A stretch of 62,706 bases of DNA, counting the filler, from Choristocarpus tenellus KU-1152 (lineage: Eukaryota > Protista > Phaeophyceae): assembly GCA_964200185.2 (NCBI GenBank). It is 11 parts of 11 records of this genome, joined end to end, with 100 filler letters (N's around TTAATTAATTAA, not from the genome) between each part and the next. Parts side by side here need not be neighbours in the genome. Positions count along the whole stretch, not along the records: positions 10,836 to 26,019 come from CAXNAD020001038.1; 10 more parts are not named here. One strand, 5' to 3'. Both the position numbers and the translations under genes were made by a program. Below, one piece after another: positions 1-62,706 of the stretch. Numbering within the stretch: position 1 is the first letter of the stretch; every line of letters starts with the position of its first letter. The notes beneath the pieces were generated by a model. It was given only the letters and a program-made list of their open reading frames with translations, made no database searches and was not told the origin of the DNA.

Positions 1-92
1 CCCCCCTTAAAAACAGTCTTCTCATTGGGTCAGAATTGCTCAAGAACCCCCCCCCTCAAAAACAGTCTTCTCATTGGGTCAGAATTACTCAA
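1..92. repeat. Two-copy ~50-bp tandem duplication
   Basis: CCCC(C/T)(T/C)AAAAACAGTCTTCTCATTGGGTCAGAATT(G/A)CTCAAG occurs twice back to back. Confidence 0.8.
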
Positions 93-574
93 GGCACAAA
101 AAAAAGAAGGATACAGATAAAGTTGTTTTCGCCTTTCATTCTTCGAAATCCGCGATCTTGTCCGGCTGGGTTTATGAACTCGCCAAAACGATAGTTTGGT
201 CAACCTTCTGGAATGACTCAAGGAGTGGAGGCGGGGTGGTATACTCATGATAGTGTATTTGCAAGAAACTATGAAACCGTACTCAGGACTCTTGGTGCGA
301 TAAGTCTCTTCCTTTACGTTCGCAGTGACTTCCTACCCGGTCCAAAGCATGGAGAGTATCGTTGCGGCGGACACAATTTGTAAGAGTCTCTCACGGCACA
401 TGTTGAAGACTGCTGAGGATCTGACTTCATTAACTTAAATCAATCCTTTTTCGGACTTCCATCTCAAATCCATACGCAACCATCACCAGCCCCCACACCT
501 AAGTACACTCCGTGTTATCCACATTATCGATACAGACAGAGAGATGGACAAACAAACATAACAGGGACACTCAC

Positions 575-2750
575 CTCTGGCATTACGGACCTCTTCCAAG
601 AGGGTGACCACCTGCTCCTCCATGCTTTGCCTTCCACCCTTCAATCACCCCCCCCCACCACCACAGGCCCACCCCCCATCCACAGCAAAAATGAGAGGCA
701 AGATGATGAGTGAAGTACTGATTCAAGGCTCCATATGAAAATTGTTGGTGTACTTCAGTTCTGGGCTTGATGTGTATCCGCAGTGGTGTGTGGGTGTATG
801 TGCTTGGGTGGAGAGCATAATTCTATGTATGTACAAACCCCTTCAGAATCACCTCGGTCATAGACTCAAGAGTTGAAGCGGCACTCTTGCAGGAATCAGC
901 AAGCGCTGTAAATACAGCTTCAGCCTCGTGGCAACCCCTTCCACCCTCCACCAACTCCGCAATGAGCTTGGGTTGTGGCCTCACCGAGCTAGGGAACACT
1001 GGATCAGGAAACTGGCAAAGACAGGTGAGAGAAAAGGTTTGAAACCGCAAAGCAATTGGGTTTAGAAGAAGGAGGAACCTGCTTCTGTGTGTATGTGATG
1101 CTCTTTCCCATTTTCAAGCAGTTAATGAAAGATAGTAAAATAAAATAACAAACCAAAGGAGGGATAGATGGGGAACCAACCGCTCAGTGCCCATTTTAGT
1201 GCAAGATAAGGCATGGCAGCGTCTCTACGTCCTACTGCGATGCCCTAGAGTGAAAATGTAAGTCTGTGATTGAGCATTTCCTACCCACCTTATTGGGATC
1301 CATCTCTACACATGTTGTGCGCTTTGAGTTGGCAATGGTCTGCAACATGTGCTGCACCCACAAGAACCTATATTGGACGTTTGGAGTGAGATTGAGCTGA
1401 ATGTACTGAAACAAGGCAGGAAAGGGCTGGCAAAGCAACTCAACGCGGACAATAATCTTGCATCCAATCAGCACTGTACAGGAGATGTAAGCGACGGATA
1501 CATTTTACAGTTATATAGAGATTTTGTGCTGACTACAACTTCGAAAAAAAAAAATCCAAAATGAGATCATTGGATCGGTCCACAATTAGCAATACTCACA
1601 TTGCATAGCTCTATTTGACTGTAGATTAAGCGAAGTCGCTTAAATGCATCCAATGACAGTGTGTTAGCATGAAGGGGCAGATATTCCACCCAGAAAAGCG
1701 CGTATCGCATGTTCTCCGTACTCTGTTCTCACCTACTCTCGACTAGTGGGCTCACCTGCCAAACATGCCAGCTAATCCTACCACCATTCCATCCTGCTGG
1801 CAACTCCTGGCTGTTTTGGAATGGCCTGACATCGGCCCGAACCTGTTATTTGCCGTGGCAAAACAAGCGAGGCTCTCCTTTCTGAAGGTCTCTCTATGGA
1901 CAGCCACGATAGGACTGTCTTCTGGAGGCGGCAAGAGACCCTTGAAGCGCCTACGCTTGCTAGATATCCCGGCCGACGAATCATTCCAAGACCCTCTCTC
2001 GATGTCCCTCCCAGGGTCAACATCGTACACCGCTTCCGATACCAGCGATGCACCCCTTGTTTCTAACCAACCTTTGGCACCCAAGTGTCCAACAGAAGGC
2101 TCCCCAAGAACTGGTTCAGCGCTCTCATAATGCTGGACCTCTGAAGTCAATGCAGCTGCAGCTTTCCTTTTGTTAAGCCACGCCTTTGCCGCCAAATTCC
2201 CGTTACTAGACTCTTTACACATTCTAGTGCTCTCGCTATGGTCGACCTCTGAAATTACCCCCACTCCAGCTTTCCTTTTCTCGAGCCAGGCCTTCGCAGC
2301 CGAATTGCCGTTCCTGGATTCTCCAACACCCGATCCATCGCTACCATTAAGATTAACCTCTGAGGTAGCTGCCACTGCAGCCTTTCTTTTCTCAAGCCAG
2401 GCCTTTGCAGCCAAATTGCCACTGCTGGGGTCACGGATACCCGATCCACTCTCGTTAGACTGCACCTCTGCATTCACTGGCGATGTTCTTCTCGCCGCCA
2501 GCCATGCAGCAGCCTTGTTGTTTCCATTGGTTTGGATAGGGATTTTAGACCCCTCTTTTGCTTCGGGTGGATGGGTTGGGTCCAACCAGGTCGACTTTCC
2601 TGTGGTGGGTTGACACCAGTACTTACGGCCGTACCATGTCGAAGTCTTTTCCAACCAAGGATGAAACCATTTGGATTCACCTGTCGATGTGTTGTGAAGA
2701 AAGTATGCCCCAGCCCTGTTTGAAAAGAATTTCTCCCATCCTTTCTCCAT
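575..2750 (-). CDS. Tandem-WW-domain protein with five ~36-aa repeats, possibly PCIF1/CAPAM-like; 3' partial; exons 2750-1756, 1367-1289, 1011-853, ~638-575
   Basis: Two WW motifs (GWEKFFSNRAGAYFLHNTSTGESKWFHP; WLEKTSTWYGRKYWCQPTTGKSTWLDP). GT/AG-bounded, phase-compatible exons give ...LLPPPEDSPIVAVHR...GMFGR/FLWVQHML...DPNK/FPDPVFPSS..., which recalls PCIF1 'LPPHPEVELLR...FNRWML...DPLLPS'. The PCIF1 assignment is inference; exon 4 has a weak acceptor. Confidence 0.7.
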
Positions 2751-3053
2751 AAGCTCTCACTAAACCACCCTACTCTAGGCTCAATGAACTTCAATTTTGG
2801 ATGTTGTAGAAAAGCGGGAGTTCAAGGTATGGTGAGGCTTGGCCCTTGAAGTTGAGAGTTTTTACACCAATCAGAACATGTAGTGTTCTAGAAGAATTCG
2901 AAATAAAAAAAAGGACTATCATTTCTATTACCCACCCCCAACACACACACATCAACAAGTCCTCATCGACCTCCACAGAAACAACTCAACCGTACAAATT
3001 ACAAGAAGGCCAGAAGTCCCCCTAACCACACAAGAAAAACTACACCGTCTAAC
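2751..3053. promoter_or_regulatory. Compact bidirectional promoter/5'UTR region between the WW gene and ubiquitin
   Basis: Divergent ATGs at 2750 (-) and 3054 (+), about 300 bp apart on one contig. Confidence 0.55.
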
Positions 3054-3722
<669 letters not shown>

Positions 3723-3822
3723 NNNNNNNNNNNNNNNNNNNNNNNNNNNNNNNNNNNNNNNNNNNNTTAATTAATTAANNNNNNNNNNNNNNNNNNNNNN
3801 NNNNNNNNNNNNNNNNNNNNNN
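3723..3822. other. Artificial contig linker N44-TTAATTAATTAA-N44 (same linker at 7590-7689, 10736-10835, 26020-26119, 28751-28850, 33102-33201, 36518-36617, 39547-39646, 45958-46057, 57039-57138)
   Basis: Ten identical 100-nt spacers with stop codons in all six frames; genes are cut at these points. Confidence 0.98.
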
Positions 3823-4676
3823 CCCCCCCCCCAAACAAAAACACAAACACAAACATGTACACATTTTTGTTGGTTTCTGTGGATGAGGGGTTTCCTACGT
3901 AGTTACAAACCAGGTGCATCATTTTTTATTTTATTTTTTAGCAAGCAGTAATCGGTAGAGAGAGAGAGAGGCCTGAAAAATGTTTGTGTCAAGGTGCAAA
4001 ATCTCAAAACTTTTTTTTTTAATTTAAACTTGTTTTGGTGCCCGTTCGAACACTGCCCTAACCCTAACCCTTGAAAAACAACAGCTAGTATTGTCATTAA
4101 CATTAGCAGTAGTGAACCAATAGCAAGGAGGGAGATCTTGGACCTCAATATCTCATTCTATATCGTAGGGCATGTTATCCTTCCATTTTCTTGATGTCTT
4201 GTTAGTTATCCTTCCAATCTAGGCGTGGCTGCTATTTGGCAAGGACCAATTCGTGTGTATGTATATATTATACCTTTAGATTATTATACCTTATCCTTAG
4301 CCCCCCCCCCCCCCCCCCCTCCCCCAAACACACACTGGAAAAAGAAAATGGCACATCCTTTTCTTCTCTCCATGTGTTTGAATCGGCATTTGTAAAAAGG
4401 TAATTAAATCTTATTATTATTATTATTAAATCAATAAATTTGATGAAAAAAATAAAAATTATATATATATATATCTTTTTTGTGGCCGGCCATGCTTTAA
4501 CCTCATTCCCTCAACTCAAACAAAAGTGGGTATATGTATTTATTATTTATTTATTATTTATTTTATTGTGTGGTATATCATATACTGTGTAGGTGTATTG
4601 TGTTGCAAGTATTGTGTGTGTGTGTATGTGTATGTGTTTTTTTTTTATCTTTTTTTTTGTATGCTGTTTGTTGTAG

Positions 4677-7384
4677 GTGCTCTTCTTTGGGTACGATACT
4701 CTGGACAACCTTCTAGCCAACACAGGACAGTACCCACTGCCGTTGCTCTTCACCCTGTGTGTGCTAAAGGTGGGTGGGTGTTGGGGGGTTGCACTGCAGA
4801 GGTTTCTTCTGTTTTTGGTAGACGTTTTGATATTGCCAAGATAGGGTATACACCAACGTATCTACTCTATATCAAATAGGAGTATCCCTGCGTGTAGTTG
4901 GTTGGTATGTCTTGGGTTAGGGTTAGGGTTATTATTAGCCTGTTGTGTAGAAGGAGAGTATTATCATTATTATATTAGTGCATTGTGTAGAATAAGAGTA
5001 TTGTCATTATTATATTAGTGTGTTGTGTAGAAGGAGAGTATTATCATTATTATATTAGTATATTGTGTAGAATAAGAGTGGTTCAACAGAATGAAATTAA
5101 ATATATATATATATTATTGACACAGAGTTTGCTGTGTTTATTATTGTAAAGATATATACATGTGTGAGAATGTAGAATGCTGAACAAAAGAAACTTCCTC
5201 AGAATATTCATATTTTTTTTATGAAGCACATTTTTGTGTCTGTGTGTCTGTTTCCATCAAGTGCAGAATGATTTTATCGCTGTGCACCTCCTGATAAGGA
5301 TCGGTTGGAACAGTTTGGTGGCTGGAAAGACTAAGACTAACCTGCTTGACCCGATGCTGAATAGAGGGAGTATTTAAAGGTAGAAAACAACATAGAAACA
5401 ACATAAACATGCTCTGATGATACATCGGGTGTGGACTCCAGTGAGAGTTTGATGCACATTGTGGAGGCTTGTGTGTGTTTATATGTGTGTTTATGTGTGT
5501 GACCGAATGACCCCAGGTTGGCCTTGTCTTGATTGAATTGTTGATCTTCTACTTGCCATATGATGGGATGGGACGTCCATGCACACCTCGTTATGATACT
5601 AAACCCCCTCCTCCTCCCGCCCCTCCTGTACAACAGTCATTTATTGACAACAGTCGTATAGTATGGTGCTAGCTATCTAGTGCATTCATTTTTTTTTACT
5701 TTTTTTTTGCTTACCCTTTTCCCTTTCCCCCCCCCCCCCTTTTTTTATAACACACTTCTTAGTTGTACCCAATATATATAATATATATATAGTGGCACTC
5801 TTTCTTCACAGTTCTTTTTTTTTTACCTCCTGTAAGAAAATATATATATTACACTCTGGAGTGTAGATATTTGTAGATGTTATTGATGCGATTATTTGGG
5901 GTTATTTTTATTTTTTATATTTTTATATTTGGGGTCTGCCCAGAGTGTCTTTTTTGTATAGCCTCTCATTTGCAAGATGATCTCGGGTTTTTTTTTTTTT
6001 CATGTGCTAAAATTTTTATTAATAGTTTCACAGTGGATTTTGTTTTTGTGTGAGACATAGAGATTAGATTTTTTTAATGAGTACAAATAAATAATCAGAA
6101 GGGAAAGGACACGACATAGATTTATTTATCAAACTCCAAGTGTTATCTCACGTACTAGAAGATAACTATATATGGCGACACTGAATTCAATACAACGAGA
6201 CTCCTTTTTTTTTAATTCCAAGTTCCCCCCCCCCCCCTTGAAATTTTGAAGAAAGTTCGTGGATTGTGAGGGGCTCCGTGATGCGCGTGCGTACTCCGAA
6301 AAATAATTTGAAATATATTCTTCTGTCAAAATAAATTCTAGTGTTCTTTCTTTTTTTTGTCTCTTGATGCAAGTATGTCCTCAGACTAACAGCAACATGA
6401 GTGCTGTCGTTCTATATTATATTTTATTATATTATATTATACTGTATTATATTATACTATATTATATTATATAACATAGGTTGTGAATACCCTCGGTGAT
6501 ACTGTCATTGCGTGTTTTTTATGTAAGTACTGAAGGATATATATAGATATATATTATTTTATTTTTAATGAGATAAGCAATTTTGATTGGTCTCGTCAAT
6601 CGCAGGCATCCATTTCAAATATAAATAGTGAGTGAAAGGTCCTGATTTATTTTTATTTTTTTCACCTTCCTTTTTCTCAGAATTCCACTCTCATCGCCTC
6701 ATCATCTCACGTAAAGTAAGAAATAGAGTTGATGACTGATGACTCATCCTATTTATGTATTAAGGTAAGGCTCGCCCTAAATGATATGAAAGAACGATCT
6801 CTCTGCATGAGGGGGTGGCAAGGTTGCTTCTCTTTTTCTTTTTCTTTTTTTAGTGTTGTTCTAGTGCTGTATGTAGAACAATAGTAAGAACAAGAAGAAA
6901 TTGTGTCACCAATTTGGTCCTATGGCACCAAGATAAGACTCATAGCGTGTGGTTTTTTTTTAGTATAATATAGTCGTTTGCATTCTGACCTGGTTGCGGT
7001 GGCCACTATATTATTTATGTACTACAAAAAAAAAAAACAGGCACGAAAATCAAAATAATGTACATGTTTTTTTTTGTGTATAATATTGATACATACATAC
7101 ATATATATATGTATGTATTATGTGCGATACCAAGGAAGATAGTACCACTGTTGTATCGACCAAAACGAATTATTCATATTTTGTGTAGGTAGCAGGGTTA
7201 GGGTTAGGGGAGTTGGTGTGCATCTACTCTACGCGTTGTTTGATGCGACAACACTTTATGTTCCTATTGATTTCAGGCGTTTCTCACCGCTGCAGCGCTT
7301 GGGTCTGGGCTTGTGGGGGGCACTTTTGCCCCCTCTCTCTTCCTCGGGGCCACCGCTGGGGCAGCATATCAAAGGATTCTGCAG
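4677..7384 (+). CDS. CLC: CLC-family chloride channel/antiporter (prokaryote-like CLC-e/f type), two internal exons 4677-4769 and 7277-7384
   Basis: Phase-0 exons VLFFGYDTLDNLLANTGQYPLPLLFTLCVLK / AFLTAAALGSGLVGGTFAPSLFLGATAGAAYQRILQ. GSGLVGGxFAPSLFLGA is the CLC GxFxP signature. Missed by the ORF track. Confidence 0.88.
4941..5079. repeat. 40-bp minisatellite, ~3.5 copies, in the CLC intron
   Basis: TGTTGTGTAGAA(GG/TA)AGAGTATT(A/G)TCATTATTATATTAGT repeated, with alternating variants. Confidence 0.85.
6413..6472. repeat. (ATATT)n pentanucleotide microsatellite
   Basis: Direct reading. Confidence 0.8.
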
Positions 7385-10206
7385 GTTTGAAGCAGGATGG
7401 GGATGGGGGGGGGAAGGGGTTGAGAACAAACAGAAAGGAGGGAGGCATTTGACTGTGTGATAGTAAGATGCAAATAGAGGGGGGGGGGGAGGGGGGGGGT
7501 TGCCAAAGGGTCTCCATGTGTTTTTGTTTTTTTTATTGTTGAAGAGTTGTGTGCAGTGTGTGTGTGTGTGTGTGTTGAAAGAGTGGATTNNNNNNNNNNN
7601 NNNNNNNNNNNNNNNNNNNNNNNNNNNNNNNNNTTAATTAATTAANNNNNNNNNNNNNNNNNNNNNNNNNNNNNNNNNNNNNNNNNNNNATCCTCATAGT
7701 CCCGCTCCATCCTCAATTTTGCGAATCCCCTGTTATATACATAGTATGGATGTTTGGAGGATTCAGGTCGCCCCTGCTGTACAGATTCATCAAATAAATA
7801 CGCAAGCGCTGCAGACTCTAACTGTAGATTCCCGCTTTAATAAGCACAACCGGCACAAACATGGCGATGCATGACCCCCCCGCTATTCCATCAATTTAGT
7901 CCGGGTCCATTGTGCTCTGACATATATAGGGAATGGTTCTGTGTGGGTTGTTCATACATCAATACACAGCAACATGAACTGCATAGTTTTGTGAAACACC
8001 ATTACGCACAGTTAGTGCAACTTCAACAAACAGGTCAGAAGTTTCGTGGCATTGATTGGACGTAAACAGCTAAATATTGCAAGGCTTGAAATACGTGGAG
8101 GAATCATTAAGTAAATGTGTCCGTTGAAGTGCCCTCACTTCTGATTGATACCCTTCACTTTGCGTAAAAAGTGATCAATTATTCTCTCAACGTGCCACAA
8201 AAAATTCGGAGAAATGGGGATAGACTTTTTAATAGTAATGAGGTTTCCCCGAGTTGGGTTGACGTACACATAATGATGTTCTTTGGACAGTGTACTTGGC
8301 GAGCCATTCTTCAAGTTGAGAGTGAAATGGCCTTCATTCCAACACTAAATCTGCCCCCCAGAACCACTGATGGACATCGACCTATCACAGTGCCCACCCT
8401 CGTTGGGGGCCTGTTGCTGTATGCATGTACGACCTAGTTAAGCATTCCTGCGTGTTAGGGGCACAATCCTTGAACTAGCTGAAGCATCACACAAGAAGCT
8501 AGCATAGCAGTATATTATAATAGTACTTTACTACTGTAGGTGTTCAGTAGACTACCTCTAGAAAATACATAAACACGCTCTTCATTCTATTGTCATCTAG
8601 GACACAATTTTCACGAGGATTATGACATTGTTGCAAAGTTGTTGCGCTCGTGTCCAGAAGAAAGAAATGTCTACTCCGTAGATTTACAAGATGGCTTGAA
8701 GCACAGGTCTGTTGCCAGTAGTAGTGCATAATCATTGTCATGCTTTGCTCAATTCTCCTCAGGTGGAACTTGATACTCCAATGCTAATGACCCTGGAAGT
8801 TAACTGCACCATTTTTGTAATACTGATTTCATATGACATTCACTAAAACACTTGATGTCAGTATGTGTGGTGCCAATAATAGGTAATGTATGTATCACTT
8901 CTGGAAGTATTAAGGTTTGTCCCCAAATTGTCTCCAATATAGCAAGCTCGGGACCGCAATCAGAGTTCAAATTACGATACGATGTGTGGATGGTTATGCA
9001 TCAGAAACTATTGGTATGATATTCATCTTCAATAAATATGGATTGTTGTATGAAAGGAAAGCCAAACTAATTGAGAATTATGCAGGCTTGGGTCCTTTTG
9101 TATTCTAAGCCATCTTTGTGGTCAAAAGTGTACGCAAAATTTGTATTCCCCCCCTTCGACACACAAAGTGACACCAATTGCACAGTCTTTATGCAATTGC
9201 TGAGATCCTCAAAATGCAACCTTTTTACCTCTCAAATTCCTTGCAACACAATTAACACTCCATAATGCTTCAAAGCACTCCCATTGGTAGGTCCACCACA
9301 CCATACAAATGGAAACGGAAACCCTGGCAAACCACTCGCTTTCCAAGTATTGCGAATCGAAAGGACATAAAGTGTAAGTTAAAAACAACCAATCCAAAAT
9401 TACCAATCAATTTTCGGACTTGCCATTTCTAAACCTCTTCAATACTATTTTGCACATGTTGACTGAAACGTATGTGCAAACCTTGTATTCATGAGTAGAA
9501 AACAATATAGGGAGTGTGCATAATATGGTTGTATCTCAACACAAATTCTGGACCAACTCCTTCCAACGTGCTCAATTGCGTAGTATCACAAATTTGGCCT
9601 ATCTTCTTGAGGCACGTGAAAGGTGTACACAAAAAATGTCACTCTTCCCCTGCGTTACTGCAAATCCCCATCCCGGCTTTCAAAGTTCCAATGGTGGCAG
9701 GGAAGCACTGTTTATATATTGCACATTCAGGATGGCACATTTCAGGGATTGCACCAAACTCCACCTGCACAAATCATAGATAGCAGAAAAACTAACAGTA
9801 TTGCAGCACATTTCGTAGAGGAGTTAGTAGAGAAGTTAGTTGGGCTACTACTGCCTTCACCATGCCATCAAATCATGTTCATATTATCTTGACATTGCTC
9901 CACAAAAAATTAAAATAACTGATGTTTCAGACTAGTCATCGGAATTCCACCACAAAACCCACCACCACATCAAGATGCCCACGCCCAGCTCCAGCTGTCC
10001 TCTCAACAGTCAAACACAACAAGCGCACAGTCAAGACCCAAAGACATAAGGGCAGTGAAACCAATGATTCCCCACTATCAATCAGGGCAAGGAGTTCAGT
10101 CAGTCTTCCACCTCCATCAAAATGCCAACAGAGATAACATCAAAGAGGTGTAAGCAAGCCATGCTGTACCCATTGCTATCTAACAACCATTCACAAACAC
10201 CAACAC

Positions 10207-10284
10207 CTATATCTTTCCGTAGTCAAGCTTTCCCTCGAGCTTCTTGTTTTCTGCAATTTTTCTAACTGCCTTCATGAAGTCCTC
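10207..10284 (-). CDS. RPT4: 26S proteasome AAA-ATPase RPT4/PSMC6, terminal exon
   Basis: tatcag|GAG... gives EDFMKAVRKIAENKKLEGKLDYGKI*, matching the conserved RPT4 C-terminus (EDFMKAVRKVxxxKKLExKLDY). Confidence 0.88.
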   Translation of the reverse strand, partial: EDFMKAVRKIAENKKLEGKLDYGKI

Positions 10285-11049
10285 CTGATACAAGGGCAAA
10301 GGAGAGACAGGGTTAGGGATAGGAGACAAGTGAAAGGATCGTCTTGGTACCCTACTTCCAATGCAGAGACTTCTTCCCCACTCCAAAAACATCTTCATTC
10401 TGGTTCGAATCAGGCCACTTCCCACTTCCCACTTCCCACATGACAAGAATATCCGTACCAGTTGACACGACTGCCTCCAACAAGCCTCTCATAAGAGAGT
10501 CCAAACTTAATGGAAGTTAACTATTTAACTATTTGACACCGAGTTGAATCTAGAGGTTAATTATGACAACCTGGATGTACACAAGGAAAAGCATCAATGT
10601 GAGCTTGATTATCTTACAAGAACCACCACCAGCATGAAGGGGGGGGGGGGGGGGGGGGGGGAGGGGGGAGGGGGACAGGACGGACCGCACCCCCCCCCCC
10701 CCACAACCCCGCGCGCCTCCCCTTCTCGTAAAAAANNNNNNNNNNNNNNNNNNNNNNNNNNNNNNNNNNNNNNNNNNNNTTAATTAATTAANNNNNNNNN
10801 NNNNNNNNNNNNNNNNNNNNNNNNNNNNNNNNNNNAAATAGGAAGCACAAATAAATAATAAACAAGCAATGAGAAGACACCACACAAAGGTCACTCTTCC
10901 AATTTCAACCATGTAATCACGTTCAGCAAAGGGGGTCGTGTGAGGCTTCACACCTTCTTATCTTCACTACTAACAAATAGCATTACCTCCCAAGGTCATT
11001 TGCACAGACCGCACTTGCTCTGCGTTATGCATTGGCTCTTCCTCCAGGT

Positions 11050-12355
11050 CACGAGAGGCTCCTGAGGGGTGTGGGTTCTAAATTGGTGAAAGAGTTCGGC
11101 ATGGGAGAGAGATACCCTAGACGAGTGTGGGTGCACGTCAAAGAACAGGTAGACAGGGGGAATAATGTCTTCCTGAAATTACAAGCATGATGTGGACAGC
11201 CATCGGACTTTATGACAACAAAACAAGCAAAGATCTAGGAAATCAACCTCAGTGTTCACACACTCACTATTGACCAACTTTCCACCAAACTCACTGAAGT
11301 GGGCCTTACATTCAGCAGCTCAAAGTATCATCACTGGCTTGAAGCTATGGGAGCAACAAGGGTTCAGCGCCGCGTTACCCCTAGCCTTTCGTTTTCTCAC
11401 AAGAACAGGGTGGACTTCATCCTCAACCAGATCTCCTGCAACGACAAAATCTACAAATCTGACCTCAACACCAATTCACGTCGATGAGGCATGGTTCCAC
11501 CCTATCCGCAACAAGAGATGATGCACATGTTCCCGGGGGAGGAAAGGTGGGCTCGGTGAAGGTGCAGCACAAGAGTCACATTCCCAAATTGATGTTCATC
11601 TCCGTTGTTTCGCGCCCAGATCCTTCCCATGATTTCGATGGCAAGATTGGGATCTGGAGGGTTTTGCATCCCGAAGGAGGTGTAACGGAATGCAGCATGG
11701 CACAAAAAGGGCGAGGAGTGCAAGGTCAACGTCACTGTCAACGCCAAGTGATACCTGGAGCGGTACACAGACCAGCTGTTGCCAGTGATCAAGGGAAAAG
11801 TGCCGTCGCTGGAACCGGGGGGGGAGCCTCCATACAGCAGGATGGCGCAACACCACATATGGGCAAGGGCACATACAGATGCTCATGACACAGCCAGCAC
11901 AATCGCTGGACCTCCACATCAATTATTTGGGATTTTTTTCCATGTCTGAAAAGCAGGGTTTGGGGCAGAGTGTTACAGCACCATCGATGAACTTGTAGAG
12001 GGGGTTTCAAGTATGTTCCACGTGTACGACACAGACACGCTCGAGAGGGTATGGCAGAGTCTGTTTGAGAGGTACAACCAGGCGTTAATGGCGTTGGGGG
12101 GTATCGATTTCGAGGTAGAGCACACCAGGACCAAAAAAAGGTAGCAGGAGGGCGGTTTGGCTAGATCGGCCGAAGTAGACCGAGAGGCCTCCGTGGCCGC
12201 CCTGGATTGGTGGGTTTACCGTGTCGAATATAGGCGAGATAGATACTTTTCACCGTAATATATCCCAAGGAATCCAATGCAAAGGTCTGTTTTGTAATCG
12301 GAGGTCATCCCGAAGATCTACAACTTAACGGCCCAGACTTATGGGACAGAGGGAG
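11050..12355 (+). mobile_element. Degenerate Tc1/mariner DD39D-type (plant/oomycete-like) transposon with right TIR
   Basis: Frameshifted motifs HVDEAWF, HKSHIPKLMFISVVSRPD, FDGKIGIW, IQQDGATPH, QPAQSLDLHINYLGFF. 12338-12355 reverse-complements to CTCCCTCTGTCCCATAAG (Stowaway/Osmar-type TIR). Left end not found; start coordinate approximate. Confidence 0.85.
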
Positions 12356-14240
12356 AATACAGTACGCATTTACATGATAGTTTCTTCTTAATTTTTTATT
12401 CTTATTGCAGTCAGTACATTAGTTCCAGGCACAGTTCCAGATCACATCCTCTTCTGGAGTTGATGCTTGTATTTAGTATCTTGCACAAACACGCGAATGG
12501 TTTGATCTCCTCAAACATGTGGTCAAAGGCGATGTAAGGCAGAGAAAAGCACTGATATTTGGAAGAAGTTATGTATATGTGTAGCAGAAAATGAAAATGC
12601 AAAAGGAAACAGGGGGGCCTGGACACAGCAAAGGAGGTTAAATCCGATTCCCAGGAAGGTACAAAACACACGCAAGGCCCAACCAATGGAGCCCCCACTA
12701 AATTAAAAACAAGTCAGGGGAGCACAACAACCGCACAGGGGAAAGCAAGAAAGTAGGAAAGAATCATTGACAGAGGAACGCCCCTATGCTGCAGCACACT
12801 GCAGCACAAATAGTAAGCCTGTGTGGCCGTGACAACTTTCATGGCATATTGAAATATCAATCTATGAAGTTCTTGGCTTCTACTGTCAGGCTTTCATCCA
12901 TGTGTTGTATCACTAATCAAATTCCTTTGCAGACCCCAGTACACTAGCGGTGAACTTGGATATCAAAAACAAATCTGAACAACAACAACAAAAGAAACAA
13001 GCCTTGAACAGGAACATTCCTACCCATAGCACACAACAGCGCCAACACCAAGGAGGTATGGCTGTAGCAAGGTTCTTTGTGTAACGCCAATTATCCTTCC
13101 ATAAAGTTCTTGATTCCGGCACTGCCACGTATGTGTTGCATCACGTACATGTGTTCCTCTGCAACTTCAGTGTAGACAAGTGCTAATGGTTAAGGCGAAT
13201 GCCATCTTGCTCGCAATAACCCTGTTCTCACTTGTCACTCCGCCCACCGAGAACTCATAGGCAGCCAAACTGTCGCCACTGATATTCATTAGTGAAGTCC
13301 TCTTTGGTTGCCTGAGCACCACCCTCTACCTAAGGAAATCAATACCTCCCTCCGTCCTCCTGACTAAATTGACGTGGTTGTGGGCAATTCAGTGAGAAGT
13401 TAATATAAGCCCGACATATTTTCCGGTTGACGTACGGTGGGTTATCATGTTGCAAACGAGCAAACAGTTTTATTAGAGACTTGATTGCTTGGAATATCCC
13501 TGTCATTGGCTGTCGTGGTTCCCCTTGACCACTGATCACTCCGTCCTGCAGCCTTTTGGGGAGGTGGGCCGTTAACTAATCCAGGAAATTCCCAATTTCT
13601 GCCAGCGAAGAAACCAAAATGCGTCACGGCAGTAAGGTAAGTACTGCTGAAAGTGTGCTTGAAACAATTATCTTAGTACCACATTCTGTCTACGACTTCT
13701 GGTGTTTTCGTGCATCACATCGTTATCATGGATACTGTCTTATTGTTATAAAATATTTTTGGTATTCAGTTTTGCTATTATTATTGTTTTAGGCACCACC
13801 AATTAGACCACAACAACCCTGTTTTTAAACAAATCCACCAGTGACAGATAGGGTCTTAATAGAGCTCTATAATGCACTTACTATATAGTAGTGGAGGCAA
13901 GCAAACACTGGCGCCATATCTCATCTATTCACCCCCTATCCCTCTCTGTTCATCGTCAGAGCGATACTCAGCATTATTAACGCAAGTGCTGATCGAATGA
14001 GGTTTGCTGTTATTGTATTGTTGCTCCGCAGCCCCAGGCTTTTCTGAATGACTGTCAGGCAACCAGCCACTGACGCCTGCTTTGCGTCATCCCTTGAGGG
14101 CACTTGTATTGTATTTCTTCATAGATGAAAACATATTTTCTGTGTGTGGTGAAATAGTATCTCCATGTTCCCAAGGCTTCATCAAACTTCTCTAGTGGGA
14201 GGTCATTTGGCCAGTCATCCAGAGCTCGCGCTTTAGCACA

Positions 14241-14285
14241 GCAGCAGCAGGAGCAGCAGCAGGAGCAGCAGCAGGAGCAGCAGCT
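14241..14285. repeat. (GCAGCAGCAGGA)n 12-bp/CAG-type repeat
   Basis: Direct reading; it explains the spurious poly-Cys ORF 14055-14348. Confidence 0.8.
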
Positions 14286-15476
14286 GATGAATGCAGAACA
14301 CCCTAGGATACACTCCACGATAGGTGCAAGCAGAGGGGATCTTTCCATCTAATTCACCCTATCACCAAAGTATCGATTATTTGATTTACCATATCAATTT
14401 ACATATCAATTTGGAACAGCTTGGCACCATGTAGAGCTGAAGGGCTTACAAACCTCGCTGAATAAAGACCTCCATCCAGTGATGGAATACCTCCGTGTCG
14501 GATGATTGGTTGTGAGGGAGGTAATTAGTAATTGGTTTCGTTCTCCTTCCAGGGTCTGTCCTGCATACACTGCTTGCCAAGTAGTAGGAAAAGTGCTATT
14601 AAAGAAATTGCTCCAACACATATTCAAGAGACCGATACACACGCCCTGTTGGTTGTAGATAGTAGACCGAATTGCATTCATTACGGACATCTTGGGCTTG
14701 GCTTTGGGCCTGGTCTTTACAGATACATCCTGGAAATGTGAACGAAGCAATCGCCCCCTTGAGGTCTCCAGGTGCAATCGACCTTCATAGCAATTTTACA
14801 TGAATGGGTGGTGCATTGGTGTGACGACCATTGTTCCAGACCTGCGAGCAGCAACTAGCATACACTCATATCCATGGTTCTCATGGGGACGACGACTGGT
14901 AGTGTGTCTTCAACTTCTACTGTGGCAAAGACACTGTCTGGTGTCCAAACATGCCATCCTCAGTGGTAACACAGAAACAAAATAGTACGCAGAGTTGACA
15001 GGTAAGGTTTCCTTCATTTGTCGTAGTGGTATGATGTGTGATAATGTTGTACGCCCTGAAGCTATTAGATCTCAGGTCTCCATGGTGTATATGTCATTAT
15101 TGGGTGTATGTTGCCTACCATTACATGATAACTCAACAATATACAGATGTTATGCAATTTTGCTGTAACATATAGAGTACATAATTCACAGTATATTATG
15201 TCCTGTACCATTCAGATTGATGACACATACGTACGTCCTAGTATGATATTTTGTACGGCAACACTCAAGACGAAAACATACCTGACATGTGCAAAGTCCA
15301 TAAATCATCAGTTGAAGGCACACATGATACATACTTCGAGCATCCATTAATATATCCCCGAACACACCAATCAAAACAAAGATGACCACTTGTTGTGTCA
15401 ATAATATTGACCAAGACGCTAGCACAAGGATACAAATGAAAACATTATGGAACAAAATAATATTGCTTTGTCCGAG

Positions 15477-15677
15477 GAGTGAAAGTATCTTAGAGGGTAC
15501 GAGTTTTGCCCTGTTTGTCCATTTGGGGCTTGGCATCCNNNNNNNNNGAGAAGGTGTGTCCGGAACAAGGATATTGACACTTCCTATAAAATAAGATAGA
15601 CAAAATTACATCAAATCGCAACATTGGATTTTGGTCCCCAAATGGACGCGGCCCTACCCTCTAAGATACTTTGGCTC
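15477..15677 (+). mobile_element. MITE family A copy A1 (internal N gap), 4-bp TSD CGAG
   Basis: Left TIR GAGTGAAAGTATCTTAGAGGGTA, right TACCCTCTAAGATACTTTGGCTC; cgag on both flanks. Confidence 0.88.
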
Positions 15678-17376
15678 CGAGATGTACAGCTTCATAGCTA
15701 GCTATCACAAGGTTGACTGGCTTGTCCTGTGGAATAACCATCCCACACACATACTTGTAGCATAACATGGTTTGATAGAGTTCCAGTAGATCCCTGGGGT
15801 GCAGTTGGCCGTATGTAGATTTTCCATATCGCAAAAATGGTACTCCAGTACTTCATAATAAGTACCCTACCACCGTTAACCTTTGATCATTCCTGACCCC
15901 TGTCATCCATTCAAAGGTTTCTTACTCGCTTTCTCACTATGTCCCTTGGATGCCAAAAATCACGCTTGCGGCAAGGTGGGGTGGATCCTGTATACAACAA
16001 ATTTTACAAAACACTCAAAATAAGGACATGATTTCCTCTCAAGTTTCTAGAGGCAGATTCTCGTTAGGACAGCAACTCTCAATTGTAAGCACCTGGTGAT
16101 TTTAAAGGAGACAAAATTCCCCAGCCAATCCATCTACTGCCCATGTGAGCTCTTATTGGAGTCAGCTGAGCATGTAATGCTACACCCGCACCTTGCTCTC
16201 TGAAGATCGGAGGGTGACTAGTCATCTATGAGGACTTAAATAACTTGAAATATAGGCATGGTAACCACTACCCTCTCCTCACAGGACCAGTAGGAGCAGT
16301 CAATGCAACACAGCATCTGACCCTCCTGTTCACCACAGACTATGACAACATGTCAGGGTCATTATGGAGAACTTGTACCAAATTTGTAGGTCTTGGGCGG
16401 GAAGCGATCTGTTGTTCAGTGCCTTGCCATGCAACATATGATAAATCAGCAGCACGGGTTTGTAGTTACGACACTAATGCACCTACTTTATTTTTCCTCT
16501 TGACAGTAGGAGAGATTTAATTTGCACTTTCAACACCTATCTCAACCTTATCCATCCTGTAGCAACACCCTTCTTTACCATGCTCAAGACTAGCTCGTTT
16601 TACTGGTGAAAGGAAAGGACTCCCAATAGTGGGACTTCCTTATACATCCTGCAGGGATGATGCCCTCACAAAATATATCTTGATAATTTTATCAAGCTAA
16701 GAAACCAATTCAACATCAGAGCAGTAGACACTTGAAGATATTCCAAACACCAAAAAGTACTCCAGAATCCTGTCGCACTCAAAAATGGGTCAACTGGACG
16801 GTCCTACTGGAAGAGGTCTCATATGTGATTGAGCTCACTGAGTTTGCGATCGACAAAGCAAGCATTTCCTGGCACAGGTAGATGCAGCACAGGTTCATCT
16901 CCTGAAGGTGAGCACCATAAGGTTTGTCCCTGACTTGGATGAACCAAGACCAAAGAGTAGGACATACTTTGAACAAAGCACCTAACTGCATTTGTATGCA
17001 TTTGTCACAGAGAACTAAAGGAAGGAACGTTGAAAGACAAGAGTGCATGAATGACTCTCAAGCAACAGCCAAGAAGCTTTGCAGAAACGATGTGGTTGTA
17101 GACCTTCGATTGTGGATTGATACAGTGTCAGGTATTATGGCGTGATGATATATTGTAAGGAGTGTTGATGCACTAAACGTGCCTCTGTTTCTAAACACAT
17201 GCGTGCTGGATAATCACACACACACACACACACACACGTGAGACATCATGTAAGTAACGGAAAAGCGTAAGTAGTCTACAAGTATATACATCATCCAATA
17301 TTATCAAGCAAAAAATCACACACACAAACACACACACACACATACACACACAAAGGCCCTCTCCTCTGGTTATCAC

Positions 17377-20311
17377 TCATGTAGCACAAGAGCTGTTAAC
17401 TCCCACGCCCACAGCTGATCCCTGCCTTGTAGATTCCTCGTTCCGCTTGTCCCAAATGTCAATCTTAGGCCAAGTGTTTCGCAAAAATACAAGAAGATCA
17501 ATGTTGGGTAAGTTACTCAAATGGAGCTCCTCAGGGCCTCTAGGAATTGCCCTGGGGCAGCCCCCGTTGCTAAGAAACATGCGCTCCGAGTGTACCTGGG
17601 TTGCCGGAGTGGCCAAGACACGGCGTGCTACCATAGCTAGAAGGGGAAAGTGACTGGCCCTGTGCTGCCACCACTTGAGCGGGTCAAGCATCACCCTAAC
17701 CCCGCTGCCAACTGTCTCATCGTACATAGAAATACCCATGGCTTCCTTAAAAGACGCCACTTCCAGATGCGCAGCTTGTCGAAAGCGCTGCTTGGCCATG
17801 GCACCATCGGTACCACCCACTGTGACCCTGCTTGGTTGAGGGCTGGCAATTATCCCCTGACTGAACGCCAAGAAGCCACGCAGCCTCTTTGGATTTCGCT
17901 CGACACACCCCTCCTCGTCCGCACCCATAGCCCCCACCTTTGCTTCTGCACTGCCCCCCCCCACCAAGGCAACAGCACCAGCACCCGAAGAAATTGTCCC
18001 CATACTATTTGGTGAGGCAGCTACGAAGGTAGGGCCCCCCAACGCCGATGGCAGGACTGGATCATTTAGAGCAAGCTCTGATGATGCAGCCAACAAGGTT
18101 GAAGAAAGGTTTGTTGCTGGAGTCACTGCGTCAGTTGTTGCCACTGGGGGCACTGTTAAGATCTCCTTGTTGCGCTCCGCTTCCATGACATCAGCAGCCT
18201 CCATTACCACAAGCTCCCAGATACCCATGTGCTCGCTTTCCGGCACACCATACAGAATCTTGGTCCTGGGATCCAAGGCCGTTGCAAGAAGTTGTCTCCT
18301 CCTGAATCCCCCCAGCTGTCCCTCAGGACCATCGCTCAAACTTGTAGCGACACCCGTCCCATCCCCCCACCAGCACTGGAAGTCTCTCAGCATCAGTGCA
18401 ACACTGTGATCAACTGCATTCCTAGCTCCTATCTCTTCTGTAGTAGCGGCAGCAGTAGCACCAGCAGCAGTTCCAGGGGTAGCATTTACGGAACTTGTGG
18501 CAGGGTCAGAAATGCTACTGTTGGTACCAGAGGGTAGTGAAGAGGCCATGGTGGTGGTAACAGTTGTGCTGTCACTGCTGGGGCTTGTGCTGCTCTCATA
18601 CTCCTTGGCCGCATTCCTCAGGTCAACAAGGAGGTCGTGCACAAGGGGAAGAACAAGGCTGCTGGTCACAGTGGTACTGTCCTCCAAAACGCCTTTAGTC
18701 TCTACAAATGGCTCAAGTATAACTACAATCTTGGATAGGATGAGCCAATCTTCTTCGGTTAGCATGGGTGAGAGGCCATCCACATGTTCATGCAAGCGAA
18801 TAGCATCCTTTAGGCGCACAAGATTATTCACCATTGCAAGCACAGACCACCAACACCACCTCTTCTCGCCTTCTTCGTTGCAAATCAATCCCCAGATGTC
18901 GCTACTAACTGGTTCCCCCCTGAAATTCTCAACCCCCGGCCACCTCAGAACCTTGGGCGAGCCAATGCCTTTCAGGGCGCAGCATTCCTCGAGGCGCTTC
19001 AGGGCTTGACTAAACGGCATGTAGCGTTCGGTGAGTTTCCGTGCCGATGCCACAGCCTCTCTTGTCCTCCCGCCATTGGTCCTTCCCTGTAGCCCAATAG
19101 ATCCACCAAGGGCCACCGCTACGGTGTGCTCTAGCCGGCGGCTGGCACAGGTGACATGTTCCCCAACCACACCCCTTTCCATCAGGACGCGACCAGCCTT
19201 GGTGATCGCCTGCTCACCAGAGCCCGTCCCAAAGGCCTGTACACGATCTATCAGAGAGCGCCCCCTGATCTTCTCCTCGACAACGTCAAAAAACTCTCTG
19301 CTTCCCGAGTTCACCTTTACACAATCCAGCCCAAGCTCCACCAGGTTCCAGGCCTCGTCGATCCAGCTTAGATTGAGGAATGCGTGAGTTGTAGAGAGGC
19401 CAGTGTTTTCTCTCCATGCCCCCACGGAGATGCTGACGTGCTGGTCTTTGACCGCAAGCGCCACCTTTTCCAGAAGCTCCTGTTTGTATCCTTCTAGAAG
19501 AGCGACGAGGCCCTCGCGGTCAGGGAGGGATACATTTTCGTTGAGACACTTCACCATGCTTCGGAAATGTTCGCATTCAACAGTCTGTCGATAGACCAGG
19601 CCAAGGAAGAAGAGGGGAGGAAGCACGAAGGGGCTTGAATAGGCGTGTGGGAGAGTACCACACAAGGCCGGCATTGAAATTGGTCCATGTTCGAATGTTG
19701 GAGGGTTCCCGTCGACCGGAAACTATACGGGCAAGAGGGTGAATGAAGGTAAATTAAGGTAAGGTTTGGGAAAGGGATGGCATTGAGAGTTTCCTCACCG
19801 AGAGTTCTTGTTGCACCAAGAAGCGGCAAAGTGGGCGATGCCAGCAAGGAACCCCTGGCTCGTAGAAGTGTGACATCGACGTTTGAGAACCTTTTAAATC
19901 CAGGCACTCTTGATAAGCAGCCTTGTGACCCGGTCTCCTTGCGCAGTTGAGGTGGCTGAGGAGGTTTGAGGACGACCTGGACTTACCATAACTTATCTCA
20001 GCATGACTCAAATCTCCACTCTCGACACACAGGTTACATATTGCTTTGTGAGGCTCCCTTCCACCGGCATATATCTTGAAATACTTCCATACATGAGCCC
20101 TCGCCCCATTAGGTCTCATCTTAGGCCAATCCCTGGCTCGCCGCTCCTTCTCCTCCCTAAGCTCCTCTTTGGAGTCGAACACATCTCCACCTGGAGCTCC
20201 TCCCGCAACATCCTTTCCCTTACCAGATGACCTCTTGCTGGAGGAACCAGGGGCAGCTATAGTCGGAAGTACACTAGACGATGTACTTAACGAATCTCCG
20301 TGCAAACCCAT
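17377..20311 (-). CDS. BED zinc finger + hAT transposase-derived protein (~906 aa), predicted catalytically inactive, candidate domesticated gene; exons 20311-19799 and 19584-17377
   Basis: zf-BED (AHVWKYF...AICNLC...SSSNLLSHL...H). A 214-bp GT-AG intron joins QQELS/TVECEHFRSM...LPDR, restoring the hAT 'xVExxxFRxM...LPxR' segment. W-WW motif (RWCWWSVLAMVNNLVRL), ATALDPR and the hATC dimerisation motif DPLKWWQHRASHFPLLAMVARRVLATPATQVHSERMF are present. No stops or frameshifts. Confidence 0.9.
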
Positions 20312-20536
20312 ACCACACACCCCTTCTACTGATGGTGTTCTCAGTTATCGAAAGAGGTGAACCGCTGAACCGATTGCCTTATATTGTTATACCATACAAA
20401 GTCACTCGAATCGAAGTGAATTTTATCGAAGCCTGTAATAGAACAGCAAGTATTATTTTTCTATGTCATATACGATAATTGTTGTCAAAAACAGGTCTCA
20501 TTTTGGGATCTCCAACGGATATATTGATATGAGAGA

Positions 20537-20566
20537 TCGCGCGCGGAGAAAATATATTTCGCGCGC
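20537..20566. promoter_or_regulatory. CpG-rich inverted element with an E2F-like site (TTTCGCGC at 20557-20564) upstream of the hAT-derived gene
   Basis: GCGCGCGGAGAAAATATATTTCGCGCGC, about 230 bp 5' of the ATG; matches TTTSSCGC. Function inferred only. Confidence 0.3.
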
Positions 20567-20685
20567 TACTTTTTACTGTTGAAGTCAAACAACTTGCGTT
20601 TATTTTCCTCACGAATTCTGGACTATTTTTTTTATTCTCTCTTTACAATCCACCCATCCCTCTTCCCTCCCCATTGTACCCACTT

Positions 20686-21060
20686 CTGACCACCCAGTGC
20701 GACCTCTTCGCCACTGATTTCCCGTCCTCCCCCCCCTTTGTGGTGGCCAACCAATGTGAACCCCTTTCACCACTGTTTTCCAGCCACCGCCCACCTCTGA
20801 TGACCAACCAGTGCAAACCCCCTTCGTCACTGATTTTCCGGTCACCCCTCACATCTATCTGATGACCAACCATGGCGAACCTCCTTTGCCACTGATTTCC
20901 AGTCACCCTCTCCACCCTTCAACCCCACTCAACCCCACACAAGTTACCACTCCACTCAACCCCACACCAGCTACCACTCCACTCAACCCCCCCACCAGTT
21001 ATCACTCCACTCAACCCCACCTCATTTACCACTCAACCCCATACCACTCAACACCACTCC
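20686..21060. repeat. Compound minisatellite: ~60-bp unit x4, then a ~30-bp CCACTCAACCCC-containing unit x~5
   Basis: Recurring TGACCAACCA..G.(G/A)AACCCC.TT..CCACTGATTT.C units, followed by repeated ACCACTCCACTCAACCCC. Confidence 0.8.
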
Positions 21061-22771
21061 ACACTCATCCAAGAACACCCCTTCATCATCCACTTCATAC
21101 TGTGCCTTTGAGCTAGAAGACATCTACCCCGCCCGAACTTGACCTCCCCTCCCTCTCCCCCACACCCCAATCAGTTGTGAGCAAGTGACAGGGTGGATGG
21201 GCAGGAAAGCTTGCTCGGAGGTTGTCTTCCTCTAGCCCTCCTCGTCCTGTACCCCCAGCCCTAGGTGCTCTTCTCAATATTGGCCATTCCTTCTTCCCCT
21301 GTGCCTCCGTCTACCACGCATTTCTTTAACTTCTCTTCTCTCTCTGCTAGTCACTCAGTCCTTAACTCTTTGTTCCCCTTTTGCTAATTCTTATTTTTCT
21401 CCCAGTCCTCTCCCCTCCCCTGTACCTACCTCCAACCAGAATTCTTCCGCCCACAAAACTCTGGTTAATTTGTAAACTTTCCCTTGTGGGTCACACACAC
21501 AATTGGGTCGTGTGAAACCCGACATAATAAACCAAAGTCAAGTAATCGACTGTGTTTTCTGTTCTAACTGGTTGCAGCCAATCATATTGGGGATTGATCA
21601 AGATCCTACTCTATGCCTCTTAAAATCCCCCCATCTCAACCCCACCTCTCACTCTTTTGGGGGTGGTTCTCATCACCCCTCATCACACACAACTTGACCA
21701 CATGACAATATATAGATTCTGTATAATAGTATATGTTGTATATGTATTCAACATATCCCCGTTATATATTCTATATATACATACAGAGATTTGTATACCA
21801 ACCGTTTATGAGCTGCTTGGTTCCATCAATCACAAGTAAATGTGTATTATCTCTGTCCATTTTCTCACCTTGTGCGTCAATCCACAATCAACCGTGATTC
21901 CTCTAGGACCAATGGATATTTCAGAGGACTAAAGTAACGATCGTTCCACGTGTCCTTGGAGTTGAGGAGGATGAGGTCTCTTCATGCCTCTTAGATGACT
22001 ACACACATCTTTGTGTGGGAGGTTCCTGCTTCTTTGTGGATTAATTGAGTGTCATTATTTCGAAGGGGCATTGATATGTGTCCTACACTAATCAGAAGCA
22101 GATCAAGAGCTCCGATAGTAGGAAGAATTCAACAACAAAAAATAGTCTGGAAGTAAGTTGGTGTAAGGATAATGGTTCGGAGAAGATTCACACTACGACA
22201 GTGTCCATGCGATTGTAGCTATAGAGCTATAGTAGTAGCAGTTGGGCGTAAGCCTAGATGAGTCGAACAAGTTGAGAGGTAGGCAAGGTTGCATTTTAAG
22301 GATCCCAAGAAGGATAAAAATATGCCATTTTGTATCATTGCGGAGAGAACCTTTGCTTAGTTGCGGTGTCACTTCTGTGTGGAGAGGGAGGATGTGAATT
22401 TTGCGTCCACTATTGTGTCACTATACATAAACCGATAAAATATAGTAGCTATTGCACAGAGTAAGAGAAACGGCTTAGAATGCAACACGGACCAAACCTG
22501 CCTACCTGTCAGTTGGTTTAACTCAGATGCAGAATCGTTTACAAGAATGGAGTTTTTACATGCTCTACTGAGTGAATATACCGGAGTATTTGTATTTGAT
22601 GGTTGGTGCTGGTACCTCTTTTCTTCCATTTCCCCCTTATGCGGGGAAATCTCTTCAATGATAATCCCTTCAACCCTCGAGCTTCCTCAGTCGTGGCAAC
22701 GGAAGAACATCTGAGTAGGAATGTCGGGCAGTCAAAGTCTTACAAATAAGGTTAAGTCTATATCATAGATT

Positions 22772-23012
22772 GACCCAAAGTATCTGGAGGGGGGGGGGGG
22801 GGCCCGCCCGAGCGTTACTATTTGAGGAAAAACGANNNNNNNNNNGGGGGGGGGGGGGGGGGTCTACACCAGGGTATCCATTTGGATCATAACCACGAAA
22901 AGTTTGCTTGCATCGACCATCCGACGTATGCAACCAAATAATAAAAAAATCGCGACATGAACAAATTGGTGCGAAATGGACAACCGCCACCTCCCCCCAG
23001 ATACTTTGAGCC
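22772..23012 (+). mobile_element. MITE family B copy B1 (contains N gap)
   Basis: GACCCAAAGTATCTGG ... CCCCCCAGATACTTTGAGCC; flanks att/agt (one mismatch). Confidence 0.8.
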
Positions 23013-25998
23013 AGTAATGCTGCTGTCTCAAGGGTGGTGTTGAGGGTGCAACCATTCCTAACTCAAGAAATGCGAAGCAGGGTCTCAGGTTGTTGGAAAT
23101 ATGAGGGAAAATTGGTTATATGGTCAACCTGGCATTCTTCCAGTCAACTCAAAGACTGTTAGTGTGGTCCATGTGATGTGAAGCGCTGAAAATGTCTAAC
23201 CAGATGCATGTCAGAGGTCAAATTTGGCTGATCACACATCCACTTATTACAGTATGCACAGAATCTTCCCATCCTCATCAAAGCACTCGAAGTACTTAAA
23301 CACATTCCCTGACCTAGTCCCTGTCTCCAATCGCATGCAACCTTCCTGTTGATCCTTTACACCATGTAGGGCTTGATCAGTCCCCAGGTACTCCCTTTGT
23401 GAGTTAAGTCTATACAATGTTGTAGAAGAGTTCAGGAAGTCCCTTCATCTCTTTTGCATTTCTTCTACCTCTGTAACACGCCTTCTTGGGTTATATTTAG
23501 CAATATTTTAGCATATATGTTATTGTATACTCACAAGATTATTTTGTGGACCAAAAGGCCTAAAACCGACGGTTGGCAAAATAGAACATAATTCAAGCCC
23601 CTATACGCCAATTCTGTTCTACCTTACATTTATCCATCCCACCTCTTCTGTACACCAGCCCAATTCTTCCTCAAATAAATAATTAAATTATTGAGTTCCA
23701 GGGATCTGTATTTCATATGTTGACTACGCCCAAAGCACACTCCAGCTCATACAAGGCCACAATTGAAATATATTTCTGTCGCGCTGTTGTCCTAATATCT
23801 TGGATGGTACGACCAATTGCGACCTGAGTCTTGCTGATGAAAACACTACTACTGTGTGCTATGCAGAGGGTGCTTCTACCACCACCCCTCTTCTGAGAAG
23901 TACGTGTACGCCAACTCTCCCTCTGAAAGCCGCAGTTCCCTTTTCTTGTAGTAGTGACTGTGTAGGGGGTAGAAATAGGGATGCCATGCTGCAGTGGGAT
24001 ATAGTTGGTGGCGTTTACCTGTTCCTTGACATTTTTGTTCACCAGCGGCACCAAGAACCTTCTGGGGTACAGCATATTCTTGTTATGATCCCTGCAATAA
24101 AACAACTTGGTTTGCTCCTTTTTGGCTGCATGTATGTATAGAAGTGTAAGTCCTTAGCCTTTGTATGTTCATTTTGTTTGTCCAGGAGTAGAAAATACAG
24201 ACCCGAATACCTCTGTCTGTGGGATCATCCAGGTATGTAAGCCTTCCTTCATATTCTTGACTTTCTGTTGGAGATGAACAGTAGACAAAGTGGTTTGACG
24301 TTCTGGTACCCAACCCGAGTCTTTGTTACCAACTCTCAAAAGGTCTTAAAATGAGAAAGGGAGGCGTGAATAGATTGCCAAGTAGTATACATATTGTGCG
24401 TAGGTCTGATCTGTCGCCTGCCTTGTCCCTTGCTTCTACATATCAGGTATATTCAAGCTTCCACATACATATGAAGGCCTTCCTGGTAGACAAGTCCGAC
24501 CGAAATATCCTTGCGTTCGTGTCAAGTCGACATCTAGCATTTTTGTAGTATACGACAGTATATATCTGTCTTGATACCATCATGGAAAAATATTAGACAA
24601 AATCTAAGATGGTCTTATTTTATATGTAACAGTTTATCTCCAAAATATTTCATCTGGAGAAAAAAAAAGTTTGTTGCAAACAAAAGGTCCATGTCCCTCC
24701 AAGGCAAACTGTGGTTCTGTTCGAATAGACTCCTTCAAGTGTAAGGGTCAAAATACAGGATTTATTTGTTGGTTAACCCATATTTGTTCTTGTGTGCGAA
24801 CAGATAGATAGGAATTGATTCCATTAAGGATGGTGTATTGAGGTTGTATGGTTGGCCCCTATGCTTGGGAATAATCTTTTTACAACATTTGGTGATATTC
24901 CTATATTTATCTCTTCTGTTCATACATTAGGTGGGGGATACTTTAACAGGTTCTAGACCTTGCGACATGGGATCTGTGCCATCCTTTACTATCCAATCAG
25001 TACATGGAAAGAAGTATGGTTCATGCATCACAGTATTCTCAATGAAACCTTAACCACATACTATGCTGATGGTATTTTATTTATAATAGGTACTTCTAAG
25101 CATTATATATATAATATTATGCCTGCTGATATATTTTGCAGTTGATCAAAATATCGTTGAAAGGGTTTTCGGAAATTCCCACGCTCCACATGGTGTCATT
25201 TCAGATATTTTTATTGTCTTCAGACGAGGATACGTAACAGGGAATTTGCATAAGTATCTCTACCTGTCCTTTAATGGACGCGAGCAACAAGTATGCACAC
25301 TGACAGCCGAAATTGGGAAGGTTCAAAGTCGTCTAGTGATTTAGGGAAAAAAATATTATCTAACTTTGTATATTGGAGTATTCAGTTTGCACGTATGACG
25401 GAACATAATCAAACGTGCGTGATATATTAGACTCATGACAACTGGAAAACGTTTCAGGAACAGCACGCCTCCCTTGGGTGTTTCTCGAGACAATCAAACA
25501 CCAAGCTTGAAACAACTCTTACCTTCATCATAATAACATCTTGATAAGATATTTTTTCGATGGTTATCAGGGTATCGGCATATCGCAGGCGGCTTCTTCG
25601 AGTCTCATCATCAACCTACCGCTTTGTGGGTTGGAGGTACACATTTCATCAGGGTAAGGTGGTGGGATTGTTAGCAACAGACAACGATTGCTCGAACTTT
25701 CACTTTTTCTCAAAATCAATTTTTTAAGATTGCCTTGGAATCCACTAATTGAAGTCATAGACAGGGTCCTTCTTTCATCTCCCAGTTCAGGATTCTTCAT
25801 TGCGTACTTGCCCCTGCACAGATATGGTGAGAATGGTCCAGTATGAGAGATATTTCAAATGTATGTATCACATTAGTCTGGCTAGCCTGACAAGAGGTCA
25901 AAGGTACAAGCCCTAACAAAGCTATGATGGTTCGTGCTACCTCCATGTGTTAATTTGCAAATGTCAGCTTCAATAATTCAATAATGTGACATTAGGCA

Positions 25999-26019
25999 GG
26001 GTCAAAGTATCTGGGGGGG
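25999..26019 (+). mobile_element. MITE family B terminal fragment at contig end (similar degenerate fragment at 36487-36517)
   Basis: GGGTCAAAGTATCTGGGGGGG running into the linker. Confidence 0.65.
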
Positions 26020-26312
26020 NNNNNNNNNNNNNNNNNNNNNNNNNNNNNNNNNNNNNNNNNNNNTTAATTAATTAANNNNNNNNNNNNNNNNNNNNNNNNN
26101 NNNNNNNNNNNNNNNNNNNATTGCTACATCGTCTGCTTTGCTCGTGTCCCCCCCCCCTGTAGAAGCTAAAAAACCCACTATGAAACCACCAACCAATAGA
26201 TTCTACCAACACCGTAGGCTGTGATTTCTGCTCTCTGGTTGAAATCCTTATTGTACATTGCACTGTAGTAGAATCGGAAATTTCTCATTGATCCAGAGAA
26301 CGGCACATGAAC

Positions 26313-28750
26313 CTTTGATTGCAGTCTCCTCACGTGAGTTCTCAAAACCCCTTGCGTTTGCTTGACTACTCTTGAACTGATGGAGTCGAACGGCAGGGCC
26401 TTCATTCAGCACATTGAACGCCACTGTCAAATATCTAGAACTCTGCACTCCCAAGTAACATCAAACACAAAACCAACAGTCGTATCAAAGACCTTACAAA
26501 ATTGGTGACAGTAAAAGGTACCTCTCATCTTCACACAGAAACGGTTCCCCTACTAGTAGACACTGCAGCCGTACCATGCCATTTCACTCTATGACCACGC
26601 CAACATACACCATCAGAGCTTGAACAGAGGCAAGAGGACTAAAGACTTCACACACCAAAATCAAAACAACCTGAACACTAAACAAAACGCGCATGTATCG
26701 CTTCATGTCAAGAGTAACAGTGAGTACATGAAGCATTCGCCATTGAACATATATGAAACATCTCCTATGCTCTCAATCTCACACCCCTCTATCCACCTCA
26801 GCACCCCCCCCCTCCAGTTTCTACTACTATTCCATCCACTATTATACTCCCTAGGGAGGAGCAACACAATTCTTAATCCTCAGGATAACTCAACACACCA
26901 CACACAAAACAGCGCCTGCCTCCATAGCTGCTCACTCCTGGCAGGTCAAGCCAAAGAGATCATTTATCAACACCTCACACACCAACCCCACTACACTTTC
27001 CAAGACTCATGCCGGTGACTGGTGTGAACATGCTGGACCTTGGTCTTTGTGATCTTCCAGCTGAATCTGATCATGTTGAAGTATTGGGTATCTTGTCTTT
27101 GACTGTACACCAGAGGGTCTTGGGCTGGGGCTCTTACTCTTGCCACCGACTAACCTGGAAATGCGTGTCTTGATATTGCCCCTAGTTGTGCTTGCGAGCA
27201 GGAGAGGAGGGATGGGGGGGGGGGGGGGGGGGGGGTTAGGGATGAAAAAAAAAACCAGGGGGTGGAAGTTCACCAAAAAAAAATATAGTTGGTGTAATGT
27301 ATTANNNNNNNNNNGGTGGGGGGTGGGGGGGGGGGGGGGGGGGGGGGGGGGGAGGGGGGGGGGGGGGGGGGGGGGGGGGAGGGATGTTAGAGATGAAAAC
27401 AAGAACCAGTAGATTGAACTTCACCATAGAATAATATAGTTAGTGTAATGTATTCACCTCTGTTACAGTACACACTGAAAGAAAAAGACAGAAACAAGTT
27501 GGAGGCATCACTTGCATATATATAAATAAACCCAACGATACACCCATGCAACAGCTATTGCTACATGTAAATCACAGCATGGTCGGTCATAGATTTTGAC
27601 TCTCAACATATTACCCTAATCACATCACTAGCAATATTTGCCTTCTGGTGCAATACGACATGCCAATGAAGTCCATCAAAGCAACACGAATGTATTGCCA
27701 GGTAGTACAGAAGCACATGCCAAATAAGAAATGACAGGCCAGTGTCAAACTATCAATCTTGGCTTAGTGTCACCGCAACCGTCCGATACAGCTTTTAGAA
27801 CGACCAACCTTTCGTATTTCCATAACCCATCAAAGGTGCCAAACCAAAGTACATTAAAGTAGTATGTTGCCTTGCATGCACAACAAAGTGCACTGACAGA
27901 ATGCACTGACACTCCGTGGCATTGAAAACTCCCTACTAATTCGCACCATACTTCTGCCCCTAGATCCTCCACACAGCACCAAATAGTAATCGCCTTTGAC
28001 ATTTTGAAGGTATGACAACAGTGAGGTCATGCCCCGAGAGTTTCTGGGTGAAAAAGAAGAAATAGAATAGAATAGAAATAAAATAAAAACACTCAGAACG
28101 AACAAACAGACCAGCTCACCACAGTTACAACAGCAGCAATCTCATAGTCACACGAAACATCTATCCTACCCTCAGCTGATTACAATCCGAAAAGTCTTAC
28201 GCCTGCAGATGAGGTCATGCAACACTATGTAATGCACAATGCTGTGACCGGAGTGATAGCGGTGTGCGGTTACCTAATTTAAAAAAGTAAAAAAAAAGAA
28301 AAAGTGCAGGGTTGCGGTTCATACACACACTCAAGCAAAACAAACATCCACCAACAAGCCCATTACAACACTAGACATGGAGGCACTTCACAGCTGCTGT
28401 ACTTCCTCTCAATAAGAATCACAAAACGAAGACAGTCCAAATCCTGCCCTGCCTCAATCAACCGTCCCACAAACCCTCACCAAAAGCAGCTGCAAAACAT
28501 CCCCAACTTCAACATACCTTTTGGTGGTCTTAGTCCTGGCAGCAAAGATCTTTTTCGGCACAGGCAACACCTTTCCCCTTGGCAAATTTGATGAGTTGGT
28601 GGGGGTTGGTGCCTTCCCAGACACATTTGACGAGCTTCTTGCACCGGTGCTGGTATCTCCTCTTGCTGCCACCCTGGTTTCGTTGCAAATGACTGCACCA
28701 CCCCCACTGCCCCCCCCCCCAGTTACAATGCTGATATCACTGCCCCCCCC
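26313..28750 (-). CDS. Probable exons of an unidentified gene (e.g. 28750-28517 and ~26435-26313)
   Basis: Open frames with splice-like ends: ...GKVLPVPKKIFAARTKTTKR|gtatgt and ctag|..YLTVAFNVLNEGPAVRLHQFKSSQANARGFENSREETAIK|gt. Full exon chain not resolved. Confidence 0.35.
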
Positions 28751-29992
28751 NNNNNNNNNNNNNNNNNNNNNNNNNNNNNNNNNNNNNNNNNNNNTTAATT
28801 AATTAANNNNNNNNNNNNNNNNNNNNNNNNNNNNNNNNNNNNNNNNNNNNTGTGTCTAGCTTTTCAGGTGGTATGAAAAATAAAATAAAATGGGGTGTTG
28901 TTGTGGGACCTTTTTTTTTTTGTTTCTTGTGGTAGACAAGGCCCAAAAACCCTCAAGCTTAACAGGGTGGTAAATCTAGAACTGTTCTAGTCAGGGACAT
29001 GGTAAGACTGTTGAAAATATATATGATCACAGTATGATGGATTACTATTGCTATTACTTTTACACTGTCAGTAGTATAATGTACCACCAATTTTATCTGC
29101 AGACCTCCCCCAACATGTAGTACACAGCAATCTATCCTTTGTGTTCTAAATCCACGTGATGCTTACGAATTGAATATGTTTACTTTCCCATCACTGGCCA
29201 TCTTTGAAATGGTAAGTTCTTAGTAGGATGAGAATGTGTTGAGGTTTGTGTTGTTAAGACCTACGCGCTTGCTTTTATACTTTTCCTCTTGGGCAGAGGT
29301 CTTGCCAAAAAAAACATTGTTATATTAGGTTATCCCCCCCCAAAAAAGCTCGACGAAATATGACTTGAGTCTACTTGTTCTACATCGCCACTGTGCAACG
29401 CCTTCCCAATGTGGTATTTGTTCTGCCCCACATACTATTTGAAGTGATGCTGAATGGATGAAGTGGTTCTTACATTACGTAGTACTGTGTATGTAGTGTT
29501 TCTTGTAATACTTTTTTTATATCCAATAGTTTGGAAGTTTTGTCTTGTTGGGGGTGGTGACATGTGTTGGACTTTGACCATGCCTGACCATACTGGTTAC
29601 AAGGTACACCCCCATAGGTGTAATCTATCTGTTTGCTTTATTTGGGATTTTGTGGTGTAGTAGACTGTGGAGGGGAAAATATGATTTGGTGTGATCTCAA
29701 CACTGTGTCAGGTGTGATCGGCAGTAGGAGATAGGGATTATGACCAAAAAGGACAAAGAGTCACAATAAAGGTACAGTTTTTTTAGTGCCTGGGTTATTA
29801 TTGGTTGAAGAATGGCCGCTTGGAAGAGATTGCTGTTGGATAGTTATTTATTCTAGTTATTAACGTATGATACCGTTTTTTATGTATGAGGCAAGAAGTT
29901 CAATTCCATCCAATTAAGAATGTTTTTTTTCTGACTTTCAATTGTGCAAGGAGATGTTCTGAGTGCCTTCACTGCCGTTGTCCCATTTGCAG

Positions 29993-31980
29993 GTTGTAGT
30001 CTGTACCAACCCACACCTTAATTCCTTGCTTGCATTTGTTCTCAAGACTGTCAATGGTGGGGCATGGGTATCATCATCAGACCAAAAAAAATTGTCATTA
30101 TCCAATGTGTGGATTGTGTGTGTGTGTCCATGTCCATGTCCATGTCCATGTCCATGTCCATGTCCTCATAACACTCGAAGGAGATATGTGTTAGTTGATG
30201 TTGTTGAATGACCAACTGAACTGCTTGCACTGCACACACTATACCAATATTTGACACAGAGCCTGGCTACAACCCGACTCAACCAAAAGGTCAGCTTCTG
30301 ATGCCTTTGCTTCCATTCCCATTTCACTCAACAGTAATTCATGCGTCCATCAAGTAGAACATGCCTTGCTTTTTTGTGAACTCCCTCTTATTTCTATTTT
30401 CTCGGCGTGATTTTAATTGTACTCCATCCCATTCGCCTTTGCACTACCCTATGCATGCCTCCTTGAAACCAAATCCTCTTCTTTTGGGGGGGGATTTTTA
30501 TTTTTTTGTTCTTCATGTGCCTCTGCATGGTGACTTGTGGGTGTGGATATGAATTGGTTGGATGTACCTGTGAGACACTCTGCTAGGACGCTGCCATGCA
30601 AGAGGCCAGGGAGGAGGAAGAGGAAGAAGAGGAGGAGGAGAACCGAGGAGGGCAGGGGGATGGCAGTGGTGGAGGGGGAGTTGGTAGTGTGGGGGAAGGT
30701 CTGACATCAGTGTTGGGGAGTGGTGGGGTGGATGCATTGGGGGCTGGAGGGGGTGGGGGAAAGAAGTCTGCATTTTTTCAGGATACTGGTGTAGTACCAA
30801 CAAAGATTGAGCAAGAAGAGTGTGAGGTGAGGTTTGGGGAGTGTTAGGAAGAGTTTGTAGATGGTATTTTATAGCAATCCAGGGCAGCATCCAAGTAGGA
30901 ATGTGGTGGCATGATGAACTTATCTTAGAGCTAGGGGGGGGAAAATGTTTTAGATATTTTGTTCTGTTTTGTGCACGTCCTTTTTTTTTTTAGTCTTGAT
31001 TTGAAATATTTTTGTATACCCTATCTTATTCTTTGTCTTATTTTATTAACTTTAGAGTCTTTATGGTACCCATGTTTGAAAATGAAGAAAGGGCGTGTGT
31101 GTGTGTGTGTTGCTTCACAAATTTTGGAACGAAATTTTACATTTGAAGGAAGAGATGACTTGGACACTGTGCTGCCCTTCCGACTTTTGTTAAGTGCACT
31201 GAAATCAGTGCATCAAAAAAAAAAAATCAGTGTCAGTCGAATGGTATGACTGTAACTACTAGGATGAAAATCTATGACTATATGGAGGATTGAGTTTATA
31301 CAATCTGCGGTATGTATATATGTTGACAGTATATCTTACAGAGTTGCACCAGTCCGCTGATCCCCCTTGTATCTGGTTGGTGGGAATCTCCGATTTGGCC
31401 TTGAAGCTGTTCACCCTACGATTTTTTTGTTGTAAATTGGTACCATGACCGGAAGCCTATAAAGTATCGAGTAGAATCTTTCCATTTTCAAAAACAGGAT
31501 GTAATTTTTGGCTAAACCTTAACCCTAAGAATATTGTGCAAAGACAAATAGTATGCATAAAAAATACAAATATATATACATAAATATATGTGTGAAGTAC
31601 ACAGACGTACAGTACAAATTATGACCCCTCCCCCCCCGCCCCGACTCCCTTGAGCAAGGACGAATCATTTTGGTCTTGCATTATTTACTCCCTGCAGTGC
31701 TGTGGTGTGCGAAATGCGGGGATTGAAAGCTTTAGTCAGCCCCATTTTTTAGGAGGAATCCCAATAGTTGCCATCCCACTTGCTGATCCCTCCTTGGGCA
31801 TTACAGAAAGATGTTTCTATATAATGTGGGAGACTTAACCCCTGGCAACGCCTCTGTATGCATAAAATGAGTAAGGTGGTAGATATCTGTTTTGATTTGT
31901 GTTGAGAACTCTAGATGATGTGGGGCTTGCAGTTGTTTTTTTTGTGGTATTGCCTTGACCAACCAAGAGTAAACGGGCAG
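29993..31980 (+). CDS. Internal exons of an unidentified gene with a poly-Glu/Gly-rich linker (29993-30067, 30260-30289, 30587-30826, possibly 31915-31980)
   Basis: All phase-0 AG/GT-bounded exons: VVVCTNPHLNSLLAFVLKTVNGGAW/SLATTRLNQK/DAAMQEAREEEEEEEE...KKSAFFQDTGVVPTKIEQEECE. Confidence 0.5.
30125..30164. repeat. (TGTCCA)n hexanucleotide microsatellite, intronic
   Basis: Direct reading, 6-7 units. Confidence 0.9.
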
Positions 31981-33201
31981 GTTGGAGGATCCACACCCCT
32001 TTTTTTTAATTATTTCATACCTGTTAGACCCAGAGCAGGGCATGTGGAGTGTTTACCTCCTATTTGGGGAAATAGAGACCCTCGTCACGATTGGTGTTGT
32101 TCTACATGAAACTGTTACCAAAATCCAGCAAGGTGGAGCGAGGCCAGTAATGATGCAGTGTGTACTTTTATTGATGTATAGGACTACTATTGATACTATG
32201 GTGACTTCAACTACTCCAGTAGATAGTAGTCTGCCAAATGAGAAATGCAACCATTAACATTAAAATATGGTAGGTCATTATGTCTTGAAAGAATTTTGGA
32301 ATTTACTCACGAGAGGACTTAGTAGGTGCCTGATAATAGGTGATAAAATATATATATATATATATGTACAAGTGTTGTGAATCTGATGAGTGACACAATG
32401 CCAATCAATCTGACATTTTTATTTTTTAATATTTGAATGAGTGTGTGTTTGCAATGTGTTGTATGCTTTGCTTTTTCTGATGAGCACTTGAAGGAAGCAA
32501 ATCAAGCAGGGCTAGCAACGTGTGTCCAATTTAATTATGTTTTTCTTTTTTTGTATCTGTTCACCCCTGTATACAACTTCTCAAATTTGTACTCTCTTGA
32601 GAGTCTTTACAATCCTTCATAGGGAACCCTAATCGTTCATTTTTGTGCCTCTCAGAGTGCGTCTCTTAAAATGATTCCTGACAACCAGGGAAATCCGCAC
32701 AATGCCCCCCCCCCCCCCCCCCCCAACCCCCATAAAATTTGTTACTGCTTGTTGTTGGCGCAAGTGAAATCTCAGATGGGACAGTAAGTCCCATGCACAA
32801 AAATGATTGTTGGAGAGGAATGAAGGGATTACTTTTAATTGAGAAGCAGCACTATTGATGCATATATCCCATATATCCCACTATGAACTGATCCAAATTT
32901 TGTAAGCTTTGAGGAATTTAGCAACCTGGTAGTGGACTGTACCTCATATACCCCAAGTGAATCTGTGATGTTTGTTACTTAATTCCTTCTTTTGGTATTG
33001 CTACAATCCACCAATCCCCTTACCCCCCCTCACCTCCCCCACATACCCACATACCCATCCCCCTGTTGCAGCTTGTGGTGCAGTTCCGGGTTGGGTACGT
33101 TNNNNNNNNNNNNNNNNNNNNNNNNNNNNNNNNNNNNNNNNNNNNTTAATTAATTAANNNNNNNNNNNNNNNNNNNNNNNNNNNNNNNNNNNNNNNNNNN
33201 N

Positions 33202-33441
33202 GGTACAGCCGCGTCCATTTGGGGGTCAAAATTCAATGTTGCAATTTTGATGTAATTTTGGTCATAGTGTTTGTTAGGAAGTGTCAATATCCATGTTGTG
33301 GTCACACCTTTTCGTAAGGTATACATTTTACCTACTCTGAAACATTTTGGAGTAGGAAGATGTCATAAAAAAACCCATGGGAAGCCAAGCCTCAAATGGA
33401 CAAACAGGGCAAAACTCGTACCCTCTAAGATACTTTCACTC
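33202..33441 (-). mobile_element. MITE family A copy A2 (one end cut by linker)
   Basis: Reverse complement of family A, ending GTACCCTCTAAGATACTTTCACTC. Confidence 0.85.
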
Positions 33442-33738
33442 AGGGTATTTTGAAGTGTATAGACCTGTACCAAGTACTTGCTGTACACGTGACAGTTACG
33501 AAGTTCTTCAAGTAGGACCATACACTTTGTCACATCTCTTGCATGTCCACTTGATGATAACAGACACCCAAAGCACAAACAATTTGATTTGCAGATGCTA
33601 TGTACAGAAACCTTGCCTGTTCTGAAAAGCACGGTTCTCCCTCAAAGCATCCCCTCGAAAAGCAACGAATGATCATCTGTACCTTCCGTGTACATCTCAA
33701 TGCATGCCTCAACGGGTGTGTCTGTACCTTCCCTCAAG

Positions 33739-35143
33739 GCCAACTCAGTCTTCATCTGGCTCCTCAGGAGATACAGATCTAGATGATGGTTTTGATGAGG
33801 AGGAAGATGACGACGAAGAGGAAGGGGAGGGGGGAGTCTACGATTGGACTATTATGGATACAGGTTGGTTGAGGGAAAAAAAAAAATGTCCATTGTGCGT
33901 GTGCGTGTTTTAAGAAGACGGCAATTCACCGGTTGCACCATCAAGATGTACAGAACTGCCCCTCCATTACAGTCCCAGCAAAATAACAACTGCTGAACAA
34001 GTTAAAGGTTCTTTTCCCTGCTTGTGCATGTCATATACTTTCTCGGGTGCTCAGAACTGATTTTGTGCAACCATTGCAGAGAGTGAAAGTATCTTAGAGG
34101 GTACGAGTTTTGCCCTGTCTGTCCATTTGGGGCTTGGATTCCCACAGGTTTTTTATGACATTTTTCCTTCTCTGAAATGTTTTATTTCGGAGTAGGTAAA
34201 ATATATACGTTATGAAAAGGTGTGTCTGGAACAAGGATATTGACACTTCCTAAAAAACACCATAGTCAAAATTACAGTCAAAATTGCAACATTGGATTTT
34301 GGGTCCCAAATGGACGTGGCTCTACCCTCTAAGATACTTTGGCTCAGAACTTGACTTGTATATATACGGTCAATCTAGAGTGAAAATAACTTAGAGGGGT
34401 GCGTATATATACGGTCAATCTAGAGTGAAAGTATCTTAGGGTTAGGGTGCGAGTTTTGCCCTGTTTGTCCGTTTGGAGCTTGACTTCCCACTTTTTTTTC
34501 ATGATATTTTTCCCAATTCAAAATGTTTCTCAGTAGGAAAAATGTATAAGTTATCGAAGTTGTGTCCGGAACAAGGATATTGACATCTCCTAACAAACAT
34601 CATAGTCAAAAAATTACACCAAAATCTCAACATTGGATTTTGGCCCCCAAACGGGCGCGGCTCTACCCTCTAAGATAATTTGACTCTCTACCATTTCCAG
34701 CTGTCCACTGTAAGCTAATCTGTCAGTCACTGCACACCAGAGCACCTGCAATACCCAATTAACTCCCCCTTTCTCCAGACCACACCAATAAGAGTTTTTT
34801 TCCCTCTCAACTCTTGGCAATATTCAATATTCAATGTTCCAATTCAGCCCCATCACAAGGCATAGAGCCGACTATACATGCAGCTGACGAGCAATCTAAA
34901 GGGGGTTACAGAGACATTGAAGATTTAGATCGAGGGACAAGGACATCTGCCGACGCAAACCCTGTCACAAGCAAGCTAGGCTTGAGCCCTGGAAACAGGC
35001 AGCAGATGATGGCTGGAGGCACAGTGCTTGGCAGGGGAGGGAGGGGGGGCAGAGGGGGCAGGGGGGGGAGGGGGGGAACTGGAGGGCAGGGTCCAGTGGG
35101 AGTTCACTCTTCAATGATGGGCACCCCACTTGTGAAGGTATGC

Positions 35144-35176
<33 letters not shown>

Positions 35177-36476
35177 GGTTCTGTGCTTGTTTCTTATGGA
35201 TCAGAGGGTGTTTTCGAAAGACATTAGCACACTATTAGCTTCATTTCCTTGTGTTTTTGATCAATTCGTTGGGTACTTGGAGTGGGTCTGATAAAATTGA
35301 ATACTTTGTTTGAATTACTTACTCTTCCATCCTACCTTGTCGAATTACTGTCTTCAAGAAGAAAATGTCAAGAGGTACGTGTATTGCCAAGGCAGAAAGT
35401 CTTCATATCTTGCACAATTTTTTCAAAAGCATGCCTCGATTCACTTCCCTAAAGAGGCAATCCCCTGGTTGTTACCAAAACCGTCCTTGCTTCAGTTTGC
35501 AAGTGGGGAGTGGGTAGCATCACCTGCAGCATGCTTTCAAACACAGTGTGACAACATTGCCACAAGATGCTCCACCTCCACCCCAGGTCGAGGTTATTTG
35601 ACCCATGCCTTTGTGTGTGTCCTCACCACATCAAGACTTTTCTAACCCTAACCTTAACCCGATTGTTTAAGAGCCCATCCCATTAATCCTAACTCCATTC
35701 CCAAACCTAGCCATAACTCGAGGTCGAAACACTAAACACTAGAAACACTGGTGTGACTTCGGTGGCAAACACCAACCTTCTCACACCCATTGCCCTCTCC
35801 AGATTCACCAATCTAGAAGTGAGAATTTTTTAATGAATATATTCACCAATATGTTATACTTGAGGTCCAGAGATTGTAGGGATAAACTGTTTGCCCCTCT
35901 CTCCCTCCTACTCCTTAACCCTACCCCAGAACTCTCTTCGTGGTAGATCGCATAGTGCGTATAATGGGACAGGGACTGGGTCTGAGGGTGTAAATAGTGG
36001 TAATGGTGGAGACTTGGAGTTAGATGATGGCAATCAGGAGGGCAGAAACAACAGCCTCACGTCAAGTATACCTGGGGAGGCAGTAGCAAGTAAGAGTGGT
36101 ATGGGAGGGAGTGAGATAGTTGGTCGTATAGGCAGGGGCATTCCCATCAGTGGGAAAGGGGGCACACCAGCCCCAGGCCCAGCCACACTGCACCCCACCA
36201 CAATTCAACATCCCAGGACACCGGGGAGAGCTCCTATTTTGGTCAACACCCAGGGATCACCTCTATCTACATCACAACAACTGCAATACAACCAGCCTGA
36301 CCGTGGACCACTTGGAAGGGGGAGTGGTTTTGGCCCTACCTCTGCCCCGGCCCCTGGAGCAGGTCCAGGGGGCATGGGCAGAGGTGTAGGATTGCCAACT
36401 GGGGTAGTTGGGCCCACCACTGCACCCGGACACCCCATGACTCAACTAAATGCGAGGCCAATTGCTGGGCGAGCAG
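33739..36476 (+). CDS. Internal exons of an unidentified low-complexity protein with acidic, RGG and Gly/Pro-rich segments (33739-33863, 34848-35137, 35930-36476)
   Basis: Phase-compatible AG/GT exons: DDGFDEEEDDDEEEG..., GRGGRGGRGGRGGRGG, ...PIAGRA|gtgag. Confidence 0.65.
34081..34345 (+). mobile_element. MITE family A copy A3 (intronic), flanked by only a 3-bp AGA duplication
   Basis: Full length with both TIRs. Confidence 0.88.
34423..34686 (+). mobile_element. MITE family A copy A4 (intronic), 4-bp TSD TCTA; preceded by a ~45-bp duplication of its left junction (about 34358-34402)
   Basis: tcta|GAGTGAAAGTATCTTAG ... CTAAGATAATTTGACTC|tcta. Confidence 0.88.
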
Positions 36477-36781
36477 GTGAGCTGAGTGTTCAAAGTATCT
36501 TGGGGATGGGGGGGGGGNNNNNNNNNNNNNNNNNNNNNNNNNNNNNNNNNNNNNNNNNNNNTTAATTAATTAANNNNNNNNNNNNNNNNNNNNNNNNNNN
36601 NNNNNNNNNNNNNNNNNCCTTGTTCGTGTGGTCCGTCTTTCCCGGTGATTCTCTTCGCCACCCTAGCCTGAGTGAACCACGCCGCCACAGAATCACGCGA
36701 TTCATACTTAGTTATTTTTATTTTTTATTGTTCTCTCTTTCTCTGTTTCTGTCAGACCAGGTATCCCCTTACGCCCTCACT

Positions 36782-36962
36782 GGCTCAAAGTATCTGAGGG
36801 GAGGGGGTGGCGGCTGTCCATTTGCGGTCAATTTTTTCATGTCGCGAATTTTGGGATATTTGGTTGCATACGTCGGATGGATAAATGTAAATGCACTTTT
36901 CCTGATTTTGGTCTAAATGGACACCCTGGTGTAGACCCCACCCCCCCCAGATACTTTTGGTC
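36782..36962 (-). mobile_element. MITE family B copy B4, 3-bp TSD ACT
   Basis: act|GGCTCAAAGTATCTG ... CAGATACTTTTGGTC|act. Confidence 0.88.
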
Positions 36963-38074
36963 ACTATGCTCTACTTTCAATTCTTTCTTTTCTGTCCCTT
37001 GTCTCCTCTATTTTTTTTATTTTTTATTTTTTATTTTGGCTGATGTTGATGTTATTGCCTGTTTTACGCACAGGCAGCCGTCAGTATGCTTTGTGCTGGG
37101 GGGCATGAGTCAGGGAGTAATCAAATGATACTTAGCACCTTAAGGAAGTTGTACTTTAGAAAGAGTAAAAGTATACTCAGATTAGGCTAGACACAGACAG
37201 ATTTCCCCAAGTAAGATAGGGATATATGTTTAGCCCTAGTAGGAGTAGTAGGGCATATTTTGCTCTTCCTTCTCCCTGCTACAGGATGATCTGAAGCGAT
37301 TGATGATGTCTATTGTCTTCACCAGTGACAATCACTTGTAAACGTTTTTATGTAGGTACATTTTTCTTTGTTTTATTTTTATTTTTTATTTGTTCATTTT
37401 GCTACTTTGAAGTCCCTGTTCAGAAGGAACAGGTATATTTAGATTAGGCAGACGCTATTTGAACAAGAGCACACCCCGTGACCTTGTGGATGGACCCTTT
37501 TAAAAGAATTTTGGAGATAAATTAATCACATTTGTGATTAGGGTGGTCGGAACTGGGGTCCCATTTATTCTAGGCCATGTCAGAGATGTATATTTTGCAA
37601 CTTTTGAAGATGCTTCAGAAGGAGCAGGTATATACTCAGATTAGCCCAGATGCAAACTGTTTCTCGTAGTATTCTGTGCCTCTTGGGATAAATTATCCTA
37701 AGAAAAACAAGGATATATGTTGATCGATTCTGGAACTAGTCGGAGTTATATATTTTTTATAAAAATGTATACTGTGATTAGATCAGACGTTTATTGATTC
37801 TGCGTATGTCCTAAGACTTTTGAGGAAATATTCTCAAAAGAAGCTGGAAGATATGTCGATCATTTGTTGGAATTATCTGGTTAATTTGGAACCGAGGTCC
37901 CTGTGTTGGAAACAACTGGCAAGTTTGGAACTGGAGCCCCTCTCTTGTTTGATGGCAACCGACCCATGCTGCTGCAGCTTGATCTGAGGTGATGGCTGAT
38001 ATATATTGTCTTAACCGGAGACAATCGCCTATGGTAAGCGTGAAACATGTATACCTAGTTAACGCTGGGGGGCA

Positions 38075-39430
38075 TGTTACAGGCGAATAGCGTGAGTATT
38101 TCTTCCCGCGCTTTAACCGGCACAAGCAGTGTATGCGTGTGGGGAACCTCAAAAAGGGGGAACTCCGATTTGCTAAAAAGTTGCAGAATAAAATCTGAAC
38201 TCGGGAAAGTCGCAAGGGTTCTCAGATATATTGCAATGTCTGTAAAAAAGTAAACCAAAGAAGCCCCAACGATAAATGATTATAAGAGATCCTAAAAATG
38301 GCTCCAAACAGCTCAGTTCTTCTGATCTAAAAACGCCACCTATAGCATTCTCTCTTACTGATATAGAAAAACATCCATATTTCTTATGCTGATTGATTAA
38401 TTTGAGAGTACCCCTGTTCTGCTGAGCTGACCTTCGTTAATCTGCGAATTGGAGCTACTCATCCTGTGGAGGTAAGGTTCTGGAGCGTGCCTGTAACAGA
38501 TTAAGTGAAAGACTCCATGGACGTCTGAGACATGCTAGGGAAGATGAAGTGACTGCAGCTCGCCATGCGAAAGTCGCCACAATCACCAAACACACGTGGC
38601 CGTACCTGCGGAGCTTTGAGTTAGGTGAGTGGTCTAACCTAGGATGCCCTTCTTACAACTGGTGGGTAGCGGTATCCGTGTGTTGCGGGTGGGTGTAGAG
38701 GACTTCGTCTGACTTTTTTTCTTGACATTCAATACATTTGTATCTAGCTGTTAGCGGATATATGCCCCCTCTATGCACTTCCTATGGTTCTTGATGCTGG
38801 ATCTGGTTCCTTCCTACTTGTTAGAGAGGTGACTTGATTTCTGAGCCTTTCTCACCTTTTCCATCCCATTTTTTTATTGAAAAATTACTCCTGCCATGTG
38901 TTTGTTTTGTTTTTTCTCTATCTTTGTTAACTAAAACACTCGTCTTTTTTCTAATTTTCTGTCTTGTTACACTTTCTATCTTGAGATACAACAAAGCAGA
39001 TGCCTTTGATAAGGTATGTGTGTATTATAGTTGATTTTTGAAAATCTTTGGTTCCTCTCCTCCCCACCATGTGTGTAACTAGCTCATCCAGGAAGCATTC
39101 CAGTTGCTTGCTGAGGCCCCCAAAACTTTTCACCGTGAAGTTGTTGAGGCTATAACTACGAGGATCAAAAGAGCCCTCGTAGTGGGTGCGCTTTCGCGTC
39201 TCAGCTGCAGCAGTAGCTCCACCATTGCTGGTGGATGAGTGTGCAAGATGGGAGGTAACCTGCACTTCTACTAATGTAACATCTAATAGAAGTGTTACAG
39301 GCGAATAGCGTGAGCGTTTCTTCTTGTATTTCAACAAAGTTTGAGCATTTGTTACACACGAATAGCGCGAGCATTTTCTCCTCATGTGTTAGGAAATACG
39401 AACATTTGTAACAGACATATAGTGCGAAGA
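38075..39430. repeat. Dispersed ~30-bp motif TGTTACAGGCGAATAGCGTGAG (38075, 39292, 39350, degenerate 39408)
   Basis: Direct repeats seen in sequence; possibly subterminal repeats of an unresolved element. Confidence 0.65.
39050..39290 (-). mobile_element. Fragment of a CRE/R2-like non-LTR retrotransposon restriction-like endonuclease (RLE) domain
   Basis: LDVT...TSHLAHSSTSNGGATAAAETRKRTHYEG...FTVKSFGGLSKQLECFLDELV matches the RLE pattern DVx...AAxxAExxKxxxY...FxxExFGxxGxxAxxFLxEL. Confidence 0.6.
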
Positions 39431-39685
39431 TTGTTTCTCGAGTTCTGACAAGTGCGAACTATATACGATATTAGTAACACATAGGTTAACCTTACAGAAT
39501 AAGTGATTATTTTAAGGAGATGCAGAGTAAGATTCGGAATACCTACNNNNNNNNNNNNNNNNNNNNNNNNNNNNNNNNNNNNNNNNNNNNTTAATTAATT
39601 AANNNNNNNNNNNNNNNNNNNNNNNNNNNNNNNNNNNNNNNNNNNNCCACGTCCGTTTGGGGAAAAAAAGATAATCTTGCGGTTT

Positions 39686-39865
39686 GGGTCAAAGTATCGG
39701 GGGGGGGGTGGTGGTTTGTGAGGGGGCGTCCGTTTCGGCCAAATAACTTTTTTTTTGCTGACATTTCAAATCCGAAACGTGCGACCAAATCACACCAAAA
39801 AAGTTAAAATCGAAAAAAGGGTGAAAAACGGACGCCAACACCCCCCCCCCCAGATACTCTGACCC
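39686..39865 (+). mobile_element. MITE family B copy B5 (divergent subfamily), 3-bp TSD TTT
   Basis: ttt|GGGTCAAAGTATCGGGG ... CCCCAGATACTCTGACCC|ttt. Confidence 0.82.
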
Positions 39866-40069
39866 TTTGGATATAATTTCGTCTATCGTGTTTGTTAGAA
39901 AGTGTCAATATCCTTGTTCCGGACACTCCTTTTCACAACATATACATTTTTACCTACTCCAAAACGTTTCGGAGTAGGAAAAAGTCATGAAAATAACCCA
40001 GGGGAAGCCAAGCCCCAAACAGACAAACAGGGCAAAACTCGTACCCTCTCTTAATAAGATACTTTCACT

Positions 40070-40251
40070 GACTCAAAGAATCTGGGGTGGGGGGGGGTCT
40101 ACACCAGGGTGTCCATTCGGGCCCTGACCAGGAGAAGTGCACTTACATTATCCATCTGATGAATGCAGGACCATTCACCCAAAAATCGCGACATGGAAAA
40201 ATGGGCCCCAAATGGACAGCCGCCACTCCCCCCCCCCAGATATTTTGAGCC
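40070..40251 (+). mobile_element. MITE family B copy B6, 3-bp TSD ACT, inserted in the family A TIR
   Basis: act|GACTCAAAGAATCTGGGG ... CCCCAGATATTTTGAGCC|act. Confidence 0.85.
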
Positions 40252-41836
40252 ACTCACCAGTCAAATGACTGGTATGTGTGAGAGGGGACCTCTCCAATGC
40301 ATCACACATAGGACAAATCAAATCAAGTCAAATCCAATTTTGTGGGATATAAATCAATTTTTTCAACCAATCAATAGCCTTTCCTGTTTTGAGTCTGAGT
40401 TGTGCGCATTTGGGCAAATCCTCACAGATCAGCGATTTAGGAGTTTACTCTCTAATTTGTGGATCTAAGTAATTCTGTACCCATTGATGTTTATGAGAGC
40501 GGTGTGGGACAAAATGTTTCGACAAGAACATGAGATGGTTGACAAATCATCACACCACAGCGATTTTGTACAACTTGTATTCAAAAGAACAGATCCTTTT
40601 GGAGGGATTCAGTTCAATGCACTTCATGTGAGGGAACTATTCTCACATCTTTTGCAAGTTAGGAGAGTGGCACCTACAGACATTCGTAACTTTTTCATAG
40701 ACAGATGGGTGGTATGACAAAACTTGTAGACTTTTTGTTGATGATGAGGGAGGCACACCAACAAGTATTTGTATATGTTTCAACACAGGAGTGGTCATAC
40801 CGATTCGAAAAATGGAAAATCTGACGACTGATATACAGATATATATATATTCAGGTCCATGTTTTCAACTTGTAAGAGTTAAGGTACATCAATTTCACAC
40901 TCTCTATAGATGTGATGTCACCCAGGACCCTCCTGGGGCTTGCACAACATGACAGTTTAGGAAGGGGGATGATATTATTTATATTATTGTTGAGCAATAA
41001 CAGAACCATGTACTGACTGTATGTGAGTAAAGTAGTAGTAATTTAATTTAGTAATTGCATGCAGATTATTTTCCTATTGAATATCAAAGTAAGATTCGTA
41101 CACAGATTATTCTCGCATTAAATCACAATGCAAGACTTGTTACACGGTTGTTGTTCTTTCCAAGTTGATCACAACGAAGGCCTTGTACAAGACTGCTCTT
41201 TCCTGCTGAATATCAACGTAGTACAAGACTACTGCACACGGCTTCTTTTTCCCTGTGCTAAATCTCAACAAAAGCTTTCTATGTCAAGATGGAGAGGGAC
41301 AGGCCACCAATGCACAATAAATTGTGCTCACATGGTAACTAACAGGGGTCACACTGACAAATAGGGACTTGCACTTCATTCCCGAACATAGAGTTGTACT
41401 CAGTACGTGATTTGTGGAACAAGATTCCTCAGAAGAAATAACTAAAATAAAAATATTTTTTAATTATTTTTTTTCTGCTTATTTGTACAATACCAAGGAG
41501 TTGAATCACGATTTGTCCAACCTGTGGAATGCATACATCATGAAGATTCGAGGATATTAACTGACAGACTGTACTATTGGAGTGTACTCAAAGGAGCCGG
41601 AGCTTACCCATGCAAAAATTCGGAGGTATTTTTGTTAAGTCTTGACGTGAGATGAAGGATCGTGGAGAATTCCTGAACCCTTTTGCCTATCTCCGACACA
41701 TCCGTGAAATACTACCCACAAGGTAAAAGCCATGTGCGCCTGATCACAAGGAATGTTGAATGGAGTAGTATGGTAGAAAGGACAAGCAAAAATATATGCC
41801 AATGAAAGACAATAGGTCAGTCTAATCACTGTGCAC

Positions 41837-43792
41837 CTGGTTAAGCTCTGATAGTGCTGCTCCTCCAGTGGTATTATTAGTTGCGGAATCTCTTCAAAGT
41901 TGCTGGCACCACCACGATGAAGGGATGCTGTGTCAAATGTAAAGCGGACCTTCCTCTCTGATGCTTCAAGTTTTCCAAAGTCAAAGTCGACACACACTTT
42001 ATCCCCACTAGCGATTGCGTCCCCAATCTGTCCAATTGAGAGTTCACCCATGAAGGTGAGGATACTAACATAGCATTAATATTTTCTGAGTGTATATTAG
42101 CTTTTTAAATTCATATTTCAAATGCCGTTTTTCACAATATCACAGTGGTCCGACCCAAAGTATCTGGGAAGGGGTGTGTGTCTACACCAGGGTGTCCATT
42201 TGGTCCAAAATCAGGAAAAGGGCACGTTTACATTATCCATCCGACGTATGCAACCAAATCACCCAAAAATCGCAACATGAAGAAATTGACCCCAAATGGA
42301 CAGCCACCACCCTCCCCTAGATACTTCTAGCCTCCCTGGCTTAGCATCTGTGAGGGGTGATGATCAGTAGTATTTACCAATATAGTACCACTATGATTTG
42401 TCTCCTTAAGAAAAAAACGGAACTTTCACAGAAAAACGTGATGCTTCTCTCATTCTCCGATTCAACCCTGTGTCTCTTGGTTACAGCCCCTTCTGTTGAT
42501 GTTTAATTTAGCCTTTTTATTATATTTTGTTTCTTGCCAACACCCAACCCCTATCCTTACACTGAGTGAAAGTTACTGAGTTCTTTCGAGGTATTGAGTT
42601 GGGGGGGTGTAGCAGTTTGTAGTGAAGAGGTTTTACCCTATGTTCAGCACATAAGTTAGAAGGTGACGCTACCTCCACCCAATTCTAAGGCGGGTTTGTC
42701 CTCCTTTCCCTCCACCAGTAGTAGTTTATTATTGTGCTTTATCTCGGGTTTGGATTACACGACTCAACCTCCTCTTCACTGGTGTGTTAGTTCAGGTTAG
42801 AGTAGCATTAATATGTAGAACCTGATATGCAGCACCTGGGCGGACTTTCCTTTATACTCCTTAGTTCTAACAATAAGCAAAAGTGCCAGGAGATATGAAC
42901 AAGCTTCATGCACGTACTCCTTTCTTTGTTTAGGGCAAGTAGAACCTTTCTTTTCCCTAATCGATTCTGAACTTGGTTCGTTTTCGCACTAAACAAGGGG
43001 GACGCAGTCTAGTTGATTGCGATGCTCTCTGCTTACCCCACGAAATATCTCCCTCACGGCGCCGTACACCATGTCCTTTGTGAGACTGGTCGAGTAGCGT
43101 ATAGCAAGCTTGGTGAAGTTGATGATCTCTGGCGCCTTTGTAAATATGGGCGGAACCAATGGGCGCCTAAAAGATAGGTGATGTGCTCGGCAAAAGTTCT
43201 CGCTCAACACGAAAACAGGTCGAACGCGCATCTGTGTATGTATGAAATGTCGGGTGACAGCTGTATCTATATTTATTTATTTGCTGATGAGTTGAACTAA
43301 CGGAGGGAATCGTTTGGAGTGAGGTAAGTATGGTGAGTTTTCAGGAGTGGAAAATCACTGACGACAACATAGTCACGTATTTCGTCCATCGGTCTGTTGT
43401 TTTCATGCAGTTGCTTGACGGATGGCTGTGTCTCTCTTCTTGTAGAGAGAGGTGCATGTTGTTAGGAGAGGCTCGTAGGTCAAACTCCCAAAAGTCTGAT
43501 CTACTATATATTCTTGTGGTTTACAAGCCACCAGTCAGAAACACGATGATAATTGGCTTACCTCCCCCTTCAACATTCGAACGCGCTGCCAGCCCACTCG
43601 GGCGAATGGTGACATGTCTATTGCTCCGCTACACCTTATCCTGTCCAGGGCCCATTGGTTGAGGGCGCGCCACGATTGCCAGATAGCCTCTTTCGTACGA
43701 CCCAGCTGGCACTTGCCTGATGGCTTACCAGTAAAGTCAGCTCCAAGGAAGTTCAGTATAGTGTCGATGGTAACTTTTTCAGTAGTCGGCAT
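41837..43792 (-). CDS. CCDC81: CCDC81-like protein (HU-CCDC81 domains), 5' exons 43792-43562, 43231-43037, 42027-~41837; downstream exons not resolved
   Basis: Spliced product ...EAIWQSWRALNQW...RVRPVFVLSENFCRAHHL...INFTKLAIRYSTSLTKDMVYGAVREIFRG/IGDAIASGDKVCVDFDFGKLEASERKVRFTF fits the tandem HU-like domains of CCDC81 as I recall them. Confidence 0.72.
42152..42332 (+). mobile_element. MITE family B copy B7, 3-bp TSD TCC, in CCDC81-like intron 2
   Basis: tcc|GACCCAAAGTATCTGGG ... CCCTAGATACTTCTAGCC|tcc. Confidence 0.88.
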
Positions 43793-44295
43793 CACTGCTA
43801 AAGGAGCCCTCGACGCACTCAATCACCCTCCACCATAATAATATTACGGTGTCGGTCATTGAAAGTGCGATATGAGCTAAAAAAAGACTGCAGCACGGTA
43901 CACTATTGCTCGCTAACTGAACGATTCGTTGCAGTGGGTGCTGGACCCAGCGACTCTTGGTACTAGACAGGTGTAGAAGGGGTGACTGATTGGAAACTCA
44001 GGTAATCTTTGAAATGGATAAAGGACAATGGATAAAGAAGAAGTGGATTTATTCTTTTGAGACATTACAATACAAGTTTAGAAATATGGTCAACTTCTCG
44101 TACCTATTCATTCATTCTACTTTGATTTCTTTCCTTGTTACATTAACCGGACGAAACCGCCAATACAACCCGCTATAATACAATAGTGTCAGTCTCGACT
44201 TGGGTTTTTCGTTGAAAAATTGAACATTTGAACGACTAATTGAGATCAATGACACCCTTCAGGATGCAACGACATTGGGACCCTAAGCCCCCACC

Positions 44296-45843
44296 ATGGA
44301 TCGCTACACGAAGAAGGAGAAGGCTGGTTCTGGCACTTATGGAGTTGTTTACAAGAGCTGGGACGAACAGGACGAGATGTTTGTGGCCCTCAAGGTTGAA
44401 TGCTTACCTAGGGACTATTGGCCAGTGCTAAGAAATTTCTCGTGAGCCTTCCGAAATGGTTGTGTTGTTGAGTGGACATCCCATCCTGGTAGTGCGACCG
44501 AATCGCAAGGAGGGTGACGGGCTTGGAGATTGTGTGACATACCTCCCAATGCAAACCTCAGTTTCCTTTCAAGGTGACCTTGACAAGGAAGGATAGAATG
44601 AGGAGATGCACCCTACTCTGTATTTTCAATCCCTACTAGTATGTTTTCTTGACGCCTTGTAGAGTTTAAAGTAGGGACAGGTGTTGTGTGCAAAGATCCT
44701 CACAAACTGAATATGTGGTCTTCCGTCGAGCCAGCTCTCAACCGTGGTGGACTCTTCCCGCTCCCATTACACAGAGGATCAAGGTCGAGTTGGAGGATGA
44801 CGGCATCCCCGGTACGGCATTGCGAGAGATCTCTCTGCTCAAAGAGTTGAAGCATCCCAACATCGTAGAACTCAAGGTGAGAGGGCCCCATAAACAATTT
44901 CGAGACAATCGAGACGAATTGCATTCCCCTAATTGCACCCTTAAGGCTGAGGACGAGGCTTTCTCGTCGAAGGCTAGGGCAAGTGATGTGCTTAATATGG
45001 CTGACAGGCCCAAGCGTTTCTTTGAGGTTTTGCACTGGAGTAGGTCGCATAAAGAATACATGTTGCATCCTTCCAGGTGACCTGGTTCCTCCAATTGTCA
45101 AAGCCGATTTAGCAGCCGGCCATACATCTATCATATCCGTCCTTATCCAACGAGTCGCTTCCCGATTGAGCTCAATGATTTTTACTCTACATCTGAGCTC
45201 ACATTGTGTGGAAGGTTCTTCCTCAAGCTGTGTCAACTCTTGATAGTGGCCCTACCCTCGTTTCACTCATTGTTTGCATTTCGCCCAGAACTGCATTCAC
45301 AGCGACGCAAAACTGTGCCTGATCTTTGAGTGGGTGGATCAGGACCTAAAAAAGTACATGAACTCCTGTAAGGGGATGTTGGACCCCATGCTGGTCAAGG
45401 TAAGCACATTGCATCCAAAGAGTCAATTGTTAACAAATATGGGAGAGTTGGACGCATCTCTTTGTGTGGAGGTAAAAATTTCGAACTTCACATCTGGGAC
45501 AGGTTCTTGTTCTTTGCTAATAGGTCACTTTTCTATGATCTGACTGTGGGCAATAATTGGTAATCGACTAAGAGCGGGCCTTAATTTGAGGAGCCTCTGT
45601 TCCCCATCAATGAATCGAAGATTCCGGGATGATTGTTGTAAGAGACTTTTCACCTTTTTTCATCCTACCCTGCCTTACAGTAGTAGTCAAACCTCAGGAG
45701 TTAGCCAACTGATAAATACATTTTCCAGCCTCACCCTTAGCCTGTCCTTTCCTGCTTCCTGCCCCCCTCCTCTCCCCAAAGTCATACCTCCACCAGATGA
45801 TGCGAGCCCTTGATTTTTGCCATGGCCGTGGGATCATGCACCG
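44296..45843 (+). CDS. CDKA: Cyclin-dependent kinase, CDK1/CDKA-type with PGTALRE helix; exons 44296-44394, 44775-44876, 45289-45399, 45782-45843; 3' truncated
   Basis: [21 protein letters not shown]...[62 protein letters not shown]...[24 protein letters not shown]. Confidence 0.95.
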
Positions 45844-47324
45844 GTGAGCCTCCCCCCCCCTTCCCCCCCTGCCTATCAAATCATATTCACACGTTGCTAC
45901 TGGCTCTTACTTTCACATTTTCAGCTGCCTGCTTCCCTTTTGTTGTTGCACATGCGTNNNNNNNNNNNNNNNNNNNNNNNNNNNNNNNNNNNNNNNNNNN
46001 NTTAATTAATTAANNNNNNNNNNNNNNNNNNNNNNNNNNNNNNNNNNNNNNNNNNNNAGGGTGCTGTACTGGTGGTTTTAAGAGCATTTTGTTGAGATAC
46101 CAACCCGACTACCTTGAGGAACCTGGGAGAGGTTCAGAATGGAAGGACGAGGAGAAACAGAATGTCCAACATGTTACAGACAAAACTACAACAACATTAG
46201 GGAGAACCTGTGAAAAGTTGGTTCTGGAGAAGTTAAATAAGCAGACATGTCTGGCTCACAGAGTGTGAGGAAATCGAAGTCATGCCTGATGCACAGGTTC
46301 CGCAGGGAATCAGTGATTCGGAGAGGTTCCAGCCCAGGGCCACACCTGATGAGAATTCCCACAGCAGCCGTGACAGCTCAACACGTTCATGCATCGCGTT
46401 CACACAGCAACAACTTAACCCCTTTCTGCATCGAGTTCCTCGAACAACCTTATGTCTGACTCTCTTAGGACACACAGTGATCTTCTGAGTCACTAATCTA
46501 AAATCAAGGTTCAAGCATCACAGGGCAGTCCCTCTAGGTTCCTCGAGAAGACATAGCAGGAACCCAGTGGGTCCACATTTTGGTGAGAGGATGCTACCTT
46601 TCACATAGCCAGTCGAAAATCGCAGTAAAGGTTGCGGTGAGATGTTTGAAGACAGAGGAAGGAGAGTCGTGGAAGGGTGCGGCCAATCGCCTAGTTTTTT
46701 TGGACTATTAAGCTTATACCGTGGACTCCCGGATGAATAATACAAATGGAGCTCTTTTTTTCGAGGCGGATACATAGGTGAAAATCAACCACCTTGATTT
46801 GTGGGAACAACCCCTCCCAACTCTCCGTAATGTCCTACAACAAATCCCAATCCAGTATGGTATTTTTTTTTCGCGAAGAAATTAGTTAGAAACCCAGTTC
46901 TCCCACTAGCAATTTCGTAGAATAATCCTTTAGGGAACGAAATGGTGAACTGTGGAATCAAAGCACGATGGATCTCTCTGATAACCATAAATATATAGGA
47001 ATTATCCAATCGAAGTGACCAATAAGCATTTGTTCCAGCAAATCCAAATGCTGTAAAATCTGTATCGTACAACGATAAGACCATCTATACGCACGTTTTG
47101 TTTTGCTGTGTTTGGTTTTGCTATTATTTGGTGAAAAACTGAACGGGAAAAAGAAAACTGGAAAAATGTGACTGAAGAGAGTTATACGATGGATTTCATG
47201 TCGATTATACCGACGCTTGGTGTTGTACAAACAAGACCTCCCAATGACACCCATCACACCGCTCCACTGTAATGTCTAACCCTCGAAAATCAATATCGAT
47301 ACAAGATTCTTGGAACACTGAATC

Positions 47325-48954
47325 ATGGCTTATCGGGATGCGGTCACGCCCATAGGCTTCGAGCTGAATGCTGCGATGTCATGGGTACTAAAGAGACTGA
47401 AAAAGACGTGCGGTTCAAAGATGACCGCTGCTCATTTGAAGTCATACGAAGCGGTTCCCATTGCCTATGCAGCGAGGTCTGTGAAGGAAAGCGGTAGCAC
47501 AGTTTCACGGAATTCGACATGCCTTGGCAACCCAAGCATACATGGAAGTGGTGATTCCTGGATTCTTGAAATGGTTAGGAGAGGAAGCCCCAGACTTGAC
47601 CCCCCCGACTCTTACGAAGGAAGTTTTTGGAGCAGACAACGTTGGGAATCGGGAAGAAGACCATTCCCAAGACATTCTTAACTGCAAACACTTCGATATG
47701 GTCTAGGTGGACTAATGCACAGAAGATTGTCACCAATGTGTACATCCCCCTCTGGTTGACGTGAGTATGAGAGTAGATGTTGCCTGACCTCCTCTGGTGT
47801 ATTGCATTTCACTTTCCTAGGTTACACACCTGAAATCCAAAATTGCAACGCTCAATGGTGAGTATCTTAACATACACGCATCCAAGACTTTTCTTCCTTC
47901 CCAGTCTTGCTCCTGGAGGAAAGTTGCGGTCTGGGGAGCAAGAGACGGACTGCCTGCAGAAGCTGTGCGACCTGTTGTGGGAGGAACAGGAGAAATCGAG
48001 GATTACTGGGAGTATCATCGACCTTGTTGGAGGGGGGGAGGACGAAGTCGAATCTCCAGCGGCGACTGAAGCTAAAGTGGTGGGGTCTGATTTAGGAGGT
48101 CTCACTTCCAATCCTGCCAGCGCCACCCCAGAAAGGCCCAGCGACAAACTACCCTCTCCTGGATCAGGCGGGAGGCCTTTACCCCAGGTTTCCCCTATTC
48201 CCCCCCCTCCAAAAAAAATGCCAGATGGTTAGTTCCCTCCATATCTTCTCCCGTTCGCAGTGTATGGACCCCTGTCCAATGATGTGCTCCAAGACTTGGA
48301 TATGAGTTTGAGTGAGGGACCCCCACAAGAAAGGTCGACATCCTGTGACTTCAGCAAGGATGGGGGGTCAGTGGAATCCTCTTCAATGGAGGATGTGGAG
48401 GCTATGAGGAGGTTCAGGCTAGCAGCAAACCCAGGACCGAGGAGTTGACAGCAGTTACGGAGGGCTGCTGAGGAGGACTTGAAGTTGGAAGCAGAGTCAA
48501 GGAAAAAAAGTAGGATGGACGACCACATTATTAGTGCTCTCGTATCCACACTGGATGATGCGTCTAGAGACATGAGGAGACATATAGAAATCATGGAAGA
48601 AAAGGCTACTGCTACAGAAGATAGGAAGAAAAGGATGGAAGATAGGTGCAAATTTGACGGAATGCTCAAGACCGCTAAGCAAGCTTGGCGGACTTTGAGA
48701 AGAGTGGTGATACTGTTCGGGCAGAGTTCTGTAGGAAACGGTATGAGGAACTGGTGGCAGTAAGGCTGAACGAGAATATCAGTGGTGCTGGGGTGATGTT
48801 GGGAAGTGGTGGGACAGTGGTGAAGGGGGGCTCAAGGGATTTGGAGCCAGATAGTGGCAAAGGGGAGGTTGACTTGGGGGCTTTGGGAACAAGCAGTGGA
48901 AAAGGGGGGGTTGACTTGCGGACTTTGGGGACAGGCAGCATCGTGGGGGGATAG
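47325..48954 (+). pseudogene. Disrupted accessory ORF (ORF2) of a PIF/Harbinger element
   Basis: Near-continuous coding-like sequence broken by two stops (TAG 48230, TGA 48446) and frameshifts; ends in a coiled-coil. It converges on the Harbinger transposase, the usual two-ORF layout. Identity inferred from position. Confidence 0.55.
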
Positions 48955-49729
48955 ACTTGGGGAATCAGTTGTGACAACACAGCTGTAGTGTAGTGCTCAG
49001 TAGTCTTTTACAGCAGTGCCATGCACATAGGTGTACCATCATCACACTGGACGGCATTGGCAAATCTTTGTTTAAATTTGAGGTAATTTGATACTTTATG
49101 GAATATATTTTTGTGTAAAGTCCTCTTTATCTTGAGCTTCTGATGCATAACCAAACAAAGCTGTCAACCCTGACCTTGTGTCATGACCTCGAGCAAGGTT
49201 AAAGTAACGATGGTGATCCCAGCGCTCTTCAGAAGGTTGGTTAGGGTATTATATTATCCAATACTCAGAACGAAGTGAGCTGCTCTTGTCCACGAGGACA
49301 ATCTTTACCTAAATACATTGTCAACAACCAGTGAGAATTAATTCTTCCTTTTGATTGTTGACTCCCAGTCACTCTCTACATTGTACTGGCAAATGACTCT
49401 TTGTCCTGTATTATGTCTTCCTACCTCTTCTTGTATGTACTTCAAAAAAGCAAAATGCCAATTCTATCACGGAACGTGTTAATAGCGAAAAATGCAAAGC
49501 ACTGTTTGACAAGCAAGATCCCACCATCAGAACCTCATCCAAACAAACTCTCCGTTTCCTTCCTTGTACTTGTAGTGTGCTATGAGCCTATTCCTAAGCT
49601 CATCAAATCCCATCTCCCTCTTCACATACTCTTCAGACCCCCCTCCCTCCTGGTCCCTTGGCATGCCCATCTGTGCGAAATCAGTGTAAGGGCCACTGTA
49701 GAAGGCATCATGCAGACCAACATCCCCTG

Positions 49730-50490
49730 TTTAATAAGTGTTGCCCTCCAACTCTCCAAGGCCATCATATGAATGAAGTATATTTTGCAATATGCAGCAA
49801 GCGAAGATTTTTTTTTCTATCTTCTTCCTTTCCGAATATGGTAGTGGCAGCTTAAGGATTCTGAGGCGACCCTTGACTCTGCCAAAAATGCACTCGACAT
49901 CCTTGTGTACACTCTCCTTTCGTTCGCTCCACCTTGCCTCTGCCTGTGTGACAGATGCCCTCAGGGGGCATATTGTGCACTTCCACTGCAAATGCAAAGA
50001 TCGGGTTCGGCAAAGGAACGTTGACTTGCTAGTTTGATGAGCACTCATTTTCACAGGAGCTAACCCTAACATAGGCATGGCCGTACAGTCACGTTTTCCT
50101 GTCACCTTGTGGTAGCCCCCATCGACAAGGACATAGGCCCCTTTCTCCGTGTAACAGTTCCTGGCGGAGTCCTTGGCGTTGTATTCCAGCTGTCTGTATG
50201 TGGGGTCATTCCTAAGTTTCTGGATAGCACCACCATATCAAATTATTGTCTTATCATTTTTGGCTCCAGGAAACCCAGTCGTCACTCCCCGCGCAAATCC
50301 AGTATGGTCAACGGTCACTTCATAGGCGATCGTCGCGTAACCCTCCTTACCAATGTAAAACGGGGCATCACTAATGGGCGCCCTCTCCCACCGCACATGT
50401 GTCACATTCGTGGAACCCACAGCACCGGGAAACCCCACAGCTCCATACGTGTGCATGACCTTTCGCCCTCTGGTAGATAAATCCACTTAG
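49730..50490 (-). mobile_element. PIF/Harbinger DDE transposase pseudogene with a 120-bp intron (49986-50105)
   Basis: GFPGAVGSTNVTHVRWERAP...GKEGYATIAYEVTVDH...GFPGAKNDKTII*...LVDGGYHK|intron|WKCTICP...ESVHKDVECIFGRVKGRLRIL...ACCILQNIL. First catalytic D is N; internal stop; 5' part missing. Confidence 0.88.
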
Positions 50491-52062
50491 AGTACATATC
50501 ACACGCAAAACACTCATAGAAGGGGTGAAACGTGGTTTGTGCTGTGCTCTCAGATATACCAGAAAGTTGATCGATATCATCAAAGCAGTTTCCCCTGGCG
50601 AGGATTTGGAGGACCTATATCAAGAGACTTGAATCGAACAGGTGTACTGATGATCTTCGCCTTGATTGATTGTATTGATGTTATTCTCATATTATTACCC
50701 TGTCACCACCTTTATCGCAGTAGCAGGCATGTGATTCAAAGTTCCAGAAATTAATAATATGATACTTGAAGTCACAACATTTTTTTTTTCCATTAAGAAT
50801 CCAACAAAAGTTTGTAATATACCATTGTAGTAATAATGAAATAGATAATCTAACATAATAGTGTATGTGTGCGCTCTGAGTGTGTCTCAACGATGAAGAT
50901 GCAGAAAATAATAGTTCAACCTGATTTTACAATAGATGTATAAAAATAAAAAGATTGAAAAGAAAGGGACCAATTCATTCATTGCAGAGAGAGAGAGAGA
51001 GAGAGCATAATTATCAACACCCCCCCCCTTCTCACCGAAACAATCCTAACAAAATCTCTTCGCCCTTTACTATTGAACTGAGAATAAAAATACTTCCCCA
51101 ATAATATTTTATAAAACAAAAAACAGTCAACTCACTATCACGATGAGTAAATTAATTAGCTGCAAACAAAAGTATATACAAACACATAAGAGCATTCCCA
51201 TTAGAAGCACTCACCCAACCAGCAACAAGCAAAGTATTAAAAAAAAGTATTTAAAAAAGCATAAAAAAGTAGCCATATTTAACACAAGTAAAATATAAAA
51301 CCACATTCACTCGTGTTTCTCCTTCACCCACTAATATTACTGTACTAACAGACAGCGCTGAGTAAAAGGAGACCGACTCTTGCATTCCTCTTCCTCTTCC
51401 ACATAGATCTAAAAAAAAAAAACCCAGGAACCTTGATCGGAAACCACAAGCGATATACTCCGAAAAAATGTCATTTGCACAGAAACGCGCCATTCCCCCA
51501 ATTCCCCCCTCCCCCACACATAACTTTACCCCTTGATTTCCCCACATCCGTGGACAACACTAAACAGTATCGCTGGCAAAAATTATAAACCTCTACAGAT
51601 ACATCACATATTCAGAAGACAACAAAAAACGACATTCACCGCGATTGGTGATAGTATGTGCTGGGTCGATGAGGCAATCAGAAGTGTTTGATGTGAAATG
51701 AAGTAGGAGCAGGCACCATGAGGAAGTATGTGCGGGTTGTACACACATCGATACAAGTTAGAAGGAAGTGAAGCACAGGTTCACTAACCACTGTCCACAG
51801 GTAGATTGAAGAGAGAGTTGATATCATGTCATCAATAAATGATATGTTGTCATGCTAGCTTCACTGTATCCCCTGCCTGACCCCCCATGTTAAAAGTATC
51901 CCCCGAATCATGTATGAGTAGAAGAGACAAACACAGGAATGTTGTTACCAAATGTTGTAGAGTGATTAATCCCGACCAGAGGGGTGACCACACCGCCTCA
52001 AGTCACCACGCTTATTAGAGTCAGCTCCTACCCATTCCTTCATAATATATACAAGAACAAAT

Positions 52063-52320
52063 GAGTGAAAGTATCTTGGAGGGTACGAATTTTGTCCTGT
52101 TTGTCCATGTGGGGCTTGGTTTCCCATGGGTTTTTATTGATATTTTACCTACTCCAAAATGTTTCGGAGTAGATAAAATGTGTACGTTATGAAATGGATT
52201 ATCCAGACAAGGATATTGACATCTCCTAACAAACACGATAGTCAAAATTACATCAAAATTGCAACATTGGATTTTGGTCCCCAAATGGACGCGGCTGTAC
52301 CCTCTAAGATACTTTGGCTC
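52063..52320 (+). mobile_element. MITE family A copy A6, 4-bp TSD AAAT
   Basis: aaat|GAGTGAAAGTATCTTGGAGGGTAC ... GTACCCTCTAAGATACTTTGGCTC|aaat. Confidence 0.9.
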
Positions 52321-52379
52321 AAATCTGGGTTTACTATCAAATAACTCTTGTATTCTGACTCCAAATACATACTACTAGT

Positions 52380-55300
52380 GATCTCTCATACAGTTGGAGG
52401 AGTCTATTCGAACACCCCCCACAAATGCCACACTTGTGCGATATTTTGTGCAGTAAAGTGGATGAGGTTGTCCCCTAAAACAACCTTCCCCGAACACAAA
52501 AGATATGATACGGACCAAATCTCTGATGTATACCGTGCTGCTTTTGTGAGCAACATTTTGTTTGTATAGGGACATGCGTTGTCGTAGTGCACACACTCAA
52601 TATTGCTATTAGAATACATGAAGTAAGAAATGTCTGTGTAGCAAGATGGTGTGACTATAATGATTCGCGAGGGATGGATAGGAGTCCTAGAATATCGTGA
52701 TGTTCGAGTAAACGTTCTACGAAGTATATTGCTCAGTAATTTCTGAGATCGTTTGCTACGATGAACGTTATGTATCATTCACTCATACTCCGTCTGGAGT
52801 ACAAATGTGCAGTTTCACACTATGCAAATAATAGCAGTACTTCCGAGGTTAGGGAAGATTCAGTTTGAAATACAAACAAGTCTTAACAACTAAAATATCG
52901 AAAAATCAACAAGCACTAGTAGTTTCACTTCCACCTGCAGACCAGAAATCAACCCTGTACCTAGACCATTCTCTCACAGCCCTCCTTATAGTGTGTTTCA
53001 CCTTTGCGGGTATGCTATATAGGAACGAACAAATAAAGAGAAAGAAAATGTAAAATGCTTCGCACTTGTGTCACAGGACTCTCAATCGTCAAGCAGGACA
53101 CCTCCCTATAGTTACCTTTATCCTACCATTACCAGATTCTAGTGCCTACTTGCAAATCTTTGTATGGGTTAAGCGTGGTCCCAGCTTATGTGAGGACCAA
53201 AGGGACATCTTTCGTAACAAATACAACGACCCGCCCTGGATCGGGCGCACGGGTTCAACATGTTCACAATCAACTATCCCGTCTCAATTGTAGTACTCTG
53301 TAAGGAGTCATAGAGATATATCTACTACTACATACCAAATACAAAACATGACCAAATATGGAACAAGCGTTAGAAAAAATATATGTATCACAAACAAAAA
53401 ATATTCTTTTTCGCTTCCATACCCCCAAATCATACCTCATGTGGGGCAGCAATGTCACCCACTTCCTCGAAAAACAAAGAGATGGAAACTACTTCGTGTT
53501 TGCTAATATTTGCATGCACCACATGTTGGCATACATGGCAGTCTACACACCCAATTGTTTGTTCGAGTACAGCAGTTAACATTGGTGTGCTTGCTCGATC
53601 TCCACCCACTCATAATGTCCTCTCCTCAACTACCAGCAAGTGCCTGCAACCTCATACCCAACCATAGATATAAGTTAGTCCGGGGATGCTACTATTAAGT
53701 TTTCACAAGTCATACAGATAGAGTTTCTTGTGCGTATTATTCTTGACAATCATTACAGAAAAAAGTGCCGATTCATTGTTTTAGTGTACAATGGACAAAC
53801 GACATCCCTCAGCACCCCTCTACTCCAGAAATTTACCGATCCCTACAGAGTATTACCTTGTTCCCAAAACTCCTGATAGAAAAGGTGATCCCTGCCCTGA
53901 TATATTTACGCAGATTGTACTACTACACAAAATGATTTTCTCTCAGGTCAGGACACTCCGCCTTGTCCACCCCCCTCAGTCTCATCAGTGCCATCAGCTT
54001 CTAAAGGTTTTGTTCATTTTGGTTTTTCCTCGGGGGACGTACATCCTGCTACCTACCACCACTATGAGGTACGATATTGTTTCTAAGTAGGTCGGTATTC
54101 CATTAAAGTACACCATCAGCCTTTTCGATACCCCTTTGTTTCCGTAGATGTCCATCTTTCTCTCCTCTTCATTTCGCCAAAAAGGACCATGTGTGACGAT
54201 TGGAGGGGAGACTGAAGGGGCCTAATTGGAAATCACCGACCAAGACTATTAACTAGTAAATCTAGTGTTTTGAAACCTTCATGACAGAGCTGTAAGAGAT
54301 ACGATACACTAAAATGTATATATATGTATATATATAATTATTCCAACATTGACCATATTTCAATTCACTTCCTTGCATTTGAGATACAATCTCCTATGTA
54401 AGCAAATATAATCATGATCTGAACCGTACTATCCTAGAGACGGAGTCGGGTGTCCATCGGGGGCCTGTTTGACCCTGTAGTCATTTCCATGTCATTTGAG
54501 TGAACGTGTCAGAGATATGGTCACTTTCCTTCGTCTCATCATGCCTTCCTCTTACATCTCCTCACCTCAAACAAATCAAAACGAAAAGCCCACCTAAAAC
54601 AGGCATCAAACAAACTGGGGCATCTTACAACACCTCATCAAGCCCCCAATGGACAACCTGGGCTAAACATCACCCCCTCTAGAATACCATGACCCATCTG
54701 CACTTCTCATGTGACTAGTGTCATGCTCCCAATAATATATATATATACTCCATGTTGAATCATTTTCCAGCAGTTTGCAGTCCATGTCATTACTGAGCAT
54801 GAACAAAACCATTCCACCAATAACAAGAGTGCTGCTACGAAGCCAACCATATGCTCCCAGCGATTTCCGAAATCATAAATTGCTCTGGGCCCTCCACAGT
54901 GGTGCGTGGAATCCCCCGAGCTTGACACAGAGCATCTGCTGTTCTCACTCCGCTGCGAGTGGTCCAGCAAAGAATTGTTTTCCCCACAGAACCAATTGGA
55001 GCCCTTAGTACCAAAGAAGAGCCAGTCGTGAAGATAGCAGAACAATGTGCAAGACTCAAGACTGAGCCCCAACCTGATGGAAGAGGATGCACGTTGCAAG
55101 CATGAGAGGAAAGGACAATGTAGCCTATTGGCTGATGGTAGCGATGACATATATTTGCAGCAAATTCCTTGAATACTGAACTTAAGAGTAGAAGAAGGAA
55201 GTAACTCCAGCACCACCACCTCAACATGAAGCCGGAGAGATGGTCACTTCTCAAGGAAAACTCAGTCTATCATCTCATATCACTAAGTTTGGGGTCGGAA

Positions 55301-56100
55301 ATGATACTACTTGAACATACATTTCATCCATCCCTCCACACCATCAGTACCTGAGCAGAAAAGTGTCATTGGTGTCATTTCATATCACTCTCTGTCCAGA
55401 CTTGCCTCTTGCTGTACTGACACCTAACCTACCCTGTGGGCTGCCAGGTTCAAATGAGTACATTACCCCAACAGTTCCACACTTCAAGGGTTCTTTCTAC
55501 TTGTGTGTGTTGTATGATAGTGTTATGTATCATTCTCGAATATTGCGTCAAACTGCTGACATAATAGGCATCCACATTGACTCTAGTCAGCGAGATCATT
55601 GTGCTTCCATAACCCTAACCCCAAGTAAAGCTATGTGGAAGTACTCACTGTTGAATTCTCTGTAGATTGAAGAAGCCCCACTCCGTATTTGAACACCAGG
55701 CTGCACACATTGAAGTTGCCATCACCGATGGTTCCTTTCTTACGTAGAAGTTTACATCACGATTCACACTGTGGATATTGTCTTTGAAGCACTCAACAAA
55801 CGTGTATGCTGAAGAAATATCTGTTGACTGGACAGGAAGAGATTCTTCGCGTGGACACCACTTTGAATTCACAATGGGTCATCCGGGGGCACAAACGGTC
55901 ATGATGGTAGGAAGCTATGGTTAGTCCCAGCATTCAACATATAACCTGACACAGCATCAGGTATCAAGCTATTGCACGAGAATTGCTTGACCCATGTCAT
56001 GCCATCATCAATCTTGTGCTACACTAGTATCGTCCATTAAGGTGGAAGCCTTAAGCTCATTGGCCATATGGTGTTGTTTAGGAATGCTTCAAGGCAGTCA
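52380..56100 (-). mobile_element. Highly degenerate Ty3/Gypsy pol remnants, probably more than one element
   Basis: Integrase-like GKVVLGDNLIHFTAQNIAQVWHLWG (~52410-52490); chromodomain-like EQFMISEI...ENDSTW (~54750-54890); PPT-like AGAGGGGGTGA followed by TG (~54667-54680). Boundaries approximate. Confidence 0.4.
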
Positions 56101-56124
56101 ACCTGACACAAGCTCTACCTCTAT

Positions 56125-56125
56125 C

Positions 56126-56155
<30 letters not shown>
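56125..56155. repeat. (TCTG)n microsatellite
   Basis: Direct reading. Confidence 0.85.
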
Positions 56156-56158
<3 letters not shown>

Positions 56159-56604
56159 GTTGTTGTTTGACAGAAATTGCATGGGTACACTATTGTGAAC
56201 TTCTTAGTCAAACGTAACCTTAGCCCTAGCAACTCATACACTACCACCAATTTCTTGACTGGGATCAATAGCATGTCTTATAGATGTCCTCTCCCTCACA
56301 CCAGGCAATATTGTGAGTGTTCAAGGGGTCTAGAAAGGCCAAACGTATACCTTGGTCGAATGACAACAACACCCCACTAACAAAGGTTTCCTGTTAGGGA
56401 TGTAGTGTGGACTAATGTCAACGGTCGGGCACCAACAGTCAGCCTGGCTCTATGGTCAACTCTTCCTGAATTCAAGGCTTCCTGGAAGTTAGTGCCTAAC
56501 GTATGCAAGTATTTTCAAGTTGGCAATGCACACGAAAACACGTGAGCAAGATACAGGGTACCTTCTCAATGAGAAAACAGATATGCAGGGACAATGCTAC
56601 ACAC

Positions 56605-56749
56605 CTGTGCCAAGCATGAATTGCCATAGTTCAAACAGGCCACCCTGGTGCCATTGTACATCATGTTGGTGATGTCACTGTAGAACTCGGAATCACCCAC
56701 ATTTGTAATCACCACTACTGTGATGAAATCAGCACCTGGGTCGACATCT
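56605..56749 (-). CDS. Isolated probable exon, unknown product
   Basis: tctcag|A GAT GTC...GCA CAG|gtgtgt gives DVDPGADFITVVVITNVGDSEFYSDITNMMYNGTRVACLNYGNSCLAQ. Confidence 0.4.
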
Positions 56750-57139
56750 CTGAGAGAAACTGTGTCGATGGCAAGCAAAAGTGAAAATATATATATGTTT
56801 GTGTGTGTGTGAGAGAGAGAAAGAGGAGGGTTAAAGAGTCATTGAGCAGATGTATGCATACTGAAGCAACTTCTCCCCCTGAAGAAATTAAATTCGATAG
56901 ATGTGATGTTAAGAATTCCATTCAGTCACCAGCTATCCGCCACCCCTTACCCACAGCAAAATGGGGATGTGTGAAATGTTAAAGTATCCCCAAAATCATC
57001 AAAGAACATAAAGGTGATAAACCTGGCGAGATTGCTTGNNNNNNNNNNNNNNNNNNNNNNNNNNNNNNNNNNNNNNNNNNNNTTAATTAATTAANNNNNN
57101 NNNNNNNNNNNNNNNNNNNNNNNNNNNNNNNNNNNNNNG

Positions 57140-57436
57140 CGAGGACTGGGAGGTAATGGGGGTGATAGTGGTAGAGGCTTAGGTCAGAAGAAGAGTGCTA
57201 GTGGTGTAGCAGAGGGGGTTTGGAGGTTAGGAGGGCCTTCTCCCTCGGGAAGGAAGGGGGTTGAGCCAAAGTCAAGTTGGAGCCCAGGGGTGGGTCCAGT
57301 GAGTGTTGGTGGACCTGCTGTCTCGGGGGATGGAGAAATGGTGGGTTCAAAGAAGGGGAGAAAGACTAAAGGGGCTAAGGGGAGCAATAAGGGTGTTGCG
57401 CTCTTTTCAAATGCAGGAGTCAGAGGAGGGAGGTGA
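57140..57436 (+). CDS. Terminal exon of a Gly-rich protein, C-terminus reminiscent of RNF10/Mag2
   Basis: Open frame from the contig start ending KKGRKTKGAKGSNKGVALFSNAGVRGGR*; RNF10-family proteins end in a basic run plus LLS/LFS-x-GGxR. Short-motif inference only. Confidence 0.4.
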   Translation, partial: RGLGGNGGDSGRGLGQKKSASGVAEGVWRLGGPSPSGRKGVEPKSSWSPGVGPVSVGGPAVSGDGEMVGSKKGRKTKGAKGSNKGVALFSNAGVRGGR

Positions 57437-59399
57437 AGTCTTTTTCCTATACTCTGATTGCCTGATTACCATTGCCAAAAAGAAAGAATGTGATGTGGAG
57501 TCTCTTTCTAGGCTGGTATTATTGCCAGTTACGTGGGTCAGACTTAGGATGGTATTGGGGTAGTCTGGTAGAGTTTGTACATAAAATTTGTGTTGGTGAA
57601 GTGGCGTGATATTTAGTACAGTGAGATTCATTTTGTTTTTGCTTGATAATATAAATTGTATATATGAACTCGCCATTCATGTTCCAAAATGTGAGCCATG
57701 CCTACAAACACAAATTACATGACATGTACTACAATCTATATTTAATTGGTGTACAGTAGCCGCTGCTGCCTTGCCAAGGAGGAATGCAGGACACTAAGAA
57801 ATGTCTGTAGGGAGTACTACTGCTGATGCACTTTTTCTAAGAGGAAATGGTTAATATATGGTGTAAATGTATTAATAGTACTACTAGTGAAAGTTACCCA
57901 CTACATCATACATCAGTATGAGTCTATGTGCACTATTTCTCTTTTTTTTTTGTCCACAGGCCACCCGCATCCAAGCTCTTCTTATAGTAAAATACTTCCA
58001 AGAATTGCATGCATTAGTCTGTAAGGTCAGGCGTGATTAGAAAATAGAAATTATTTGAGTACCGTCGACGGAAATCTGTTCAAACACACCCAGTCCTCTT
58101 CCTGTTGTTGTGGTCTCTGGCTCGGATTCAGTGGAGTTAGGAGTGTGTTCTTTGGTGGAGGTACACAGTCCCTGACCCTGAAGTCTGGGCAACAGTACTA
58201 CCATCAAGTCTCAAGTCGTTCCTCCTGGAATCCACCATCATGCATGATATAATGATGAGGGAGTACCCCGTACAGGAAACGAACGTTTTTAATACTCCCT
58301 CCACAAATGGAGGAATCTGGAATAAAGATGTTATACATGTATTATGTGGTATGCATTACATAGTATTTCATGCTATAATGTAAGACATGCTTCAATGTAG
58401 TATTGCTAGGAGTATACACTATGTAGAATACTAAATACATGTACTCCAGGTGCATGGGTAGGTACTAATTCACAAATATGCAACAAGAACCATGCACAAA
58501 GTGGGTTCAAAGACAAGAGTGGTGGATAGATCACCAGGGAGGACCCATGCAAGTAGTATGTGAACTTTTAAATAACCAATACTTCGAGTTATTGAGTAAG
58601 AATTAAACAATAAAATCGCACTTCAAATTGCCAAGGATATAATGAAAATTATGTGAAGCACACTATATTTAAAAAAGGCATATTACCTGCCTACATCCTC
58701 TTCGCACCACTCGAACATCACCTAATACATATTATTATGCGAATACCCTTCAACATTATCATTGCCTACTCTTCTTAGGTATTACTGCTACTAATATTAT
58801 TATTGTTACATGTTTGACATGATCCAAAAACAGATGGATTGATGTATATAGGATGGTAATTTATTTATATTTGGCTTAATGCAACATGTCATATATGGTA
58901 ATTCGAAGTATATCGTACACAGTAGTATTAAACCCAACATTTGGTCGGCAGCAATCTCCATTTTTTCGTCAAAATCGGCGACCCACAATCTTGAGCTACT
59001 ACTGGAAAACCAGGTTTACTGAATCGGCAAATTCTATTCATACATACATTTGTTACATGAATTGAATCTAGAGAGCCAAAACTTGGTCTAGAAAGTAATG
59101 TTCCCATTGCTCAACTGTTCCACCAGGTAGAAACTGAACCCTTGTTTTCCGGAGGTCTACAACATCAACAATATCAGCAAAAAATGCCCAATACTGTTGC
59201 AATTTGGGCTCGACCTATCCATAGTAGTTGATGATGCATTCTTCCACACCCATTGTTGGCTTGAATGCAATGGAATGGTAACAAAAACATGTGTTCAAAC
59301 AATTTGAGTACTTGATTAATGTGTAGCATTTATGTATCAGTAGCATTTCCCAATGTACAACTTCTTTAGTACTTGATGAGCACAGACCAATACCTATGA

Positions 59400-59850
59400 T
59401 GAGAAAGTCAATTTACTAGTGGATTGAAAAAAGGTAGGGCGGGTCTCACATTTACACATCACGATCTACCCCTTTCCATCCTCAAAGAATGCAATGATGC
59501 ATCCAATACACCAGGATCTGCTTGTAGTCAGAACCACTTCTTGACATCGAGCAACAAGAATCAACATTGAACCAAAATATGGTTTAGTCCTACTTCATGA
59601 AACCAGCGATGAAATAATCTAGTGGCCCCCTCTTTTCTTTCACATCTAATTGATCAAAGCTCCACAGTTGTTTGCTTTTGTACTCCGAGGAGTGTGAAGT
59701 GATGTCTATTAAAGAGGCGGCATTGCAACTGGTAGGTCCCCCCCTCCTCAAAAAGGCATAATAAATATGTTAAACGTGAAGGATAGACATGCAAACCTTT
59801 ACCACTGGACCAGAGCTCACTCGACTGGCATAGGCAGACTCCTACCAGAA
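59400..59850 (-). mobile_element. Degenerate ISL2EU/Harbinger-like (IS5 group) transposase remnant
   Basis: VYPSRLTYLLCLF...RLFN, then after a frameshift KRGPLDYFIAGF, resembling 'AYPxRLxDLxxLFG...FN...KGAPLxNCxGFIDG'. Many stops. Confidence 0.45.
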
Positions 59851-62562
59851 CAGCATGAAGATAAGTGGCAAGGAAAACCACAGGACCGATAACATCCCTA
59901 ACATTGCTCCCCCAGAAGCAGGCACAAAAGTTCACATACATAGGGTGTGTATTTAGCATGTATTGTAAGCAAAGCAAATTTGAGATCATTGGAAAAAGAA
60001 ACACCAACTTGTCTATTTCCGGGCCAAGCTTTTCCAAGAAAATTACTTCAACAAACGAAATAAGGAAAGGATTGTTCCAAGAACTTCTAACCACGACCTA
60101 AAAAACAAAAATAACTGGCATGCTCTCCTCTACACCTACATCGCCATGTAACTATCCTTCATTGCCTTTCTCATCATCACTACCTCCTTCCTCTTCCTCC
60201 TCCTCTTCCGACATTTCTTCTCCACTCTCTTCATCTTCTTCATCATCCTCTGCACTCTCAGATGAAACGTCGCTTTCGCCTCCCTCCTCCTCCTCCTCCT
60301 CCTCAGACTCTGTGAAAACATGAATTCATAGTTAACATACCTCTAGAATAAAATGTGTTGCTCACTAGGAAAAATACTCTCAACAATACATCAACGCTTC
60401 TCATCTTCTTGGAGGAGTTTTGGGACTAGGAGTTCCAGCCCAAGACTGACTCATCTTATCATGATCAACAATTACTGTATAAACCATCAACCCTAAATTT
60501 GCCAATTATTTGTAACATATTATTTGACCGCAAGAAGGGCAATTTCCTCCCAAAGTACATCAACAAGAACTCAGCATTCTCAGATCTATTCTTGGGGAAG
60601 TTTTTTTTTTCTCAGAACAAAATACGTCAACCCTAACCCTAAGTTGAAGGAGCGACCCTCTCACTATCAAAAGAGTAAATTTGACAGCAAGTAACCCTAA
60701 CCCTAACTTTGAACATGCTTGAACGACATGCTATAGAGGAACAAACTACACCTGACAAAACAGTCAACAGGGGAAAGTGCTCTACCGGAACAAAGGAGGC
60801 GGTCTCTTACACAGAGTACAAGAATTTGGTAAGCAAAAATACACAGGCATACGGCACGATTGTTCTAAGACAATATATGACCAACCTTTCATCCAATTCT
60901 TGTTTCGGCATCACAGAGCTCGGACATACACATGGGCACAATGGTTCCCATGTTGAACTTATCACTTAAAATATGAAATTTAATATCTTCGAGGAGATAC
61001 ACCATACCCCTCCGCACCTTAGACACTCAGCAAAGGTTTGACAAATATGGACCAATTTTCGGTATATAAGTTCTTGATGTACATAGACAGCCCCATGGTA
61101 TACATTAACAAAATATGAAAATTCAACTCCTTAAGGACAAGTCGGATTTCGGAATTACTAATCAAAATGCCACAGGTACGAGCTCTGGGATGTTAAACCT
61201 AAAATCGGAACATGTATTGGCCAGGAATATTTCCAGAAAAATCGCACTGTTGTATGCCAGCATTTAGTTTCAATCACCAAAATTTCGTACTCTGTAAAGA
61301 GACAACCTAAAGTTTGTTCCCGTTGAGCAAACAGTGGAAGAGAGTGATCACCACAAATACAGTTTGCAAAATCAACTTGCAAGAGCCATGTCCGAACACC
61401 CTGGAAGAGTACACTACATAGCGTGTACCATTTTGATTTTTAAAAATCTACATATCTCACAATAAAAACTGTCCAAAAACACTTTCACAAAATCAATTTA
61501 TACCCTCCTTATATATTCCTCTGCCTGGGCAACTATTTCACAGAGGTCTTCTCACTTAGTGCTCATTTCACTTGTCCAATATATATATATATATATATAC
61601 ATACACCCAGCCCCCAGCACTTCAACAAAAAAGAAAATCAGATAAATTGGACATTATTTTTTCTGGTCAAGAGTCCAATAAGAAGCAGACCCGAACCGAT
61701 CAGAGAGTAGACAAAAGGGCTATCAGAGAGTATAATTATCACAATGTAAAGCACAAGCGCTCATTAATGACCCTAACCGTCAGTGCAGGAAATCGGGCAG
61801 TCCTCACATATTGCATCCATCTTTTTTTTAATCACATGAGACATGAGGGATAGGAAACCCCAACAAATTTCGATATCTCAACGACTCCCATTGATCTTAA
61901 ACAATCAGGAAGGCGTTTTCAATTCTGACATCACAGTGTCAGTCCTTCACAATCCAATACACACAGCTCAGAGGCGATGTCTTCTCAAGAACCCTCCACA
62001 GAAAATATTCGAGAACAGAATTAACAGCAGTGGTAAATGGTATCTTGCTAATTTCCATGGAGCACACAGTTCTCACAATTCAAAATCAGTAAGAAGTTTC
62101 CTAACAGTTGAACAATCACTATACCCAAAGCTGGTGTTCCGGAATATTCATGAAATTGACAACGACTCTATTGTAACATAAATTGGGCATTCACATAGCA
62201 ACAGTCTCTTGCCATCCTCCTCAGAATTAAAAATTGATGCCAAGATCTAAGTTTGCTCATTTCACTGTATAGAGACCAAAAAGGGACTAGAATTGCCTCC
62301 CCTGCTGGTTTATTTCCATGGGGCACAAAAAAAATAATAGCAATGCCTCACTTCCACTAGGAAATTTCAAAAGCGTTTCGGAATGAAGCTACACAAAGCA
62401 AGAAATCTCTAAAAATACCTCAAATGTGGACAAGAATCTGCCATGCCAACTTGAAGGCCCTGACATACATATTCCAATACAAAAAAAAATCAACACAAAA
62501 ATATATAAAACAAAAAAATAATTCTTCATGCATGCACACACGCATGCACACGACCCACTTAC

Positions 62563-62706
62563 CACCCTCCTCTTCATCCGCCTCCTCAAACACCGCCTCT
62601 GGTTCTATCAACTCCCCACCCCCCTGCCCCCTTGCGTCCCACCCCTGAACCCTTCCTTCCTCCCCCCTCCCCCCCCTCTTGGGTTTGGCAAAAACCAAAT
62701 CCCACC
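62563..62706 (-). CDS. Probable exon of an unidentified gene entering from the window end
   Basis: ...FAKPKRGGRGEEG...EPEAVFEEADEEEG|gtaagt, a strong donor site. Confidence 0.4.

Follow-up and report, generated by a model that had tools for sequence, protein, structure and literature searches.

A catalytically degraded BED-hAT gene in the brown alga Choristocarpus tenellus is probably a domesticated transposase

Does the BED-hAT gene at positions 17377 to 20311 of this window (the whole stretch of Choristocarpus tenellus DNA that was analysed, 62,706 nucleotides with its filler) still encode a transposase, or has it become a gene of its host? New DNA-binding regulators have repeatedly arisen by the domestication of transposases, in animals (ZBED, DREF) as in plants (SLEEPER). 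An earlier note had read this locus as a further case, with an open frame of about 906 codons in two exons, free of stops and frameshifts, in what was probably a stramenopile. Choristocarpus is a brown alga of the order Discosporangiales, and the gene model was borne out: two exons on the minus strand, both open and in phase, encode a 906-aa protein whose sequence is exactly that of the NCBI model P0001. Searches were made with the exons separately, and P0001 served as the full-length sequence.

19799..20311, minus strand: exon 1, aa 1-171 (171 codons), an ORF with its ATG, N-terminus as in P0001
19585..19798, minus strand: intron, 214 nt, phase 0, GT..AG (GTGAGG...ACAG)
17377..19584, minus strand: exon 2, aa 172-906 and the stop (735 codons plus stop), in phase with exon 1
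17146..17376, minus strand: 3′ UTR, minimum extent, reached by an RNA-like contig of run X2, with zero depth beyond
17317-17352, minus strand: (CA)18 microsatellite in the 3′ UTR, found by tandem-repeat scan

Exon 1 runs from a weakly conserved N-terminal tail through a conserved basic stretch and the BED finger to a short linker. Exon 2 accounts for the RNase-H-like core and the all-alpha insertion domain, for both expanded linkers and for the hAT C-terminal domain. In the remaining five frames of the gene stretch no ORF exceeds 170 aa, so an open frame of 735 + 171 codons lies far outside what chance would produce.

Three public runs contain the gene stretch, and one of them, X2, contains its spliced form. 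Coverage in X2 is confined to 17146-19585 and 19799-20282. Its RNA-like contig parts lie at 19799-20282 over exon 1, ending short of the ATG at 20311, and at 17359-19585 over exon 2, and a contig joins 19584|19799, skipping 214 nt (CT..AC on the plus strand) exactly at the predicted junction. A second X2 contig retains the intron, and retention accounts for about half of the depth at the junction; it may additionally yield a BED-only isoform of 185 aa. The type of X2 is not on record; taking it as RNA from the exon-limited coverage and the splice joint, the gene is transcribed, and it is correctly spliced at the junction of 19585-19798 that the earlier note had proposed. Expression levels cannot be derived from the X2 contigs. 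In two DNA-like runs, gene and flank are both covered, at depths of 15 vs 22.5 in one and about 7 vs 5 in the other.

In an exhaustive HMMER search covering 1.84 billion representatives, the three closest relatives all came from a species of the sister genus, Discosporangium mesarthrocarpum, at 51-53% identity. A word-based protein search with exon 2, in which scoring was limited to the 8000 candidates with most words in common, found just two proteins, the gene itself and one from Undaria. The three Discosporangium matches represent two paralogues: copy A, complete on L023, and copy B, whose two parts lie on the contigs L021 and L022. In copy A the exon 2 frame is open for 818 codons and the whole frame for about 985; in copy B, L021 has 769 open codons, so that the total frame is at least 769. 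At the contig end of L022, a G-rich linker of copy B contains a frameshift, perhaps a genuine lesion, perhaps an error of the assembly. The position and phase of the intron are identical in Choristocarpus and in both Discosporangium genes, with the donor TCG|GTGAG in all.

The domains that the earlier note had listed as retained (BED finger, W motif, LDPR, and hATC with SERxF) could all be located, Pfam matching zf-BED and Dimer_Tnp_hAT, and the two long insertions rich in Ser, Thr, Ala and Gly proved to be linkers longer than those of the nearest intact relatives.

19940..20095, minus strand: BED zinc finger, aa 73-124 (Pfam PF02892, E 7.4e-05, above the curated cut-off)
18382..18594, minus strand: expanded Ser/Thr/Ala-rich linker 1, aa 502-572 (AF2 pLDDT <50 over 514-544)
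17770..18195, minus strand: expanded Ala/Gly/Ser-rich linker 2, aa 635-776 (pLDDT <50 over 657-736)
17575..17688, minus strand: core of the hAT C-terminal dimerisation domain, aa 804-841 (Pfam PF05699, Dimer_Tnp_hAT, E 2.1e-09)

Candidate zinc ligands of the BED finger are C92, C95 and H120, with C123 or H129 as the fourth. The family profile also matches the BED structures of ZBED1 and ZBED2, and the BED region (aa 48-141) is the most conserved part of the protein, with 72% identity to Discosporangium. At the other end, the hATC region was aligned via the profile to Hermes residues 541-606, and the motifs WWS (416-418), LDPR (608-611) and SERMF (837-841) are kept. Linker 1 has 71 aa vs about 27 (27-28) in the nearest intact relatives; linker 2, which ends in a conserved KRLRGF motif, has 142 aa vs about 78 (75-83) in those relatives, and 155-193 aa in Discosporangium. 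The top ten Foldseek matches to the AF2 model (pLDDT 75, pTM 0.71) were all Hermes chains, with TM up to 0.63 (on target) and probability 1.0. The predicted structure thus retains a Hermes-like hAT fold, with an RNase-H-like core interrupted by an insertion domain.

Transposases of the RNase-H fold require carboxylates to hold two metal ions, a role established for D180, D248 and E572 of Hermes. The equivalent positions were read from an alignment of 35 sequences (A1) whose profile matches the Hermes transposase at E 5e-46; a PDB search with the single sequence gave no match, and Hermes was recovered only by the A1 profile. All four positions below are from A1.

19420..19422, minus strand: G226 at the first catalytic Asp (Hermes D180), in VSISVGAW
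19222..19224, minus strand: G292 at the second catalytic Asp (Hermes D248), in FGTGSGEQA
19138..19140, minus strand: R320 at the His of CxxH (Hermes H268), in CASR, with C317 kept
17584..17586, minus strand: E838, the third carboxylate (Hermes E572), kept, in SERMF

Of the 30 other hAT rows covering the D180 column, 25 have Asp; Choristocarpus has Gly there, as do both Discosporangium rows that reach it. At D248, all but one of the other 31 hAT rows have Asp, whereas Choristocarpus and copy A of Discosporangium have Gly and copy B has Ser. CASR is identical in the Choristocarpus gene and both Discosporangium genes, most relatives having CxxH. The Glu of the SER site is kept in Discosporangium, where AEE or AEG replaces SER. 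The reading of VSISVGAW, FGTGSGEQA and CASR as a lost first Asp, second Asp and His therefore holds in an alignment that matches Hermes. A DDE triad intact at shifted positions had been named as the outcome that would overturn this reading; no conserved acidic residue at a shifted position was found in A1, E230 not being conserved in Discosporangium and E295 aligning with the non-catalytic Glu of TDxExxM.

The gene is single-copy in the 164-Mb Choristocarpus genome. It is the sole 100% match at the protein level, the next hAT reaching 39% or less, and a DNA search of the genome gave one match, while a nearby 200-bp hairpin repeat, serving as positive control, gave at least 40 scored copies. 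The other hAT matches in the genome (29 and 10) are 27-47% identical and mostly carry stops. A repeat search and local alignment of the flanks detected no TIRs, the best inverted pair scoring 24, where shuffled sequences averaged 22 and reached 31; the pair 16752-16768 / 20615-20631 was rejected as TIRs, its score lying inside the shuffle range. The genes of Discosporangium have no TIRs either, and a TSD cannot be defined because there are no transposon ends. The earlier observation that TIRs were lacking is in this way upheld against shuffled controls, and in place of the multiple near-identical TIR-flanked copies that would have spoken for a transposon there is one copy by protein and by DNA. 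A Pfam scan of six flanking ORFs matched no family.

The gene is immobile, has no transposon ends and does not have an intact catalytic triad, and by these marks it is not an active hAT transposase. An enzyme that remains active through an unconventional active site could appeal to the retained E838, Trp pair, LDPR and Hermes-like fold, but we regard it as extremely improbable: Gly occupies both Asp sites (Discosporangium has Gly or Ser there), no acidic residue nearby is conserved, and the single copy is without ends.

Selection was estimated between the two Discosporangium paralogues, since across the genera dN/dS is unusable, dS being saturated (NG86 undefined or >2.7). Over 713 codons of copies A and B, dN is 0.116, dS 0.64 and omega 0.18 (bootstrap 0.147-0.224), where the earlier note had held that a value near 1 would tell against domestication. 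By region, the ratio is 0.23 in exon 1, 0.08 in BED, 0.10 in the former catalytic core, 0.07 in the insertion domain and 0.11 in hATC (aa 766-890). The intron is 76% identical between the copies, in line with dS. Purifying selection between copies also occurs among active transposons, but there it requires an active enzyme, unlike the Choristocarpus protein.

The many decayed hAT fragments in the genome might suggest that this gene is simply another solo copy, recently dead and caught as a pseudogene before stops arose, or else an artefact of annotation or assembly. The comparison with Discosporangium, where the relatives share the catalytic losses and the intron position, in practice refutes this, and we give it almost no credence. 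The losses and the intron are common to a genus at saturated synonymous divergence, yet the frames have stayed open in both genera, over 906, about 985 and at least 769 codons; the three runs containing the stretch, one of them spliced, argue against an artefact.

The flanks could instead suggest a non-autonomous mobile element whose ORF is intact by chance, the Discosporangium copies being products mobilised in trans. Similarity between copies A and B does begin abruptly, about 125 nt upstream of the ATG, and the flanks further out, like those of Choristocarpus, are unrelated. On the 3′ side, however, similarity continues for more than 300 nt with no clear end, neither species has TIRs, and the copies are few: Choristocarpus has one, Discosporangium no more than two, which differ by about 20%. 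Nor would this explanation account for an omega of 0.18 in a protein that is catalytically dead, and we consider it very unlikely.

Comparison of the flanks between the genera by blastn and tblastx gave chance-level matches only and no flanking gene in common, the contigs being of 5-15 kb and the flanks gene-poor. Because synteny cannot be demonstrated on such contigs, orthology rests on phylogeny, the common substitutions and the common intron. In trees built under LG+G4 and then under a mixture model on 19 rows, the Choristocarpus gene and the two Discosporangium genes group together with 100/100 support on a long stem, nested in a 100/99 clade that includes brown-algal hATs from Undaria and Laminaria. 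With its nearest relatives in that wider clade, an origin independent of the plant SLEEPER and animal ZBED families is the clear inference. Members of the wider clade with DDE intact are P0002 of Undaria, and also P0004 and P0005; Laminaria P0011 has Gly at D2. P0019 (1036 aa, from an environmental assembly, without D1 and with R at the His) was considered as a wider orthologue and rejected, as it groups with Laminaria P0011/P0013. No orthologue outside Discosporangiales was seen in the databases searched, and the gene is for that reason taken as lineage-restricted. Discosporangiales is the earliest-diverging brown-algal order, sister to all other brown algae.

The DDE-intact relatives (Undaria pinnatifida P0002, with P0004, P0005 and P0007) are 34-38% identical to the Choristocarpus protein in the core, belong to the same supported clade and have the LDPRTK, WWS and KRxR..GF motifs in common with it. 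They differ in having kept TTDGW, TDCE, CxxH and SERxFS and in their short linkers. These hATs probably represent the source family and are not orthologues.

A host gene derived from a BED-hAT transposase is the best explanation of these data, and we hold it, with the mechanism that follows, to be highly likely. The data show that a single brown-algal hAT copy, in an ancestor shared by Choristocarpus and Discosporangium, was stripped of its ends, of the CxxH histidine and of all but one of the three catalytic carboxylates, that purifying selection then preserved the gene, and that it was later duplicated in Discosporangium. The protein should no longer be able to cut DNA. It retains the BED finger, a domain for binding specific DNA sequences, and the whole scaffold of RNase-H-like core, insertion domain and hATC; in Hermes this scaffold mediates dimer and octamer assembly and DNA contacts. 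Because the BED finger and the multimerisation scaffold are kept and cutting is lost, the protein is most likely a nuclear, multimeric, sequence-specific DNA-binding factor. Its role would most likely be that of a transcription or chromatin regulator like ZBED, DREF or DAYSLEEPER, and the two disordered linkers may mediate interactions or act as spacers.

Truncated or inactive transposases inhibit P or Ac elements, and a dead transposase might likewise serve as a repressor of related hATs, retained by the host or by the elements, its BED finger binding hAT ends or its hATC forming heteromers that poison the active enzyme. This would still be domestication, its purpose being genome defence instead of gene regulation. 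It would fit the strong constraint on the whole multimerisation scaffold beyond the BED finger (omega 0.07-0.11), the related hAT remnants in the Choristocarpus genome (29 and 10 matches) and the DDE-intact relatives of the same clade, one from Undaria. Those remnants, though, are 27-47% identical and mostly carry stops, leaving no evident current target family; heteromerisation at such identity is doubtful, and long conservation over two genera argues for a stable cellular role. We therefore consider a repressor unlikely, if less so than the other alternatives, and prefer the regulator.

Among known systems, the SLEEPER genes (DAYSLEEPER of Arabidopsis, RICESLEEPER) come close: they too are host genes of hAT origin, have kept the BED finger and hATC, have no DDE residues, TIRs or TSDs, occur in low or single copy and are conserved between species. 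The Choristocarpus gene differs in its independent origin, its nearest relatives being brown-algal hATs of which some are DDE-intact, in its two expanded low-complexity linkers and in being restricted, as far as databases show, to Discosporangiales. ZBED genes (ZBED1/DREF, ZBED4, ZBED6) and BEAF-32 bind DNA sequence-specifically through the BED finger, and may or may not have hATC for multimerisation. They have, like this gene, a BED finger and lost transposase function, DNA binding being predicted here. Several ZBEDs keep parts only, whereas the Choristocarpus gene keeps a full, constrained Hermes-like architecture, and it arose in another lineage from another source element. Hermes itself (Musca domestica) has the same domain order of BED, RNase-H-like core with all-alpha insertion and C-terminal hAT region, but its D180, D248 and H268 are G, G and R in the Choristocarpus gene, which is a single copy without ends.

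The independent domestication in a stramenopile lineage that the earlier note had proposed is thus supported; none of the contrary outcomes it named appeared where examined, and DNA binding is the likely function of the protein. We found no description of domesticated transposases in brown algae in the literature, and a paper on 60 brown-algal genomes mentions neither transposases nor domestication. It seems likely, at a somewhat lower confidence than for domestication as such, that a BED-hAT was domesticated independently at the base of Discosporangiales as a lineage-specific, multimeric DNA-binding regulator, later duplicated, and that this is the first such case to be described in brown algae. 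Complex multicellularity evolved independently in brown algae, and no reported case of domestication was found for them. The reach of the finding is limited to two small filamentous genera without genetic tools. The gene fits the usual computational criteria for domestication unusually well, being immobile, constrained and spliced, with a conserved intron and a loss of catalysis common to both genera. With its same-clade relatives of intact catalytic residues, one of them from Undaria, as a natural comparison set, it offers a concrete candidate, open to test, for a regulator peculiar to this lineage, the sister order of all other brown algae.

The gene lies on a contig of 15,184 bp (window 10836-26019) from an assembly of 164 Mb in 27,310 contigs. 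Its source, the brown alga Choristocarpus tenellus, belongs to the Discosporangiales, the first order to branch off within Phaeophyceae (PMC5054896), which bears out the stramenopile origin considered probable in the earlier note. The gene is laid out as follows.

Exon 1, 20311 (ATG) to 19799, minus strand, an open reading frame of 171 codons.
Intron, 19798-19585, minus strand, 214 nt, with a GTGAGG donor and an ACAG acceptor ending at 19585.
Exon 2, 19584 to the stop codon at 17377-17379, minus strand, 735 codons in phase with exon 1.

The joined product is exactly P0001, a 906-aa unnamed product of C. tenellus at NCBI, in agreement with the two-exon frame of about 906 codons, free of stops and frameshifts, that had been proposed. 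Exons were used individually as queries, and the NCBI record served as the full-length sequence. Pfam places a BED finger, likewise claimed as retained, in exon 1 and a hAT dimerisation domain in exon 2.

Of the three public runs that contain the stretch, all from one study, two behave like genomic DNA. Run X2 has zero depth outside 17146-20282, and the breaks between its contigs coincide exactly with the exon borders (contigs 17359-19585 and 19799-20282); this is the pattern of RNA, judged from the contig coverage of one run of unrecorded type. Splicing occurs at the predicted junction, where a 59-nt contig runs straight from 19584 to 19799 and omits 214 nt (CT..AC on the plus strand, GT..AG on the gene strand). 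The intron stays in a considerable share of transcripts, with a second contig that includes 19585-19798 at a k-mer depth of 93 versus 104 for the spliced contig, although contigs give no levels. The intron-retained frame ends 14 codons into the intron, and the resulting 185-aa BED-only product is a possible short isoform, going by its reading frame. The X2 contig ends 29 nt short of the ATG.

Three small features were seen in and around the gene. Between 20687 and 21056, upstream of the ATG by 380-750 nt, lie tandem arrays that are C-rich on the plus strand: 3.8 copies of a 57-nt unit followed by 4 copies of a 27-nt unit. They could be promoter-proximal repeats or no more than a minisatellite. 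A (CA)18 microsatellite at 17317-17352, in the 3′ UTR and 25 nt past the stop codon, was masked as a repeat in read mapping. At 19008 run X3 has T for G (Gln364Lys on the gene strand) in one contig at depth 7.5, which may reflect either strain variation or an error.

The profile of A1, our alignment of 35 sequences comprising P0001 and its relatives, matches the Hermes transposase (E 5e-46), and its family blocks TTDxW, VTDxE, CxxH and SERxFS pair with Hermes D180, D248, C265/H268 and E572. The corresponding columns of P0001 hold G226, G292, C317/R320 and E838, where most other rows have Asp, Asp and His at the three lost positions, so the active site is dismantled as described. WWS, LDPRTK and the hATC core remain, as had also been said. 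A search of A1 for a conserved acidic residue near the lost Asp positions, where a shifted DDE might lie, found none: E295 pairs with the Glu of TDxE, which is non-catalytic, and E230 lacks conservation in Discosporangium, the sister genus. That P0001, with E838 in place, is an active enzyme with an unconventional site is highly improbable.

The two low-complexity insertions of the earlier note are disordered linkers about twice as long as those of the nearest intact relatives (71 versus ~27 aa and 142 versus ~78 aa). An AlphaFold2 model of P0001 built on A1 has pLDDT 75 and pTM 0.71, with local pLDDT mostly over 90 in the folded parts and under 50 in the linkers. Its best ten PDB structural matches are all Hermes chains (probability 1.0, TM up to 0.63 on the target). 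From the Hermes alignment and the Hermes-like model we infer that the entire hAT architecture is preserved, with two of its three metal-binding carboxylates lost. The second linker closes with a KRLRGF motif (aa 741-746, window 17860-17877, minus strand) that is conserved in Discosporangium. Similar K/R-rich ..GFM motifs stand at the equivalent place in DDE-intact relatives, and the KRLRGF motif may be a nuclear localisation signal or an interaction motif that the transposase passed on.

When 1.84 billion representatives were searched exhaustively with HMMER, there were 1109 matches, the top three of which (51-53% identity) are annotated fragments of Discosporangium mesarthrocarpum, the other genus of Discosporangiales. 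Its contigs carry two copies.

Copy A, L023:3973-7548, complete: exon 1 of 168 codons, intron of 615 nt, exon 2 of 818 uninterrupted codons.
Copy B, part 1, L022:6194-7779: exon 1, intron and start of exon 2.
Copy B, part 2, L021:3-2309: 769 open codons.

Copy A is annotated as three separate proteins, yet its exon 2 is one open frame. Copy B is interrupted by contig ends that overlap by 164 nt at just 91% identity, and with a frame change in the G-rich linker at the L022 end it may be frameshifted there. The copies are about 80% identical in DNA. The Ser codon that closes exon 1 (TCG|GTGAG, phase 0) is shared by all copies of both genera. The first Asp position is Gly wherever covered in Discosporangium (copy A and the L022 piece), the second is Gly in copy A and Ser in copy B (L021), and CASR is identical to that of Choristocarpus in copy A and copy B (L021). 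Trees join the three genes in a 100/100 clade with a long stem, nested in a 100/99 clade with DDE-intact hATs (e.g. Undaria P0002) and a Laminaria lineage. Judged by phylogeny, shared residues and the shared intron on these short contigs, these are probably orthologues in a relative, which had been called for at syntenic positions. As far as databases show, the gene is restricted to these two genera. On the simplest reading of these sequences, the catalytic losses would have happened once, before the genera split. Conservation between the paralogues extends about 125 nt upstream of the ATG (L023:3849-3972, L022:6077-6193) and then ends abruptly; this stretch is probably a 5′ UTR or core promoter, or a duplication breakpoint.

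Over 713 aligned exon 2 codons, copies A and B give dN 0.116, dS 0.64 and omega (dN/dS) 0.18 (bootstrap 95% interval 0.147-0.224), well away from 1, with ML and YN00 values of 0.14-0.15 and an exon 1 value of 0.23. The introns are 76% identical, which fits the exon 1 synonymous distance of 0.28 and makes the silent rate a reasonable neutral standard. Constraint is strongest in the insertion domain (0.07), BED region (0.08), former catalytic core (0.10) and hATC (0.11), and weakest in the linkers (0.24-0.26). Between genera dS is saturated, every frame is still open and the BED region is 72% identical. A young pseudogene is scarcely credible. Conservation at the level of an element is no explanation either, since a protein unable to catalyse transposition has no such reason to stay constrained.

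A six-frame search of its own genome found the gene itself at 100% and, beyond it, nothing but hAT fragments, which are 27-47% identical and mostly contain stops; a whole-gene DNA search gave one match. Repeats are detectable in this assembly, since querying it in the same way with the 200-bp hairpin element that lies 1.7 kb from the gene brought up thousands of candidates, and the 40 copies scored were 82-100% identical. The two DNA-like runs span gene and flank, at depths of 15 versus 22.5 and ~7 versus 5. Inverted-repeat pairs around the gene score no higher than shuffled controls, in line with the earlier failure to see terminal repeats. An element mobilised in trans, its own catalysis lost, has at best a very slight chance of being the explanation.

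The hairpin element (15476-15678, ~200 bp, 24-nt arms 92% complementary) is a high-copy repeat that looks like a young MITE family: there were 4378 first-look candidates, and most of the 40 scored were 92-100% identical, with two full-length copies at 82%. Many copies have ~65 nt between two matched segments versus 9 nt here. Two further hairpins of ~250 bp with 30-33-nt arms lie at 22259-22525 and 22771-23013. The arms of the latter share a AAAGTATCT..GAGGG core with the element, and it may belong to the same MITE-like superfamily.

The gene is expressed and immobile, is under selection as measured between the Discosporangium copies, and has lost its catalytic residues while keeping the complete hAT fold. 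The earlier reading stands as to domestication, which is very probable; its other half, a DNA-binding or chromatin protein, is held less firmly, a gene or chromatin regulator being the role we moderately favour by analogy. From Hermes, ZBED/DREF and DAYSLEEPER, the protein would recognise specific DNA sequences through its BED finger and assemble into dimers or larger oligomers through the scaffold of hATC and insertion domain. This would make it a multimeric DNA-binding factor of the nucleus, its expanded linkers perhaps serving as interaction or spacer regions. The main alternative purpose, repression of related hAT elements, is unlikely.

One or more catalytic residues are also missing from several further long hAT relatives of environmental, MMETSP and Laminaria origin: P0019 (L024:73-3183; Arg at the His position), P0021 (His at the first Asp position, no SER), P0047 (Tyr at the first Asp position; an MMETSP transcript in its cluster), P0031, P0011 and P0013. 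To judge from their residues, they are possibly further domestications or decaying copies in other protists.

Transposase domestication is well known as a phenomenon. The Choristocarpus gene would work in a similar way to SLEEPER and ZBED genes, but it probably does not belong to either family by descent. Brown-algal hAT proteins are among the closest relatives with which it forms a clade. Neither transposase nor domestication is mentioned in the Phaeoexplorer preprint, which covers 60 brown-algal genomes, and a literature search on hAT domestication in brown algae, Ectocarpus or stramenopiles found nothing relevant. The gene is apparently an undescribed and clean case, in a lineage of evolutionary interest.
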